A stretch of 64,000 bases of DNA from assembly GCA_937906475.1 (NCBI GenBank), contig CALCZA010000053.1:31392-95391 (forward strand), written 5' to 3'. The position numbers were made by a program, and so were the translations under genes. Positions 1 to 64,000 of this stretch are shown piece by piece (position 1 is the stretch's first letter; every line of letters starts with the position of its first letter). The DNA comes from an uncultured bacterium (GTDB taxonomy: Bacteria; Planctomycetota; UBA1135; UBA2386). The notes beneath the pieces were generated by a model. The model was not told where the DNA came from and made no database searches. It saw only the letters and a list, made by a program, of their open reading frames with translations.

Positions 1-714
1 CACCTGCGCCGCGCCGGCGACGACATGGCTAGTGTTGAGGTCAGCCTCGACTCGCTGGGCATGGCAATAGACGTCTTTAGCGATGGCTTGCTCATCCACC
101 AAATGATCAGCGTGGCCATGATCGCGATCGCCCTCGAACCATGGACCGATGAGGCGCTGCGAGCGCTCGACCCGGATGCGGCCGCAACACTCGCTGCGGG
201 TCTGGCCAAACTCGATGCGCAGATGCCCGAAATCCTGACGACCGATCGCGAATTGCTGTTCCTGACGGAACAGTTCCAAAAGCAATCGGGGCAATCGGAC
301 TGGGCCGCCGGCGGGTCATGGCGCTACGGCTTCTCCGCGCGCTGGATGCTTGCCGATGCGGTGCTGATGACGTCCGTCAACTACAACCGCCTGAACAACA
401 GCGACACGACGGACTGGCAAACTCGCCAACTCTTAGCCGACCAGATCGTCAAAGAGGTGCACGCCAGCGGCAACGACGTCGCGGCAATGGTGTTTCCCAC
501 CGTGGTGTGGGCTGAGAAATCGATCCGACACTCAATCGGCACGGTGCGCCTACTGCGCATGGCGCTCGACATGCGTCGCGGCGTCGACAGCGAACCTCTG
601 GACGATCCGTTCGGCACGGGACCAATCGTGATCGACGAGTCCCCTGAGATTCTGACGCTCAAGAGCGTTGGCAATGCCGGTCACGAACCACTTGAGTTCG
701 TGATGGCGCGCTAG
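1..714 (+). CDS. hypothetical protein, probably 5'-truncated by the window edge
   Basis: ORF track 25..714. The frame stays open back to base 1 and third codon positions are G/C-rich. The C-terminal ...LRMALDMRR...DDPFGTGPIV...SVGNAG pattern recalls a recurrent uncharacterised planctomycete/verrucomicrobial family. No function can be assigned. Confidence 0.5.
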   Translation, partial: HLRRAGDDMASVEVSLDSLGMAIDVFSDGLLIHQMISVAMIAIALEPWTDEALRALDPDAAATLAAGLAKLDAQMPEILTTDRELLFLTEQFQKQSGQSDWAAGGSWRYGFSARWMLADAVLMTSVNYNRLNNSDTTDWQTRQLLADQIVKEVHASGNDVAAMVFPTVVWAEKSIRHSIGTVRLLRMALDMRRGVDSEPLDDPFGTGPIVIDESPEILTLKSVGNAGHEPLEFVMAR

Positions 715-722
715 TCGGCTAG

Positions 723-911
723 CTACTCAGCATCATCAAGCGGTTCGCGAATCTTCTTGATGATGCGATGCACGCCGTAGCCAATGAGACCAAGTAACGC
801 TGCCGGCAACAGCAGTCTGCCCATGCCGCGTAGCCACAACAGCATCGCGAGCAGAAAGAAGATGAAGCCGAGGAAGTAGCCGCTCGCCAAACTCGATCGT
901 TGCTTGGTCAC
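723..911 (-). CDS. small hydrophobic membrane protein (about 62 aa)
   Basis: This is the distal part of ORF 723..1043. A GTG at 911..909 overlaps the TGA stop of the upstream DUF4262 gene (GTGA overlap). The product ...GYFLGFIFFLLAMLLWL...LLLPAALLGLIGYGV... has two predicted TM helices. Confidence 0.4.
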   Translation of the reverse strand: MTKQRSSLASGYFLGFIFFLLAMLLWLRGMGRLLLPAALLGLIGYGVHRIIKKIREPLDDAE

Positions 912-1381
912 GATTCGCGCGGTCCGAGGATCGGTTGCGAATCGCGGAAGCCATCGCGAACACCTTCGTGCCACGGCCAGCGCTGCTGCTTGTCTGGCCA
1001 GACCAACTGCACAGCGGCAAACTCTTTGCCGGCGTAGGCCCACTGCGCCGTACCGAGATAGTCGACGACCTTCTCGTTTGGCACGTCGAGGAACCGCACC
1101 TTGTAGCCCACGAGCAGATCCGAGTGCTCCTCACCGTGCTTGAAGCGCTTGCCTTCATCGGCGGCATCGGTGACCGCATTCAGCAAGTCCTCCCCAACCT
1201 CCTCTGGCATTCCGAACACGATCACTTCGGGTTGCTCAAAATGGAACCAGAGCCCAATCGTCGCCGAGAAGGCAGGCCCATCGTCACTGCGAGGCACGTG
1301 CACGATGTGCACACCTTCCTCAAGAACGTCCTTTAGAACCTTCTTCTCAGCAGGGGAGAGATCGTCGGAAAACTCGCGCAT
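908..1381 (-). CDS. DUF4262 domain protein
   Basis: 157 aa. It shows the pattern GVHIVHV...PAFSATIGL...QPEVIVFGMP...LLNAV...LLVGYKVRF..V....YLG.A...Y......A.QLVWPD....WPW, which is typical of DUF4262. Confidence 0.75.
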   Translation of the reverse strand: MREFSDDLSPAEKKVLKDVLEEGVHIVHVPRSDDGPAFSATIGLWFHFEQPEVIVFGMPEEVGEDLLNAVTDAADEGKRFKHGEEHSDLLVGYKVRFLDVPNEKVVDYLGTAQWAYAGKEFAAVQLVWPDKQQRWPWHEGVRDGFRDSQPILGPRES

Positions 1382-1467
1382 GGAGCAGGGACCATAGCCG
1401 AAGCAAGCCCGCGTACGGTACCCGGTTCAAACCACAGGCCAGGCGCGGCAGCGTCATAGCCCAGAGA

Positions 1468-3078
1468 TCACATGCGGAAGACGGGCGCCTTCCAGTCCGG
1501 AATCTCTTGGTTGAGGCTAGCCGAAAACGCCAACGCCAACGCCGATCGCGTCTGGCGCGGGTCCATGATGCCGTCATCCCACAGTCGCGCCGTCGCGTAG
1601 AGCGGGTGACCCTCAGTCTCGTATTTCTCAAGGATCGGCGCCTTCAACGCGGCTTCATCCTCGGCGGACATGATCTCACCCTTGGCTTCGAGTTGATCCT
1701 TCTTGACCTGCGCCAAGACGCTAGCCGCTTGCTCGCCGCCCATCACGGAGATGCGCGAGTTGGGCCACGTGAACAAGAAACGCGGCTGGTAGGCGCGGCC
1801 ACACATACCGTAGTTGCCCGCGCCAAATGAACCACCGACCAGCACGGTGATCTTCGGGACCTGGGCCGTGGCGACGGCCTGCACCATCTTGGCGCCATCC
1901 TTCGCGATGCCGCCGGTCTCATACTTACGACCAACCATGAAGCCGGTGATGTTCTGCAGGAACAGCAGCGGCACCTTGCGCTGGCTGCACAGTTCGACGA
2001 AGTGCGCTGCCTTCTGGGCGCTCTCGGAGAACAGGATGCCGTTGTTCGCCACGATGCCGACGGGCATGCCGTGAATGTGCGCGAAGCCCGTCACCAGCGT
2101 CGCTCCGTAGCGCGACTTGAACTCGTGGAAGCGGCTGCCGTCGACGAGGCGCGCAATCACTTCGCGAACGTCATACGGCGTGCGCGTGTCCTTCGGAATC
2201 ACGCCTAGCAGCTCTTCGGGATCATAGAGCGGGTCTTCCGACGACTGCATCGCCAGTTGCTGCGGCTTCCGTGTGTTGAGGTGGCGCGCGATCGAACGTG
2301 CCATTTCGAGCGCGTGCGATTCGTCTTCAGCGAAGTGATCGGCAACACCACTCAAGCGCGTGTGCACGTCAGCGCCACCGAGGTCTTCGGCCGAAACGAC
2401 TTCGCCAGTCGCGGCCTTCACCAGCGGCGGACCGCCGAGGAAGATCGTGCCGTTGCCTTTGACGATGATGCTCTCATCACTCATCGCTGGCACATACGCG
2501 CCGCCAGCCGTGCACGAACCGAGCACAACCGCGAGTTGCGGAATGCGCTCCGCGGACATACGCGCTTGGTTGTAGAAGATGCGGCCGAAGTGATCGCGGT
2601 CGGGGAACACTTCATCCTGCAGCGGCAGGAACGCGCCGCCCGAGTCGACCAAGTAGATGCACGGCAGGTTGTTCTCAAGCGCGATCTCCTGTGCGCGCAC
2701 GTGCTTCTTCACCGTCATCGGGAAGTAGGTGCCGCCCTTCACGGTCGCGTCGTTGGCAACAATCATCACCTCGCGCCCTTCCACCAGGCCGACGCCGGTG
2801 ACCACGCCGGCACTCGGGGCCGCGCCCTTGTAGAGCCCATTCGCAGCCAGCGACGACAACTCCAAGAACGGCGTGCCCGGATCCAAGAGCGCATCGATGC
2901 GTTCGCGCGGCAGCAGTTTGCCACGCTTGTGGTGCCGCGCACACGCCTCCTCGCCGCCGCCAAGCTTGGCCTTGGCTACATGCCCCTCGATCTCTTCGAT
3001 CGTGCGCAGGTGGTGCTCGCGATTTTCGCGAAACTCAGTCGAACTAGGTTTGGCAGAACTATGCAGAACGTCACTCAT
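1468..3078 (-). CDS. acyl-CoA carboxylase carboxyltransferase (beta) subunit, methylcrotonyl-CoA carboxylase beta-like
   Basis: 536 aa. It has the N- and C-terminal carboxyltransferase halves ([42 protein letters not shown]). The length and N-terminus fit MCCase beta. No alpha/biotin subunit is adjacent. Confidence 0.85.
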
Positions 3079-3165
3079 CGAACTCCCGACGATATAGAAG
3101 TGCGTTCCGCGTCAGGACGAAAAACCACTTCTTCGGGCGAGGCCGGTGACAAGAATCTCGGGCGC

Positions 3166-4119
3166 CTACTGGATGTCGGTGCGAATCAGGTCGCTGGCGG
3201 TCAAGGTCATGGTCGTAGCGTTGAGGGCGACCAACTGCGCTACGAAGTGCACCGGGCGGACGGCAGCAGGCACGGTGACTGGCTGGCGGACGGCCGCGCC
3301 GGGCTGGAGGAGATGCACGAGGCCCACGACTGGGGTGAGCAGCAGACGGCAATTCGTCGACAGCGGCAACGCGACATCGATGGCTTGGAAGCCGAGGGCG
3401 AACAGGGCGAAGTGGTCGGTTGGCGAGCAAAGGCCTTCGAGTTCGACACCTTCGTTGAGATTTGGGCGTGAGGACAAGGCTGGCGCGGGCGCACAGGCCT
3501 GGACGGCGGCAATCGTCGCGGTGGCGTGCTTTGGCACGAATCGCATGCGCAGTTGCCCCGACGCAGTGCCGTTCCAACTCCACGCAGTGCCCCCTGACCC
3601 CTGCGTCGTGCCAGCTTGCGCCTTCGCTTCGGCGGTCACACGCACGGTCAGCGGGTATGGGCTCAGCCCGAAGACAATCGGAATCGTCGCACTGCCGTGG
3701 ACGTCGACGTGGCCGTCGTCGTAGACGTCAATCGCAACCGATACCTGACCAGTACCCGTAGTCGCGGGAACCCACTCAACGATCAAGTCACCGGTTTGCA
3801 GAACGGGCGAGACCCACTCGTAGCGAACTTCCCCACGGGACAAGCTGTTGCCGTTCGTGAGCGCCTGACTGGCTACTTGCCATTGCACCCCGATCGCCTT
3901 CGCATCGATGTCGTGCGTCAAAGCCAATGACGCCGCATTGGGGCCGCTGCTGGCAACACGATCGAGACCGGGCCAGACGTCACTTCCAGATAGCATCGGT
4001 GCCGCGGTGTTCGCCCCAGCCGTGACTTGGCCGACGACGAGCTGAGCAGATGTTTCGACCTGAGCCGACGCGAACGCAGGCAACAGCAGTACACAAAGCG
4101 AGATCTTGTTATTGCGCAT
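3166..4119 (-). CDS. secreted hypothetical protein
   Basis: 317 aa with a clear signal peptide (MRNNKISLCVLLLPAFASAQ). It is beta-rich. The C-terminal roughly 110 aa resemble the C-terminal module of the 47297..49615 product. Confidence 0.7.
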   Translation of the reverse strand: MRNNKISLCVLLLPAFASAQVETSAQLVVGQVTAGANTAAPMLSGSDVWPGLDRVASSGPNAASLALTHDIDAKAIGVQWQVASQALTNGNSLSRGEVRYEWVSPVLQTGDLIVEWVPATTGTGQVSVAIDVYDDGHVDVHGSATIPIVFGLSPYPLTVRVTAEAKAQAGTTQGSGGTAWSWNGTASGQLRMRFVPKHATATIAAVQACAPAPALSSRPNLNEGVELEGLCSPTDHFALFALGFQAIDVALPLSTNCRLLLTPVVGLVHLLQPGAAVRQPVTVPAAVRPVHFVAQLVALNATTMTLTASDLIRTDIQ

Positions 4120-4136
4120 TTTTCCCCACTGGCAGC

Positions 4137-4463
4137 TTACCCCACGATTACCCAGGCGAGCGGACAGCTAGAGGCGCATGCCGTGCGAAGCGTCGATGCC
4201 ATTGCGTGAACAATGCAGCGAGATTTCCGCATCATTTGTTCCGCGCTAATTTCCGCCCCCAACTGTCGGTCATCATCGTCAACTGGAACAGGTCGGATCT
4301 GTTGCTCTAGATACTTGGGCAACTGTTCGAGGGCTTCGTCAACGCAGTCAAGGTAGAAAGTGCGGCCGACATCTTCGGCCCACGCATCACCGGCGAACAC
4401 GGCTGGGTCAGCATCTACGCCACAGCACTCACTCACCTGCTCAATCCGTTCTACGTCAGTCAA
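4137..4463 (-). CDS. hypothetical acidic protein (uncertain; strand ambiguous)
   Basis: 108-aa ORF with a TTG start and only moderate GC3. The in-phase opposite strand has higher GC3 and encodes a GT2-like ...LSVIIVNWNRSDLLL motif followed by an in-frame stop. See findings. Confidence 0.25.
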   Translation of the reverse strand: MTDVERIEQVSECCGVDADPAVFAGDAWAEDVGRTFYLDCVDEALEQLPKYLEQQIRPVPVDDDDRQLGAEISAEQMMRKSRCIVHAMASTLRTACASSCPLAWVIVG

Positions 4464-4528
4464 CTAGCCCGCCGAGAACGCCAAGTGCCACAGCTGTAGG
4501 ACACCGCTCGTACGCTAACGTTCCTGAC

Positions 4529-6142
4529 ATGCGTCACTGGTTCTTCGGGGTCTCGGCTGTCGTGCTTGGATTGGTTGCGATGGCTGCATCGTTTTGGACC
4601 CCAGCATGGTTTGCGCTGATCGTAGTTGTGCCGATCATCCTGCTTGGCGTACGCGACTCCCTGCAGACGCGGCGAGCCATCCTGCGGAACTTTCCGGTGC
4701 TCGGACACTTTCGCTACCTGTTCGAGAAGATTAGGCCGGAGATCAACCAGTACTTCGTCGAGTCCAATACGGACGGGATGCCCTTCAGCCGCAACATGCG
4801 CTCGGTGGTTTATCAGCGGGCGAAACGTGAACTCGAGACGATCCCGTTCGGCACCCAACGCAACGTCTACGAAGTTGGCTACGAGTGGTTTAATCACTCT
4901 ATTCTTGCGATCGAAGCTGCCGAGAACCCACGTATCCGAATCGGCGAGGGTCGCGCGCGAATGCCGTATGACGCGTCGGTCTACAACATCTCCGCGATGA
5001 GCTTTGGGTCGCTATCGGCGAACGCAATTCGAGCGCTAAACGGCGGTGCGAAGATCGGCGGCTTCTTCCACAACACTGGCGAAGGTGGCATCAGCGATCA
5101 CCACCTCGAACACGGTGGCGACTTGGTCTGGCAAATCGGCACCGGCTACTTTGGTTGCCGCAATCGTGACGGCACGTTCAACGAAGAGAATTTCGCCAAG
5201 AACGCATCACGGCCAACGGTGCGCATGATCGAGGTCAAACTCTCGCAAGGCGCCAAGCCTGGCCACGGCGGCATCTTGCCGGCCAAGAAAGTCACCGAAG
5301 AGATCGCCACGATTCGCGGTGTCACGATGGGCGAAGACGTGTTGTCGCCGCCATGCCACTCAGCGTTTCGTACGCCACGAGAACTGCTCACCTTCATCGA
5401 AACTTTGCGCGAGGTGTCCGGTAAGCCCGTCGGCTTCAAGCTGTGCGTTGGCCATCGCGCAGAGATCCTCGGCATCTGCAAGGCAATGGTCGCAACCGGC
5501 ATCGTGCCTGACTTCATCGCCATCGATGGCGGCGAAGGCGGCACGGGCGCAGCGCCCATTGAGTTTTCGAACTCCGTCGGCACCCCGCTCTCCGACGGCA
5601 TCGTCATCGTGCACAATGCCCTCGAAGGATTTGGCCTGCGACAACAGACCAAGATCATCGCGTCCGGCAAGATCATCACCGGATTCCAAATAGCGCAGCG
5701 CATCGCAGCCGGAGCCGACCTGTGCAACTCAGCCCGCGGCTTCATGTTCTCGCTCGGCTGCATTCAGGCGCTGCGCTGCAACGCCAACGACTGTCCGGTC
5801 GGCGTCGCCACCCAAAATGACCGCCTAAGCAAGGGACTCGTGGTCTCACAAAAGACCCAACGCGTCGCTAACTTCCACGAGGCAACGGTGCACGCGTTTC
5901 TTGAGACACTCGGCGCCGCAGGACTCACGCATCCCGATTGGTTGCGACCGTGGCATATCCGCCGGCGCGTCTCGGTAACGGAGACGAGAACCTATTCGGA
6001 GATCTATGACTTCCTGAAAAAGGGCGAGTTGATCGGGGAGGAGATCCCGGAGGGATGGCAGCGCTCGATGTCGTTGTCGTCCGCCGACTCGTTCCGGCCA
6101 CAAGCAGAGACCACCGAAGAGTCAAACTCGGCAGTCAGCTAG
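4529..6142 (+). CDS. FMN-binding glutamate synthase family protein (GltB FMN-domain-like), membrane-anchored
   Basis: 537 aa with an N-terminal TM segment. Motifs present: ISAMSFGSLS, HNTGEGG, LSQGAKPGHGGILP, IDGGEGGTGAAP. Confidence 0.85.
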   Translation: MRHWFFGVSAVVLGLVAMAASFWTPAWFALIVVVPIILLGVRDSLQTRRAILRNFPVLGHFRYLFEKIRPEINQYFVESNTDGMPFSRNMRSVVYQRAKRELETIPFGTQRNVYEVGYEWFNHSILAIEAAENPRIRIGEGRARMPYDASVYNISAMSFGSLSANAIRALNGGAKIGGFFHNTGEGGISDHHLEHGGDLVWQIGTGYFGCRNRDGTFNEENFAKNASRPTVRMIEVKLSQGAKPGHGGILPAKKVTEEIATIRGVTMGEDVLSPPCHSAFRTPRELLTFIETLREVSGKPVGFKLCVGHRAEILGICKAMVATGIVPDFIAIDGGEGGTGAAPIEFSNSVGTPLSDGIVIVHNALEGFGLRQQTKIIASGKIITGFQIAQRIAAGADLCNSARGFMFSLGCIQALRCNANDCPVGVATQNDRLSKGLVVSQKTQRVANFHEATVHAFLETLGAAGLTHPDWLRPWHIRRRVSVTETRTYSEIYDFLKKGELIGEEIPEGWQRSMSLSSADSFRPQAETTEESNSAVS

Positions 6143-6191
6143 TCGCTGCACAGCCCCCCCCATTGCTCAGGTCTACTGCTTGATCAAGCCA

Positions 6192-7721
6192 TCACTTGAT
6201 CAACCGCAGCGCAACCAACACCAGCAACCGCATGTGATCGAGCACGACATCGACCACGCGCATTTTCGAGAACCCCAGTAAGCGCGCTTCGAGCACACAT
6301 GGGTGCTCGACGACCCGGCCACCGCGGCGAAGCACACGCACCAGCAATTCCGCCGTGCCGAGGAAGCCGCCGTTCTTGAGCGGCAGGTCGACGACGAACT
6401 CGCGGCGGTAAATCCGAAAGCAACTCGTCCACGTCGAAATTCGACTGCGCAACAGGATGCGATAGGCCAGCGACAACGTGCGGGACAAGAACAACCGCCA
6501 ACCCGGCACGTTGCGAACGCCACCATCTTTGTGGTAGGGCGAAGCGGTGACCACATCGGCGTCCGGCATGTGCTGCAACATCTTGCGCAGCTCCATCGGG
6601 TCGTACGACATGTCGCCGTCAATGGACGCAACCCAATCCGCGTCGGTCGCGAAGAAGCCAGTGCGAATCGCGGCAGCGACGCCACGGTTGCGCGCGTGGC
6701 GCACGAGTCGCACGCCGGCATAGGCACGCGCCATTCGCTCCAACAACGGCCAGGTCTGGTCGGTACTACCGTCGTCGATCAGCACAAACTCACATGCGAC
6801 AACGTCGGACAGCGCGACCTTGACGGCGCTCAACTCGCGGAACAACGATTGCACGCCATCGGCCTCGTCCTTGAGGGGCACGATGATCGCAAGCCGTGGC
6901 ACCTTGGTCTTGCGGCGCAAAGTGCGAGGCACGAGTTCGTGCTCGCCACCCTCATCAGTGACGACAACATCATCGGGCGCAACCGGAATGGGTGCCGGAT
7001 TCCGTGGTTCCAGCAGCAGACTTTGGGCAATCGTCTTGTCAGCAAGCAAGCACAGCCCTGCCAGCCGTTCGGGGCCTTCTCGTAACGCCACCTCGTGGGC
7101 TTCGCGCACTGGCCGCGGCAGCCCCATCAAACGCGGCTGCTCGGAGTCGAGTTGCCACGCCGAGAAGCGATGACTACTCACCATCGCGCCGGCCAACTCG
7201 CCTTGCAGCCCGACCACAACGCTCTCGGCACCTTTGACCGGCGTCGCGTCGTAATCAAAGCCCAGCATCTTGAGCGGTGCGTGCCACCAAGAATCGCCCG
7301 ACGCCACCGACCAACAAGAACTGAACCCGTGCACGGCCACGCCGATCACGCGCTCGATTTCGGCACGTTCGTCTTCCCACGCGCGAATGAACGCGACGCG
7401 CTTGTCTTCGGGCACCTGGTCAATCGGCCACGGCGAACGCACCGACAACGCAATCTCATGCCCAGCTGCAACGACATCTGACAACAACTCGGGCGCGCTG
7501 AACGCGAGGGCCGCAGGCACAAAGAACGTTGCGCTAACGCCTCGATCCTGCAACTGCTGCAAGACCAGCCGCACGCTGACATCGGCGCGCGCCGGTAAGC
7601 GACGCCAATGCCGAGGCGTGACGTGCTCGCGCCACGCTTCATCGACAAACCACTCGCTGGCGTCGACTGCGAAGGCGGGAGCGGGTCTAGTCACGCGAGC
7701 GTTGTAACGCGTGGCCGCCAA
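6192..7721 (-). CDS. fusion protein: polysaccharide deacetylase-like (DUF3473-type) N-domain plus family 2 glycosyltransferase C-domain
   Basis: 509 aa. The N-half has DASEWF...VSATFFVPA...GHEIALSV (deacetylase-like). The C-half has IIVPLKDE...LIDDGSTD...IDGDMSYDP (GT2, Dpm1-like). The start is uncertain (TTG at 7721 or GTG 27 nt downstream). Confidence 0.8.
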   Translation of the reverse strand: MAATRYNARVTRPAPAFAVDASEWFVDEAWREHVTPRHWRRLPARADVSVRLVLQQLQDRGVSATFFVPAALAFSAPELLSDVVAAGHEIALSVRSPWPIDQVPEDKRVAFIRAWEDERAEIERVIGVAVHGFSSCWSVASGDSWWHAPLKMLGFDYDATPVKGAESVVVGLQGELAGAMVSSHRFSAWQLDSEQPRLMGLPRPVREAHEVALREGPERLAGLCLLADKTIAQSLLLEPRNPAPIPVAPDDVVVTDEGGEHELVPRTLRRKTKVPRLAIIVPLKDEADGVQSLFRELSAVKVALSDVVACEFVLIDDGSTDQTWPLLERMARAYAGVRLVRHARNRGVAAAIRTGFFATDADWVASIDGDMSYDPMELRKMLQHMPDADVVTASPYHKDGGVRNVPGWRLFLSRTLSLAYRILLRSRISTWTSCFRIYRREFVVDLPLKNGGFLGTAELLVRVLRRGGRVVEHPCVLEARLLGFSKMRVVDVVLDHMRLLVLVALRLIK

Positions 7722-7724
7722 CTA

Positions 7725-7758
7725 GACCATCTTGGCGACGAGACCATCTTGGCGACGA
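7725..7758. repeat. perfect 17-bp tandem duplication (GACCATCTTGGCGACGA x2)
   Basis: Read directly: 7725-7741 equals 7742-7758. It lies 4 nt upstream of the annotated start of the minus-strand deacetylase/GT2 gene, in the divergent intergenic region. Confidence 0.95.
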
Positions 7759-8127
7759 GCGTCGGCACTAGGTGGATCCGTTCGGTGACCACCGAACCCT
7801 AATCCGGCGACTCGAGCGCCCGCAGCATCTTGAGGTTGCGCTGGACGACCTCTCCACGATGTCGATTAGCCTCAACAATCAGCACAACCACATCGAGCGA
7901 ATGCACCACAAAGCGGGCTTCGGGCACCTGATTGAGGCTAGGAACGTCGACCTGGCACAGATTGCGAGTGACAGCCACAGCGGTGATCACCGACCGCAAA
8001 TTGTCGCCGTGATTGCCCAGAACGGGTCGGGAGCCTCGACCGGCCCAGCACGCAGGCTTTTACTGTCGAGGGACAGAGCGCAGTTGGCGATCGGCCTATT
8101 GGCGCTCTCGTCATCGCCGATCGCAAA

Positions 8128-9888
8128 ATGACAAGCAAGGCCGGGGCCGCTACCTTGTGGGTGATGAAGACACCACCGCAGCCCCATGGGCGCCAAACGG
8201 CGCTCACCATCGCGGTGCTTGGCCTCATTCTGGTCCCTGTTCTGGCGACTAGCTGCAGCACGCCGGCAAGAACTGTCGTCAAGCAAAGCAGTGCGCCGTC
8301 GACCGCCCCGGTTCGCGGCAGCCTCGGTCCAGACATGGACAGCCAAGGACCGCGCACGTCGCTGTTCGCGAACTGGGACGCGTTCATCGATCCCGAGAAA
8401 CATCCCGTTGTCTACGAGTGGAGTGTCGGCACGAAGCCTGGCTCGACCGACGTTCTAGAATGGCAACAAGTAGCCGGAGCACAACGCGCAGCGGCTAGCA
8501 ACCTCGACCTGGCGATCGGTGTCACGCTGCACGTCAACGTGCGCGCCGCCAATCTCGGAGGCCACAAGAGCGGGGTCTCGAGCAGTGACGCCATGATCGT
8601 CGGCGAATACGTGCTTCGCCCACCCAGATTGGGAGGTGCGCCCGAGGCCCCGATTCCGGCTGGCCATCTCGCTGGGGTCGCTCGCCACGGCATCACATGG
8701 ACGTTTGATCGTCCTGCCCGTTGCGGTCGCTACGTCAACGGAGACTGGTGGGTGCTCGGTCCTATCTCGGTCACGAGCATCGAGCCTGCGAGTCTGCAAG
8801 ACGGTGCGCGCGTGCGCCACGGCTCGATGATCAACCCGTCCCCTAGCGAACAGACTCAAGGCTACGACAGCGCGATGTTCGGCAACGGTGCAACGGGTCG
8901 CTACGACAAGACCAAGAACGTTGCGCTGAATGTGTCGCGCAAGAACCCGCTGACGCTGGTCCCCGGCTCGTCGCTGGTGTCGACGGTTAGCCATCCAATC
9001 GCCGGACAACTGCCGCAAATCGAAAGCTGCGCAGTCCTGACCTGCATTGCCACGCAACCAGCTGCGAACTCGTTCCGCCCGCCCTACTGCGGCACGGACA
9101 AGCTAGCGCACTGGACCGCCGACGACATCGACATGACGCAGTTCGCGCAGTTGCCAGCCGAAGCTGGCGCGCCGCCGATTCGCGATCTCGTCGAACGATT
9201 CGAACGCACCTGGCTAGACCACCTACCTGGCTACGCTGGTCGCTACCTGCATCCGCGCCAGAACATGCCCGACTACGGCCGTGACCTGGCCGACCTCGTC
9301 GGGACCGGCGCATTGGCGTTGCAACTCGACATGCCGCTAACTAACAAGCAACCTCTGGTCATTGCGATGGTGCAACTCGGCATCGACACCTTTGGCATCG
9401 TCAAGAACGGTGGTCACTTCCTTGCCGATGGCGGCAGCGGCAGTGGTCGCAAGTTCCCGTTGTTGCTCGCCGGTTCAGTATTACACGACGACGACATGCT
9501 CAGGCTGGCTAGCGAACGCAAACTCGCATTCGCCGAAGACGCACAAACGTTCTACGTCACCGCAACGAACGGTGAATGGAACCGCGGCTATGGCGGCTAT
9601 GGCCCGGCAGACCAAGGCCTGCCCGAATGGGGCAACCGTCACACCGACGACCCGAGTCGCGACCGCAAGGCGTGGACAGCCGATCCGTATCGCCGCTGCT
9701 GCACAGCCAACGTCTGGCACGGCTACGTGCTCGCAGCACGCATCATGGGCTTGCGCGACGCGTGGGATCATCCGGCCCTGTTCGATTACGTCGATCGCTA
9801 CATGCAAATCGAGACAACGGGCAACTGGATGCGCGGTTGGAATCCGTTCTGCGAACGGATGTGGGATCGATACCGCACGGACTTCTAA
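8128..9888 (+). CDS. hypothetical lipoprotein/secreted protein with an FN3-like N-domain
   Basis: 586 aa. It has a signal/lipobox-like LVPVLATSC, then YEWSVGTKPGSTDVLEWQQV...VNVRAANLGG (FN3-like pattern), then a large uncharacterised domain. An alternative start is the ATG at 8164 (the MKTPPQ start; Met13 of the ORF). Confidence 0.7.
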   Translation: MTSKAGAATLWVMKTPPQPHGRQTALTIAVLGLILVPVLATSCSTPARTVVKQSSAPSTAPVRGSLGPDMDSQGPRTSLFANWDAFIDPEKHPVVYEWSVGTKPGSTDVLEWQQVAGAQRAAASNLDLAIGVTLHVNVRAANLGGHKSGVSSSDAMIVGEYVLRPPRLGGAPEAPIPAGHLAGVARHGITWTFDRPARCGRYVNGDWWVLGPISVTSIEPASLQDGARVRHGSMINPSPSEQTQGYDSAMFGNGATGRYDKTKNVALNVSRKNPLTLVPGSSLVSTVSHPIAGQLPQIESCAVLTCIATQPAANSFRPPYCGTDKLAHWTADDIDMTQFAQLPAEAGAPPIRDLVERFERTWLDHLPGYAGRYLHPRQNMPDYGRDLADLVGTGALALQLDMPLTNKQPLVIAMVQLGIDTFGIVKNGGHFLADGGSGSGRKFPLLLAGSVLHDDDMLRLASERKLAFAEDAQTFYVTATNGEWNRGYGGYGPADQGLPEWGNRHTDDPSRDRKAWTADPYRRCCTANVWHGYVLAARIMGLRDAWDHPALFDYVDRYMQIETTGNWMRGWNPFCERMWDRYRTDF

Positions 9889-10131
9889 GCGGCAACGTTT
9901 CTAGTCGTCTCCGGCGAAGCGGCGACACCGAAGCGCGGCGCCTAACTAGCTGCCGATCACAGCGCTACTAGCTCAGATCCCGCAGCGACGACCTTGCCGG
10001 CCGCTTGCCCGAGCAACTCCTGCTCCGGAACTTCCGTGCGATTCTTCACTGGGCCGAAGTGACTTGTGGGGTCGACCCTCGCCATCTGCAGAAATGCGGC
10101 CCGCAATGCTCGACTGTGGGCCACTAGCAGC

Positions 10132-10482
10132 ATGATCGCTCGCACGTTCTTGTTGCTACTCCTCGGCGCCACGTTTGGCGAAGCAGTCTCCGCGCAGAGC
10201 ACCTGCGTCAACTCCGGTTCGACGCCGGCCGCAGCGGCGTTCTGGCCAAGCCCATTGGCACTCGGGTGTGTCGGCGCGCCCAGTTGGCCGATGTGGCACC
10301 AATTCGTGCCACCCCATCGAATGCCATCACCTCACGTCGGCTTTCGGCCTGGTCGCGCCGAAGCGGTGCCAGTGATTATGGTGCAGTACCGGTGCACGGG
10401 CTTGTTGCTGTCGCCAGTCGTCGCATCTGGGTTCGTCAACATGGGCTACGTCATCGATATGCCCGAATACCCGTGCCACTGA
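10132..10482 (+). CDS. small secreted Cys-containing hypothetical protein
   Basis: Internal ATG of ORF 10066..10482. The signal peptide MIARTFLLLLLGATFGEAVSAQ is followed by a 4-Cys mature region. Confidence 0.5.
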   Translation: MIARTFLLLLLGATFGEAVSAQSTCVNSGSTPAAAAFWPSPLALGCVGAPSWPMWHQFVPPHRMPSPHVGFRPGRAEAVPVIMVQYRCTGLLLSPVVASGFVNMGYVIDMPEYPCH

Positions 10483-10507
10483 ACACCCGTGTAACCGGTG
10501 ACGAGCT

Positions 10508-11854
<1,347 letters not shown>

Positions 11855-11939
11855 GCGCGGCCGACAGTAGCGCCCAGGCGGCCGTTCGGAACCGATTCTC
11901 GCTCCTCAGTGTCTCAGCGCTGTTACTCCGAGTCACTTA

Positions 11940-14900
11940 TCAGGCTGGCTGGTGGACGGCGGCGGCTTTGTCATCGCTCAGTTGGTCTTCCAGATCGCGC
12001 CGACGAGCCCCGGGAGAACCGGTGAAGCGGGCGATCAGGCCGTAAGTTCCAGGCACGACCAGCAGTGTGGTCAGGGTCGCAACGGTCACGCCAGAGAGAA
12101 CGACGAGGCCAATGGCGACTCGGCCTTCCGCGCCAGCGCCGCTGGCGAGCACCAACGGAATGGCGCCGAGTGACGTCGACATGCTGGTCATCAAGATCGG
12201 ACGCAGGCGCAGCACGCTGGCATCGATAACGGCATCGCGCCAAGCTCGGCCTTCGTCACGTAGCTGGTTCGCGAACTCAACGATCAGAATGCCGTTCTTG
12301 GCCGCGAGCCCGATCAGGATCACCATTCCGACCTGGCTGTAGATGTTGACCGTGGCGCCACCAAGCTTGAGACCGAGCAGGCCACCGAACAGTGCCAGTG
12401 GCACCGTCAGCAGGATGACCAGCGGTTGCAGGAAGCTCTCGAACTGCGCGGCCAATACAAGGTAGACGAGCAGCAGCGAGATCAAGAACGTCATCATCAG
12501 CGCGTCCGATGACTCGACGAACTCGCGACTCTGGCCACCGTAGGCGATACCAGGTTGGTTGTTGAGTTCGTCACGCACCACGCCACGCAAGAACGTCAAC
12601 GCTTCGCCTAGCGTGTAGTCCTCCGCCAAGTTGGCGCTGATCGAGATGGCTCGCAGGCGATCCCATCGGTTGCGCGAAGCGGAGTCAGCAAACTCGCGAA
12701 CAGTGACGACGTTGGCCAGTGGTAGCAACTGCCCGCTCGTTTGCGAACGCACGAAGATCTGCTCGATATCGGCAGGTGAACGCTTGTTGCGATCCTCAGC
12801 CTCCAACACGACATCGTATTCTTCGCCGCGCTCAACGAACGTCGTGACGCGGCGGGAGCCCATCATCGTCTCAAGCGTGCGGCCGATCTCGACCGCCGAC
12901 ACCCCGAGATCGGCGGCGCGCGCGTTGTCGATGACTACTTCGAGTTGCGGCTTGGTCTCCTCGTAGTCACTATTGACGGCAACCAAACCTGGGTTCTTGC
13001 GCGCAGCCGAGATCACAACGTCACGCCAAATGGCTAGCTCTTCGTAGGTCGAGCCAGTCAGCACAAACTGCACGGGCTGGCCCGAACGCCGCAACAAACC
13101 TGATTCAGCGATGCAGAACGCGCGATAGCCCGGGATCGCCCCAAGCTTCCGGTCGACGTCCGCCATGATCTCTTTGGTCGTGCGCTCGCGCTCGCCCCAC
13201 AGCTTCAACAGCACGGTGCCGAACGCAGAGTTGACGCTACCACCAGATCGCCACGAACCAGGAACGCGCATCAACACACGCTGCGCTTCGCCCGATTCGA
13301 TCAACTCCAGCATGACCTCTTCACCTTGCGCACCGGCGGCGAGAGCATTGCCGAATGACGCGCCCTCGGGGCCCTTCATGCTGATTCGGAACGAACCTCG
13401 ATCCTCTTGCGGTGCGTATTCCCGCGGCAACGCGGCGTAGAGACCGCCGATCGACAATGCTAGGCCGGCGGCGATGCCGATCGCGGCAAGCGGTTGCCCG
13501 ACGATACCTTCGAGCAGCCAGCGGTAGAGGCGCTGCACCGGCGTAAACAGGGAATCGACGAACCGCATCATCAACGGCGGTTTGCCTCCACGCAGCAGCA
13601 TCGAGCACATCACCGGTGTCAACGTCAACGCGACGACCGTCGACAGCACTACGGCGCCAGCTAGAGCCAGCGCGAACTCGGTAAACAAGCGGCCGGTGTT
13701 GCCTTCGACAAAGGTCACTGGCACCAACACGGCGACAAGCACGACCGTGGTCGCGACCACGGCGAACGCAACTTGGCGCGTGCCCAGGTATGCCGCGCGC
13801 AGCGGGGTTTCGCCATTGCGAATGCGCCGCGACACGTTCTCAAGCACAACGATGGCATCATCGACCACCAAGCCAATCGCCAACACGAGGCCGAGCAGCG
13901 TCAGTAAATTGATCGAGAAGCCCAACTGGTCGAGCACGAAGAACGTGCCCACCAACGACACCGGCACCGTCAGCGCCGGGATCATGGTTGCGAAGCCACT
14001 GCCCAAGAACAGGAAGATCACCAACACGACCACGAGCGCCGTGATGAACAACGTGCGATACACCTCGCCGATCGCCGCGCGGATATAGACCGACGAATCG
14101 CTACTTGGGTAGAGCTTGATGTCGGAGGGCAACGTCTTGTTGATCTCCTCCATCTTCTTGCGCACGCCATCTACGACCGACACGACATTGGCCTTGGCCT
14201 GCGCCAGGATGCCGATGCCGACCATGTCCTCGCCGTTGCGACGAAACACATTGCGGTCATCCGACGGGCCAACCTCAATGCGCGCTACGTCGTGCAACCG
14301 CAACAGGTGCCCAACATCTCCCCGAGCGATCACGAGGTTGCCGAACTGCTTCGCCGTCTTGTAGCGCCGAGCAACGCGCACGGTGAACTCGCGATGGACC
14401 GACTCGACACGTCCCGCCGGCAGTTCCACGTTTTCGCGGCGCAAGCTCTGCTCGATATCACCAGCCGTCACGCCCGTAGCAGCCATCGCTTCGCGATCTA
14501 GCCAGACGCGCATCGCGTAGCGGCTACCACCGCCATAACGCACATCTGCGACACCCTGCACGTTCGAAAACTGGTCGGCGATGTAGCGATCGAGGTAGTC
14601 TGTCAGCTCCAACGCATCGCGCACTGGTGACGCCAAACTCATCCAGAAGATTGTGTCCGAACCGGACTGTGCTTTGCTGACCGCCGGCGGATCTACTTCT
14701 TCTGGCAAGCTGCTCAACACGCGCGAAACGCGGTCGCGAACATCATTAGCGGCAGAATCGATGTCGCGATCGAGCACGAACTCAATATCGATAGATGAAC
14801 GCCCATCGGTCGTCTGCGACGAAACCGTGCGGATGCCATCGATGCCGCTGATCGCGTTCTCGATGACTTGAGTCACGCGCGACTCGATGACCGCAGCTGC

Positions 14901-15062
14901 GGCACCGGGATAACTCGTACCGATGCTGACGCGCGGTGCATCGATGTCAGGCAACTCGCGCATCGACAGACGTAGCATGCCAACGATGCCGAGCGTCACG
15001 ATCACCAAACTCAGAACCGACGCCAGCACGGGTCGGCGCACTGCAAGGTCGGACAGGATCAC
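11940..15062 (-). CDS. RND efflux transporter permease (AcrB/HAE family)
   Basis: 1040 aa with the canonical RND N-terminus (ILSDLAVRRPVLASVLSL), 12-TM architecture and two large periplasmic loops. The GTG start overlaps the adaptor stop (GTGA). Confidence 0.9.
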   Translation of the reverse strand: MILSDLAVRRPVLASVLSLVIVTLGIVGMLRLSMRELPDIDAPRVSIGTSYPGAAAAVIESRVTQVIENAISGIDGIRTVSSQTTDGRSSIDIEFVLDRDIDSAANDVRDRVSRVLSSLPEEVDPPAVSKAQSGSDTIFWMSLASPVRDALELTDYLDRYIADQFSNVQGVADVRYGGGSRYAMRVWLDREAMAATGVTAGDIEQSLRRENVELPAGRVESVHREFTVRVARRYKTAKQFGNLVIARGDVGHLLRLHDVARIEVGPSDDRNVFRRNGEDMVGIGILAQAKANVVSVVDGVRKKMEEINKTLPSDIKLYPSSDSSVYIRAAIGEVYRTLFITALVVVLVIFLFLGSGFATMIPALTVPVSLVGTFFVLDQLGFSINLLTLLGLVLAIGLVVDDAIVVLENVSRRIRNGETPLRAAYLGTRQVAFAVVATTVVLVAVLVPVTFVEGNTGRLFTEFALALAGAVVLSTVVALTLTPVMCSMLLRGGKPPLMMRFVDSLFTPVQRLYRWLLEGIVGQPLAAIGIAAGLALSIGGLYAALPREYAPQEDRGSFRISMKGPEGASFGNALAAGAQGEEVMLELIESGEAQRVLMRVPGSWRSGGSVNSAFGTVLLKLWGERERTTKEIMADVDRKLGAIPGYRAFCIAESGLLRRSGQPVQFVLTGSTYEELAIWRDVVISAARKNPGLVAVNSDYEETKPQLEVVIDNARAADLGVSAVEIGRTLETMMGSRRVTTFVERGEEYDVVLEAEDRNKRSPADIEQIFVRSQTSGQLLPLANVVTVREFADSASRNRWDRLRAISISANLAEDYTLGEALTFLRGVVRDELNNQPGIAYGGQSREFVESSDALMMTFLISLLLVYLVLAAQFESFLQPLVILLTVPLALFGGLLGLKLGGATVNIYSQVGMVILIGLAAKNGILIVEFANQLRDEGRAWRDAVIDASVLRLRPILMTSMSTSLGAIPLVLASGAGAEGRVAIGLVVLSGVTVATLTTLLVVPGTYGLIARFTGSPGARRRDLEDQLSDDKAAAVHQPA

Positions 15063-16129
15063 TGCTTGTCTCCGTCGCGAACTGCGACGACTTCTACTTC
15101 GGTGCCATCACGAACGCGCACGAGGCCTTCGACAACGACACGCTGTCCTTCCTCCAAACCGGCCAAGACTTCAACGCGACCAACGCGACGGCGACCGACG
15201 GTGACGTCTACTTGACGCGCCACGGAGTCCTCGCCAACCACGAACACAAAGTGCTTGTCGCCCTTTTGGACGAGGGCATCTTCAGGAACCTGCCGCGAAG
15301 GTGCTTCGCCACGATCGACATCAACTTTCATCAACATGCCCGGGCGAAGCATCAGCTCCGGGTTGGTCACAACGGCGCGAATCGTCGCCGAGCGTGTCTT
15401 GGCATCGAGCCGCGTATCAACCGCCGTCACCTTGCCAAGAAACGTCTCACCCGGCCAAGCGTCGCTAAGCGCACGCACCGGCTGGCCAACGCGGATCGCC
15501 GACAACCAGGTCTCGGGGATGGTGAAGTCGACCTTCACTACCGATAGGTCGTCGAGCGTCGTGATCACCGTGGTCGGCCGCAGCAAAGAACCGACGCTGA
15601 CACGGCGCAAACCGAGCACGCCAGAGAACGGCGCCTTCACATTGTGGTCACGAATGGCTACTTCAAGGGTCACGACACGCGCTTTCGCGGCATGCATCTG
15701 GGCCAACGCCGTCTGCACTTCGCTGTCCGGTGAGATACCCTGCTCTTGCAGTTCGACCGAGCGGCGGTGCGCGGTTTCACGTTCAGTCAGCAACGCCTTG
15801 GCTTCAACGAGTCGCGACTGCTCTTCGCTCGTTTCCATCTCGAGCAGCAACGCATCCTTCTCGACATGTTGTCCATCAGAGAAGTAGATGGCCTTGACGA
15901 GGTCGCTGCGGTTGGCAGTCAAGCGCACGCTCTCATTAGCGACCGCTGTGCCGAGCGCCGCCAACGTACTCGAGAACGGCGCGTCGACGACGAGAGCAAG
16001 GATGACTGGCGTCTTGCTCGCTATGCGTCGCGATTCTTTGCCCGCCACCTCGTTCTTGGCGAAGTAGCCGAACCAAAGGCCTGCGCAGACCGCAAGCACA
16101 GCAAACATATAGGCGACGAAGGCACGCAT
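15059..16129 (-). CDS. RND efflux periplasmic adaptor (membrane fusion protein)
   Basis: HlyD/AcrA-like lipoyl and beta-barrel regions. I place the start at the ATG giving MRAFVAYMFAVLAVCAGLWF (TM anchor). The ORF itself extends to 16252. Confidence 0.8.
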   Translation of the reverse strand: MRAFVAYMFAVLAVCAGLWFGYFAKNEVAGKESRRIASKTPVILALVVDAPFSSTLAALGTAVANESVRLTANRSDLVKAIYFSDGQHVEKDALLLEMETSEEQSRLVEAKALLTERETAHRRSVELQEQGISPDSEVQTALAQMHAAKARVVTLEVAIRDHNVKAPFSGVLGLRRVSVGSLLRPTTVITTLDDLSVVKVDFTIPETWLSAIRVGQPVRALSDAWPGETFLGKVTAVDTRLDAKTRSATIRAVVTNPELMLRPGMLMKVDVDRGEAPSRQVPEDALVQKGDKHFVFVVGEDSVARQVDVTVGRRRVGRVEVLAGLEEGQRVVVEGLVRVRDGTEVEVVAVRDGDKQ

Positions 16130-16544
16130 GGATGCACGATAGACTACCCGAGAACGCACCATTCGACCGCTGCAACAAGTCGCGGAGATGTCGCAATCAC
16201 CAAGCAACTTGCGAGCGGTTGCTGGCGACGACGATTGCATCTTCCGTCGCACCGCGACATCCGGCCATCCCGGACTCCGAGCGATGTCGACGCACCAGCG
16301 TACGCAGTTTTCATCGCGGCGGTCCAGCGACCATCGAATGCTCTCCTGACTAGTCCGGATGCCAACTCATTTTGCCGCCATCCCGCGCCAATAGTATGGC
16401 GATGCTCGCGGCCGAAATCGATATCACCAGAGGAGCACGCCTCGGCTTCCATGCTGGCCGGTTGCGCCTCGAGCACACCGACAGGATCAAGGCCGACCGC
16501 GACCGCCTCATGAAACGGTCGGCACCTTTGCCTATGGTGAGCGC

Positions 16545-17525
16545 GTGCAACCTCTTTGCCTCGTAACCGGTGCCAGCAGTTTTGTCGCCCGCGCGCTGGT
16601 GCCACGACTCGCAGTCGGCCGTCGACTGCGCTTGCTAGTTCGTCCGGGGCAACATCTCACCCACTTCCAAGGCATCCCGCACGAACGGGCCGAGGGTCGA
16701 CTCGAAGACGAAGCCGCACTCGCCGAAGCCCTTCGCGGCGTCGACCACGTCGTGCACCTCGCCGCGCTCGTATCGTTTCGCCCAGCAGATCGCGCCGCAA
16801 TGTTTGTAGCCAACCGAGACGGCACCGAACGTCTCGCGCAATTGGCATTGATGGCAGGCGTGCGTCGCTTCCTGCACGTCTCAACGATTTCGGCGGTCGC
16901 CTACTCGAACGAACCCGTCGAACTGAACGAAGACACGCCGTTCAACTTCGGACCGCTGCGCATCGGCTACAGCGACAGTAAGTTCGCCGCCGAACAACGC
17001 GTCCTCAATGCCGCTGGCAGTGGTCTCGACGCAGTGATCGTCAACCCACCATCGATGTATGGGCCAGGCGACCGGCGCAAGGGTGACGGTTCATTGCTCG
17101 GCGCGGTCATGCAAGGCAAGGTCAAGATGGCACCGCCAGGGGGCACCAACGTCGCGAACGTCGACGATGTTTGTGATGGCATGATCGCAGCACTCGAACG
17201 CGGGAGAACCGGCGAACGCTACATCCTCGGCGGCGAGAACCTCACCGGCATCGAGTTACTACAGCGCATCGCCACAGCCGTCGACGGTCACGCGCCAACA
17301 CGCAAAGCACCCCGTTCGCTGCTTGGCATCGCTGCACGAGCGCTGCGCATCAAGGAACGGATGTTTGGTAGCACCTCGGCAATCACGAGCGAGATCCTGC
17401 AACTCACTCGTTTGCACATGTGGTATTCGAGCGCTAAAGCCGATCGCGAACTCGACTGGCGCGCAGGTTCCGTCGACGCCGGCATCGAAGCGGCGTGGCG
17501 CGAGATCGGAGCAGCGCACGACTAG
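16545..17525 (+). CDS. NAD(P)-dependent epimerase/dehydratase family protein (extended SDR)
   Basis: 326 aa. It has the N-terminal VTGASSFVARAL Rossmann motif, a YSDSKFAAE catalytic Y..K, and a GTG start. Confidence 0.75.
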   Translation: MQPLCLVTGASSFVARALVPRLAVGRRLRLLVRPGQHLTHFQGIPHERAEGRLEDEAALAEALRGVDHVVHLAALVSFRPADRAAMFVANRDGTERLAQLALMAGVRRFLHVSTISAVAYSNEPVELNEDTPFNFGPLRIGYSDSKFAAEQRVLNAAGSGLDAVIVNPPSMYGPGDRRKGDGSLLGAVMQGKVKMAPPGGTNVANVDDVCDGMIAALERGRTGERYILGGENLTGIELLQRIATAVDGHAPTRKAPRSLLGIAARALRIKERMFGSTSAITSEILQLTRLHMWYSSAKADRELDWRAGSVDAGIEAAWREIGAAHD

Positions 17526-17667
17526 CGACAAAAAATAGCCACCAGCCTGTCACCGTGGGCGACTTCAAGTCCCTGTATAGGTGGCGGTAGTTGCTTATGA
17601 AACGCGACTGCCGCTCGCTCGCGACAACGAGTGCCTGCCACGTTTCACGATTGAGAGGAGGAGAGTC

Positions 17668-18087
17668 ATGAGTTCACGTTCCCTTTTGTTCGCTGTGTTC
17701 ACGCTGCTGTTTGCTGCCGCGATAACTGCTCAAGGCACTTGCCCCAAGAAGCAGGCTAAGTTCATTCCCGAGGCATTGACGATGCACGGCGAACTTCCTT
17801 GCTCCGGCGGAACCGTCAGTTTTGGTGGCTTGACGATCTCGTCGGCCCAAATCGCGTGCCCCATTTTCGCGACTCATACCATGCCTCATGAAGTCGAGGT
17901 CGACGCACTCACAGAGACGATGGTCGAGGTCACTGGCAAGGCCTCCTCGTGGATCTACTACTTCGAGTGCCAACAAGACTGGTTCCTGATCGTGCCATGG
18001 GGCAGCAGTTGCTTGATGAAAAGCACGCTCGCGGGAGCCAGTCTGCCACGCTACCGAACCGTGCCATGTGGGCCGATCACCCCCTAG
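17668..18087 (+). CDS. small secreted Cys-rich hypothetical protein
   Basis: The ATG is preceded by GAGAGGAGGAGAG (a strong SD). It has the signal peptide MSSRSLLFAVFTLLFAAAITAQ and 7 Cys in the mature part. GC3 is visibly lower than in neighbouring genes. Confidence 0.65.
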   Translation: MSSRSLLFAVFTLLFAAAITAQGTCPKKQAKFIPEALTMHGELPCSGGTVSFGGLTISSAQIACPIFATHTMPHEVEVDALTETMVEVTGKASSWIYYFECQQDWFLIVPWGSSCLMKSTLAGASLPRYRTVPCGPITP

Positions 18088-18147
18088 CCCCCCACTGAAG
18101 AGTCCCCGGCATCACTCGATGCCGGACCCCATTTCTGTGGAGGATCC

Positions 18148-19644
18148 ATGCCGCAACAAGAGTCATCGGGGTCGCACAAGTCGACCGTTCTGTTTCTAGC
18201 CTGCCTGACCGCATGCATAGCCATGGGTGCCGTCATCATGTGGCCCACTCCTGAGCCTGATACGGAGGCAACGATAGAAGTCTCATCCAACAACCAACCT
18301 TCGCCCGGCACCGCCTCGACGCCAATCGAACGACAAATCTCAAATGACCGCTCCGACGCCACCGCGCCCGACAAGGCCGTGGACGACACTGCGCCGCCAC
18401 TCGTCTTCCGAGAGTCCGTAGCCCAACTCTGCACAATGGGCCTGCGAACTGCGGAACTGGCGCAGGAAGACGAAGTGGAAGCCGCGCAGCAACTCAACGA
18501 AGAGGTGCGCGACCTGCTTGGCAACGTGCTAAGCCACTTCGCCGACGCCGGCGAACGCAGCCTAGCGATGCTCGTGGAGATGTCGGGCGGCCCCGAAGTA
18601 AGCGAGCAATCAGCACTCGACAACACCAAGTTGGGCGTCTTGCAACTGCTACTGCAAGCTGAGTTAACTCGCCGCAACCAACTCGCCGACATCGCGGCAG
18701 ACCGATCCCGCATCAATGCACTGGTGCAAGCGATCCTCGACTCGATGCCGATCGGCAACCTCACGACGGAGATGGGCAACCGATGCCTGCACCAGGCTCC
18801 CTACCTTCGTATCGCACACGAGCCAAGCGTCTTGAACTTGCTGAGGTTGGCGGGCGAAGACCAGTTCCCGCGCAACGTCGCCACCAACATGTTGATGACA
18901 CTGTGGGACAACGTCAAAGAAGCGGGTGAACGTTCTTCGGAGGATCTCTCGCAACTCGCGATGTTGCGACTGGACAGCAGCGACCCGAGCGAAATCGTTG
19001 CCGCCTGCCGCCAATTGCTCGCCGACGAGAAGTACCGCGCGGTTGTCCTGAGTTGGTTGCGCGATCGCAAGGACACGCAGATCGCTCTCGCCATCGCCCA
19101 GATCGCTGCGAAGGAGTTGCCAGTAAATGACGGGATCGCCGTGCTCGGCGAGTTAGCCCCGCTACTCAAGCACACTCGCGGCACCTACATGTCGTTAGGC
19201 CTTCGCTCCCCGCACGCTGTTTCGGAGGCCTACCGAAAGCACCTCGCCGCCAACACCCACCCGGATATTCGCCGAGAATTGATCATGGGCGTCGGCATGA
19301 TCCCAGACGCGGCTGGCCTCCCCGTTGCCGAACTGGCGCTTGCTAACGACCCATCAGCAGAGGTTCGAATCCAGGCGATGTATGTGTTCACCGTTCACGC
19401 GACACCCGAAGCGTGCGAGCGAGCGATCAATCGGTTGCTCGACGACCCCGAGATCGCCAACAACCAATCACATCTCGGCTCCATCGTGTTGGCCCTTCAG
19501 AACCTTGAGAAGGGGGACCCCAACAGAATCGCCAGGCTTGGCGCTCGACTGCAAAGCCTGCCGCTCGCCAACTACAGCCGCGCAAGCCTCAAAGAGATCC
19601 TCGATCGAGTGCTGCCCGGCGGGGCGCCGACCAGTGGCGGCTAG
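18148..19644 (+). CDS. membrane-anchored helical-repeat (HEAT/ARM-like) hypothetical protein
   Basis: 498 aa. It has an N-terminal TM (VLFLACLTACIAMGAVIMW) followed by an all-helical repeat-like sequence (e.g. DPSAEVRIQAMYVF). Confidence 0.65.
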   Translation: MPQQESSGSHKSTVLFLACLTACIAMGAVIMWPTPEPDTEATIEVSSNNQPSPGTASTPIERQISNDRSDATAPDKAVDDTAPPLVFRESVAQLCTMGLRTAELAQEDEVEAAQQLNEEVRDLLGNVLSHFADAGERSLAMLVEMSGGPEVSEQSALDNTKLGVLQLLLQAELTRRNQLADIAADRSRINALVQAILDSMPIGNLTTEMGNRCLHQAPYLRIAHEPSVLNLLRLAGEDQFPRNVATNMLMTLWDNVKEAGERSSEDLSQLAMLRLDSSDPSEIVAACRQLLADEKYRAVVLSWLRDRKDTQIALAIAQIAAKELPVNDGIAVLGELAPLLKHTRGTYMSLGLRSPHAVSEAYRKHLAANTHPDIRRELIMGVGMIPDAAGLPVAELALANDPSAEVRIQAMYVFTVHATPEACERAINRLLDDPEIANNQSHLGSIVLALQNLEKGDPNRIARLGARLQSLPLANYSRASLKEILDRVLPGGAPTSGG

Positions 19645-19829
19645 GGCGCGGCCGTCAGGACACAACGGCGTGTTAACACTGCGTGAGAGGCCAGGCGCTA
19701 TCACCCGGGCGCACATAGCGGTCGCAGAATTGGCCTAGACAGCCACATTGCGAACCAACTCGTGCTCCACGAAACTTGGTGGAGCGGAAGTAGTGACGGT
19801 CTAGCCGGCTCGCCGGCGACCAGTCGTGT

Positions 19830-19994
19830 CTACTTCTTCTTCTCGATGTGCTTGGTGTGCTTGCGCAGGCGTGCGCAATACTTATTCAGCTCGAGCTTGG
19901 GAGTGCCGGGCTTCTTCAGCAAGGTGTAGTTGCGATCGCCGGATTCCTCACAGACGAGGAAGACGACTTCTTTCTTCTTCTTAGGCTTTGCCAT
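19830..19994 (-). CDS. rpmG: 50S ribosomal protein L33
   Basis: The internal ATG of ORF 19830..20063 gives 54 aa: [54 protein letters not shown]. This is the typical L33 pattern. Confidence 0.85.
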
Positions 19995-20524
19995 GACTGC
20001 GATCCGGCCCAGGAAAGGTGGGCCGAGTTGGGAGGGCGAAACAAAATAGCGACCGCCGGCCAAAGAACAAGGTCTTCCCCAAACCTGGCGGGGTCAGACA
20101 AGCCAAATGACCTCAGCAATCGAGCAGAATCACCGGCATCAGGCCGATTTGGGGGCCCCATGGGGAAATGTCCAAATCATCTGGAAAGAAGACGCTGCTG
20201 CAGCTGCCCGCGACCCCAACCGAGCTGCAGACCATTGCTGAAAGGCAGTGGCATGACCGGGTGGGAATCATCAAACCAAGCCGCTTGCAGGGACAAACGC
20301 TGGCCAGCGACTACTCCACCCAGAATGTCGAGGGTCGTCGGGAACGTGTCCTGGGCATCGATCTGGCCGAACCGCGAGACCATGGGCATGCAGTCGACCA
20401 TCGCTGGATCCGCCACACCGAACGACTGGCCGTAACCAACGAACCTCGGGCCGGGCGGGCGAGTAGGTCGGATCTAGCCCTATCCAGATTAGGACAAAGC
20501 CGAAATCGAGCCCCGAGATCGGCG

Positions 20525-20570
20525 GTGCATCCGGATCCGGTCACCCGGATCCGTGCATCCGGATCCGGTC
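20525..20570. repeat. 28-bp-period direct repeat carrying three CCGGATCC(GG) palindromes spaced 14 bp apart
   Basis: GTGCATCCGGATCCGGTC occurs at 20525-20542 and again at 20553-20570. GGATCC cores sit at 20533, 20547 and 20561. Neighbouring copies can form mutually exclusive 8-bp hairpins. Confidence 0.9.
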
Positions 20571-20627
20571 GGGGATTGCCAGTGCACAGACTCCGCGCGC
20601 TGGGATTCTGCCCCTGCGGCATGACGC

Positions 20628-20667
20628 AGGAGAAAATGAGAAGGGCCCGGTCCCCACCGGGCCCTTC
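20628..20667 (-). terminator. intrinsic-terminator-like hairpin (minus strand)
   Basis: Perfect 12-bp stem GAAGGGCCCGGT/ACCGGGCCCTTC (20640-20667) with a CCCC (GGGG on the minus strand) loop. On the minus strand it is followed by TCATTTTCTCC. No annotated minus-strand gene lies upstream of it. Confidence 0.55.
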
Positions 20668-20915
20668 AGAGGGTCGTCCGCAACTCAACGCTCCCTACTT
20701 CCTTTCCGACTTCTGTATCGGCCTTCGCATGGGGCAAACATGAGCAAGGAACTCGGCTGCCTCAGGTCGGCAGGGCCAATCCGGGCGCAGTAGCCCATTT
20801 GCAGCAGCCACAATCAAGCGGCGACGCCACCGTCGGCAATCAAATCAGCACGGTGTTCGCCTACTCTCTCGGACGAACGTTGCGAAATGCCGCCCACCTG
20901 CGCGAGCATGCTCAC

Positions 20916-21698
20916 ATGGCCGAGGCCCCCACCGCTGCTCCCATCACCATCGTCACCGGCAGCAATCGCGGCATCGGCCGCTCGATTGCTACCGGCTTGG
21001 CGAATGACGGCCATCGCCTCGTGCTAACGGCGCGCGACGATCAACGACTGCAATCCGTAGCGACCGAACTACGTGCCAACGGCGCGACGGTTGCGACCAT
21101 CGCCGCCGACCTGCGCGCAGAAGGAAGCGTCGAGCGAGTGCTAGCCTTCACCGAGCAAACGTTCGGCAAACCTGATGTCATCGTGAGCAACGCAGGTACC
21201 GCACCGTCCGACAAGGTCGAGAATACCACGGCCGAAATGATGCAGGACGCGTTTGATCTGCACGTCGCTGTGCCACTCGCGTTCGCCCGCCACAGCGCCA
21301 AGGACATGAAGTCCCGCGGCAGCGGTTGCCTCCTCCACCTTGCATCGAGCGCCGGCCTACGTGGCTACCCCTTCACGTCGGCCTACACCGCCGCCAAGCA
21401 CGGCATGGTCGGCTTGACGCGCGCCTTGCATGCCGAACTGAATCACAAGGGCATCCAGGTCTACGGCGTATGCCCTGGCTTTGTCGACACCGACATCACT
21501 CGCTCTGCCGCGGCAGCCGTAGCCGCAAAGGGCAGGACCAGCGCTACTGATGCGTTAGCTTTGATGGGCGCGCAAAACAACATTGGCCGCATGCACACCA
21601 GCGACGAAGTTGCTGCTGCCGTTTGTATGCTGCTACGTGACCGGCCCGCCGGCTGCATCTACGCCCTCGACCAAGAGCCCGCGGCATTCCTCGAATAA
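20916..21698 (+). CDS. short-chain dehydrogenase/reductase (SDR) family oxidoreductase
   Basis: Start placed at MAEAPTAAPITIVTGSNRGIG (TGxxxGIG). It has NAG and the YTAAKHG catalytic motif. The ORF extends upstream to 20799. Confidence 0.85.
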   Translation: MAEAPTAAPITIVTGSNRGIGRSIATGLANDGHRLVLTARDDQRLQSVATELRANGATVATIAADLRAEGSVERVLAFTEQTFGKPDVIVSNAGTAPSDKVENTTAEMMQDAFDLHVAVPLAFARHSAKDMKSRGSGCLLHLASSAGLRGYPFTSAYTAAKHGMVGLTRALHAELNHKGIQVYGVCPGFVDTDITRSAAAAVAAKGRTSATDALALMGAQNNIGRMHTSDEVAAAVCMLLRDRPAGCIYALDQEPAAFLE

Positions 21699-21751
21699 CT
21701 CACGAGCCTGACCACCAGGATCATTCCAATCGGGATCACTCGCTCCACGCC

Positions 21752-22549
21752 ATGACGAAATACGACTTCCACTTCGAGACCGATGACGACGGCGTTGCGA
21801 CGCTGACGCTCGATCGCCCGGCCACACTCAACTCGCTGACGTTCGAGATCTACGGCCAGCTGGAGAAACTGTTCGTCGACCTGCGCACCGACAAGTCGGT
21901 CAAGGCCATCGTGCTGACCGGCAAGGGCAAGGGCTTCTGCAGCGGCGGCAACGTCGAAGAGATCATTGGCCCGCTGTTTGAGAAAGACCTCAACGGCACG
22001 CTCGAGTTCACTCGCATGACCGGCGCCGTGGTGCGCAACATGCTGCGACTCGAAAAACCGATCATCGCCGCCATCAATGGCGTCGCCGCCGGTGCTGGCT
22101 CCGTGCTAGCCCTCGCCAGCGACATGCGCGTGATGTCCGAGAAGGCGAAGTTCGCGTTCTTGTTCACCAAAGTTGGCCTGACCGGCGCAGACATGGGCGC
22201 GGCGTGGCTGCTACCAAAGATCGTCGGCACCGGCCGCGCAATGGAGATGCTGATGCTCGGCGGCAAGGTGCTAGCCGATGAGTGCCACCGCATTGGCCTC
22301 GCCAACCGCGTCGTCGCGCCCGAGGCCGTTCTCGACGAAGCGATGAGCATTGCCAAGCAACTGGCCACTGGCCCCGGACTCGCCATCGGCATGACCAAGA
22401 AGATGGTCTGGCATGAATGGCCGATGGATATGGACGCCGCGATCGAGCAAGAGGCACAGGCCCAAGCGCTGCTGTTGCGCGCGCACGATCATCGCGAATT
22501 CTACGACGCGTGGATGGAAAAGCGCGATCCGAAGTGGCAGGGCCGCTAA
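21752..22549 (+). CDS. enoyl-CoA hydratase/isomerase (crotonase) family protein
   Basis: 265 aa. It has LTLDRPATLNSL, the GKGFCSGGN oxyanion motif, and AAINGVAAGAG. Confidence 0.85.
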   Translation: MTKYDFHFETDDDGVATLTLDRPATLNSLTFEIYGQLEKLFVDLRTDKSVKAIVLTGKGKGFCSGGNVEEIIGPLFEKDLNGTLEFTRMTGAVVRNMLRLEKPIIAAINGVAAGAGSVLALASDMRVMSEKAKFAFLFTKVGLTGADMGAAWLLPKIVGTGRAMEMLMLGGKVLADECHRIGLANRVVAPEAVLDEAMSIAKQLATGPGLAIGMTKKMVWHEWPMDMDAAIEQEAQAQALLLRAHDHREFYDAWMEKRDPKWQGR

Positions 22550-22563
22550 CACTCAGGACCGCG

Positions 22564-23742
22564 ATGAGCACAATCAAGAACGACACCCTCTGGCTCCCGG
22601 ACGACGAACTCACCCCGGAACTTGCCGAGTTCACCCGCGGCATCCGAGCGTTTGCCAACGAGAAACTCGCCCCGCATGCGCGCGCCATCGACGAGCAGTC
22701 GACCTTCCGCCGCGCGATGGTCGGCGAACTTGGCGACGCCGGCATCCTCGGGGGCCCGCTGCCGACAGCAATCGGCGGTAGCGGCTGGACGCCCCTGCAA
22801 CTAGCACTCGCCCACGAAGAACTCGGCGCAGTCTGTAGCAATGCACGTGGCTTCTGTGCGGTGCAAACTGGACTCGTCACACAAACGCTGGCCAAGAACG
22901 GCGATGACGACCAACGCGAACAGTGGCTCAAGCCATTGATGCGCGGCGAAGCAATCGGCTGCTTCGCGTTGACCGAGCCAAATGCTGGCAGTGACGTAGC
23001 CTCGCTAACGACGCACGCCGTCGAGCAACCCGACGGCAGCTATCGCGTCAGCGGCCTGAAGCACTGGGTGACCAATGCCGGCATTGCCGACGTCATGCTG
23101 TTGTTCGCGACTGTGGACCCCAAGCTGAAGGGCAAGGGCATCACGGCGTTCGTCATCGACACGGCCCGCGACGGCCTCGATCGCAAGCCGATGGAAGGCG
23201 TCGAACTCGGCCATCGCGGCAGTGACCATGCAGTGTTGACGTTCGACAATATGGTCGTGCAGAAGAGCGAGATGCTCGGCCCGGTCGGCAAGGGCTTTGG
23301 CATCGCGCTAGGCGGACTGTCGTCAGGACGATTGAGCGTCGCGTCCGGTGCAGTCGGCATTCACCGCGCGGCGCTTTCTGCCGCCGTGAAGTTCACAACA
23401 GAGCGGCAACAGTTCGGCCAACCGCTGGCACAGTTCCAAATGGTGCAAGAACGCCTGGCTGACATGCTGACGTCGCTGCATGCGAGTCGTGCACTGGTGC
23501 ATCGATGTGCGAACCGGCGCTTGCATGGCACTGAGACGCACGCGGATGTTGCGATGGCAAAACTGCAATCGACGGAAGCGGCGGCGACTGCTTGCGACCA
23601 AGCGGTGATGCTGCATGGCGCACGCGGCTATAGCTCGGCGTTCCCGGTGGAGCGACTGTGGCGCGACATCCAGGCGCTGCGGATCTACGAGGGCACGTCG
23701 ATGATCCAGAAAGGGATCTTGGCGCGCATGTTGACGACATAG
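22564..23742 (+). CDS. acyl-CoA dehydrogenase family protein
   Basis: The start MSTIKNDTLW is an internal ATG of ORF 22417..23742. Motifs present: GCFALTEPNAGSD, QFGQPLAQFQ, and C-terminal YEGTSMIQ. Confidence 0.85.
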   Translation: MSTIKNDTLWLPDDELTPELAEFTRGIRAFANEKLAPHARAIDEQSTFRRAMVGELGDAGILGGPLPTAIGGSGWTPLQLALAHEELGAVCSNARGFCAVQTGLVTQTLAKNGDDDQREQWLKPLMRGEAIGCFALTEPNAGSDVASLTTHAVEQPDGSYRVSGLKHWVTNAGIADVMLLFATVDPKLKGKGITAFVIDTARDGLDRKPMEGVELGHRGSDHAVLTFDNMVVQKSEMLGPVGKGFGIALGGLSSGRLSVASGAVGIHRAALSAAVKFTTERQQFGQPLAQFQMVQERLADMLTSLHASRALVHRCANRRLHGTETHADVAMAKLQSTEAAATACDQAVMLHGARGYSSAFPVERLWRDIQALRIYEGTSMIQKGILARMLTT

Positions 23743-24096
23743 AGATCGCGGCGAATTGTCATTCGGACAAAGCCGCCATCGCCTGACCAATTTCGGACGG
23801 CAACGTAGCGACCATAGTCGCACCGAGTGAACCGACGATCACGTCCAGGAAGGCCGTCACCTGCAGCAATTCGCCGGGATGACCACCTTCGAGCATCATC
23901 CCCCGACGTGCAATTCCACGGGACCCGACTCAAGTCCAGCAGTTCTGCATCGGTACGAACTTGGCCAGATTCTGACGCGTAGCGATGACGCGCCTAGGGT
24001 TGCCATACGACTGGCGCTTGGGGGCATGACAATCTACAGCAAACCGATGGCATTCATTGGCCCCAACGCTGTGCACTCGGCAGGCTGTGTATCCCT

Positions 24097-25746
24097 ATGC
24101 ATCGCCACTGCCAGACCCTTGTGCGAATAGCCGCCGCTCTGATCGTCCTCGCGCAATTTGCGGCCACTGTCTGCGCCCAACAACCAGCGGACACCACCGA
24201 CGTGCGCGTCATGGCCTGGAACATCTGGCACGGCGGGCGCGAAGACGGCGAAGAGGTCGGTCCAAAGCGCGTCATCGATGTCATCAAGAACAGCGGTGCC
24301 GATCTGGTTGCGATGCAGGAGACCTACGGCTCCGGAGAGTTGATCGCGAAGGGCCTCGGCTTCCAATTCCAACCTCGTGGCACCAACGTCTCGATCCACA
24401 GCCGCTATCCAGTCATCGAAGACATCTCGGTGCACAAGGAGTTCCAGTGCGTCGGTGCCCTGATCGAACTACCCAACAAGACGCGCGTGGCATTCTATTC
24501 GATCTGGCTGCCGTACTCGGCCGAGATCTGGCTAGAGGGAACGCGCGACACAAGCAAGCCCGAGACGATGCTCGCCGCGTGCAAAGCATCACATCAAAGC
24601 CTGCTGAAGATGTGGGCGGCTATCGAGACGAGACTGAGTGCCGACAAATACCAGGACGTGCCCATCGTCATAGCCGGCGACTTCAACTCGATGTCGCACC
24701 TCGACTATGGCGAGATCGGCTGGGACCAATACGACGCGGTGATCAAGTGGCCGACCAGCACCGTGCTAACGAACCAAGGGTTCACCGACTCTTATCGCGC
24801 GTGTAACCCGCGCATCGATCGCAACGCCGACAGCACCTGGACGCCGCGGTTTCCTGGTCAGCATCAGGATCGCATCGACTTCATCTACCATCGTGGTGCC
24901 AGAACGCGAACCGTCACCGTTGCGCCAACTACATCGCGAGTAATTCGCGAACATCAGCCGCGCTTCCCTTCGGATCACGCTGCGCTGGTGAGCACGCTAC
25001 GCATTGCTTCGCAACAACCGCCGGAGCCTGACGACGTTGCTTTGCGCGTGGTCAGCTACAACATCAAGCATGGTGCTGGCATGGATAACCGCGTCGACTT
25101 GCAGCGCACTGCGAACGTGCTCAAGAAGCTGCGCCCGGACTTCGTCGGACTGCAAGAAGTCGACCTGCGCGCGACACGCAGCGGCAAGCAGAACCAAGCC
25201 AACAAGTTGGCAGCGATGCTGAATATGCACCCGGGTTTCGGCTCGTTCATGGATTTCCAGGGCGGTCGTTATGGCATGGCAGTGCTCTCGCGATATCCGC
25301 TCGTACACGTCGAAAGCTTGCGCCTTCCCAACGGCAATGAACCGCGGGTCGCATTGATTGCCGAAGCGCGACTGCCAACGGGTGACACCGTGCTACTCGT
25401 CAACGTGCACTTCGACTGGGTCGGCGATGACAAGTTCCGCTTTGCACAGGCCAGCAAGTTGGCCGCGCACCTGCAGGCGCAAGCGAAGCCCTTCATTCTG
25501 CTTGGGGACTTCAACGATGGCCCAGACTCACGGACTCTGGCGCTCTTCGACAAGATTGCGCACCGCACGCAGAAGCCAAAGAATGACCGGCTTACGTTCT
25601 CGTCGACCAAGCCGGTGAAGGAGATCGATTTCATCTTCTGCGCGCCCATTGACGCCTGGCAGGTGAACCGTGTCGAAGTCATCACCGAGCCGATGGCTTC
25701 CGACCACCGCCCAGTCCTGGCCGAGTTGACGCTGCGGGCTCGCTAA
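24097..25746 (+). CDS. secreted tandem endonuclease/exonuclease/phosphatase (EEP) domain protein
   Basis: 549 aa with a signal peptide. There are two EEP modules: VMAWNIWHGG...LVAMQE...GDFN...SDH, and VVSYNIKHG...FVGLQEV...LLGDFND...SDHRPV. Confidence 0.8.
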   Translation: MHRHCQTLVRIAAALIVLAQFAATVCAQQPADTTDVRVMAWNIWHGGREDGEEVGPKRVIDVIKNSGADLVAMQETYGSGELIAKGLGFQFQPRGTNVSIHSRYPVIEDISVHKEFQCVGALIELPNKTRVAFYSIWLPYSAEIWLEGTRDTSKPETMLAACKASHQSLLKMWAAIETRLSADKYQDVPIVIAGDFNSMSHLDYGEIGWDQYDAVIKWPTSTVLTNQGFTDSYRACNPRIDRNADSTWTPRFPGQHQDRIDFIYHRGARTRTVTVAPTTSRVIREHQPRFPSDHAALVSTLRIASQQPPEPDDVALRVVSYNIKHGAGMDNRVDLQRTANVLKKLRPDFVGLQEVDLRATRSGKQNQANKLAAMLNMHPGFGSFMDFQGGRYGMAVLSRYPLVHVESLRLPNGNEPRVALIAEARLPTGDTVLLVNVHFDWVGDDKFRFAQASKLAAHLQAQAKPFILLGDFNDGPDSRTLALFDKIAHRTQKPKNDRLTFSSTKPVKEIDFIFCAPIDAWQVNRVEVITEPMASDHRPVLAELTLRAR

Positions 25747-25905
25747 GCCCACAACCTCCAAGAGATCCGCGGCCAGTGCCGCGTCGCATGAGTGACAATC
25801 CCCGCACGCCAGCGGCACTCCCTCGGATACACGCTCCATCAATATGCGCGTAAGTCTCGGGAAACCCGAGCGCTTGCGACCTGACTCGTCAATCATTGCT
25901 CGCTC

Positions 25906-26457
25906 ATGGCTGCTCGCCGATACGGAACCATCGTTCGCCACCTGCGCGAAGACCCTGACACTGCTCACGAACTGTGCGAGAAACTCCCCGATGAAGCGCT
26001 GATCGAATTGGGCGCTGCCATTCGCGACGAAATAATGCGGCGCGCGCGAGAAGCCGGCGACCAACCGGCGGTTATCGAGGCCGCATTCGAAAAGGGCTTC
26101 GCGCGCGACGGGCTCGGCATCCTGCCATGGATTGCGCTGCCCTACCTGATCTGCCCCGGCGGCCTCGTCGGCAAGAACCGCGGCAACCACAAATGCCAGT
26201 TCGTCTCCGTCGACGACGTCTGGGTCTGGGAAAGCGGTGACCTGATCGATGAAGTAAAGCGTTCGCTGCCCGGATCCGACGATGGCTTCCGCGCCATCGC
26301 GCTACTGCCCATCGTCGAAGGCATGGAACTCGACGTCGTTCGCGCTCGCATGCGCCAGGGCCAACACAACGTCGAACGTGTTACGAGCCTGCGCATTCGC
26401 AAAGGTCGCCTAATCGAGGTTGAACGCCGCGATGTCTCTGCCCGCGGCGCCCGTTAG
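25906..26457 (+). CDS. hypothetical protein (no recognisable family)
   Basis: 183 aa with high GC3 in this frame. It has no signal peptide or TM segment. The overlapping antisense ORF 25528..26190 is judged spurious. Confidence 0.6.
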   Translation: MAARRYGTIVRHLREDPDTAHELCEKLPDEALIELGAAIRDEIMRRAREAGDQPAVIEAAFEKGFARDGLGILPWIALPYLICPGGLVGKNRGNHKCQFVSVDDVWVWESGDLIDEVKRSLPGSDDGFRAIALLPIVEGMELDVVRARMRQGQHNVERVTSLRIRKGRLIEVERRDVSARGAR

Positions 26458-26647
26458 CATTTCATCATCATGAACCGCAAGTGGACGACACTGCCTCTCT
26501 GCCGGTGACATCCAAGGCGTAATATGTCGCTTGGGTTTACCTTCTAGACGCGTACAGCCCAGCGAACGACCGCCTACTGGAGCGCGCGCCTCGCGCGCAT
26601 GAAATCCCGAAGCGGCCGGCGGTGCGAATGGGACCAAAGATCGTCTC

Positions 26648-26670
26648 GCTGGCATCTACGCCATGCCAGC
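26648..26670 (-). terminator. hairpin downstream of the Gfo/Idh/MocA gene
   Basis: GCTGGCAT-7 nt-ATGCCAGC (8-bp stem), about 35 nt past the stop on the minus strand. The U-tract is weak (GAGACGATCTTT). Confidence 0.4.
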
Positions 26671-26705
26671 ACGGGGTGCGCAGCAGCACCAATCCCTATG
26701 GCTTA

Positions 26706-28025
26706 CTAGAGCTGCCAACCCTTGCGGTAGATGCGGTGCACAAGCGCCGTCGCTAGGTAGTTGTCGAACTCCATCTTCTCGGAGTCCCAGTGCAACTTCT
26801 CACCGGGGAAGTGGCCAGCAACCGTGCCCAGCAGCACCGCTTCGGTCAACGGGCACGCGTAAGAGAACGGCGTCGAGGTCTTGCCTTCACCGCGGCATGC
26901 ATCGGTCCACTCGTGGCGATGCTCCTTGCTCGGCAACGTGGTGACGTCGACATCCATCTTCTCGCCCTTCGAGTAGAAGCGCGGCGGCGCCCAGTGCGGG
27001 ATGACCATCACACCCTTCTCACCGATCAGGAACGAACCGGCACCAGGCAACTTCTCGCCGGCTGGCAACTGCGCCTTCTCGGCCGCTTTCTTGCCAGCAC
27101 CGTCGGTCCAACGGAACTTGATCGTCTCCGCCGTTTGATCCGTGCCGGGGAACTCGTAGAGGAAATCGCCATCCGGCGCGAACATCTCGCGGAAGTGACC
27201 CGGACCGTTGGAAACAACGCTCTTAGGTGCGCCTATGCCAAGCGCCGCGAAGACTGGGTCGAAGATATGGCAGCCCATATCGCCGAGCGTGCCGCTACCG
27301 AAATCGAGCCAACGACGCCACTGCGCGGGATGGTAGAGGCCCTTCACGTAAGGACGGTCCTTCGCAACGCCAAGCCACAAGTCCCAATCGACGTGATTCG
27401 GCACGACATCAACCTTGTCAGGACGACCCGCGGCATTGCCACCCCAGGACTTGCCGACCCACAGATGCGCTTCGTGCACCTTGCCGATCACGCCGCTACG
27501 CAGCGTCGCAACCGCTGTGCGGTAGGCACTGTCACTGTGGATCTGCGTACCCATCTGCGTGACGACGCCAGCCTTCGCCGCCAAATTCGCCATCTCGCGG
27601 CACTCATACAGATTGTGCGCGATCGGCTTTTGACAATAGACGTGCTTGCCAAGACTCATCGCGGCCAACGAAATCGAACCATGCATATGGTCGGGTGTCG
27701 CGACAACGACGGCATCGATGTCCTTGCCCATCGTGTCGAACATCTTGCGATAGTCCGCGAACGCCTTGGCGCCCGCATGCTTCTTGGCGGCGTTGCCAAG
27801 GTTGTTGGCGTCGATGTCGCACAGCGCGGCGATGTTCACGTTCTTGCCGCCGGCGGTCGCGTTGAGATCGCTGCCCCCCATACCGCCAACGCCGACGCAT
27901 GCGACGTTCAACGTTTCCAACGGGCTTAGGCTGGTGGTTCGCGGACCAAGCATGGGTGCCGCGGCGGCGGCTACGCCCGTTGCTTGAATGAAGTGGCGAC
28001 GCGTAATTCTTCGGTTGATTGGCAC
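26706..28025 (-). CDS. Gfo/Idh/MocA family oxidoreductase with twin-arginine signal
   Basis: 439 aa. It has the TAT motif MPINRRITRRHFIQATGVAAAAA, the Rossmann motif VGVGGMGG, and DAVVVATPDHMH. Confidence 0.85.
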   Translation of the reverse strand: MPINRRITRRHFIQATGVAAAAAPMLGPRTTSLSPLETLNVACVGVGGMGGSDLNATAGGKNVNIAALCDIDANNLGNAAKKHAGAKAFADYRKMFDTMGKDIDAVVVATPDHMHGSISLAAMSLGKHVYCQKPIAHNLYECREMANLAAKAGVVTQMGTQIHSDSAYRTAVATLRSGVIGKVHEAHLWVGKSWGGNAAGRPDKVDVVPNHVDWDLWLGVAKDRPYVKGLYHPAQWRRWLDFGSGTLGDMGCHIFDPVFAALGIGAPKSVVSNGPGHFREMFAPDGDFLYEFPGTDQTAETIKFRWTDGAGKKAAEKAQLPAGEKLPGAGSFLIGEKGVMVIPHWAPPRFYSKGEKMDVDVTTLPSKEHRHEWTDACRGEGKTSTPFSYACPLTEAVLLGTVAGHFPGEKLHWDSEKMEFDNYLATALVHRIYRKGWQL

Positions 28026-28248
28026 AGGGACCTCAATTCGTCCGGAGTCGTAGACAGTGGGATGGGTTCGGCACCATATCGAGCCAGCTGCCGTAGCGGG
28101 ACTCGAAACGCCTGATCACACAACCATGACAGAAAGGGCACGCACTGCCGCTTCGACATCGCTGGCGACGTGGCGCAAATGATAGCGCTCGAGTAGCGAC
28201 CGGCTGCCAAGTCCTCAGCTTGCGAATACTTGGGCGATCGTCTTCGCG

Positions 28249-28298
28249 CCCGAGGCGCAGTGGCCCGAGGCGCAGTGGCCCGCGCACAGTGGCGCGGG
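28249..28298. repeat. 15-bp tandem repeat (CCCGAGGCGCAGTGG x2 plus a degenerate third copy) ending in a 7-bp GC hairpin
   Basis: 28249-28263 equals 28264-28278. The third copy CCCGCGCACAGTGG merges into the hairpin CCCGCGC-ACAGTG-GCGCGGG (28279-28298). The element lies just downstream of the cyclophilin stop. Confidence 0.9.
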
Positions 28299-28310
28299 CG
28301 ATCACCTGCA

Positions 28311-28826
28311 CTACTTGAGTTCGCCGCAATCGGCGATGACGACGTCGGCGGACGTCGAACCCGAACTCGAGCCAATGCTCTCCATCTCTTCGACCACGTC
28401 CATGCCTTCGACAACCTTGCCGAACACAACGTGCTTGCCGTCGAGCCACGACGTCACGACGGTCGTGATGAAGAACTGCGAGCCATTGGTGTTGGGACCA
28501 GCGTTGGCCATCGACAGCAGGCCCGGCTCGGTGTGGAGCCGATCGAAGTTCTCGTCCTTGAACTTGTTACCGTAGATCGACTCGCCGCCCGTGCCGTTGC
28601 CGCGCGTGAAGTCGCCGCCCTGACACATGAACTGCTTGATGATGCGGTGGAACCCGGAGCCCTTGTAATGGAGCGGCTTGCCGGACTCGCCGGTGCCCTT
28701 CTCGCCGGTGCACAGAGCCCGGAAGTTCTCGGCCGTCTCGGGCACGGAGTCAGCGAACAGTTCAAAGGTGATGCGGCCGGCAGCCTTGTCGCCGATGGTG
28801 ATATCAAAGTAAACGCGTGGGTTCAT
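28311..28826 (-). CDS. cyclophilin-type peptidyl-prolyl cis-trans isomerase, eukaryote/plant-like (divergent-loop type)
   Basis: 171 aa. It is near-colinear with CypA-type sequences ([24 protein letters not shown]...[31 protein letters not shown]...H...[18 protein letters not shown]...[14 protein letters not shown]) and carries the GESGKPLH insertion. Confidence 0.9.
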
Positions 28827-28978
28827 ATCCGGCCTTGTTACCCCCTAGCACCGCTCAGGCCAACGACTACTGCCCGCAACCGTTGGAGTCAGGGCCCGCA
28901 ACGCTATGCTGCACGCTCGAAATCCTTACGAATCGGGCCCCTCGGCCGGACCAACCCAATACCCCAAAAACAAGATCC

Positions 28979-29257
28979 ATGACCCGCGCATCCGCCCGCC
29001 ACATCCTCGTCGACTCGGAAGAACAGTGCCAGCAACTCAAGACTGAGATTGCCGGCGGAGCCAGCTTCGAAGATCTCGCCAAGCAACACTCGTCCTGCCC
29101 GTCGGGCCAACAAGGTGGCGCGCTCGGTGAGTTCGGCCCCGGCCAGATGGTCAAGGAGTTCGACACCGTCGTCTTCAACGAAGCGGTCGGCGAAGTGCAC
29201 GGCCCGGTGAAGACGCAGTTCGGCTTCCACCTGCTCGAGATCACCGCGCGCTCGTAA
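28979..29257 (+). CDS. ppiC: parvulin-type peptidyl-prolyl cis-trans isomerase (PpiC-like)
   Basis: The internal ATG of ORF 28817..29257 gives 92 aa: ASARHILV...CPSGQQGGALGEFGPGQMVKEFD..VF....GEVHGPVKTQFGFHLLE. Confidence 0.8.
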   Translation: MTRASARHILVDSEEQCQQLKTEIAGGASFEDLAKQHSSCPSGQQGGALGEFGPGQMVKEFDTVVFNEAVGEVHGPVKTQFGFHLLEITARS

Positions 29258-29294
29258 GCCCGGAACGGCTAGAGCAAACGAAATGGGGAACGGG

Positions 29295-30680
29295 CTACTT
29301 GCCCTTCCCCTTGCCCTTCTTTTTGCCCTTCTTGTTGCGACGCTTCGTGCCGCCCCACTTGGCCGCGACCATCTCACTGTCGAAGTCGGTGAGAGCCTTG
29401 TCCAGCGCGGCGACCACTTCGGCATCCGCATCCGCGAGCGGTTGCGCTTCGCCAATATCCTGACTCAGGTCGAAGACCTCGTGCGCGGAACCGCCTGCCA
29501 AGTCCGCGATGTGCAACTTGTGCTGCCCAATGCGAACGGCGCGTTCCTTGCCTTGTCGCCAAAACAGTGGCCGGTCGTCGAGTTTACTGACAGCACCGGT
29601 TAGACGCGGCAACAAGTTGATGCCATCAAGCTGCCACTCAGGATCCACAACGCCGCCGGCAACTGCCGCAAACGTCGGCAAGAAGTCGAGCGAGATCACC
29701 GGGTCATCGATCTTCGTACCCGCCTTGATCTGCCCCGGCCAACGCATGCACATCGGCACCCGGATGCCGCCTTCGAACAGCGAGCCCTTACGACCACGCA
29801 GCTTGCCGTTATTGGCGCCCGTCAACGTCTGGCCGCCGTTGTCATTGGTGAACACAACCAGCGTGTTCTCCGCCAAGCCCGCAGCCTGCAGTGCTTGCAG
29901 CACCTTGCCGACGTTGTCGTCCAACGCCTTGACGAGGCCCGCATACTTGCGACGCTTTAATGGCGTGATGTGGGCAAGCTTGGCGAGATCCTCTTCCTTA
30001 GCTTGCAACGGTCCGTGCGGCGCCGTGAACGACAAGAACAGCAAGAACGGCTGGTTTTTGTTCTCGTTGATGAAGCGCACTCCGGCATCGCCAAGACGAT
30101 CGGTGGTGTAACCACCTTCTTCCGTCGCGACACCGTTCTCCTGAATCACACGATGCTTCGTCGTGCGCTTCATCGGGTAGTACGAACGCGAACCCTGCAA
30201 GCAGCCGTAGAACCAATCGAAGCCACGCTTGTTCGGGTGGTAGTCGGCGGGATACCCCAGGTGCCACTTGCCAACCAGACTGGTCGTGTAGCCAAGCGGT
30301 TGCATGCGCTTAGGCATGAACGTCTCGGACAACGGTAGGCCGCCATCCATGTAGCCAGGCGGGATGTTGAACTCGTGACCGAAGCGCGTCTGGTAGCGGC
30401 CAGTCATCATGCCGGCGCGCGACGGTGAGCAAACGCAACCGGACATGTAGGCGTTGGTCATGATGACGCCATCTGCAGCAATCGAATCGATGTGCGGCGT
30501 CAGTTTCGCCATGTCCTCGGCGCAATCCTGTTGGAAGCCGAAGTCGGCGTAGCCCGCATCATCGGCGTAGAGCAGCACGATGTTTGGCGAACGCTTCTGG
30601 GCAGCAGTCTGAGAAGTTGCCTGCGTTGCGAACGCAACGGCGACGGCTAGCAGCACAACGAAACTTCGGGATCCAAGCAT
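29295..30680 (-). CDS. secreted arylsulfatase family protein with polybasic C-terminal tail
   Basis: 461 aa with a signal peptide. It has LLYADDAGY, the formylglycine motif CVCSPSRAGMMTGRY, and GKWHLG. The C-terminus is TKRRNKKGKKKGKGKGK. Confidence 0.9.
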   Translation of the reverse strand: MLGSRSFVVLLAVAVAFATQATSQTAAQKRSPNIVLLYADDAGYADFGFQQDCAEDMAKLTPHIDSIAADGVIMTNAYMSGCVCSPSRAGMMTGRYQTRFGHEFNIPPGYMDGGLPLSETFMPKRMQPLGYTTSLVGKWHLGYPADYHPNKRGFDWFYGCLQGSRSYYPMKRTTKHRVIQENGVATEEGGYTTDRLGDAGVRFINENKNQPFLLFLSFTAPHGPLQAKEEDLAKLAHITPLKRRKYAGLVKALDDNVGKVLQALQAAGLAENTLVVFTNDNGGQTLTGANNGKLRGRKGSLFEGGIRVPMCMRWPGQIKAGTKIDDPVISLDFLPTFAAVAGGVVDPEWQLDGINLLPRLTGAVSKLDDRPLFWRQGKERAVRIGQHKLHIADLAGGSAHEVFDLSQDIGEAQPLADADAEVVAALDKALTDFDSEMVAAKWGGTKRRNKKGKKKGKGKGK

Positions 30681-30810
30681 GCGCCTAATTGTCGCACCGA
30701 TCTGCCATGCGGCAACGGCGCCTTTGCAGTTGTTTCGTGTGCGTTACGTGCCGACCGGGGAGGTGCCTCGCCGCCAGTGATCGCTAGCAGCGCAATTCTG
30801 CCGCGCCGCG

Positions 30811-32427
30811 GTGAGCGGCGAGCAGTTCGGTTGGCTACGATCGTGGCGCATGCTCCTCATCGCCGCCGTCGTGCTCGCCAACCTGGCCGCGCCCAATCTC
30901 GCACAACAGGACCCAGCGCGTTTCGCAGGCGTTCCGGAGCAGGATGCACGCCACTATTGGGTGCAACTACACATCGATTTTGCGAAGCAGGAACTCACCG
31001 GGGAGGTGCACTACACGTTCACTGCAGTCGAAGCACTGGCAACGATCCGTCTCGACGCCCAGCGTTCGGAGCATTGGCACGTCACGTTCCGCGACGCGAA
31101 CAACAAAGCCGACCTGGAAAGCACTTGGGGTGACTCCCACGTCGTCGTGACCTTGCCAACGCCTGCGGCCAAGGGCACCGACGTGCACTTCATGGCCACG
31201 CTGCAAGGCAAACCTGTCGACGGCTTCTACTTCAAGAAAAACCGCTACGGCGACTTGATGGCGTTTACGGATCACTACTCAATCCGCGCGCGCGGTTGGC
31301 TGCCGTGCGAAGACCACCCCGGGGATCGCGCGAAGTTCACGCTGATCATGACCTACCCCGAGGCCTACGAAGCTGTCGGCTATGGCTGGCACGCCGGCGC
31401 TCTGTCGGGGCGCATCACGCAAGCGGGCATGCGGTCCCAGGCGCTGACCGCGACGGCCGAGATCCCGCCCTACATGCTCGCCCTCGTAGTTGGTCCGCTA
31501 GCGCGCGTCCCCGAAACTGGCCACCAACGGCTCAACGATCACCTCGTCTACAAGCAGGACGTCGCCAAGGCGAAGCGCGAGTTGGTGAACCACGGTGCCT
31601 GGATCACGGCCATGGAGAAGGCGTTCGGGGAGTATCCGTATAGCAAGTACATGACGGTGCAGTGTCCAACACGCTGGGGCGGCTTCGAAGCACCCGGCAA
31701 CGTGCAACTTGCCGAAGGCCTGTTCGACTTGCCAGGTCGAGGACAAGGCACGCTGGCGCACGAACTCGTGCACATGTGGTTCGGCGATGCCGTCGGCTAC
31801 TCCGAATGGCGCGAAGTGTGGCTCAGCGAAGGCTTCGCGAGCTACTTCGGCCCGTGGCTGCACGCGCAGACCGGTGGCCCCAAGCTGTCGGTCAGCATGC
31901 AAAACTTGCGCGACCGCTGGCGCAAGAGTTTCGAAGGACGCACCAAGTCGATCCGCGACGACCGCTTCCCGCATCCTGATCAAGCGCTCAACTCCAACAC
32001 CTATCCGAAGGGCGCCTGGGTGCTTCACATGCTGCGCGGCGAAGTTGGCGATGAGGCGTTCTTTGCTGCGCTGAGAACCTACGTCGATCAGTGCCGCGGC
32101 AGTTCGGTGATCACCAAAGACTTCGTGCGCATCATCGAACGCGAAACCAAGACCGAGCTCAGCTGGTTCTTCACGCAATGGCTCGACGGCGTCGGTTGCC
32201 CAGAACTCAAGGTTGCGATGACCGACGGCGCCATCACGATCGAGCAAGTACAGAAGGGCACGCCCTACAAGTTCTGGCTGCGACTGCGGTGGCAAAACGA
32301 AGCTGGCCAGCCCGTCGAGAAGCGCGTTCGCGTGGCTGCTGCGACCATGCGCCTGCCGCTCGGAGGCGCGTGCAATAACCTGCACATCGACCCGGACACT
32401 GAGTTGCTATTCCGAGTCGCCAAGTAA
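30811..32427 (+). CDS. M1 family metallopeptidase (aminopeptidase N-like)
   Basis: 538 aa with a signal/TM N-terminus. It has the HELVHMWFGD (HEXXH) motif and the WLSEGFASY downstream Glu motif. The start is GTG at 30811, or the ATG at 30850. Confidence 0.85.
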   Translation: MSGEQFGWLRSWRMLLIAAVVLANLAAPNLAQQDPARFAGVPEQDARHYWVQLHIDFAKQELTGEVHYTFTAVEALATIRLDAQRSEHWHVTFRDANNKADLESTWGDSHVVVTLPTPAAKGTDVHFMATLQGKPVDGFYFKKNRYGDLMAFTDHYSIRARGWLPCEDHPGDRAKFTLIMTYPEAYEAVGYGWHAGALSGRITQAGMRSQALTATAEIPPYMLALVVGPLARVPETGHQRLNDHLVYKQDVAKAKRELVNHGAWITAMEKAFGEYPYSKYMTVQCPTRWGGFEAPGNVQLAEGLFDLPGRGQGTLAHELVHMWFGDAVGYSEWREVWLSEGFASYFGPWLHAQTGGPKLSVSMQNLRDRWRKSFEGRTKSIRDDRFPHPDQALNSNTYPKGAWVLHMLRGEVGDEAFFAALRTYVDQCRGSSVITKDFVRIIERETKTELSWFFTQWLDGVGCPELKVAMTDGAITIEQVQKGTPYKFWLRLRWQNEAGQPVEKRVRVAAATMRLPLGGACNNLHIDPDTELLFRVAK

Positions 32428-32622
32428 CGACAGATACGCCGCCTGATTCGCCACCCCAAGCTGGTTAGCAACCTCACTGTGAGACCGTAGTTCCGGCTCG
32501 AAACGCCGACCACTTAGACACAACGCAATCCGTCCGACGCCCTTGGACGACCGCAGTGGCTGTGCTTACCCTGGAAGCCCCTTGCCGCGACGCAAAGATC
32601 GTCGGCGGTAACTGCGTGATCT

Positions 32623-33621
32623 ATGAAGCGTGACGACCGAACCCCTGACCTGAGCGCACGACTACTCGCCGACAAATCGGCGATTGCGTGGCTACAAAAA
32701 CACACCGGCGGCAGCCCTACTGACGTCGACCACGTGCAGTCGTTGTGGAGCGGCTATGGCGAGATCGTGCGCGTGCACCTCGCTTCTGCCAGCGTGCCGA
32801 GCGTGATCGTCAAATGGGTTGAGCCACCGCAAAACATGAAGCACCCGCGCGGCTGGACCGGTCGCGCATCACACGAACGCAAGTTGCGTTCGTATCGCGT
32901 CGAGCAGTGCTTCTACTCAGACTGGATCCCAGACTTCGAAACGTCGCACCGCACCGCCAAGTGCCATCACGCCGAAGCCACCCAGCATGGCTGGCGGTTC
33001 TTGCTCGAGGACCTCGACAACTCAGGCTTCGCACGTCGCTGCATGAGTCTCAACCATTCGCAGATCGACGACTGCCTGCGCTGGCTCGCGTCGTTCCACG
33101 CGCACTTCCTCAACCGAAAGCCGACGGGCCTGTGGAAGACCGGCACCTATTGGCACCTCGCCACGCGCCAGGACGAACTCAAGGCGCTGAAGGACCCGCA
33201 ATTGCGCGCCGCCGCACCCAAGCTCGATAACGCCCTCAACAACTGTCGCTATCGCACTCTCGTGCACGGTGACGCCAAGGTCGCGAACTTCTGCTTCGGC
33301 ACGAACGACGTCGCCGCCGTCGACTTCCAATACGTCGGTGGTGGCTGTGGCATCAAGGACGTCGCCTACTTCCTCAGCAGTTGCCTGACCGACGGCGAAT
33401 GCGAAGCGCAGGCACCGCAACACCTCGACACCTACTTCGCGTTCTTACGCAGCCACCTTGGTGACGACGTCGACAAGGATGCAGTCGTCAACGAATGGCG
33501 CGGCCTGTATCCGGCGGCATGGGCTGACTTCCATCGCTTCCTGGCAGGCTGGGCGCCGAGCCACTGGAAGATCCATCGTTACACCCGGCAGATGAGTGAG
33601 CGGGCGCTCGCGGAACTGTAG
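32623..33621 (+). CDS. phosphotransferase-fold kinase-like protein (APH/choline-kinase/ecdysteroid-kinase-like)
   Basis: 332 aa. It has the catalytic-loop-like LVHGDAKVANFCF and the DFQYVGGGCGIKDVAYFL (DFG-like) region. Confidence 0.6.
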   Translation: MKRDDRTPDLSARLLADKSAIAWLQKHTGGSPTDVDHVQSLWSGYGEIVRVHLASASVPSVIVKWVEPPQNMKHPRGWTGRASHERKLRSYRVEQCFYSDWIPDFETSHRTAKCHHAEATQHGWRFLLEDLDNSGFARRCMSLNHSQIDDCLRWLASFHAHFLNRKPTGLWKTGTYWHLATRQDELKALKDPQLRAAAPKLDNALNNCRYRTLVHGDAKVANFCFGTNDVAAVDFQYVGGGCGIKDVAYFLSSCLTDGECEAQAPQHLDTYFAFLRSHLGDDVDKDAVVNEWRGLYPAAWADFHRFLAGWAPSHWKIHRYTRQMSERALAEL

Positions 33622-33657
33622 GACCGGACACGACAGGAAGCTGCCGCGGCGCAGGAG

Positions 33658-34890
33658 CTACTTCTTCATCTGCAGCAGCGCGTCGGCAAACGCGACGCCA
33701 ATCTGGGCCATGGTCTTCGCGCAACCCAGGTAGTGGTAGCCAGCATTGGATGCACCGCGCGCATACGTCGCCGCATCCTCCGCATCGACGATCTTCTTGC
33801 GGTAGTCGTCAACGTAGTCGCGCTGCTGCTGCTTCGACATCGAGCCATCCTTGTTGGCGTGGTTCTTGTTCTTGGTACGCAGCATGCGCGCCATGTTGTT
33901 GACGTTGCCGATGCGGCCACCAATCTCATCGAGCGTCTCATCCCAATAGGGTGACGTCGGCACAGCGACGACATTGCCGCGAAAGCTCTTCATGCCTGCC
34001 GGTTCGGCCATCGCGGCGCGAAAGTTGACGTGCACCGCACGCTTCTTCGTATCCTTGATCGGTCCGCCTACGCCCATGACACCAATCACGAACGGCAGTT
34101 CCTCGGCTTGCAGATCCTTGCGCACATCGCGAATAAAGGCTGCCATGCAATCCGTGTATTGCGCGTAGCCGTTCGGCTGGTCACGCGTCGGGTAGACACC
34201 GCGATCGACCATGTCGTTCCATCCCTGGAACCAAACGAACCCAGCAAGTTCGTAGCCACGACCAGCTTTGTACTTCGGATAGACGCGCTTGATGTCGCCG
34301 AGCACGCTCTTCACGTGCTCCATCATCAACCGGTAGTAGTGGCCCGTCGCCGCCACCTTGTCGGCCTTGATCTTCTCGATGTCCTTGCCCTGCTTCTTGA
34401 ACTGCGCCAGTTGCTTGGCGCCAAACTCATACGCACCAGCACTCGGCGGCCGGAAATCCGTGTGCAGCGACTTGCCGCCCCATGCCGTCTTGATGATTAG
34501 GATCGGCCCGTCGCTGTGATCCTGTAGGTGCAAACCAAACGTGAACTCCGGCCCAATCTTGCCACCGTCCTCGGCAGGGTTACGACGCGAGCCGAAGCCA
34601 GCGGTCAACTTGCCAACACCTTCGCCGTTGGTGCCGCGCGTGCCGGTCAGGTACGAAACCCAAACGTCGTCACACACGCGTGGCTTGCCCTTCTTGTCGA
34701 CCATCTGGGCCAGCAACGGCGCAGTCTTCTGATCCTCGCCGATGTAGTCAAACGTAGTCACCTTGGCGTGGCCTTCCATGTTCGATTGGCCAGCAAGGAT
34801 GTAGATCTTGAGTTTCTGCGCCGACGCGCTGCTGCAAAGCAATGCGAGGACACCAAGGCAGGCAAGAACGCAGCGAATCGGGCTTATCAT
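33658..34890 (-). CDS. sialate O-acetylesterase-like carbohydrate esterase (SASA/DUF303 family)
   Basis: 410 aa with a signal peptide. It has the IYILAGQSNMEG motif and WFQGWND. Confidence 0.7.
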   Translation of the reverse strand: MISPIRCVLACLGVLALLCSSASAQKLKIYILAGQSNMEGHAKVTTFDYIGEDQKTAPLLAQMVDKKGKPRVCDDVWVSYLTGTRGTNGEGVGKLTAGFGSRRNPAEDGGKIGPEFTFGLHLQDHSDGPILIIKTAWGGKSLHTDFRPPSAGAYEFGAKQLAQFKKQGKDIEKIKADKVAATGHYYRLMMEHVKSVLGDIKRVYPKYKAGRGYELAGFVWFQGWNDMVDRGVYPTRDQPNGYAQYTDCMAAFIRDVRKDLQAEELPFVIGVMGVGGPIKDTKKRAVHVNFRAAMAEPAGMKSFRGNVVAVPTSPYWDETLDEIGGRIGNVNNMARMLRTKNKNHANKDGSMSKQQQRDYVDDYRKKIVDAEDAATYARGASNAGYHYLGCAKTMAQIGVAFADALLQMKK

Positions 34891-35084
34891 AGCGATTGCA
34901 GGCTACCGCCTGAGGATAGGCTCCTCACCATCGAAGCCACTCGCCACCTCATTTAGAAGTATCGTGTGCGTCTCCTCCGCCGACTCTCGGCCGGCGGCCA
35001 AGATCGTCACCGAATCGACCGCTCGCACCAGCTAGCCGCCGCGACTACGCTGCCCGCACCTCTCACCCCTCTCGGAGCCTGACC

Positions 35085-36428
35085 GTGCCCGTAACTGACT
35101 CGCCGTTCTGGAATCCCAAGACCGAAACGCTGCCCAGGGAGCAACTGCAAGCACTGCAGTTGGTCAAGCTGCAGCACCTCGTTCGCCGCGCCTGGGATAC
35201 GTCCCCGTTCCATCGTCGCCTTTACGAGAAGGCCTCGGTCACTCCTGACCAGATCAAGACGTTCGACGACATCCACCGCTTACCGTTCATGACGCGCGAG
35301 GACTGGATGGAGTGCCAGGCGCAGAAGCCGCTGTTCGGCGACATGATCACGCGGCCGGAGAGCGAAGCGATTCGTTACCACCTGACATCCGGAACATCGG
35401 GGCGACAGCCACTGCGCGTACTCGACGGCCGCAAGGACTGGTCGTGGATCGCCGACATGTGGTGCTACGGCTTCTGGGGCTTTGGCATTCGTCCAACGGA
35501 CAAGGTGTTCTTCGCATTCTCCTACGGCTCGTTCATCGGGTTCTGGGGCGCGCACTACGCTTGCGAGAAGATGGGCACGCTGACGCTCGCTAGCGGCAAC
35601 ATGTCGACCGAGCAACGCGTCAAGCAGATCGTCGAGATGGGCGTGACCGTTGTCTGTGCGACGCCGACCTACGCGCTACGCATGGGTCAGACCGCCGAGA
35701 AGATGGGCATCGACCTCAAGAAGGACGGTAAAGTCCGACGCATCATCGTCAGTGGCGAACCGGCCGGCTCGATCCCCGCGGTCAAGCAGATGATCGAAGA
35801 TATGTGGGGTGGCAAGTGCGGTGACACCGCCGGCATGACCGAAATCGGCACCATCATGATCTTCGAGTGTGATCACCAACCCGGTGGCCCCCACATCATC
35901 GAAGACCACTTCATCGAAGAAGTGCTCGACCCGGACAGCGGTGAACCAATGGCGTATGGCGAACGCGGCGAACGCGTCGTGACGTCGTTCGGCCGCGGCT
36001 TCATGCCGCTGATTCGCTACAAGACCAAGGACCTTGTCTGCAAGGTGCCGTACACGACGTGTGACTGCGGCCGCACCGGCGACATCTACGAAGGCGGCAT
36101 CCTCGGCCGCGTCGACGACATGAAACTGGTGCGCGGCACCAACGTCTACCCGCGCGCCGTCGAAGCCGTGGTCCGCGAACACTCCGAAATCGAAGAGTTC
36201 CAGATCATCCTGTCGCGTCGCGATGACGTGCAGGACGAGATCACCGTCAAGGTCGAGCTAAAGCCCGACCAAGCGGACCAGTGGACACGGCTCGAAGGGC
36301 AACTCCAGAAGGACCTCGCCGAAGCGCACGAAGGCCTGCGCTTCAATGTCGAGTTAGCTGCTCAAGATGAGTTGCCGCGCTTCGAACTCAAGGCCAAGCG
36401 CCTGCAAGACCTTCGCCCCCAATACTAA
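35085..36428 (+). CDS. phenylacetate-CoA ligase-like (PaaK/F390 synthetase family) adenylate-forming enzyme
   Basis: 447 aa. It has the N-terminal FWNPKTETLPREQLQALQL..L, HLTSGTSGRQP (P-loop), TAGMTE, and DDMKLVRGTNVYP. Confidence 0.85.
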   Translation: MPVTDSPFWNPKTETLPREQLQALQLVKLQHLVRRAWDTSPFHRRLYEKASVTPDQIKTFDDIHRLPFMTREDWMECQAQKPLFGDMITRPESEAIRYHLTSGTSGRQPLRVLDGRKDWSWIADMWCYGFWGFGIRPTDKVFFAFSYGSFIGFWGAHYACEKMGTLTLASGNMSTEQRVKQIVEMGVTVVCATPTYALRMGQTAEKMGIDLKKDGKVRRIIVSGEPAGSIPAVKQMIEDMWGGKCGDTAGMTEIGTIMIFECDHQPGGPHIIEDHFIEEVLDPDSGEPMAYGERGERVVTSFGRGFMPLIRYKTKDLVCKVPYTTCDCGRTGDIYEGGILGRVDDMKLVRGTNVYPRAVEAVVREHSEIEEFQIILSRRDDVQDEITVKVELKPDQADQWTRLEGQLQKDLAEAHEGLRFNVELAAQDELPRFELKAKRLQDLRPQY

Positions 36429-36439
36429 GGAGACTGACG

Positions 36440-36646
36440 ATGACTAACGAAGCAACCGACCTGCTCGGCAACGCGCTCTCCGCGGACGAACGCGAACTTG
36501 TCGACATCTACACGCGCCTCAAGGCCCTCAGTGGCCGCGACGACTTGCCTCCAGTCGCCACTGCCAACGCCAAACAAGCGATGGTATTGATGTGGAACGC
36601 ATGCAACGACCTGGCTTTGATTTGCGAAGAGCCAGGGTGCGACTAG
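36440..36646 (+). CDS. small Cys-rich hypothetical protein coupled to the PaaK-like gene
   Basis: 68 aa. It starts 11 nt after the PaaK-like stop and is preceded by AAGGAG. GC3 is high. The C-terminus is WNACNDLALICEEPGCD. Confidence 0.6.
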   Translation: MTNEATDLLGNALSADERELVDIYTRLKALSGRDDLPPVATANAKQAMVLMWNACNDLALICEEPGCD

Positions 36647-36708
36647 CCATCGCACGCGTTCAACAATCTGCTTCGGTAGTGATTAGTCAGGGGCCGGGTG
36701 CCGGCTAG

Positions 36709-36735
36709 GCAGAGAAGTACTACCATTTTCTCTGC
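36709..36735 (+). terminator. hairpin after the PaaK-like/small-ORF pair
   Basis: GCAGAGAA-11 nt-TTCTCTGC (8-bp stem) with a T-rich 3' arm, about 60 nt after the small-ORF stop. Confidence 0.4.
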
Positions 36736-36789
36736 ATCGAAGGGATGCTCCGCAGAGCTGTAATCCCTGGAGTTTCACCACAATGATCG

Positions 36790-38079
36790 GTGACCAGCGA
36801 TACGAACATCTGGCTCCCAGCCACCAGCAAACGCAAAATGAAACGAGTTTCTTTCCTCTCAGATGACTGCCCGCCCATGGGCATCTATGAGACCCTTTAC
36901 GGATTCAAAGACAGCTTTGGCCAATTCATGGGGACGCCAGGCACGCATCCTTGGTCGCAGGGCTTTCCGCTTACGACACAGCTAGAAGGCGGCCCTGAGT
37001 TGCCTAGCAGCGTAGACGTCACGTGGGAAGATCGATTTTACCCCAAGGCTTGGGGCCACCCGCGCCTGCGGGAGGCAATCGTAGAGCACTACAACAGCTA
37101 CTACGGATCCTCGATCACGCCCGAGAATGTGATGGTCTTTGCTGGCGGCCGACCCGGGATCCATGCGGTCATGGCGCTCTTAAAGAAGCACGTCGAGGTG
37201 CGCATCGGTAACGCCGAGTGGCCTGCTTACCTCGACATCCTGACGCAGACAGACACCGCCTGGAAGGTCGTGCCCTTCACCAAAGAAAACGGCTTCCACC
37301 CGTCGAATGCAGCCTACTTCGATCGCTCGGGGCTCAACGCGAAGACGCATCTGTTTCCAATTATCTCTAATCCTGGAAACCCGACTGGTTACACACGTTG
37401 CGACACCGAACTCGAAGAGTTGATCGGCCTCGCCGAGCAATCGACGAACGGGATCTTGCTCGACGAAGCTTACGAGATGTTTCACTCGTCCAAGGGCGTC
37501 AGTGGCATCCGCTACGTTAAGGATCTCGACAACAGCAACATCTTCTTGGCTGGCGCCTGCACCAAGGGACTGCAATGCCCAGGCATTCGCATCGGCTGGG
37601 TCATTGCGAGTAAGAAGAACGTCGAGACTCTGTCAAACTTCTCCAGCTTCGGCATGGGAGGGGTCAGCCACCCTTCACAGCTTTATGCCGCCGAACTCCT
37701 AGAGCCGAGTCGGGTTGCAAAGGCTCGCATCGCAGTTGACAAGCACTACGGCATGCAGCGAACGCGTTACGGCGAGGCTTTTGCGAACATGGGTCTCGAC
37801 GTCCATACAGGCGACGGAGGGTTCTATCACTGGCTTGAGTTGCCCGAGGGTTTGAATGCCGAAGGACTCAACCAGCGACTCTTCAAACGCGGCGCGGCGA
37901 TCCTGAAGGGGTTTGATTGCGATATGGCTCGGCCACACACGAAGGACCCAGGCTACGTATCCCCGTATGAGTCCTACTTCAGGTTCTCATTCGGCCCATT
38001 GCTGCCCGAGACCTTTGATTCGGACATCGCAATCATGAAGCAGGTGCTCGAAGAATATCGGGCAGACGTGGGGGCGTAA
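36790..38079 (+). CDS. class I/II PLP-dependent aminotransferase
   Basis: 429 aa. Motifs present: NPGNPTG, LLDEAY, and ACTKGLQCPGIRIGW (Schiff-base Lys region). The start is GTG at 36790 or the ATG at 36838. GC3 is visibly lower than in flanking genes. Confidence 0.8.
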   Translation: MTSDTNIWLPATSKRKMKRVSFLSDDCPPMGIYETLYGFKDSFGQFMGTPGTHPWSQGFPLTTQLEGGPELPSSVDVTWEDRFYPKAWGHPRLREAIVEHYNSYYGSSITPENVMVFAGGRPGIHAVMALLKKHVEVRIGNAEWPAYLDILTQTDTAWKVVPFTKENGFHPSNAAYFDRSGLNAKTHLFPIISNPGNPTGYTRCDTELEELIGLAEQSTNGILLDEAYEMFHSSKGVSGIRYVKDLDNSNIFLAGACTKGLQCPGIRIGWVIASKKNVETLSNFSSFGMGGVSHPSQLYAAELLEPSRVAKARIAVDKHYGMQRTRYGEAFANMGLDVHTGDGGFYHWLELPEGLNAEGLNQRLFKRGAAILKGFDCDMARPHTKDPGYVSPYESYFRFSFGPLLPETFDSDIAIMKQVLEEYRADVGA

Positions 38080-38229
38080 TCGTCTGGGCGTTTGCCCACA
38101 CGCCGCAGGGGTGCTCTCGCATCCAGTCGATGTCGGACTCCCCATCCCCTAGACAGATTGGCCTAACGTGCTTGGCTCCAACGTTGACAGGTGATGCTGT
38201 CGGCAGAGTTGCTGGCTAAGCTCTAGGGC

Positions 38230-39774
38230 ATGCATTGCCCTCATTCTGTCGCCGTAGCACTGCTCGTTTCGATATCGGTGCTCGCGCAGGCACCCGGTCA
38301 AAAGCCTTCAAAGGAAGCTGGTCGAGCACAACGGATCGCAACCGGCTTTCTCGGTAGCCAAGTCGGGGCAACCGAGCAAAGGAGTCAGCCAAACATCGTG
38401 TTCGTGATGGCTGACGATCTCGGCTACCGCGAACTCGGCAGCTTTGGCCAGACGAAGATCAAGACGCCACGCCTCGACCAACTGGCGAAGCAGGGCATGC
38501 GCCTGACGCGGCACTATTCGGGTTCGCCAGTTTGTGCGCCGTCGCGATGCGTATTGATGACCGGCAGGCATCCGGGCCACGCCGCCGTTCGCGACAACAA
38601 GGAGCATAAGCCGGAAGGCCAATGGGCGATGCCCGCGAGCGAACCGATGATGAGCGAGATGCTCAAGAGCATTGGCTACACGACCGGCGCCTTTGGCAAG
38701 TGGGGACTCGGCCCACCGGGAACGCACGCCGGCCCGCTACAGCGCGGCGTCGATCGCTTCTTTGGCTACAACTGCCAACGGCACGCGCACTCGTATTACC
38801 CCGACTACCTTTGGGACAACGACAAGCGCATCCCGCTCAACAACCAACCACCGGTGCCTGGGCGCGGCCAGTTGAAGAAGGGCGAGGACAAAAACGACCC
38901 GAAGAACTACGCGCGCTTCATTGGCAAGGACTACGCGCCCGATCGCATCCTGGACGCCGCGAAGCAGTTCGTCACCGACAACAAGGACAAGCCGTTCTTC
39001 CTCTACTTCCCTTCGGTTATTCCGCACCTGGCGCTGCATATTCCGGATGAAGAACTGAAGGCATACGAAGGGCAGTTCGAAGAAACGCCGTACCCCGGCG
39101 GCAAAGGCTACACGCCACACTTCAAGCCGCGCGCGGCGTATGCGGCGATGATCACGCGGCTCGACCGTTCGGTTGGAATCATCCTCGACATGCTCGATGA
39201 GTATGGCTTGGCCGACGACACGATCGTTGTGTTCACGTCCGACAACGGCGCGACGCATAGTCCAATCGGTGGCACCGACGTCGACTTCTTCGAATCGTGC
39301 GGCGAACTGCGTGGTCGCAAGGGTTCGATGTATGAAGGTGGCATCCGCGTGCCGGCAATCGTCCGCTGGCCCGGCAAGATCAAGGCCGGCAGTGTCAGCG
39401 ATCGCATCACCGGATTTGAAGACTGGATGCCGACGCTTGCCGAAATGACCGGCGCGACCGCCGACAAGCGCACCGACGGTGTCAGTTTCGCCAAGACACT
39501 GCAAGGCAAGGAGCAAGCGCCGCGCGACTTCTTGTATCGCGAGTTCGCCGGCTATGGCGGTTGGCGCGCAGTCTGGTCCGGCGACCAGAAGTTCGTGCAG
39601 AAGCAGATGCACAAGTCGCCCAAGACCGAACTCTACGACTTGCGCAAGGATCCGACCGAAGCCAACGACCTGGCAAAGAGTTCGCCGAAGGATGTGATCC
39701 GCCTGCTGCAAATCGCCGAGGCCGAACACACGCCATCCGAGATGTTCCCGTTGCGGGCTATCGACAAGCGATAG
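38230..39774 (+). CDS. secreted arylsulfatase family protein
   Basis: 514 aa with a signal peptide. Motifs present: VFVMADDLGY, PVCAPSRCVLMTGRHPGH, GKWGLG. Confidence 0.9.
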   Translation: MHCPHSVAVALLVSISVLAQAPGQKPSKEAGRAQRIATGFLGSQVGATEQRSQPNIVFVMADDLGYRELGSFGQTKIKTPRLDQLAKQGMRLTRHYSGSPVCAPSRCVLMTGRHPGHAAVRDNKEHKPEGQWAMPASEPMMSEMLKSIGYTTGAFGKWGLGPPGTHAGPLQRGVDRFFGYNCQRHAHSYYPDYLWDNDKRIPLNNQPPVPGRGQLKKGEDKNDPKNYARFIGKDYAPDRILDAAKQFVTDNKDKPFFLYFPSVIPHLALHIPDEELKAYEGQFEETPYPGGKGYTPHFKPRAAYAAMITRLDRSVGIILDMLDEYGLADDTIVVFTSDNGATHSPIGGTDVDFFESCGELRGRKGSMYEGGIRVPAIVRWPGKIKAGSVSDRITGFEDWMPTLAEMTGATADKRTDGVSFAKTLQGKEQAPRDFLYREFAGYGGWRAVWSGDQKFVQKQMHKSPKTELYDLRKDPTEANDLAKSSPKDVIRLLQIAEAEHTPSEMFPLRAIDKR

Positions 39775-39846
39775 TCCCCGACATCGATCCATCCGCAATC
39801 GGACCACTTGGAATCGGCGAGTTCTCTGCCACCGATCGGCGGCATG

Positions 39847-39870
39847 CGGCATGCAGCCGTATGCATGCCG
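39847..39870 (+). terminator. hairpin downstream of the sulfatase gene
   Basis: CGGCATGCA-GCCGTA-TGCATGCCG (9-bp perfect stem), about 70 nt after the stop. There is no U-tract. Confidence 0.4.
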
Positions 39871-39992
39871 ATGACTGACGGCCGACACAGCCAAGTGCCA
39901 ACGCACGCGACGTCACTTCAGGGGTGCGCGTGACCTGATGCGCGCCACAAGATCGAGCCAGGCACGAGGCGCGGCAATCGGTTAACAACCTG

Positions 39993-40271
39993 ATGGATGA
40001 CTTGAAGGTCGAGATCAGGGCGTTGCACAAATCGTTCGATGTGCGGATCAAAGTTGTGCACGCGCTAGTGAAAAACGCATGGCTATCCGCAGCAAGCCTC
40101 GTGCTGGCGGTGCGATGTGGCGAGCACGCGCCGCAGTTCCAGATGCTCAAAATGCGCAGCGACCAGACGGCGACAGTGTGCGTTGCCTGGGATCAGGACG
40201 ATCCACCGGCTAGCAAGGCGGCCGTGTGCACCTATAGTCGCGCGCAACCAGCAAGTGGCCAGCACCTATGA
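39993..40271 (+). CDS. small hypothetical protein translationally coupled to DUF2237
   Basis: 92 aa with high GC3. Its TGA overlaps the ATG of the DUF2237 gene (ATGA at 40268-40271). Confidence 0.5.
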   Translation: MDDLKVEIRALHKSFDVRIKVVHALVKNAWLSAASLVLAVRCGEHAPQFQMLKMRSDQTATVCVAWDQDDPPASKAAVCTYSRAQPASGQHL

Positions 40272-40648
40272 ATCCGACGAAGAGCCCCGCCAAGAACGTT
40301 CTCGGTACTGAACTGAAGACCTGCAGCATGAAGCCATTGACCGGCTTCTTCCGCGATGGTTGCTGCAACACGTCGAGCGAAGACCCCGGCATACACACCG
40401 TCTGCACGGAGATGACTGAGGACTTCCTCTACTTCTCCAAGGAAGCCGGCAACGACCTGTCGACCTCGCGCCCCGAGTTTGGCTTCACCGGCCTGAAAGC
40501 TGGTGATCGCTGGTGCTTGTGCGCGGCGCGCTGGGCGGAAGCCGCCGAGGCCGGCAAGGCACCGCGGGTTGTGTTGGAGTCGACGCACGAACGAACCCTC
40601 GACGTCGTGCCGCTCGGTGCGCTCCAGCAACACGCGATTCCCGGCTAG
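40268..40648 (+). CDS. DUF2237 family protein
   Basis: 126 aa. It shows the pattern NVLGTELK.CS..PLTGFFRDGCCNT..ED.G.HTVC..MT..FL.FS...GNDLSTSRPEFGF.GLK.GDRWCLCA.RW.EA. Confidence 0.8.
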   Translation: MNPTKSPAKNVLGTELKTCSMKPLTGFFRDGCCNTSSEDPGIHTVCTEMTEDFLYFSKEAGNDLSTSRPEFGFTGLKAGDRWCLCAARWAEAAEAGKAPRVVLESTHERTLDVVPLGALQQHAIPG

Positions 40649-40813
40649 CCCCGCGCAATACGAGGCTACGTCAGCGCAATTCTACTGATGGGCCAGGCAT
40701 CGTTTCGGGCGTGAATATGCGCCTGCTCCTGTTGCCAACACTGATGACTGCACTTGTCAGCACCGCGCGACTCATTGCCGAAGGATGCGGCTGGATCAGT
40801 CTGCCAGGGGTCG

Positions 40814-41608
40814 CTAGTGGCTTTCGTCGTGCACCAATTCGCAGGCCTCATAGACCGGGCCTTCGATGCAGGTCTTCGAGTAAGGCCACCCTTTGAAGCG
40901 CTCGCCCTTCACCTTGACGGTGCAACCGTTGCAGACGCCGTAGCCACAAGCCATGTAGGACTCAAGGCTGAGGAAGCAGCGCAGGCCGCGCTTCTCGCAG
41001 AGATCGGCAACGGCCAACATCATTGGGTCGGGACCACAGCAGAACACGGTCTCGCCTTCTTTGACGGCACCGCTGACCAGTAACTCATCGAGCAAGCCAG
41101 TGACCATGCCGTGGAAACCGTGGCTGCCGTCATCGGTCGACGGGAACACCGTCGAGATGTCTTGGAAGTCTTCCATGCCGGACAGCGCATCACGATTGCG
41201 ACCACCGAACAGCAAGCGCATCTTGCGACCGGCGGCAGCTTCACTGCGCGCCAACAACAAGAACGGTGCGAGGCCAACGCCACCGGCAATGCAGATCGGG
41301 TTGTCGACGTCGGTCGGGAACGTGCGGCCAAGCGGCCCCGTCACAACCAACTTTTCGCCGACTTTAAGATCACAGATCGCGCGCGTGCCATCCCCGATCG
41401 GTTTGACCAGGAAGCTGCCCCACGAACCATCACCGCCGCGGTCGTAGAGAGAGAACGGCCGGGGCAACAGCACCGGCCAACGCTTCTCCGTACGTAGCAT
41501 GTAGAACTGACCTGGGCCAGTTTCGGGGATCGGTCCGTCAACCTCGACGGCATAGGCACCGCCACCAAGGTCGCGAAGCTTCTGCATTACGTGCACGCGT
41601 GACTGCAT
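40814..41608 (-). CDS. PyrK-like FAD/[2Fe-2S] electron-transfer subunit (ferredoxin-NADP reductase fold)
   Basis: 264 aa. It has the RPFS FAD motif, GGVGLAPF, and the C-terminal cluster motif MACGYGVCNGCTV. No pyrD or gltD partner is adjacent. Confidence 0.75.
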   Translation of the reverse strand: MQSRVHVMQKLRDLGGGAYAVEVDGPIPETGPGQFYMLRTEKRWPVLLPRPFSLYDRGGDGSWGSFLVKPIGDGTRAICDLKVGEKLVVTGPLGRTFPTDVDNPICIAGGVGLAPFLLLARSEAAAGRKMRLLFGGRNRDALSGMEDFQDISTVFPSTDDGSHGFHGMVTGLLDELLVSGAVKEGETVFCCGPDPMMLAVADLCEKRGLRCFLSLESYMACGYGVCNGCTVKVKGERFKGWPYSKTCIEGPVYEACELVHDESH

Positions 41609-41682
41609 ATCGGGCCATCAGCATAGCCCCGAAGCAGCCACGATCCCACGTTGAGGACGCGCGGCCCAGATTCGTAATCGAC

Positions 41683-42702
41683 CTAAACCGGCTCGGAAGT
41701 GCGCTGCACGGTTTCAATTAGCGAATCCACCTGATCCACCGTGAGTTCCTGCTCCTGCACCAGCGCCTTGGTCTCGGTGCGTTCGACCAGACTGCGCAGC
41801 GTGATCATCGGCACTTCAGGCGGCGCGCCGATGCGGATCGGCAGCACCGTGACGCCAACGCCACGCCCCACATAGAGACGACTTTCGCCCTCGATGAACC
41901 AACCCTGCTCATAGCCGAGCTTGCTGTGATGCAGAGGCGCCTTGCCGCCAATGCGAATCTGGCCGCCGTGCGTGTGCCCCGACAACTGCAGGTCGACGTC
42001 GGCATCCACAGCTTCGCAGAAGAAGTCCGGGTGATGACTGAGCAAGATCGAAGTTTCGCCTTCGCGACGACCGTCAAGCGCGGCATCGAGGTCGGGGTCG
42101 CCCTCGGTCAAGTCATCGACTCCGCAAAGCCACAACGATTGACCGCCGTGCTCGATGCGCACGCCTCGATTCATCAACACCTGCACACCGTTGTCTTCTA
42201 GGAAGCCCTGCCACAGCGAAATATCAGGCCCGAAGAAGTGATCGTGGTTGCCGGGCACGGCGAACATGCCGTAGCGCGGCTTCAACACAGCCAGGGCGCG
42301 CCGGAACAACAGAATCTCGCGATCGCGAGTATTGATCATGTCGCCGCCGAACAGCACTAGGTCTGGCTCTTGCGCTTGCACGCGTAGGCATATCTCGGTC
42401 AGGTCCGCCTCATCAAGGAAGCTGCCCGCATGAACATCAGACACGAACGCGATGCGCAGGCCACTCAGCGACTCGTTCGCGGGACGCAGCGGCATCGTCA
42501 GGTCGGGCATCTCCAAGCGGTTGCGAATGCGACGATGCAGCCAGTGCGTCAGAGGCATCTTGTCGAGCCAGCGATTAATCGCGGCCAGACCCAGCGCTAG
42601 TGATCGACGGGAGCCAGTGCGCTTACCAGAGAGCGCGCCAGTGGGACGCGGTGCTTTTCTTCGCTCACGAGATTTTGTCTCGATCAAGTCGTCAATCCCC
42701 AA
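41683..42702 (-). CDS. metallophosphoesterase (calcineurin-like)
   Basis: 339 aa. Motifs present: VSDVHAG, GGDMIN, GNHDHF, LLSHHP, SGHTHGGQ. Confidence 0.85.
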   Translation of the reverse strand: MGIDDLIETKSRERRKAPRPTGALSGKRTGSRRSLALGLAAINRWLDKMPLTHWLHRRIRNRLEMPDLTMPLRPANESLSGLRIAFVSDVHAGSFLDEADLTEICLRVQAQEPDLVLFGGDMINTRDREILLFRRALAVLKPRYGMFAVPGNHDHFFGPDISLWQGFLEDNGVQVLMNRGVRIEHGGQSLWLCGVDDLTEGDPDLDAALDGRREGETSILLSHHPDFFCEAVDADVDLQLSGHTHGGQIRIGGKAPLHHSKLGYEQGWFIEGESRLYVGRGVGVTVLPIRIGAPPEVPMITLRSLVERTETKALVQEQELTVDQVDSLIETVQRTSEPV

Positions 42703-42871
42703 TCACCGCCATGGCCGGCTCTCTCAGCTTGTTGACAGATCATCTGACGCTTGCCCGCCGTAACAGTCGTGCGTGACGCCCCACCATCCTGGGATGGCAT
42801 CACGTTCCTCGCGAAGACGCCGGTCTCAGGCGCCTGCAAGACCAGCGACAGTGCTCGCACTAGGAGGCCGT

Positions 42872-43867
42872 TCATTTACCGCTCTTTGCCTTGATGGCTT
42901 CCGCCCGCAAGCGAGCAGTCGCATCGTTGAGTTCTTTACGACGCGCCGCGTCGGCAGCAGTACCTGCATCCTTGTGGTCGCTATCACCAAGTTGCAGGTA
43001 GGCCTGAGCGACGTGCTGATATAGCCAAGGCGGGATCTGCTGCTGTTGCAGCTGGAAGCGCGCCCAGATGCTGCGCAGAGACTCCTGATCACCGCTCTTG
43101 ATCGCCGCTTCTGCCACGAGCACAAGGTCTTCGGCCAACAAGTGGCTTTGTTCGAGGTCCTGTGCTTGTTGCGCGTACTTCCGCGACTTGGCGAAGTCGG
43201 CGTTGCGGGACGCGTAATACGACAGCGCCGCCATGACACTGAGCCTCTCGGCCGCATTCATGCGGGGACTGTCTTGCAGGTAGGTCTCAAGGATGGCGAC
43301 TGCACCGGCGAAGTCGCGATTCTCGGCAGCCTGCATGGCGCGGTTCACCGGCTCGCTCAGATGGCGAACGGCGGGTCCCTTCGGCTGCGGCTCAACCACC
43401 GCCGGGTTGCCATCGCTCGGATCTGTATTGGTCGGCGCCGACAACATCGAGACGACAATCATCGCCACCACGTTCACTGCCAGCAGAACACGCAGCACCC
43501 GTTCGCGGTTGAAGCGTGAAGCTGGCTTTGCGGCTACTTGCGCCGTCGCGGCTTCCTGCAAATGCGTATTCGCATCAGCGAGCGCCTTCTCACCTTCAGC
43601 CACCGCCTGCTCGGCGTGGCGCATAGCGTCGGCTTCGAGATGGTCCGCAGACTTCGCAAGCGGCACCGCTGATCCAGCCATCAAGCCGCTGAGTTTATTC
43701 TCTTCCGCCTGCGCATCAGGTTGCACCTGTGCGTCGGTCGGTTGAGCACCCAGGTTCTCAGTCGTTACGACCTCGTCCTCAGGTTCGGTAATGTCGTCGG
43801 CCTTATCGTCAGTCACGGCTAGCTCCAGAGTTCGGTCGGTTCCGCCAAAAAGCGAGGTCCGGCCCAC
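42872..43867 (-). CDS. single-pass membrane protein with helical (TPR-like) C-domain
   Basis: 331 aa. It has an acidic N-terminus, a central TM (VLRVLLAVNVVAMIVVSML), and a helical-repeat-like C-terminal half. Confidence 0.6.
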   Translation of the reverse strand: MGRTSLFGGTDRTLELAVTDDKADDITEPEDEVVTTENLGAQPTDAQVQPDAQAEENKLSGLMAGSAVPLAKSADHLEADAMRHAEQAVAEGEKALADANTHLQEAATAQVAAKPASRFNRERVLRVLLAVNVVAMIVVSMLSAPTNTDPSDGNPAVVEPQPKGPAVRHLSEPVNRAMQAAENRDFAGAVAILETYLQDSPRMNAAERLSVMAALSYYASRNADFAKSRKYAQQAQDLEQSHLLAEDLVLVAEAAIKSGDQESLRSIWARFQLQQQQIPPWLYQHVAQAYLQLGDSDHKDAGTAADAARRKELNDATARLRAEAIKAKSGK

Positions 43868-44101
43868 TCTCTCATCGGCATGTCACGGGTCGTTTCCCAA
43901 ACCGACGTGATCGATTCGAGGCTCTCGGGCACGCCTAGCAGGAAATTGCTGCAGCTCGGGGCGTGGCGTTTATCGACAGCGAAGCCAACCCATGTTGGGC
44001 CGCCGCACAATCGATCACCGTGTGGACTTCGAAACCGCGCCGCCAGAGCAGCATGGTCAGACGTTCACGGATGCGGCGCTCGTCATCGACGAGCGATCAT
44101 T

Positions 44102-44731
44102 TCATGCCCGAGCTAGTTCCGCTCGAGGAAGAGAAATCGTGAACCGCGTGCCACCCGAAAGCGGTACGCAGCGAACTTCTCCGCGGCATGCAGCAACCGT
44201 CGTGGCTACAGCGTGCAGGCCGAGACCCGTGCTACCGGAGCGCGAGCAACCGACTTCGAAGATGCGTTCGACATCGCCAGGGTCGAGACTACGGCCATTG
44301 TCTTCGATATGAATGTCGACGCGACTGCCATCGTGTTGCGCTGCAATGCGAATCTTGGTCGCGCCGCCATTGCGGGCGTTCTTACAGAGATTCTCAATCG
44401 CACGCTCGAGCAGGAAGACGTTGCCCATAACCGAGAAGGCGGGCGGAGCGCAGACGACTTCGACTCGTTGGGATTCACCGATCTTGGTTAGCAATTCCTC
44501 GACATCGACTCGAGTTTGCGTGCCTTGTTGATCACTAGCCATCGCCAGCCAGCCATCAATCAGGCTAGTCATGCAGTCGAGATCCTTGAGCACACCATCG
44601 AGCACCACCGCGCGTGAATCGCGCCCGTCGACCATGTCGCGCGCAAGCATCGCGCCGGTCAGTGCCGACGCGAGTGGGTTGCGCAGTTCATGGCCGAGAA
44701 GGCCGGGGAGATCCTGCATGGCAGGACTCAT
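44102..44731 (-). CDS. minimal histidine kinase (DHp plus HATPase_c only)
   Basis: It has the H-box LGHELRNPL and the N/G boxes (CKNARNGG, DNGRSLD, GSTGLGL). The start ATG overlaps the stop of the upstream response regulator (ATGA at 44728-44731). There is no TM segment or sensor domain. Confidence 0.75.
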   Translation of the reverse strand: MSPAMQDLPGLLGHELRNPLASALTGAMLARDMVDGRDSRAVVLDGVLKDLDCMTSLIDGWLAMASDQQGTQTRVDVEELLTKIGESQRVEVVCAPPAFSVMGNVFLLERAIENLCKNARNGGATKIRIAAQHDGSRVDIHIEDNGRSLDPGDVERIFEVGCSRSGSTGLGLHAVATTVAACRGEVRCVPLSGGTRFTISLPRAELARA

Positions 44732-46149
44732 GCCAACACCTTGTTCCGCATCGGGCGCTTGCCCAGTGCGTATACGCGGATCTTGTTGTAGAGGGTCGTG
44801 CGGTTGATGCCGAGGATCGCCGCAGCGCGACTGATGTTCCAATCGGTGTCTTCGAGCACGCGGGACACGAGTTGCGACTCGAGCGCGCGGATCGAGTGAT
44901 CACGGCCATCAAGCACCAACGACGTGCGGTCGATCTCGTCGCTACCATCGGGCATTCCGCCCGTGAACTTCGGCAGGTGCACCTCGTCGATCATGCCGTT
45001 CGGGCAGATGATGCAGGCGTGTTCGATGGCGTTGCGCAGTTCGCGCACGTTGCCAGGCCAACTGTATTCGGTCAGCGTCTCCATCGCCTCTTCCGTGAAA
45101 CCTGACAGGGCCTTGCCCATCTGGCGGCCAATCTGGTCGAGGAAGAAGTGGGACAGGAGCGGCACGTCAGCGTGGCGCTCGCGCAGTGGCGGCACGTTCA
45201 CAGCCATGACATTGAGGCGGTGGAACAGATCTTCGCGGAACGTGCCGGCCTGAACCATCTGGCGCAGGTCACGGTTGGTGCTAGTGATGATGCGCACGTC
45301 AACGGGGATGTCTTGCACACCACCGACGCGGCGGAAGGTGCGTTCTTGTAGCACACGCAGCAGTTTGGCTTGCAGCGTCTGCTGCATCTCACCGATCTCG
45401 TCGAGGAAGAGCGTGCCGCCGCCCGCAACTACTAACAAGCCGTCCTTACCTTCGCGAGAAGCACCATTAAAGGCTCCCGGCTCGTAACCAAACAGTTCCG
45501 CTTCGAGCAGTGCTTCGGTCAGCGCCGCACAGTTGACTGCGACGAACGGGCCGTGGCGGCGTGCGCTGCGTTCATGCACACAGCGAGCGACGAGTTCTTT
45601 ACCCGTGCCACTTTGCCCGGTGATCAACACCGTCGTGTCCGGCGCGTGGGCAACTTGATCGATGCGGGTCTGCACTTCGCGGACGCTCGGCGAAAGCCCG
45701 ACCAACTCGGTGGCGGTCAATTCGCGGACGCGGCCCTGCAACCAGCTGAGTTCGTTCTTCAGTTGACGATTCTCTAGCACGCGGCGAACCGTGGCCAAGA
45801 TGCGATCACCGGAGAATGGCTTCTCGATGACATCGGTCGCACCCTTGCGCATCGACTCAACGGTATTTGCAACGGTGCCGTAGCCCGTCAGGATCAAGAT
45901 GTCCGGCGAGGGCGAGCCTTGGCGGAACTCACTGATCATCGACAGGCCGTCCGCACCCGACAGATTCAGGTCGAGGAACACAATGTCGAAGCAGCGGCCG
46001 CTAACGCGGTGCAGGCCTTCGTCTACTGTTCCTGCCGTCTCGACGTGAAGACCTTCGTGCTCGAGGAGAGTTCTAAGCCCCTCACGCACACTAGCTTCGT
46101 CATCAACGATAAGAACGCGGGGGAGTCCGGGGAAACTGAGGTTCTTCAT
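44728..46149 (-). CDS. sigma-54-dependent response regulator (NtrC family: REC, AAA+, Fis-type HTH)
   Basis: Start placed at MKNLSFPGLPRVLIVDDE. It has the REC Asp (VFLDLNL), Walker A GQSGTGKE, and C-terminal AAAILGINRTTLYNKI. The sigma-54 contact loop reads GAFNGA rather than GAFTGA. Confidence 0.85.
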   Translation of the reverse strand: MKNLSFPGLPRVLIVDDEASVREGLRTLLEHEGLHVETAGTVDEGLHRVSGRCFDIVFLDLNLSGADGLSMISEFRQGSPSPDILILTGYGTVANTVESMRKGATDVIEKPFSGDRILATVRRVLENRQLKNELSWLQGRVRELTATELVGLSPSVREVQTRIDQVAHAPDTTVLITGQSGTGKELVARCVHERSARRHGPFVAVNCAALTEALLEAELFGYEPGAFNGASREGKDGLLVVAGGGTLFLDEIGEMQQTLQAKLLRVLQERTFRRVGGVQDIPVDVRIITSTNRDLRQMVQAGTFREDLFHRLNVMAVNVPPLRERHADVPLLSHFFLDQIGRQMGKALSGFTEEAMETLTEYSWPGNVRELRNAIEHACIICPNGMIDEVHLPKFTGGMPDGSDEIDRTSLVLDGRDHSIRALESQLVSRVLEDTDWNISRAAAILGINRTTLYNKIRVYALGKRPMRNKVLA

Positions 46150-46180
46150 TTGCCGACCTGTGTCCTGATTTCCGGCAAGC

Positions 46181-46189
46181 GGGGGGGGG
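46181..46189. repeat. G9/C9 homopolymer tract
   Basis: Nine consecutive G residues on the plus strand, 32-40 nt upstream of the proposed start (46149) of the minus-strand NtrC-like gene. Confidence 0.95.
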
Positions 46190-46500
46190 AAGTGCCTGCC
46201 GGGCGGTCCTGGTGACCTTGCCATGGAGCGTTTCGGCACAAACAGGCGTTGACCTTTTGGTCACTTCCTCAAAAACGTGGGGAATTGCTCCTGTTTTGGG
46301 ATCTCTTCCCCAAGAAATGGACAGTTCCTCTAGGTCATGAGGCCGAAGTCAACGCGCTCAAGCAGGGCAAACAAAGTGCTCGGTCAAACGCACCGTGGCA
46401 AGCGAGCGCTGCGTGGCTATGTGCATGCCGCCGGGCGCTCCACGAGCAACCTGCTCAAGAGCGTCTAGGTTGAATCACTGTCGCTCGCACCGATCGCCAA

Positions 46501-47115
46501 TCACGTTCGGTGGCCGACGAGCCACAGCCAGAGCAGCAAGAACACGATCGAAAACTTCTGCGCAGTCGGCACGACTGGCGTCAACTCACCACCGAGTTGC
46601 ACGATCGAGTAGCTAACGATGCTGGTGACCGCGGAGACGCCGAGTCCTACCAAAGCGATCCGCCGCAACCGCGTGCAGTCGGCACGCCGCCAGTCTTCGA
46701 GCATGACCATCGCCGTTGGTACCAAGCCAACGCCACCTGCCGAAAGTGCCAAAGCTTCGTGTGGCATGTCCAAGACCATCGTTTGCTCGATGCAAATGCC
46801 AAGCGTCAACATGATCGCTAGCACCGAGGCCACTCGTGCAATCGTGCGGCGGTGCCCCACTGCCGCAACGTTCCACCACAGGCGCAGCAGGCCACAGAAA
46901 ATCATCGCGACTACGCTGACCGTCATAGCGATTGAGCCAAGCAAGTTCGAACGGCCGTCCGGTGTCTCGGCAGCGAGCAGATCGCACAGGAAATTGCGCC
47001 ACCAGTCGTGGCCCTGGCTATCAGCGTCGAACTGCGTCCAACCCGGATACGTCGACATCGCTGTGATCCACAGCACCAAAAAGAGACCAACCGTTGCCCG
47101 CCGCATAGCCCACAT
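46501..47115 (-). CDS. integral membrane protein, unknown family
   Basis: 204 aa with about 6 hydrophobic segments. It is divergent from the haloperoxidase-like gene. Confidence 0.6.
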   Translation of the reverse strand: MWAMRRATVGLFLVLWITAMSTYPGWTQFDADSQGHDWWRNFLCDLLAAETPDGRSNLLGSIAMTVSVVAMIFCGLLRLWWNVAAVGHRRTIARVASVLAIMLTLGICIEQTMVLDMPHEALALSAGGVGLVPTAMVMLEDWRRADCTRLRRIALVGLGVSAVTSIVSYSIVQLGGELTPVVPTAQKFSIVFLLLWLWLVGHRT

Positions 47116-47296
47116 CCTACCGACGTCATCGAGGCTTCATCTATCACGTGGGCAATGCTCCTGATTCAGTCGCATTCGGGGACGAACTACACTGCGCACC
47201 GAAAGTTGCCGTGCGATAGCGCCGACATTTAGATGAGTAAGGGAATCCGCACAGCACCGCGATATCCCAAGTTTGGTAACCTACTGCTGACCTGCA

Positions 47297-49615
47297 ATGG
47301 TCCTTTCAAAGCACGCCATGAATCTGCACCGAACCGCAACTCTGGGATTCGTTGCGATGGTAATTGCCATCAGCACGACCCAGGCACGCGCCCAGCACTC
47401 TGATGCGCGGCAATGGAACGAACTCTTGCTCGAGTCCATCCGCAATGACTTCGCGCGACCGACTGTACACGCACGCAATCTCTACCACGTGTCCACAGCG
47501 ATGTGGGATGCATGGGCTACCTACGACCAAACCGCCGAGTGCGTGTTGTTCGATGAGAGTCACGCGACAACCAATCCGGCCATTGATGCATGGCGCAGCG
47601 AAGCACTGAGCTACGCCAGCTACCGGATCATGACGGCGCGTTTTACGACGTCGCCCGGCGCACCGGTGATGCTGCCGCAATACGACGCGCTGCTAGTGAC
47701 TCTCGGCTACAACGCCGCGAACACAACCACTATCGGTAACACCCCAGCCGCGATCGGCAACCGTATCGCGGCGACCGTACTGGCGTTCGGGGCCGGGGAC
47801 AACTCGAACGAAGCGGGCGACTACGCAAACCAATACTACAACCCGGTCAATCTCGCGTTGCTGCCCGACTTTCCGGGCAACCCGAACCTCGGCTACCCGA
47901 ACCGCTGGCAGCCACTGTCGCTGCAATGGTACATTGGCCAGTCCAACATTCCGATACCGCTCGGCTACCCGGAGTTTCTCAGCCCAGAGTGGGGACAAGT
48001 CACGCCGTTCGCGTTGTCGCAAAACGACCTGACCGTCTACCAACGCGGAGGCTTCGACTACTGGGTCTACAAGGATCCGAGCGACCCGCCGAGGCTCGAT
48101 ACACCGACCGCAGCCGACTACAAATGGGGCTTCGAGATGGTGTCTGCATGGTCGTCGCACCTCGACCCGAGTGACGGCGTGATGATCGACATCTCGCCCG
48201 GTGCAATCGGCAACTCGCCGACGCTGCCAGGCTCCGCACAACTCGCGCAGTTCTACGACTTCACGAACGGCGGCGACTCGGGAACCGGCCATCCGCTCAA
48301 CCCGGTAACAGGCCTTCCATACGCCCCGCAAGTGGTTCCGCGTGGCGACTACGGCCGCGTTCTCGCTGAGTTCTGGGCGGATGGCCCGGACTCCGAAACG
48401 CCACCCGGCCACTGGTTCACGCTCCTCAACTACGTCTCGGATCACCCGCAGACCGTGAAGCAGATCGGCGGCATCGGCCCAACCGTCACGGAACTCGAGT
48501 GGGACGTGAAGGCTTACCTCGTGCTCAGCGGTGCCATGCACGATTGCGCAGTCGCCGCGTGGGGCGTGAAGGGTTGGTATGACTACCTGCGCCCAATCAG
48601 CGCGCTGCGCTACATGGCTGATCGCTACGCGGTCAGTCCGAACGATCCGCACGCGATTACGCTACACCCCGGCTTGATCGAAGAGATCTCTCCCGCCAGT
48701 GCAGCCCCCAATAACCGTCACGCACACTTGTCGGCTCACGTCGGCGAAGTTGCGATCCTCGCCTGGCGCGGCCCGGACTACATCGTCAACCCCGCCGTCG
48801 ACATGGCTGGTGTTGGCTGGATTCTCGCCAGCCGCTTCTGGCCGTATCAACGTCCATCGTTCGTGACGCCGCCATTCGCTGGCTACGTCTCCGGCCACAG
48901 CACCTACAGCCGCGCCGCTGCGGTCGTGCTCGATCAGTTGACTGGCTCGCCATGGTTCCCGGGTGGACTGGGCGAGTTCCAATGCTTGCAGAACCAGTTT
49001 CTCGTCTTCGAAGAAGGCCCGAGCGTCAACATCACGCTGCAATGGGCGAGCTACTACGACGCATCTGATCAGTGCTCGCTGTCTCGCATCTGGGGCGGTA
49101 TCCACCCACCAGCTGACGACATTCCCGGCCGCGAAATGGGTCAGGAGATCGGCGAAGAGTCGTTCGCGCGGGCCGAGCAAATCTGGAACGGCACCGCTGC
49201 TCCGATTGCGACGTACACGACCACAGGTACTGGCTGTGTCGGTTCGAGTGGCAACCCAATGGCGATGACTGGCGTGCCGAGTGCACGTCCGGTGATCGGC
49301 TCGACGATGAAGGTCGACGTCACTGGCATACCGGCCGTCATGACCGGCTTCCTAATGATTGCCGGCGTCACGCCGGTCATCCCAGGTTTCGACCTGACGG
49401 GCATCGGCATGCCGGGCTGCTCGCTCGACCTGCAGATCATCATGACCGAGATCATTCCATCTACGGCAGGGGAAGGTCAGTGGTCGCTCGCGATTCCGAA
49501 CAGCCCGATCTGGCTGGGATTCTCAATCTACCACCAAGCCGTTGGCCTTGATCTGTCGGCCAACACTGCGGGGTTCATTATCTCGCACTTGGGCACGGCA
49601 ACCGTCGGCATCTAG
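47297..49615 (+). CDS. secreted PAP2-superfamily / vanadium-haloperoxidase-like protein with extra C-terminal beta module
   Basis: 772 aa with a signal peptide. It has the PAP2-type motifs YVSGHSTYS and SRIWGGIHPPADDIPGREMG. The last 129 aa (from GTGCVGSSGNP, 49226..49612) form a separate module. Confidence 0.75.
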   Translation: MVLSKHAMNLHRTATLGFVAMVIAISTTQARAQHSDARQWNELLLESIRNDFARPTVHARNLYHVSTAMWDAWATYDQTAECVLFDESHATTNPAIDAWRSEALSYASYRIMTARFTTSPGAPVMLPQYDALLVTLGYNAANTTTIGNTPAAIGNRIAATVLAFGAGDNSNEAGDYANQYYNPVNLALLPDFPGNPNLGYPNRWQPLSLQWYIGQSNIPIPLGYPEFLSPEWGQVTPFALSQNDLTVYQRGGFDYWVYKDPSDPPRLDTPTAADYKWGFEMVSAWSSHLDPSDGVMIDISPGAIGNSPTLPGSAQLAQFYDFTNGGDSGTGHPLNPVTGLPYAPQVVPRGDYGRVLAEFWADGPDSETPPGHWFTLLNYVSDHPQTVKQIGGIGPTVTELEWDVKAYLVLSGAMHDCAVAAWGVKGWYDYLRPISALRYMADRYAVSPNDPHAITLHPGLIEEISPASAAPNNRHAHLSAHVGEVAILAWRGPDYIVNPAVDMAGVGWILASRFWPYQRPSFVTPPFAGYVSGHSTYSRAAAVVLDQLTGSPWFPGGLGEFQCLQNQFLVFEEGPSVNITLQWASYYDASDQCSLSRIWGGIHPPADDIPGREMGQEIGEESFARAEQIWNGTAAPIATYTTTGTGCVGSSGNPMAMTGVPSARPVIGSTMKVDVTGIPAVMTGFLMIAGVTPVIPGFDLTGIGMPGCSLDLQIIMTEIIPSTAGEGQWSLAIPNSPIWLGFSIYHQAVGLDLSANTAGFIISHLGTATVGI

Positions 49616-49620
49616 TCGAC

Positions 49621-49658
49621 GCGCTTCGCGGTCGAGGCAATCCGCCTCGAGCAAGCGC
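49621..49658 (+). terminator. extended hairpin after the haloperoxidase-like gene
   Basis: The inner stem is TCGAGGC-AATCC-GCCTCGA. It is flanked by GCGCTT(C)GC / GCAAGCGC and followed by a GU-rich GTGTGTTG. Confidence 0.5.
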
Positions 49659-49855
49659 ACGGTGTGTTGCCCCATCGCACGCGCAGCATCGTTTGTTGCC
49701 CTTGACGGGACCGAGAAAACCAGGCGGAAGATGGCTACCAGACTGAGCCATTCCTATGCCTCGCTGGACAATCCGTCCAACACCTCGACGCCCTCGGCAA
49801 CACTGGATTAACAACTTCAATCAGCGATGATCTGGGCAGTTCCGGACTACCCGAC

Positions 49856-50620
49856 ATGACCCCAGACGAGAAACTCGAATCGGTGCTAAAGCGGCAAACG
49901 CGCTTTGCGGAACTGATCCACGTGCAGTCGTGCGACTCAACCCAAGATCTCGCGGCTCAAGAACCTGCGGGTGGCAATGAGATGTCTGGTGACGCCGTGT
50001 TCTGGGCGGACCACCAGATCCAAGGACGGGGCCGCCAGCAGCGCTATTGGGATGACGAAGCCGGGCTAGATTTGGCGGTAACGCTGCGTGTCACCACCAA
50101 GTTAAGCAACCCGGTCGCCCTGCCCGCGGCGCTACCAGTGGCCGTTCTCCAAGCGTGTGAGCCGATCGCCGGACAGTCCTTGCGCATCAAGTGGCCGAAC
50201 GATGTCTACGCCCACGACCGGAAGTTGTCGGGGGTGTTGATCGATCGCGACACAGCGCGGCCCGACACCTATCGCATCGGGGTTGGCATCAACGCCAACC
50301 GCACAAAGTTCGAGGGCGCGCTCGCCGACATCGGCACGTCACTGGCGTTGCTTAGTGGCAAGCAGCAGGATCGACATGCGCTGGTGCTGGCGTTGGCGAC
50401 GCGCGTTGATGCGATGGTTGCAGCGATCGAGCACAGTGATCTGCGCGAGCACGAGGCCCTGTTCCGCGAACGACTCGGCCTGCTTAATGAACGTGTCGAA
50501 GTGCACGCTAGAGAGACGGTCGTCGGCACGCTGACGGCGATCGACTTCGCGAACCTGGTACTCGACGAACGAATCACCGTGCCACTCGCGATCGTTCGCT
50601 CGCTACGGCGCGCGCCCTAG
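49856..50620 (+). CDS. birA: biotin--[acetyl-CoA-carboxylase] ligase (group I, no HTH)
   Basis: 254 aa. It has the HQIQGRGRQQRYW (GRGRxxRxW) motif and KWPNDV. Confidence 0.8.
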   Translation: MTPDEKLESVLKRQTRFAELIHVQSCDSTQDLAAQEPAGGNEMSGDAVFWADHQIQGRGRQQRYWDDEAGLDLAVTLRVTTKLSNPVALPAALPVAVLQACEPIAGQSLRIKWPNDVYAHDRKLSGVLIDRDTARPDTYRIGVGINANRTKFEGALADIGTSLALLSGKQQDRHALVLALATRVDAMVAAIEHSDLREHEALFRERLGLLNERVEVHARETVVGTLTAIDFANLVLDERITVPLAIVRSLRRAP

Positions 50621-51399
50621 TGCTGCGCCGGCTCGAATGCTGCCAGCAGTCGCGCTTCGTATTGCACAATTTTGGTCGGCGGTGGACCGCTCAGCAACTT
50701 GGCCAAGAACTGTTGGTCCCCCTGCTCGGCGCGCAGCAACGGATAGCCCTTCGACTGCAACCACGCGTTCATGCCAAGCCAGGCAATCACCATGTTGAAG
50801 TCCGGAAACGGAGCCAGGCGCGCAAAGCGCCACATCAACCGAAAGCCCTGCCGCACTGGGTGCAGCGCGTTGAACACAATCGGCACATCACGGAAGCAGC
50901 GTTTGTTGTCGAACGAGTCGAGCAAGCAGCGCAACTGCTCCGGCGCTGGGTAGTTCATGTAGAGCAACGCGTCCCACGGCGGACTACGGCGCAGGTCGTT
51001 ATTGCGGAACCGCGGTAGGTCCTTCGCCATCGTTCGGAACATCTCGACCATGAACCAGCCATCCGGTGGGATGCTGTTCGAGGCCCGTTGCCGAATCATG
51101 CGCAGGCACCTCTTCAGACCATGGACTAGGCGATACTCCTGACTCAGCGGCGACATCTTGCTGTCCTGACTCGCCAAAATGTGACCGGCGTCCTCTTGGT
51201 CGATCACGAACCCGCGCAACTGCAGGCACGAGGCTAGGAACTCAGCGTCGGTTGGTGCAGGGCGACGGATTCCATCCATTGCACACTGGGCCCCAGCGAT
51301 AAGATCTTGGTCAACTCCTTTGCCCACGAGCCGACTAGCCAAAGCCAAATCGGCTCGATCAAGCATCGACAGGCCTTGCTTGTTCTGCTGGTGCGTCAC
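50617..51399 (-). CDS. Fic-fold protein with degenerate active-site motif
   Basis: 260 aa. Residues 195-220 (LAPFPDFNMVIAWLGMNAWLQSKGYP) align position by position with the Fic core HPFxDGNGRxxRxxxNxxLxxxGYP, but lack the His, the GNG and both Arg. The stop is shared with birA in a CTAG overlap. Confidence 0.65.
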   Translation of the reverse strand: MTHQQNKQGLSMLDRADLALASRLVGKGVDQDLIAGAQCAMDGIRRPAPTDAEFLASCLQLRGFVIDQEDAGHILASQDSKMSPLSQEYRLVHGLKRCLRMIRQRASNSIPPDGWFMVEMFRTMAKDLPRFRNNDLRRSPPWDALLYMNYPAPEQLRCLLDSFDNKRCFRDVPIVFNALHPVRQGFRLMWRFARLAPFPDFNMVIAWLGMNAWLQSKGYPLLRAEQGDQQFLAKLLSGPPPTKIVQYEARLLAAFEPAQH

Positions 51400-51433
51400 T
51401 CAGCATTAATTTTCGGCATGATGACCCTCTCGC

Positions 51434-53503
51434 ATGGAAGCCAGCTCGAACTCTGATTCACCGTCCACTGAAACGCCCTTGCCATCGAAGAAACCGAGGA
51501 GGCTCTTCCGCGTCTTTGTCTTTGGTTTCTGCGCGCTGCTCTTACTAGTGCTCTTAACGCCCTACGCGTTATCACTCGGATATCTGCGTTCGAAAGTGCA
51601 AACGGAGTTCAGTTCCCACCTGCGCGGCAAGTGCGAAGTCACCGATGTGTCGTTCTCCTGGTTGTCCGGAGTGAGCGTCGAAAACCTGCGCATCGAGAAC
51701 CCGCCAGAGTTCACCCCGGAACGGCCGGCCGTCGTGATGAAGAGCATGAACGCCGACGTGTCAATCATGTCGCTGCTGTTCGGCACCGTGCTAGCGAACG
51801 CGGAGATCACGGGTCTAGAGATCAACGTCGAACAGAAGGCCGATGGCACAACCAACCTGCAAGAACTGGCCGAGGATTCGGATGTGGCACCAGAGCAATC
51901 GAAGCCAAACGAAGAAGAACGGGACGGCGGTGGCAAAGGTGCCGGAAACGTCGGCTTTGACTTCAAGCTGAAGGACTGCGCGGTCACGATCCGCCGTGAA
52001 GGTGAGGTCCTCGAGAGGCTCAGTAACTTCACATTGACTGCGCTCAGCACTGCCGACTCGAGCAACGTCAACATCGACGCCGACGGCAAACTGCTGGCCG
52101 GCGACCTGAAGGTCAACGTGCTCGTCGACCCAACGGCCGACATCACCGACGCCAAGTTGATCACGCACGGTCTCGACCTCAACAGCTGGCGACCGCTGAT
52201 TGACGCGTTCCTGCCCGACCAACTCACGGCGCTGACCGGCAAGGTCAACGGCGACATCACGGCGACGATGCGTGGCAGTGACAAGGTTGAATTGACCGGC
52301 GAACTGATCATCGATAACCCACGCGTGGCGGGTCCTATCGTGCAGGGCATGGACCTGCGGTCCAAGCAATGGAAGATCACGCCGGCGCTCGGGCTCGGCG
52401 GCAAGAGTGCTTCGGACATCGACGCGAGCAAGTTCGTAATCGACTTGGAGTGGCTGCACATCATGGGGCGTCCCTCGACGGCACCCGGTCAAGTCACGCT
52501 CGCCTACGACCTGGACCTGGCGAAGCTGGCGGAGTTCGGTGGTCCGATCCCCGAAATGCTCAAGGGCTCGGGATCGCTACTGGATGGCATCATCTCGATG
52601 CCCAGCAACGATCTACCCAAGGATGCCGCCGGCTGGGTCACGGCACTGATCACCAACGCCGACCTGAAAGTAAAGGCGCTCGACATCGGTGGCTTCGCGC
52701 TGCGCAACATCGACCTCAACGTCAACATGAAGGACGGCGCGCTGACCATCGCAACCACAGAAGCCACCAAGCTCGATGGCGGTGCGTTGTTGATCGGCAT
52801 CAACGTCGACCTCAACAACCTCGCGACGATGCCGGTGTCTGCATCGGTCAAGTGGCAAGGCGGCCAACTCACCGGTGGCGCCACGCAAACGCTGCGCTAC
52901 GTGATGCCGTTGTTCGCGGGCCTCGACGCCGACGCCGCGCGCGTTGTTGGTGACGTCAACCTCGAACTGAACGTCGGTGGCCCGGCGATGATGCAGGAGA
53001 GCGACACCCTGCTTGGCTGGCTAGATGCATGGACTGGCAACGGTTCGCTTGGCCTAGCCAACACCGCATTCGCCCCTTCCAAGCAACTCGAAGGTTTGCT
53101 CGCACCGCTTGGACCACTTACCAAGAACGCCATTCCGGTTGGCGACAAGGGCCGCCTCCAGATCGAGGGCTTCAAGGCGCCGTTCTCATTCTCGAAGGGT
53201 GTGGTCACCAGCACGTCGAGCGAATGGTCGGCAGCCGGACAGAAGATCGGCTTGTCAGGCACAGTCGGCTTCGACGGCAAGATGGACTACTCGATGGACT
53301 TCAGCTCGCTGCTGAAGGGCCACAAAGACGGCCAGAAGGTCTTGAAGGCGCTCAACGGTCAACTGCCGCCGGCGCGCCTCAATGGTTCGATCGGCGACCC
53401 GAAGCTCGGCTTGCCCAAACTGAAGAACGTCGCGAAGAGCCTGGTCGAACAGCAGGGCAAGGACTTGCTGAAGAAGGGCCTCAAGAGCCTCTTCGGCAAG
53501 TAG
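51434..53503 (+). CDS. AsmA-like / DUF748-like membrane-anchored protein
   Basis: 689 aa. It has an N-terminal TM (LFRVFVFGFCALLLLVLL) followed by a long beta-rich region with the AsmA-type N-terminal pattern (V.DVSFSWLSGVSVENLRI.NP..F). Confidence 0.55.
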   Translation: MEASSNSDSPSTETPLPSKKPRRLFRVFVFGFCALLLLVLLTPYALSLGYLRSKVQTEFSSHLRGKCEVTDVSFSWLSGVSVENLRIENPPEFTPERPAVVMKSMNADVSIMSLLFGTVLANAEITGLEINVEQKADGTTNLQELAEDSDVAPEQSKPNEEERDGGGKGAGNVGFDFKLKDCAVTIRREGEVLERLSNFTLTALSTADSSNVNIDADGKLLAGDLKVNVLVDPTADITDAKLITHGLDLNSWRPLIDAFLPDQLTALTGKVNGDITATMRGSDKVELTGELIIDNPRVAGPIVQGMDLRSKQWKITPALGLGGKSASDIDASKFVIDLEWLHIMGRPSTAPGQVTLAYDLDLAKLAEFGGPIPEMLKGSGSLLDGIISMPSNDLPKDAAGWVTALITNADLKVKALDIGGFALRNIDLNVNMKDGALTIATTEATKLDGGALLIGINVDLNNLATMPVSASVKWQGGQLTGGATQTLRYVMPLFAGLDADAARVVGDVNLELNVGGPAMMQESDTLLGWLDAWTGNGSLGLANTAFAPSKQLEGLLAPLGPLTKNAIPVGDKGRLQIEGFKAPFSFSKGVVTSTSSEWSAAGQKIGLSGTVGFDGKMDYSMDFSSLLKGHKDGQKVLKALNGQLPPARLNGSIGDPKLGLPKLKNVAKSLVEQQGKDLLKKGLKSLFGK

Positions 53504-55156
53504 CTACTGCTCGCGATACCGGTGACTGACCGGCATGCGCCGACCGCGCCAACAGCGATCGCTCAGACGCAGCGTCGGCGGATACTGGTACCGCTTCCAC
53601 TCGCTGTTCTGCACAAGCTGGAAGAGTCGTCCGACTTCTGCTCGCGGCATCCCGGTGCGTGCAGCGGTATCTTCGACCGACAGTTCGTTTTCGACGAGGC
53701 AACGCAACACCGGGTCGAGTTTCGAGTAGTCCGGCAAGCTATCCGAGTCTAACTGATCAGGACGCAGTTCGGCACTCGGCGGCTTCTCAATGGAGTTCGC
53801 AGGAATGCGTTCGCCATCGCGATTGAGCCAGCGGCTCATCTGCCAGACTTCGGTCTTCCACAAGTCCGCGATCGGTGCGAGTGCGCCATTGGTGTCGCCG
53901 TAGATCGTGCAGTAACCGACCGCGCACTCACTCTTGTTGCCGGTTGTCAGCAGCAGGTTGCCATGCTTGTTGGCAAACGCCATCAACAGCACACCGCGTG
54001 CGCGTGACTGCAGGTTCTCTTCGGCAAGCCCAGCTTCGGTCCCAGCAAAGACCGGTTCAAGCACCGCAGCGAACGCTTCCTGGAGCGGTGCGATCGACAG
54101 ATTATGGAACGTGATACCGAGGTTGTTCGCGAGTTGCTCGGCGTCGCTCACGCTGTGGCCGCTGCTGTAACTCGAGGGCATACCAATGCCGGTCACGTTG
54201 TCGGCACCCAACGCATCGACCGCAAGCGTTGCAACCAACGCCGAATCGATCCCGCCGGACAAACCAATCACAACCTTCTGGAAGCCGAACTTCTGCACGT
54301 AGGCGCGGATGCCTTGCACGCACGCGCCGTGCTGCATCATGACGAGTTCTGGCTCGACCAGTTCTTCGGACCACGGTTGCTCGGTGTCAACCACGGTCAC
54401 GGCCGCAGCGAACGCGATCGGTTGCGCGGCGATGCCCTCAGCCTTCGCGGCGATCGAACCACCGTCGAACTGCAACTCGACGTCACCGCCGACCTGGTTG
54501 ACGTAGATCATCGGCACGCCATGCCGCTCGGCGGCAGCGGCAACCATACGCGCGCGGAACGTGTGACGACCGCGGGCCCACGGACTCGCACTCAGGTTGA
54601 CGACCAATTGGGCCCCGGCCTCGACAACGCGCGCAACCGGGTCAATCGCGTAGGCGCGACGGCCAAAGAACTGCTCGTCATTCCAGCTGTCCTCGCAGAC
54701 AACCACGCCAATCTTGGTTCCCGCCAGTTCAAACACGTTCTGCTCCGGCTTCTGGAACGGCTCGAAGTAGCGTGACTCATCAAAGACGTCGTAGGTCGGC
54801 AACAGGCACTTGCGCGCAATGATCCGGGCAGTGCCATCACGCAGCAATACGACCGAATTATGCAGTTCGCGGCCACCCGTCTCGGCAGCATCGTCATTGG
54901 CTTCCAGGCAGCCAACCAGAATATCAATGCCGCGCGGCACCGCCTTGGTCAGTTCGACCAGCGATGCGTCGTGCGCCGCCAAGAACGATTTGCGCAACAG
55001 CAGGTCTTCGGCCGGATAGCCGCACACAGCCAGTTCAGGGAACACCGCCAGTTCGGCGCCCTGCGCCAAAGCAAGCTCTGCCGCCGAAACGATCCGTTCG
55101 CGGTTACCGACGAAGTCGCCAACCGTCGTATCGATTTGGCAAAGCGCGACGCGCAT
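53504..55156 (-). CDS. nadE: glutamine-dependent NAD+ synthetase
   Basis: 550 aa. It has an N-terminal CN-hydrolase domain (MRVALCQIDT...FPELAVCGYP) and a C-terminal synthetase domain (GLSGGIDSA). Confidence 0.9.
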   Translation of the reverse strand: MRVALCQIDTTVGDFVGNRERIVSAAELALAQGAELAVFPELAVCGYPAEDLLLRKSFLAAHDASLVELTKAVPRGIDILVGCLEANDDAAETGGRELHNSVVLLRDGTARIIARKCLLPTYDVFDESRYFEPFQKPEQNVFELAGTKIGVVVCEDSWNDEQFFGRRAYAIDPVARVVEAGAQLVVNLSASPWARGRHTFRARMVAAAAERHGVPMIYVNQVGGDVELQFDGGSIAAKAEGIAAQPIAFAAAVTVVDTEQPWSEELVEPELVMMQHGACVQGIRAYVQKFGFQKVVIGLSGGIDSALVATLAVDALGADNVTGIGMPSSYSSGHSVSDAEQLANNLGITFHNLSIAPLQEAFAAVLEPVFAGTEAGLAEENLQSRARGVLLMAFANKHGNLLLTTGNKSECAVGYCTIYGDTNGALAPIADLWKTEVWQMSRWLNRDGERIPANSIEKPPSAELRPDQLDSDSLPDYSKLDPVLRCLVENELSVEDTAARTGMPRAEVGRLFQLVQNSEWKRYQYPPTLRLSDRCWRGRRMPVSHRYREQ

Positions 55157-55161
55157 CGAGT

Positions 55162-56085
55162 CTAGGTCCGCAGCTCGAGTGGCAGGGTGAACTCAATCGT
55201 CTCGGGGTTGCCATCGACTTCTTCGACGTCGGAGACTCCGAGTTCCTTCAGGCGATCGACCACCGCGAGCACACTGCTTTCGGGCGTGCTTGCTCCGGAC
55301 GTCAAGCCGATCGACTCAACGCCTTCGAACCACTCCGCCTTCACTTCGTCGGGACCGAGCAGCAAGTGCGCCGGCACACCGGACTGGGCGCCGAGTTCAC
55401 GTAGACGGTTGCTGTTGCTGCTCATCGGATCCCCGATGACGAGCCAGATGTCGACCCTGCCGCGCAAACTCTTAACTGCCATCTGACGGTTGGTCGTCGC
55501 GTAGCAGATGTCTTCCTTGCGTGGCGTGCGCAGTTCCGGGAAGCGACGTTGCAGCACCGCCATCACTTGCATCGCTTCGTCGACGCTCAACGTCGTCTGG
55601 GTCACGACACCGATCTTGGTCGGATCCGGCACCTCGACCAGTTCGGCCTCAGCAGCCGTCGCCACGACAATCGTGCGCTCCGGCGCTTCGCCGACCACAC
55701 CCTCGACCTCGACGTGCTCCGCGTGGCCGATCAACAAGATCGTGAAGTCGCGAGCGGCAAAGCGGCGCGCTTCAAGATGCACCTTGGTCACCAACGGACA
55801 CGTCGCATCGATCGCGTGCAGTTGATACTTATCCGCCTGATCAAACACTTCCGGCGCGACACCATGAGCGCTGAAGATCACGTGGCTGCCCTTAGGAACC
55901 GTCGCCAAGTCTTCGACAAACAGTGCGCCCTTCTGCTCGAGGTCCTGCACGACGACCTTGTTGTGCACGATCTCGTGACGGACGTAGACCGGACGGCCCC
56001 ACTTACCGAGGGCGCGCTCGACCGTCTCGATCGCGCGTTCGACACCAGCACAGAAGCCACGGGGGCGACAAAGGAGAACCTTCAT
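55162..56085 (-). CDS. ispH: 4-hydroxy-3-methylbut-2-enyl diphosphate reductase
   Basis: 307 aa. Motifs present: PRGFCAGVERAI, HEIVHN, ATCPLVTKVH. Confidence 0.9.
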   Translation of the reverse strand: MKVLLCRPRGFCAGVERAIETVERALGKWGRPVYVRHEIVHNKVVVQDLEQKGALFVEDLATVPKGSHVIFSAHGVAPEVFDQADKYQLHAIDATCPLVTKVHLEARRFAARDFTILLIGHAEHVEVEGVVGEAPERTIVVATAAEAELVEVPDPTKIGVVTQTTLSVDEAMQVMAVLQRRFPELRTPRKEDICYATTNRQMAVKSLRGRVDIWLVIGDPMSSNSNRLRELGAQSGVPAHLLLGPDEVKAEWFEGVESIGLTSGASTPESSVLAVVDRLKELGVSDVEEVDGNPETIEFTLPLELRT

Positions 56086-56449
56086 TGGGGCAAACAGTTT
56101 CGGCCCCAGCGCTGGTTAGGGCAAGGGAGCGGAACTCCCTGGCCGCGAACTGATCAAAAGACTTCGATTACCAACCGGCGGCCCATGACCGCGAGCCGGA
56201 AGCGGGTGGCGGTGACCTTCTGCGCCGCGAGCCCTGCAGTTAGGCACAACGAGATAACGAGGGTCGTAGTGGTTTGCGATTGCATGCAGTTCTCCGGCCC
56301 TTGCTACCGGCCGTTCCGCGACGCGGCTTGAGCTTGTCCGGTGGGGCCGGCGTCCCGGCAAGAGACACGTCGGTCAAGCAATGCCCCGATCGTGCCGATC
56401 TGGGAACGCCGCAGTGTCCTGATCTTCAACAGCTACCAAGGGTTAGCCC

Positions 56450-57886
56450 GTGCAATTAGAAAGTCATGCGACCCCTTTCGGAGGGTCGCCTCAACAACGC
56501 TATGCCACGCTTCATCGGGCCATCGAGCAGGGTCTCGATTCTGATGATGTCTGGTTCGAGCTAGCCTCGGTCAGCGCCCAGCTGGGTCATCCTGGCGAAG
56601 CGCTGTGCTGTGCCGCGCGCATCAATAATCCCGCTCGCCGTGCCAAGGCCGAACAAACTCTGCTGAGTTCTTCTGGGCGGTCGACAGCCGCCGACAGCAA
56701 ACCCGAAGCCGTCAAGCAAGTCGGTCGAAGAGGTCATGCCGCGGCGCCGGCAGCCAGCAATGCCGGACCGACCAAGGTCAAAGTCAGCGCCGAGGCGGAC
56801 GGTCCTCCGCGCGTCGTCGATCATCTAATCGACGCAGGCCAATACTTGATGCACCAACACATGCCGTGGCTGGTGCTCACCACCATGCTGTCATTCCCGT
56901 TGGTCGTCGGACTTGGCGGCTTCCTGACAGCAGGCGGTTCTCCGTTGCTGTTGGCGGCCATCGCGGCACTTCCTGGGTTATCGGTACTGATCGTGGTCGC
57001 GGCCATGGGTCATGAGATCCTTCGCAACAGCAGCGCTGGCGAAAGCGACGTGCCGAACCTGCCCGAGTTTCCCAAGCTGATCCGCAGTTCGCGCGACTTC
57101 CTGCTCGATGCCGTATTGGTCTTCGCGGCGTTCTTCGGCGGCCCGATCGCACTCAGCCTCGCCGGCGCACCGACGGCGGCGATTCTGCCTGCCCTGACAT
57201 TGGGGGCATTCTTCGCACCGCTTACGTTCGCGTTGCGACAGATCCGCCGCGACATGCGCACGTTCTCACCCGTCTTCCTGATCCGCGCCATTCGTCGCTG
57301 CGGCCGTGGCTACGCACTGATTGCCGCTGCAATCACGTTGGCCTTCACGCCGGCAGCCTTGGTGGCGACCGCCTTGATCAACTACCCAATTTGGGTACAG
57401 ATCGCGATCCTTGGCCCGCTCTGCGTATTGCCAACGTTTGCCACGACGCGCCTACTGGGCACGTGGCTCGACTCGCATCGCAAGTCCCTCGGTTACCTGA
57501 TGCTGGGACCGACGGACACGCTTCAGAACCCTGCGATTACGGATGCGGTCAACTTGCCCAAGAAGCCGACTCAGCCGCGCAACCTTCGCCGTCCGCCCGC
57601 TCGCACACAATTTCAGACACCCAACGTCACGACTGCCAAACCCAGCGGCCGTCCCCCAACGGCAGTTCGTCCAGCGTCGGCCTTCGCCGAAAAGTCACTC
57701 GGCCGTCCTGCACCGCGAGCTATCGAAGGCCGCCGACCGGCCGCTAAAAACTCGCCTGGCCTGGATCTAGAATCGACGCAAAACGCTGTGTCAGAAGAGC
57801 TTCCAGACCTAATCGGAATGCCGGGTGCAGTCGTTGTCAGCGGCTCCGACCGCGAACGCAAGGGCGCGGCTTCTCGACGCGACTGA
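56450..57886 (+). CDS. polytopic membrane protein with N-terminal soluble helical domain and basic disordered tail
   Basis: 478 aa with a GTG start. It has about 6-7 TM segments in the centre and a Pro/Arg/Lys-rich C-terminus. Confidence 0.6.
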   Translation: MQLESHATPFGGSPQQRYATLHRAIEQGLDSDDVWFELASVSAQLGHPGEALCCAARINNPARRAKAEQTLLSSSGRSTAADSKPEAVKQVGRRGHAAAPAASNAGPTKVKVSAEADGPPRVVDHLIDAGQYLMHQHMPWLVLTTMLSFPLVVGLGGFLTAGGSPLLLAAIAALPGLSVLIVVAAMGHEILRNSSAGESDVPNLPEFPKLIRSSRDFLLDAVLVFAAFFGGPIALSLAGAPTAAILPALTLGAFFAPLTFALRQIRRDMRTFSPVFLIRAIRRCGRGYALIAAAITLAFTPAALVATALINYPIWVQIAILGPLCVLPTFATTRLLGTWLDSHRKSLGYLMLGPTDTLQNPAITDAVNLPKKPTQPRNLRRPPARTQFQTPNVTTAKPSGRPPTAVRPASAFAEKSLGRPAPRAIEGRRPAAKNSPGLDLESTQNAVSEELPDLIGMPGAVVVSGSDRERKGAASRRD

Positions 57887-57913
57887 TCTTTGCTCGCCTT
57901 GGCGGCCTTAGAC

Positions 57914-58441
57914 ATGCACGATCCCGAGATGGACCTCGCCTCGTTCCTGCGCGACGTGCCCGACTTTCCGAAGCCGGGCATTCTGTTCAAGGACATCTCT
58001 CCGCTGCTCGCTTCGGCCAAAGCCATGCAAGCGGCCACTGACAAGCTTGCCGCATTCGACTTCGGCAAGATCGACAAGATCGCCGCGATTGAATCGCGCG
58101 GCTTCCTATTTGGTGTCCCGCTCGCGATGCAGCTCGGCATTGGCTTCGTGCCAGTGCGCAAGCCCGGCAAACTGCCGTGGAAGACCAACCGCGTCGACTA
58201 CGAACTCGAGTACGGCACCGACGCCGTCGAGATCCACCAGGACGCCGTCGACGCGGGGGAACGCGTCTTGATGATCGACGACCTGCTCGCCACCGGCGGG
58301 ACCATGGCCGCTGCTTGCCAACTCGTGGAGTCTTGCGGCGGAGTCATCGCCGGCTGCGGGTTTGTGATCGAACTAGGCTTCCTGAACGGACGTCAGAAGC
58401 TCGGCAAGCACCCCTGCAAAGCGATCATCCCGATCAACTAG
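57914..58441 (+). CDS. apt: adenine phosphoribosyltransferase
   Basis: It has FLRDVPDFPKPGILFKDISPLL and the PRPP motif VLMIDDLLATGGT. The start was chosen at the ATG at 57914. The ORF opens at TTG 57890. Confidence 0.85.
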   Translation: MHDPEMDLASFLRDVPDFPKPGILFKDISPLLASAKAMQAATDKLAAFDFGKIDKIAAIESRGFLFGVPLAMQLGIGFVPVRKPGKLPWKTNRVDYELEYGTDAVEIHQDAVDAGERVLMIDDLLATGGTMAAACQLVESCGGVIAGCGFVIELGFLNGRQKLGKHPCKAIIPIN

Positions 58442-58688
58442 CGATTAGGGACCTCGGAGCCAGGAATCCGCATCCGGCAACACCTGGGCAAACCCCTAGG
58501 GGACTTCCCTCGCAAAACTCTCCCCATATACTTTGCTGACACAAGTGTATTCATAGGAATGGTTTATGCGTTTCCCTAAAGTTTCCTGAAGACAAGGCTA
58601 AATGCCGAGCCAGTTCCTGCCGATGTTGGGGGTCCGGTCCGGACTGCTGGACCTTGTTCTTTGGTGAACTCGACTCCCACCAACGCTT

Positions 58689-58785
58689 CTCGAAACGGCA
58701 AAGTCGACGAAAGTCGATGACGCAAAGCCATAGGGCCTTCGGCCGGATGCAAATCCGACCATGGCAGCCTGGTTCCCGAAATGAG
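58689..58785 (+). promoter_or_regulatory. candidate c-di-GMP-I (GEMM-I) riboswitch aptamer
   Basis: GGCAAA (58697-702), then a GUCGAC-GAAA-GUCGAU hairpin (58703-18), then GACGCAAAGCC (58719-29). This is followed by the P3-like stem GCCAU(A)GG/CCAUGGC (58727-34 / 58759-65) and GGCAGCCUGGUUCCC (58763-77). Order and spacing match my recollection of the V. cholerae Vc2 aptamer. Confidence 0.7.
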
Positions 58786-59058
58786 GCGCGGTTTGGTAGA
58801 CGGCAAAACAACTACTGGCGCAGCGGATGACGTCCGCAATAGCAACGCGCCAACTCCAGCGCCGTCTTCAAGACCACGACCAGCACCGGCCACGCCGGTG
58901 ACGACCACAAGGGAATACAGGCGCTTTGCGATGCAACATCGAGGCGCAGGAGTCGAACCCGATGCACATGCCTTTCCCCATGCAGTGCGCCGGTTTGTTG
59001 GCGGGTCCACACCCGCCTGCCTGTCCCCTACGTCGTCAAGAAAGCTGGAGTTTGAATT

Positions 59059-59976
59059 ATGGCCAAGTCCTCGGTCGCCGCTCGTTCCACCCGTACAATC
59101 TCAACCCGCGGCACCATGTCGCGCACTACGCGGACCACGGCTGCAAGCAGCGCGCCTCCTACCAGTCGCCGTAGGCCAGCCCTGTCAACGATCCCGTCTC
59201 CGCAGAACACCACGATGAACGACTCGGAACTCGAGATCATCTGGAAGACCTACAAGCGCACTCGTGATGAGAACCTGCGCAACACCCTGATCGAGCATCA
59301 CATGCCGCTCGTTCGCTCGATCGCCGAGCGCGTTCTGCAAACGCTGCCGAAGTCGATCGACGTTGACGACCTTAATTCGGCCGGCACGTTCGGCCTAATG
59401 GACGCGATCAACGGCTTTGACCTGTCACGGGGCATCAAGTTCAAGACCTACTGCACGACGCGTATTCGCGGCTCGATCCTCGACGAACTTCGTTCGCAAG
59501 ACTGGGTCCCGCGCCTCGTTCGCCTGAAGGCGCATCGTCTGGAGCGCGCCATGCGCACGCTCGAAAGCCAACTCGGCCGCACGCCGAACCAAGCCGAAAT
59601 CGCCAAGGAACTCGACATCACGCTCGACGAACTGCAAGCGCACCAAGCCGAAGCCAACGCCAAGACCATCTTCTCGCTGTCGGAGAAGTGGGACGATGGC
59701 GATGACGACAAGGAACTCGAGAAGGTTGAGATCCTCGCGGACCGCAAGTCCTCCAACCCGGTCGACACGATCCAGCAGCGTGACGCGCTCGACACGATCA
59801 CGAGCAGCCTCACCAAGAAAGAACGCCTGATCATCCTCATGTATTACTACGAGGGTCTGACGATGCGCGAGATTGGCGAGATCACGGAACTGACCGAGTC
59901 GCGTGTCTGCCAAATCCACAGCAACGTTATGGCGCGCTTGAAGGCGCAACTCGATCGCGCGCAAGACGCCGAGTAG
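59059..59976 (+). CDS. fliA: RNA polymerase sigma-28 factor (FliA/WhiG family) with Ser/Thr/Arg-rich N-terminal extension
   Basis: Regions 2-4 are recognisable (LIEHHMPLVRSIA, KFKTYCTTRIRGSILDELRSQDWVPR, LTMREIGEITELTESRVCQIH). The ATG at 59059 has GGAG 9 nt upstream and coding-like GC3. An alternative start is MNDSELE at 59215. Confidence 0.85.
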   Translation: MAKSSVAARSTRTISTRGTMSRTTRTTAASSAPPTSRRRPALSTIPSPQNTTMNDSELEIIWKTYKRTRDENLRNTLIEHHMPLVRSIAERVLQTLPKSIDVDDLNSAGTFGLMDAINGFDLSRGIKFKTYCTTRIRGSILDELRSQDWVPRLVRLKAHRLERAMRTLESQLGRTPNQAEIAKELDITLDELQAHQAEANAKTIFSLSEKWDDGDDDKELEKVEILADRKSSNPVDTIQQRDALDTITSSLTKKERLIILMYYYEGLTMREIGEITELTESRVCQIHSNVMARLKAQLDRAQDAE

Positions 59977-60050
59977 TTGGCCTGCGACAGTAACTGAGGC
60001 CAACACCGCCAAGCGAGCCATGGTTCGCTTAGGCAGGCGGCCGATGACGC

Positions 60051-60248
60051 GTGTCGTCCCGCTCGCCAACGCCGCGCGCGAAAACGACAGACCCACCGAT
60101 CACGGCCATCAGCGATCTGCAGCACTACGTCGACCACACCCAGCGCGACGACGGCAACCCGCACGGCTGGGAAATGACGTTGCTATCGCCCACGAAGTTC
60201 ACCAACTTCGTCGCCCACCGCTGCGGCGGCACATGGGTCGAAGGCTAG
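60051..60248 (+). CDS. small hypothetical protein
   Basis: 65 codons with a GTG start immediately after an in-frame stop. By eye GC3 is very high in this frame and clearly higher than in the overlapping ORF 60020..60301. Confidence 0.45.
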   Translation: MSSRSPTPRAKTTDPPITAISDLQHYVDHTQRDDGNPHGWEMTLLSPTKFTNFVAHRCGGTWVEG

Positions 60249-60378
60249 CTAAACCGCCATTTACGCTAGATTCGTGGCCCTTGCAGGGCTCGCACATCTA
60301 GCCAAGGACCGACATAGAGGTCGCACGCGTGGCGCAGGATTCGTATCCTGCTCGCCCTCAACTTCCCCGAGCTAGCGC

Positions 60379-61119
60379 GTGTATTCGATTCTACTATCGT
60401 TGTCCCTGTCCCTCTTACTTGGCTACGGAGGCATCTCCGTGCTCGGTGGCTACCACTGGTTCTGGGGCGTTCTCTTCACGGTCATTCTCGCGATCGTGAT
60501 CTGGGTGCTCATTGCGCGCCGGATCGGCAAGCGCTTGCAGCCAGCCATGGAGCAGGTGCAGCGGCAGATGCAGCAGCAACACTTCCAACTGGCTTACCAG
60601 TCGCTCGAAGACATGCTGCCGATGTGTAAGTGGATCCCGTTGTTGAAGGGTCAACTGCTCGCCCAGATGGGCATGCTTTCGCTACACATGGGTCAAAAGG
60701 ACCGCGGCGTCGAACTACTGGAAGGTGCGAGCCTAAAGAATGCGGACGCCCGCCTGATGCTCGCCTGCATCCGCTACCGCGACGGCGAATCCGACCGCGC
60801 CATTCATGTCCTCGAACTGACCGCGAAGATCAACAAGAAGCACCCGCTGCTGCACAACACGTTTGCGTGGATGCTGCACAAGGCCGGCAAGAACGATCGG
60901 GCTCAGGCGGCCCTCGCCGCGTTCTTGAAGAAGAACGCCAAGAGCGCACCGACTAAAGAGAACATGCTGCGCCTACAGAACAACAAGCGCATGAGCATGA
61001 CCGGCTTTGCCGAGCAATGGTATGCGCTTGGACTCGAGCAGCCGCCGCAGACGATGGGTCAGATGCGCCGCGCGCCGAAGGGATTCCGCGAGCCACCGAA
61101 GCGCAAGAAGGGTGGCTAG
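60379..61119 (+). CDS. membrane-anchored TPR-like protein with basic tail
   Basis: 246 aa with a GTG start. It has two N-terminal TM helices, a helical-repeat region, and the C-terminus PKGFREPPKRKKGG. Confidence 0.6.
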   Translation: MYSILLSLSLSLLLGYGGISVLGGYHWFWGVLFTVILAIVIWVLIARRIGKRLQPAMEQVQRQMQQQHFQLAYQSLEDMLPMCKWIPLLKGQLLAQMGMLSLHMGQKDRGVELLEGASLKNADARLMLACIRYRDGESDRAIHVLELTAKINKKHPLLHNTFAWMLHKAGKNDRAQAALAAFLKKNAKSAPTKENMLRLQNNKRMSMTGFAEQWYALGLEQPPQTMGQMRRAPKGFREPPKRKKGG

Positions 61120-62575
61120 TCGCATCAAACACGAGTTGCCGGACGCACGTTGGCCAACGGCCGACGATGCGGCGCGCTCGCAACTGTTCTCCCCGATCAA
61201 GATCGGGCCGATCGAAGCGGCAACCCGTTCGTGGGTTCCCGCGATGGTGCCGTGGCGCGCGACCGAAGACGGCTTCGCGACTCAGAACGTGCTCGATTGG
61301 TATGGCCGCTTCGCCGATGGCCAACCGGGCGTGTTAGTAGTCGAAGCAACCGGCATCCGCGATGTGCCTAGCGGCCCCTTGCTGCGTATCGGCCACGACC
61401 GCTTCATCGATGGCTTGCGTGACTTGTGCAAGACGGTCAAGCAGCGAAGCAATGGCAAGACGCGCGTGTTCTTGCAGATCCTCGACTTCCTGTCGATCCG
61501 GCGTCGCCCAGCGAAGGACAAGTTCTTCGCGCGTTTCCTGCAGATCACGGACCGCCACAAAGACGCCGTTCGCGAACGCTTTGGCGACGCCGCAGCCGCG
61601 GAGGAGCAGAGCATCCGGGCGCAACTTGGCCAGTGTGATGACGACGTACTGAGCCAGATGCTGACCTCGCGCGAATACCGCGACTACGCCTGGGGCTATC
61701 GCGAAGAGGTCAACGACCTGCACCTGCCCCACGTCCGCGAACTACCGCAAGTGCTGCCCGACTTGTTCGCATCCGCTTCCGAACGCGCGCGTGAAGCGGG
61801 CTTTGACGGCATCGAACTTCACTTCGCCCACGCCTACACGATGGCTTCGTTCCTATCGCGCACCAACATGCGTGACGACGGCTACGGCGGTTCGCCGGAA
61901 GGGCGCCTGCGCATGCCACTCGAAGTGGTCGCAGAGGTGCGTTCACGGGTCGGCAACGACTGGTGCGTCGGCACCCGCTTCCTGGGCGATGACGTCATCG
62001 CCGCCGGCGCGCACATCGAAGACGCAGTCGGCTACGGCGTCGCGTTCGCCAAGGCGGGCCTCGACTTCCTCTCGATCAGCAAGGGCGGCAAGTTCGACGA
62101 TGCCAAGCAACCCGGCGTCGGCGCTGCGGCCTATCCCTACACTGGCCCATCCGGCCACGAATGCATGCCGACCGTGCGCAACGATGAACGCGGCCCCTTT
62201 GGCCGCAACGTGCACTTGTCGGCGTCGATTCGCCACGCGGTTCGCAAGGCGGGCTTCACGACGCCAGTTATCACTGCCGGTGGCATCTGCCACTTCGAAC
62301 AAGCCGAAGCAATCCTGCAAACCGGCGCAGCCGACCTCATCGCTGCTGCCCGCCAAAGCCTCGCCGACCCCGACTGGTGGCTAAAGATGCGCCTCGGACG
62401 AGGTAGCGAAGTGCGTCGCTGCATCTTCACCAACTACTGCGAAGGCCTCGACCAGAAGCACAAGGAAGTCACGTGCCAGCTGTGGGACCGCGATTTTGAA
62501 GCGCCGGACTCGGCCACGGTGTCGCGCAGTATCGACGGCAAGCGTCGCCTGGTGCCGCCGCGCTGGACGCCCTAG
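61112..62575 (+). CDS. NADH:flavin oxidoreductase (Old Yellow Enzyme family)
   Basis: Motifs present: LFSPIKIGP, VLVVEATGI, HFAHAYTMASFLS, and C-terminal AARQSLADPDW. The start was moved to GTG 61112, because the ATG at 61007 would overlap 113 nt of the upstream gene. Confidence 0.8.
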   Translation: MASRIKHELPDARWPTADDAARSQLFSPIKIGPIEAATRSWVPAMVPWRATEDGFATQNVLDWYGRFADGQPGVLVVEATGIRDVPSGPLLRIGHDRFIDGLRDLCKTVKQRSNGKTRVFLQILDFLSIRRRPAKDKFFARFLQITDRHKDAVRERFGDAAAAEEQSIRAQLGQCDDDVLSQMLTSREYRDYAWGYREEVNDLHLPHVRELPQVLPDLFASASERAREAGFDGIELHFAHAYTMASFLSRTNMRDDGYGGSPEGRLRMPLEVVAEVRSRVGNDWCVGTRFLGDDVIAAGAHIEDAVGYGVAFAKAGLDFLSISKGGKFDDAKQPGVGAAAYPYTGPSGHECMPTVRNDERGPFGRNVHLSASIRHAVRKAGFTTPVITAGGICHFEQAEAILQTGAADLIAAARQSLADPDWWLKMRLGRGSEVRRCIFTNYCEGLDQKHKEVTCQLWDRDFEAPDSATVSRSIDGKRRLVPPRWTP

Positions 62576-62591
62576 CTCGTTGCACTCGCTT

Positions 62592-63413
62592 TCAGCGGGC
62601 AGTATTCACGCGGAACTCGCGCAACCAAGCCGCTGCCTTCTTCGGCTGATCGGTACAGATGACGTCGATCCCCAAGTCGTAGTAAGCAGCCCACGCTTCC
62701 TTGCGATCGGGCGCACCCCAAAACCGAATCGCTCGACCTTGGCGGCGTGCCTTGCCCGTGAGGCGCGCAAGGCGCTGCAACTCGTTCTCCATCAACTCGT
62801 CGGTGCCGGTCCAGTCCGAGATGCTGCGCCACGAGCCGCTAACCCATGGAACAAGATGCACAGGCGGCGGCGGGTTCACGTCGAGATCTGAGAAGTGGCC
62901 GTCGATTGCGCAGAGCCGGGTCGAATCGGCGGCGACCAACTTCATCGGACGGTTGCCCGACAACAAAATCGTCACGGCGCCTGGCTTCACAACGCCGTCA
63001 ACGAACTGCGTCAACATGTCGCGATAGCGTTCGAGAACAGTGCGCAAGTGGCGGTAGACCGCGGCGCCATCGGCCTTGATGTCGACTAGCAAAACCAACG
63101 GCAGTCCGTCGGATCGCAACGAGCCGTGCTCCTTGACCATCACGAACAGCGGGTCGAGATACATCGCCTCCAACGTTCGCCAAGGCCGCAACTGCCAGCG
63201 CTCGTGGCCGACGCGCAATTCGCCGTCGACAAGGTAGATGTCCGCTTCGAGGCTGCCGACGCCGTATTCGAGCGCGCGGGTCAACGGCACCGGCTGCAAG
63301 TAGTCGTTGTGGCCATGCAACCGCAACGCTGGATCTACAGAGACGTTGGGCTTGGGCATACGGGCGGCGGCACAGCCCGCCAACAGTCCCAGCCACAACA
63401 ATGCAATGCGCAT
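62592..63413 (-). CDS. PLC-like phosphodiesterase lipoprotein (AIM6/GDPD-like)
   Basis: 273 aa. It has the lipobox LGLLAGC and the motif HGHNDY...SLEADIYLVDGELRVGHE. Confidence 0.6.
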   Translation of the reverse strand: MRIALLWLGLLAGCAAARMPKPNVSVDPALRLHGHNDYLQPVPLTRALEYGVGSLEADIYLVDGELRVGHERWQLRPWRTLEAMYLDPLFVMVKEHGSLRSDGLPLVLLVDIKADGAAVYRHLRTVLERYRDMLTQFVDGVVKPGAVTILLSGNRPMKLVAADSTRLCAIDGHFSDLDVNPPPPVHLVPWVSGSWRSISDWTGTDELMENELQRLARLTGKARRQGRAIRFWGAPDRKEAWAAYYDLGIDVICTDQPKKAAAWLREFRVNTAR

Positions 63414-63597
63414 CGCAGCAACCTACCCGACGACCAGATCAAACGGGAAGAAGCGTTGCCCTTGCTTCGCACAGCCCTAGTAGCCGCTCTCTTCTCCACC
63501 CTTTTGACCGTCGTGCCGCACAAGACCCCACACCCGAGGTTACGGCGAAGGTGCTAATGAAGGCCTCGACAAAGACCTCGGCCTCTACGAGATCATC

Positions 63598-63807
63598 ATG
63601 ATGATTGGCAACGCTGGCTCGGCGTCGTCTCTATTGCTGAGCGGCATGCAGGATCAAGTTGCGCAGGCGATCCGCATGATCCGCCTTTGCGACTTACCAC
63701 AACCGGAGCGCATCGTGCTAGGTGCGACCAACTCTACTTCGGCCGTCAGGCGACTCGAAGCACTCGAACGCGAAGTCCGCAAACTACGCCAGCAACTCAG
63801 CAAGTAG
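63598..63807 (+). CDS. small hypothetical protein with C-terminal coiled-coil-like segment
   Basis: 69 aa with moderate GC3. It ends RRLEALEREVRKLRQQLSK. Confidence 0.35.
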   Translation: MMIGNAGSASSLLLSGMQDQVAQAIRMIRLCDLPQPERIVLGATNSTSAVRRLEALEREVRKLRQQLSK

Positions 63808-63811
63808 CGAC

Positions 63812-64000
63812 CTAGCGGGACAGCAGATTGACCAGGAGTCGGACTGCGCCCGGGTTGCCGAGTCGAAGTTGGCGATAGAGGGAGAGCGAGCAGTAGATGA
63901 AATCGCCTTGGCCGTAGCTGGTGTAGAGCAGGGAACCTTGGTGGTCCTTCTCTTCGCCAGTGTCCCTCATGCCGAGCATGGGCACCCAGGCGGCATCCCA
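63812..64000 (-). CDS. 3' end of a gene truncated by the window edge (C-terminal 62 codons)
   Basis: My own translation of the minus strand gives ...WDAAWVPMLGMRDTGEEKDHQGSLLYTSYGQGDFIYCSLSLYRQLRLGNPGAVRLLVNLLSR*. The frame is open to base 64000. From memory, the tail resembles the C-terminal GATase1/ThuA-like end of large LmbE/PIG-L-type proteins. Confidence 0.5.
   Translation of the reverse strand, partial: WDAAWVPMLGMRDTGEEKDHQGSLLYTSYGQGDFIYCSLSLYRQLRLGNPGAVRLLVNLLSR

Follow-up and report, generated by a model that had tools for sequence, protein, structure and literature searches.

A class-I c-di-GMP riboswitch aptamer in the predicted long leader of a planctomycete fliA gene

The fliA locus and its aptamer

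The locus described here lies in a window of 64 kb, by which we mean the whole stretch of DNA that was analysed, and centres on a stand-alone gene, fliA, for a sigma factor of the FliA/WhiG (sigma-28) family. Its product matches TIGR02479 at 257.4 bits (cutoff 189.6), contains the sigma-70 regions r2, r3 and r4 (PF04542, PF04539 and PF04545) and carries an N-terminal extension of ~52 aa rich in S, T, R and A, and the start codon is conserved in relatives. Downstream of apt and ~270 nt before the fliA ATG, on the same + strand as fliA, lies a c-di-GMP-I (GEMM-I) aptamer. This context, with a stand-alone fliA, had been recognized in an earlier sequence-only reading, which also gave correctly the strings and coordinates of the core, GGCAAA (58697-58702), GUCGAC/GAAA/GUCGAU (58703-58718) and GACGCAAAGCC (58719-58729), and those of two short hairpins, GGCC-UUC-GGCC (58734-58744) and GGAU-GCAA-AUCC (58745-58756). 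The genes and the parts of the aptamer are the following.

57890-58441, + strand: apt, adenine phosphoribosyltransferase (TIGR01090, 204 bits), upstream neighbour of fliA
58684-58788, + strand: c-di-GMP-I (GEMM-I, RF01051) aptamer, from the Rfam match, a custom model and covariation
58684-89 / 58783-88, + strand: P1, CGCUUC / GAGGCG, six pairs, all covarying
58697, 58724, 58776 and 58777, + strand: G20-equivalent G58697, A47-equivalent A58724, C92/C93-equivalents C58776 and C58777
58698-99 / 58722-23, + strand: 2-bp clamp
58703-08 / 58713-18, + strand: P2, 6 bp, with GAAA loop (58709-12) and a 3-nt internal loop next to the clamp
58726-58774, + strand: P3, unbranched, with GCAA loop (58749-52) and a C58743·A58758 mismatch
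58736-41 / 58760-64, + strand: receptor-like internal loop in P3, CCUUCG / CAUGG
59059-59976, + strand: fliA, FliA/WhiG (sigma-28) family sigma factor, 305 aa, ATG at 59059

Positions 58687-58780 (+) match the Rfam covariance model RF01051 over model positions 1-87 with 66.4 bits (E = 8e-11; the gathering score is 35), and the stretch from the G20- to the A47-equivalent is free of indels; this bears out the earlier proposal that the fliA leader carries, on the + strand, a GEMM-I c-di-GMP aptamer. This match is the sole one to Rfam in the window and, up to E = 5, also the sole match in 58400-59150. The class-II family c-di-GMP-II (RF01786), which the same reading had suggested as a control, did not reach its gathering score anywhere in the window, nor did it match 58400-59150 when E values up to 5 were allowed. 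A second, tandem aptamer at the GACGGCAAA repeat (58799-58807) was ruled out, with no Rfam match there even at E = 5. The window aptamer scores 120.7 bits with a custom covariance model. Judged by these matches, 58684-58788 is a canonical class-I c-di-GMP riboswitch aptamer with the two-hairpin GEMM-I architecture closed by P1.

Besides the full model match, the element shares with Vc2 and RF01051 the 2-bp clamp, the 3-nt internal loop, the 6-bp helix, the GAAA loop, the AAA linker joining the two hairpins (here A58724-A58726), a P3 with a receptor-like loop, the G20, A47 and C92 equivalents and the 5'-UTR position (PMC1950547; PMC6140456). It differs from them in its receptor, CCUUCG/CAUGG rather than CCUAAG/UAUGG, with UC in place of the AA platform and a G-C in place of the G·U pair; in a longer P3 top bearing the lineage's C·A mismatch; and in the distance to its start codon, ~270 nt, which is taken up by an extensive, conserved and structured leader, whereas the platform of Vc2/RF01051 is compact. 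The internal loop at the tetraloop-receptor position is a variant of the 11-nt motif rather than the motif itself, and may dock the GAAA loop; possible novel tetraloop receptors have been noted for GEMM (PMC1950547).

Conservation, ligand and shape of P3

The custom model detected the element upstream of fliA, on the + strand, in 64 of 80 related Planctomycetota loci, and all of the 20 closest loci exceed the Rfam gathering score, with 61-77 bits. The order apt-riboswitch-fliA is kept across a large Planctomycetota lineage, apt lying upstream of fliA in 59 of the 80 loci. Because the element is kept before fliA in dozens of related genomes, c-di-GMP, a 'stop swimming' signal, probably acts directly on the motility regulator fliA.

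Across 65 aligned sequences, 92.4% of the cells of the aptamer helices are paired (73.4% in shuffles) and 23 of 30 pairs are altered on both sides. The score for covariation, 0.468 vs 0.149, collapses once the partners are slid by 1-3 columns. Covariation backs P1, P2 and P3 alike, so that the covariation in P2 and P3 on which the sequence-only reading had proposed to check its call is present. P1, judged weak there, exists as a helix of six pairs, each of them altered on both sides somewhere among the 65 sequences (82% paired). All six pairs of P2 covary (96% paired), and its loop is GAAA in 53 of the 65. RNAalifold, run on a structure-naive MAFFT alignment, recovers the same fold, including an unbranched P3.

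By alignment to the family consensus, G58697 and C58776 would correspond to G20 and C92 in Vc2 numbering. All 65 sequences have A at the A47-equivalent and 62 of them CC at the C92/C93-equivalents, and the specificity position is G in the window, as noted before, and in 64 of 65 sequences overall. G20 contacts G-alpha through its Hoogsteen edge, C92 forms a Watson-Crick pair with G-beta, and cGAMP-binding members carry A at position 20 (PMC6140456). The conserved G20, A47 and CC92/93 equivalents therefore point to c-di-GMP rather than cGAMP as the predicted ligand. GEMM-I and GEMM-Ib have a common fold, and the RF01051 match overlaps two lower-scoring ones to families of its clan, as might be expected if the element sensed 3'3'-cGAMP or another dinucleotide; yet RF01051 is the top-scoring family of the clan and the G20-equivalent is almost always G, not A, and we give such sensing almost no credence. 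The Geobacter GEMM-Ib riboswitches for 3'3'-cGAMP, members of the same clan with the same fold, have A at position 20, where G stands here.

The two short hairpins had been taken to replace the top of P3, giving a GEMM-I variant with a three-way junction. RNAalifold, the Rfam alignment, pair counts over the 65 sequences and folding energies all favour an unbranched P3 instead. The unbranched helix shows many compensatory changes, against 0-1 in the base helix GCCAU(A)GG/CCAUGGC and the hairpin GGCC/GGCC of the branched drawing, where 20-28 of 64 cells per pair are unpaired; the equivalents of 58730/58731 (U to C, deletions) and of U58762 change without compensation. Where the window has its lineage-specific C58743·A58758 mismatch, relatives have U-A or C-G and a plain 6-8-bp stem; the extra GGCC/GGCC hairpin can form here owing to this mismatch. 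Nearest-neighbour energies favour the canonical fold over the three-way junction by 3.2 kcal/mol (-35.4 vs -32.2 kcal/mol), and the drawing of the junction counts G58734 twice, in the P3-like helix and in the first hairpin. Both hairpins can be drawn in the window sequence, and a similar branched fold occurs within the unconstrained minimum free energy (MFE) structure of 58682-59090, where it may represent a ligand-free misfold of this lineage. As the shape of the aptamer, however, the branched version is very improbable and not supported by the sequence comparison, which favours a single unbranched P3.

Candidate promoter, leader and platform

The sequence on either side of the aptamer contains further conserved or complementary elements.

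58576-58585, + strand: upstream box, CTAAAGTTTC here and CTCAAGATTC in relatives, which aligns and is conserved across the 23 closest sequences
58599-58626, + strand: sigma-28-type promoter-like element, TAAA (58599-602), 16-nt spacer, GCCGATGT (58619-26)
58636-58653, + strand: 5'-proximal stem-loop GGUCCGGACUGCUGGACC, terminator-like
58661-66 / 58678-83, + strand: second 5' hairpin, UUGGUG / CACCAA, from the upstream alignment
58670-77, + strand: E1, conserved loop UCGACUCC of the second 5' hairpin, complementary to 58949-56
58852-58860, + strand: anti-Shine-Dalgarno (anti-SD) segment AACUCCAGC, exact complement of 59044-59052
58880-84, + strand: weaker second anti-SD copy, CCAGC
58900-58922, + strand: candidate switching block, GACGAC (58900-05) and GGGAAUACAGGC (GGGAA block, 58911-22)
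58949-58956, + strand: M4, GGAGUCGA, long-range partner of loop E1
59018-59037, + strand: pyrimidine-rich block UGCCUGUCCCCUACGUCGUC, pairing with 58900-58922 in the aptamer-forced MFE
59044-59052, + strand: fliA Shine-Dalgarno (SD) region GCUGGAGUU, conserved in close relatives

In 22 of the 23 closest loci a motif CT[CAT]AA-N16-GCCGAT, its GCCGAT part invariant, precedes the aptamer at -81 to -89. A strict search for TAAA-N14-17-CCGA had missed most relatives because they have CTCAA, not TAAA; the relaxed motif recovered them. The usual sigma-28 spacer is 15 nt, and the element in the window agrees with the flagellar consensus at 4/4 positions of TAAA and 6/8 of GCCGATGT, with a spacer of 16 nt. 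That consensus is TAAA at -35 and GCCGATAA at -10, with at most 2 mismatches as the criterion (PMC8325347). Transcription probably starts near 58633, from this conserved sigma-28-type promoter, and fliA would then have a structured 5' UTR of ~425 nt. The best promoter candidate, 58599-58626, lies just downstream of the AT-rich patch proposed earlier as a possible promoter. The box at 58576-58585 might serve as another -35-like element or as the site of a regulator.

Between promoter-like element and aptamer, the stem-loop 58636-58653 is kept as a hairpin at the same place in relatives, with differing sequences. The E1/M4 pairing is retained in 91% of cells, with 3 of 8 pairs altered on both sides, counts that are biased upward by the choice of the segments by motif and position; its compensatory variants are A-U to G-C, C-G to U-A (L017/18) and U-A to G-C (L013). 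Since this pairing crosses the SD-sequestering helices, it would have to be a pseudoknot or belong to an alternative conformer.

At the 3' end of the leader, close relatives keep GCTGGAG, followed after 7-8 nt by ATGGCCAAGTCC. The anti-SD/SD duplex has -15.9 kcal/mol vs -10.3 ± 1.4 in shuffles (z = -4.1), and the SD pairs with an anti-SD-type block in the leader MFEs of ~18 of 20 relatives. In the pair counts, 87% of cells are paired and 6 of 10 pairs are altered on both sides, figures that are likewise biased upward, the anti-SD segments having been picked by complementarity. For the leader as a whole, a high degree of structure is predicted (z = -4.55). No intrinsic terminator (hairpin plus U tract) was found in 58790-59058, and the sole terminator-like hairpins on the + strand, 58629-55 and 58636-53, lie upstream of the aptamer. 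The sequence-only reading, which had left the platform unresolved for want of both a terminator and an SD-sequestering helix, holds for the terminator, with none between aptamer and fliA, and not for the helix, a covarying anti-SD at 58852-60 being predicted.

Two other devices were considered and rejected. Pairing of the P1 3' strand with 58846-51 (GGCGCG/CGCGCC) as a switch is not conserved in alignments inspected by eye and is absent, for example, in L004. A leader peptide from the AUG in the P1 3' strand (58781) is unconserved, with the AUG missing in about one-third of the relatives and the ORF ranging from 2 to >300 aa.

A terminator-like hairpin and a highly structured RNA, together with a precedent in the Bdellovibrio merRNA (PMC3627812), could suggest that the leader is mainly a stand-alone RNA, such as a c-di-GMP sponge, rather than a cis-regulator of fliA. 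The lack of a terminator between aptamer and fliA in this clade, the same-strand position before fliA strictly kept in 64 loci and the pairing of leader elements with the fliA SD speak against it, and we find this very hard to credit.

More distant relatives, L046, L062, L067 and L072 among them, have an intrinsic terminator after the same aptamer. L046 folds into the terminator when the aptamer is forced and into an antiterminator, GGAAUCC/GGAUUCC, when folded freely, a modelled logic that is OFF; such MFE logic is clear for L046 only, and terminators form in both states in the other distant relatives tested. Platforms across the relatives comprise intrinsic terminators as well as SD sequestration, and some leaders measure only 25-45 nt. 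The terminators of distant relatives would suit control of transcription elongation in the window's clade as well, by Rho-dependent termination in the long C-rich leader or by a terminator lacking a U tract, possibly via blocked translation. Rho-dependent control is known for other riboswitch classes, and the leaders are C-rich (C/G 1.16-1.56 vs 1.03-1.29 in coding sequence, with 78-nt windows reaching ~2). Against elongation control stand the lack of a hairpin with U tract in 58790-59058, a degree of leader structure unfavourable to Rho loading and the conserved covarying SD-sequestering helix, which points to translational control; we regard it as unlikely, if worth keeping in view.

Switching model and significance

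The switching block 58900-58922 is complementary to both the P3 3' strand of the aptamer, GCCUGGUUCCC (58767-77), and the pyrimidine block 59018-59037. When all 9-mers of the aptamer are compared, it is the P3 3' strand whose complement in the leader is best conserved (7.2 vs ~6.5); the complementarity of this strand to the GGGAA block is only modestly above background, with one clear compensatory case (L028, GUUUCC / GGAAAC). GGGAA-UUCCC pairing 30-40 nt before the ATG appears in the leader MFEs of 9 of 20 relatives, including L005, L007, L008, L016, L017 and L018.

In the unconstrained MFE (-171.6 kcal/mol), 58767-77 is bound to 58911-22 and 58670-77 to 58949-56, and the SD has no long-range partner; the aptamer-forced MFE (-168.7 kcal/mol) places the SD in long-range pairing, with the caveat that MFE prediction is unreliable for RNAs of 400 nt and has no means of representing pseudoknots. 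The gap of 2.9 kcal/mol is small beside the energy gained when a ligand of nM-pM affinity binds. This coupling recurs in L005, L020 and L022 and partly in L016; of 23 close relatives, only 4-5 show the full switching pattern in their MFE folds. Forcing the aptamer leads to long-range SD pairing in 20 of the 23, and ensemble SD accessibility shows no consistent shift between 'aptamer forced' and 'P1 blocked' across 34 relatives.

Taken as a whole, a GEMM-I aptamer in the fliA leader, behind a sigma-28 promoter and acting as a translational OFF switch, is the explanation that we consider likely. For the translational OFF mechanism taken separately, in which c-di-GMP binding favours SD sequestration, our preference is tentative and falls somewhat short of even odds. 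With c-di-GMP bound, the aptamer would retain its 3' strand, the GGGAA block (58911-22) and GACGAC (58900-05) would pair with the pyrimidine block (59018-37), and this pairing would stack under the anti-SD/SD helix (58852-60 or 58880-84 with 59044-52), thereby locking the ribosome-binding site. Without ligand, the GGGAA block would pair with the aptamer 3' strand and the loop 58670-77 with 58949-56, the SD would be held in a weak local hairpin only, and fliA would be translated.

The opposite direction, an ON switch in which c-di-GMP binding frees the SD and activates fliA, has a basis in that both ON and OFF GEMM-I switches exist (PMC9262584). The ensemble calculations leave the direction undecided between states, and the SD is sequestered in most free-state MFEs, which leaves room for ligand-dependent opening. 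An ON switch is nevertheless improbable in our view: c-di-GMP generally represses flagellar motility, the aptamer-forced folds sequester the SD, which is released where the aptamer 3' strand pairs with the GGGAA block, and the terminator logic of L046 is OFF.

Returning to the OFF switch, a sigma-28 promoter would let FliA stimulate its own gene, with the riboswitch gating that loop. In its fullest form, in which c-di-GMP gates this positive feedback through the ~425-nt conserved multi-helix leader and the GGGAA 'toggle' and the 58670-77/58949-56 contact choose between SD-open and SD-locked states, the model is possible, if on balance doubtful. If it were true, it would provide a bistable swim-or-settle switch fitting a dimorphic, budding life cycle.

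The Clostridioides difficile riboswitch Cd1, also of class I, precedes the flgB operon and controls that large operon by premature termination, with sigD as an internal gene. The two cases are alike in that a class-I riboswitch is placed so that c-di-GMP controls a flagellar sigma factor and hence motility; here, by contrast, fliA is monocistronic, there is no terminator, SD sequestration appears to be used and the phylum is another. In Actinobacteria, the RsiG-(c-di-GMP)-WhiG system places a sigma factor of the FliA/WhiG family, recognizing TAAA/GCCGATAA promoters, directly under c-di-GMP control in its activity or level (PMC8325347, PMC7005675). That control is protein-based and post-translational, through an anti-sigma factor, whereas the control predicted here is RNA-based and acts on the fliA mRNA.

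A 2007 survey described GEMM as 'common in certain orders of ... Plantomycetes' and tied many instances to motility genes (PMC1950547), and the Planctomycetes elements of Weinberg et al. share motif and phylum with ours. The aptamer is therefore a textbook member of a family known in the phylum, which limits the surprise, and the notability claimed by the sequence-only reading was in this respect overstated. We found no report of a c-di-GMP riboswitch on a planctomycete fliA, nor of the promoter and long leader architecture, in a literature search that did not extend to the gene lists of the 2007 survey. What is new here is the sigma-28-type promoter-like element, the ~425-nt structured 5' UTR inferred from it, the predicted SD/anti-SD pairing and the candidate GGGAA block with two partners.

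Planctomycetes bear flagella only as released daughter cells, and their fliA is presumed to be under cell-cycle control (PMC11958385). The arrangement described here would tie the universal 'sessile' signal c-di-GMP directly to the planctomycete flagellar sigma factor, and the prediction that c-di-GMP turns fliA off at the RNA level is testable with the genetic tools that now exist for the phylum. The same sigma family is reached by a protein anti-sigma route in Actinobacteria and would be reached by an RNA route here, and the conserved long leader, with its covarying long-range helices and clade-specific platforms, offers a useful natural series on the rewiring of one aptamer.

A c-di-GMP-I riboswitch upstream of fliA

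When the entire window was searched against Rfam 15, a single match emerged: the c-di-GMP-I family (RF01051), at 58687-58780 on the plus strand, covering 87/87 model positions with 66.4 bits (gathering score 35). The strings and coordinates from which a sequence-only reading had proposed a GEMM-I riboswitch are present in the sequence as it gave them. No indel separates the ligand-contacting G from the A of the AAA linker in the alignment to RF01051, so the spacing, which had been likened to that of the Vibrio cholerae aptamer Vc2, is that of the family consensus. A permissive Rfam scan of 58400-59150 up to E = 5 yielded no other RNA family, which excludes a c-di-GMP-II element (the control family) and a second aptamer.

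Features of the fliA locus
57890-58441: apt, adenine phosphoribosyltransferase (TIGR01090, 204 bits)
58576-58585: conserved box, CTAAAGTTTC here and CTCAAGATTC in relatives, which precedes the -35-like element by ~14 nt
58599-602 and 58619-26: promoter-like element, TAAA, N16, GCCGATGT
58636-58653: terminator-like stem-loop, conserved in structure but not in sequence, followed by GYUCUUUGG
58661-66 / 58678-83: second hairpin, with conserved loop UCGACUCC (58670-77)
58684-58788, plus strand: c-di-GMP-I aptamer
59059-59976: fliA, FliA/WhiG sigma factor with sigma-70 regions 2, 3 and 4 (TIGR02479, 257 bits, cutoff 189.6)
60379-61119: TPR protein gene, next downstream of fliA

As had been proposed, fliA is a stand-alone gene in this context, with apt upstream. 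Its start codon is set at 59059 and its Shine-Dalgarno sequence (SD) at 59044-59050 by the motif GCTGGAG, 7-8 nt, then ATGGCCAAGTCC, which is kept in close relatives. FliA carries an N-terminal extension of ~52 aa before region 2 (59059-59214) that is low-complexity and rich in S, T, R and A, and its MAKSS start is conserved in relatives. Upstream of apt lies a 478-aa ORF (56450-57886) without a Pfam or NCBIfam match, membrane-protein-like with a low-complexity C-terminus, which adjoins apt in 13 related loci (35-77% identity).

Using the conserved part of FliA as query and one genome per species, we collected 80 related Planctomycetota loci (L-numbered below; 96-57% identity), all from metagenome-assembled genomes. 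RF01051 matches of 61-77 bits occupy the same position in 20/20 of the closest loci, and a custom model built on these and the window (21 sequences) places the aptamer in the same orientation ahead of fliA in 64/80, some of the others being truncated where their contig ends. In 59/80, fliA has apt as its upstream neighbour. A chance origin of the match can be dismissed.

Aligned with the family consensus, 64/65 sequences have G at the residue 5' of the 2-bp clamp (G58697), 65/65 have A as the first linker residue (A58724), and 62/65 have CC after P3 (C58776 and C58777). In Vc2, G-alpha is read by G20 and G-beta pairs with C92, and position 20 is A in members that bind cGAMP (PMC6140456). From these conserved contacts the predicted ligand is c-di-GMP, in keeping with the specificity first read from G58697. 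The aptamer shows all the testable defining features of RF01051 except that its tetraloop receptor is a variant, and it lacks the defining feature of GEMM-Ib. It is thus a real, conserved and canonical c-di-GMP-I riboswitch, with ligand binding predicted.

Fold of the aptamer

Across the 65-sequence alignment, the canonical GEMM-I structure has standard pairs in 92.4% of cells (73.4% shuffled), a covariation score of 0.468 (0.149 shuffled) and 23/30 pairs changed on both sides (17.9 shuffled), and the pairing and covariation values collapse once partners are slid by 1-3 columns. The closing helix P1, which had looked weak by eye, is formed by CGCUUC (58684-89) and GAGGCG (58783-88), and for 6/6 of its pairs the alignment includes changes on both sides. 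Since this alignment was fitted to the model, RNAalifold was also run on a structure-naive MAFFT alignment, and it independently predicted one unbranched P3 (58726-30 / 58770-74, 58735-37 / 58763-65 and 58741-47 / 58754-60). The covariation expected of related loci is found, for the unbranched form.

A branched P3 with a three-way junction, which had driven much of the initial interest, is rejected on covariation, energy and the RNAalifold result. Compensatory changes number 0-1 in its base helix (GCCAU(A)GG / CCAUGGC) and in its first hairpin (GGCC-UUC-GGCC), most pairs of the two are broken in 20-28/64 sequences, G58734 is placed in two helices, and the only covarying part consists of pairs shared with the canonical P3 top. 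Relatives form that top as GGUCCGG...CCGGACC, GACCGG...CCGGUC or AGCUGG...CCAGCU, among others. The GGCC/GGCC complementarity is a side effect of a U-to-C change in the window, L001, L002 and L004, which produces C58743·A58758. Nearest-neighbour energies are -35.4 kcal/mol for the canonical fold versus -32.2 for the junction. A junction-like fold appears within one unconstrained long-range minimum-free-energy (MFE) structure and could represent a ligand-free misfold in the window's lineage; it is not a conserved feature. Apical insertions of 20-50 nt in L009, L026, L035, L037, L044, L048, L049, L051 and L073 mark the P3 top as a free region of variable length.

At the tetraloop-receptor position (58736-58741 / 58760-58764), the window has CCUUCG/CAUGG instead of the 11-nt receptor CCUAAG/UAUGG. 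This form occurs in 22/65 sequences, the window's clade; other relatives have CCUACG/CACGG or CCUUCC/AAAGG, and more distant ones CCUAAG/GAUGG-like loops. These may be natural receptor variants for the GAAA loop, and possible novel tetraloop receptors in GEMM were already remarked by Weinberg et al. (PMC1950547).

The leader and its candidate switch

Downstream of the aptamer the window's leader contains no hairpin followed by a U tract, in agreement with the earlier failure to find an intrinsic terminator. It is strongly structured (z = -4.55), with conserved blocks in a sequence otherwise divergent among relatives. A predicted SD-sequestering helix, not recognised in the first reading, is present: the anti-SD AACUCCAGC (58852-60) matches the SD region GCUGGAGUU (59044-52) as a perfect complement, with a duplex energy of -15.9 kcal/mol versus -10.3 ± 1.4 in dinucleotide shuffles of the leader, a test that gives p < 0.05 in 11/25 relatives. 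Independent MFE folds of the post-aptamer leader pair the SD with an anti-SD-type block in ~18/20 relatives. Compensatory variants are GCUGGAAU / AUUCCAGC (L005), GCCGGAAU / AUUCCGGC (L016), CCUGGAG / CUCCAGG (L015, L044, L026) and GCUGGAGC / GCUCCAGC (L006); pair counts give 87% pairing and 6/10 pairs double-changed, in segments selected by complementarity, a choice that biases these counts upward. A 145-aa ORF (58781-59218) begins at an AUG in the P1 3' strand and runs out of frame across the fliA start. It is unlikely to be a gene: the AUG is missing in ~1/3 of relatives and the peptide is not conserved.

Further pairings span the leader. The hairpin loop 58670-77 is complementary to GGAGUCGA (58949-56) over 8 bp, spanning the whole aptamer, and relatives show three types of compensatory change: UCGGCUCC / GGAGCCGA, UUGGCUCC / GGAGCCAA (L017/18) and GCGGCUCC / GGAGCCGC (L013). 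This pairing crosses the SD-sequestering helices, implying a pseudoknot or an alternative fold. GACGAC and GGGAAUACAGGC (58900-22) pair with CCUGUCCCC...GUCGUC (59018-37), immediately 5' of the SD. The GGGAA block (58911-22) is also complementary to the 3' strand of P3, GCCUGGUUCCC (58767-77), over 10-11 bp in L005 and L011 and 9 bp in L021, with a compensatory GUUUCC / GGAAAC in L028. Compared with the other aptamer 9-mers, the P3 3' strand finds the best-conserved complement in the leader, by a modest margin (7.2 vs ~6.5).

Competing folds were computed for the predicted transcript 58634-59075. The unconstrained MFE fold (-171.6 kcal/mol) pairs 58767-77 with 58911-22 and 58670-77 with 58949-56, and holds the SD only in a weak 4-bp local hairpin. 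With the aptamer forced (-168.7 kcal/mol), 58900-22 pairs with 59018-37 and a long-range helical stack locks the SD at its base. Pairings in one fold cross those in the other, making them alternatives or a pseudoknot, and the gap of 2.9 kcal/mol is small beside the energy that tight ligand binding can contribute. L005, L020 and L022 show the same coupling, L016 shows it in part, and forcing the aptamer leaves the SD long-range paired in 20/23 relatives. These folds suggest a translational OFF switch, in which ligand binding would favour the 58900-22 / 59018-37 pairing and lock the SD, and the ligand-free RNA would release the P3 3' strand and loop 58670-77 to their leader partners, leaving the SD in the weak hairpin.

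We hold this model tentatively, as the leading reading at somewhat under even odds. MFE folds are unreliable at this leader length, the open fold is not the MFE in most relatives, and ensemble SD accessibility shows no consistent difference between states; the reverse, ON logic is improbable beside the SD pairing of the aptamer-forced folds. The leader (58791-59058) and its equivalents in L001-L022 have more C than G (C/G 1.16-1.56, rising to near 2 in 78-nt windows), a composition compatible with Rho-utilisation sites. Rho-dependent or other transcriptional control is rather unlikely, the predicted SD-sequestering helices pointing to translation.

Platforms in other clades and a putative autoregulatory loop

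Between aptamer and ATG, close relatives have 230-380 nt; the distance shortens to 110-150 nt and, in the most distant loci, to 25-45 nt. Other clades combine the same aptamer, again ahead of fliA, with different platforms, some of them intrinsic terminators. A classical hairpin and U tract lies 44-56 nt after the aptamer in the distant relatives L046, L062, L067 and L072, and 184 nt after it in L048; L053, L055 and L073 have weaker terminator-type hairpins by eye. In L046, the P1 3' strand GGAAUCC is complementary to the terminator 5' arm GGAUUCC, and the modelled logic is OFF: forcing the aptamer gives the terminator, and free folding the antiterminator. MFE folding did not discriminate the logic in the other terminator-bearing relatives. 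Where leaders are only 25-45 nt (L056-L060, L063), the ribosome-binding site may be under the control of a hairpin that overlaps the aptamer 3' end.

Alignment of the 200 nt before the aptamer revealed four conserved features. The promoter-like motif CT[C/A/T]AA-N16-GCCGAT(C/G)A, with GCCGAT invariant, lies 81-89 nt before the aptamer in 22/23 closest loci and 63-76 nt in several others; in those 22 it is kept as CTCAA-N16-GCCGATCAT, with a constant spacing to the riboswitch. The corresponding regular expression has no other match in the 64 kb. The spacer of the window's element is one nucleotide above the typical length. The element differs at two positions from the flagellar consensus, -35 TAAA / -10 GCCGATAA (PMC8325347). 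Two hairpins separate it from the aptamer, the first of which (58636-58653) could double as an apt terminator or 5'-end stabiliser. The box at 58576-58585 resembles the extended E. coli -35, TAAAGTTT, without a matching -10. We infer from the motif that fliA is transcribed at least partly by its own product, from a start at ~58633.

In C. difficile, a class-I riboswitch controls the flagellar operon that includes sigD. In Actinobacteria, c-di-GMP acts on the FliA/WhiG family through the anti-sigma factor RsiG (PMC8325347), and a 2007 report described GEMM as common in Planctomycetes and frequently linked to motility (PMC1950547). The aptamer family is therefore already known in the phylum; a literature search of incomplete coverage yielded no description of a stand-alone fliA in Planctomycetota with a riboswitch directly ahead of it. 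The interest of the locus is moderate and rests on the fliA target, the autoregulatory-looking promoter and the long covarying leader. The promoter-like element would imply that fliA is autoregulated, with the riboswitch gating the loop.
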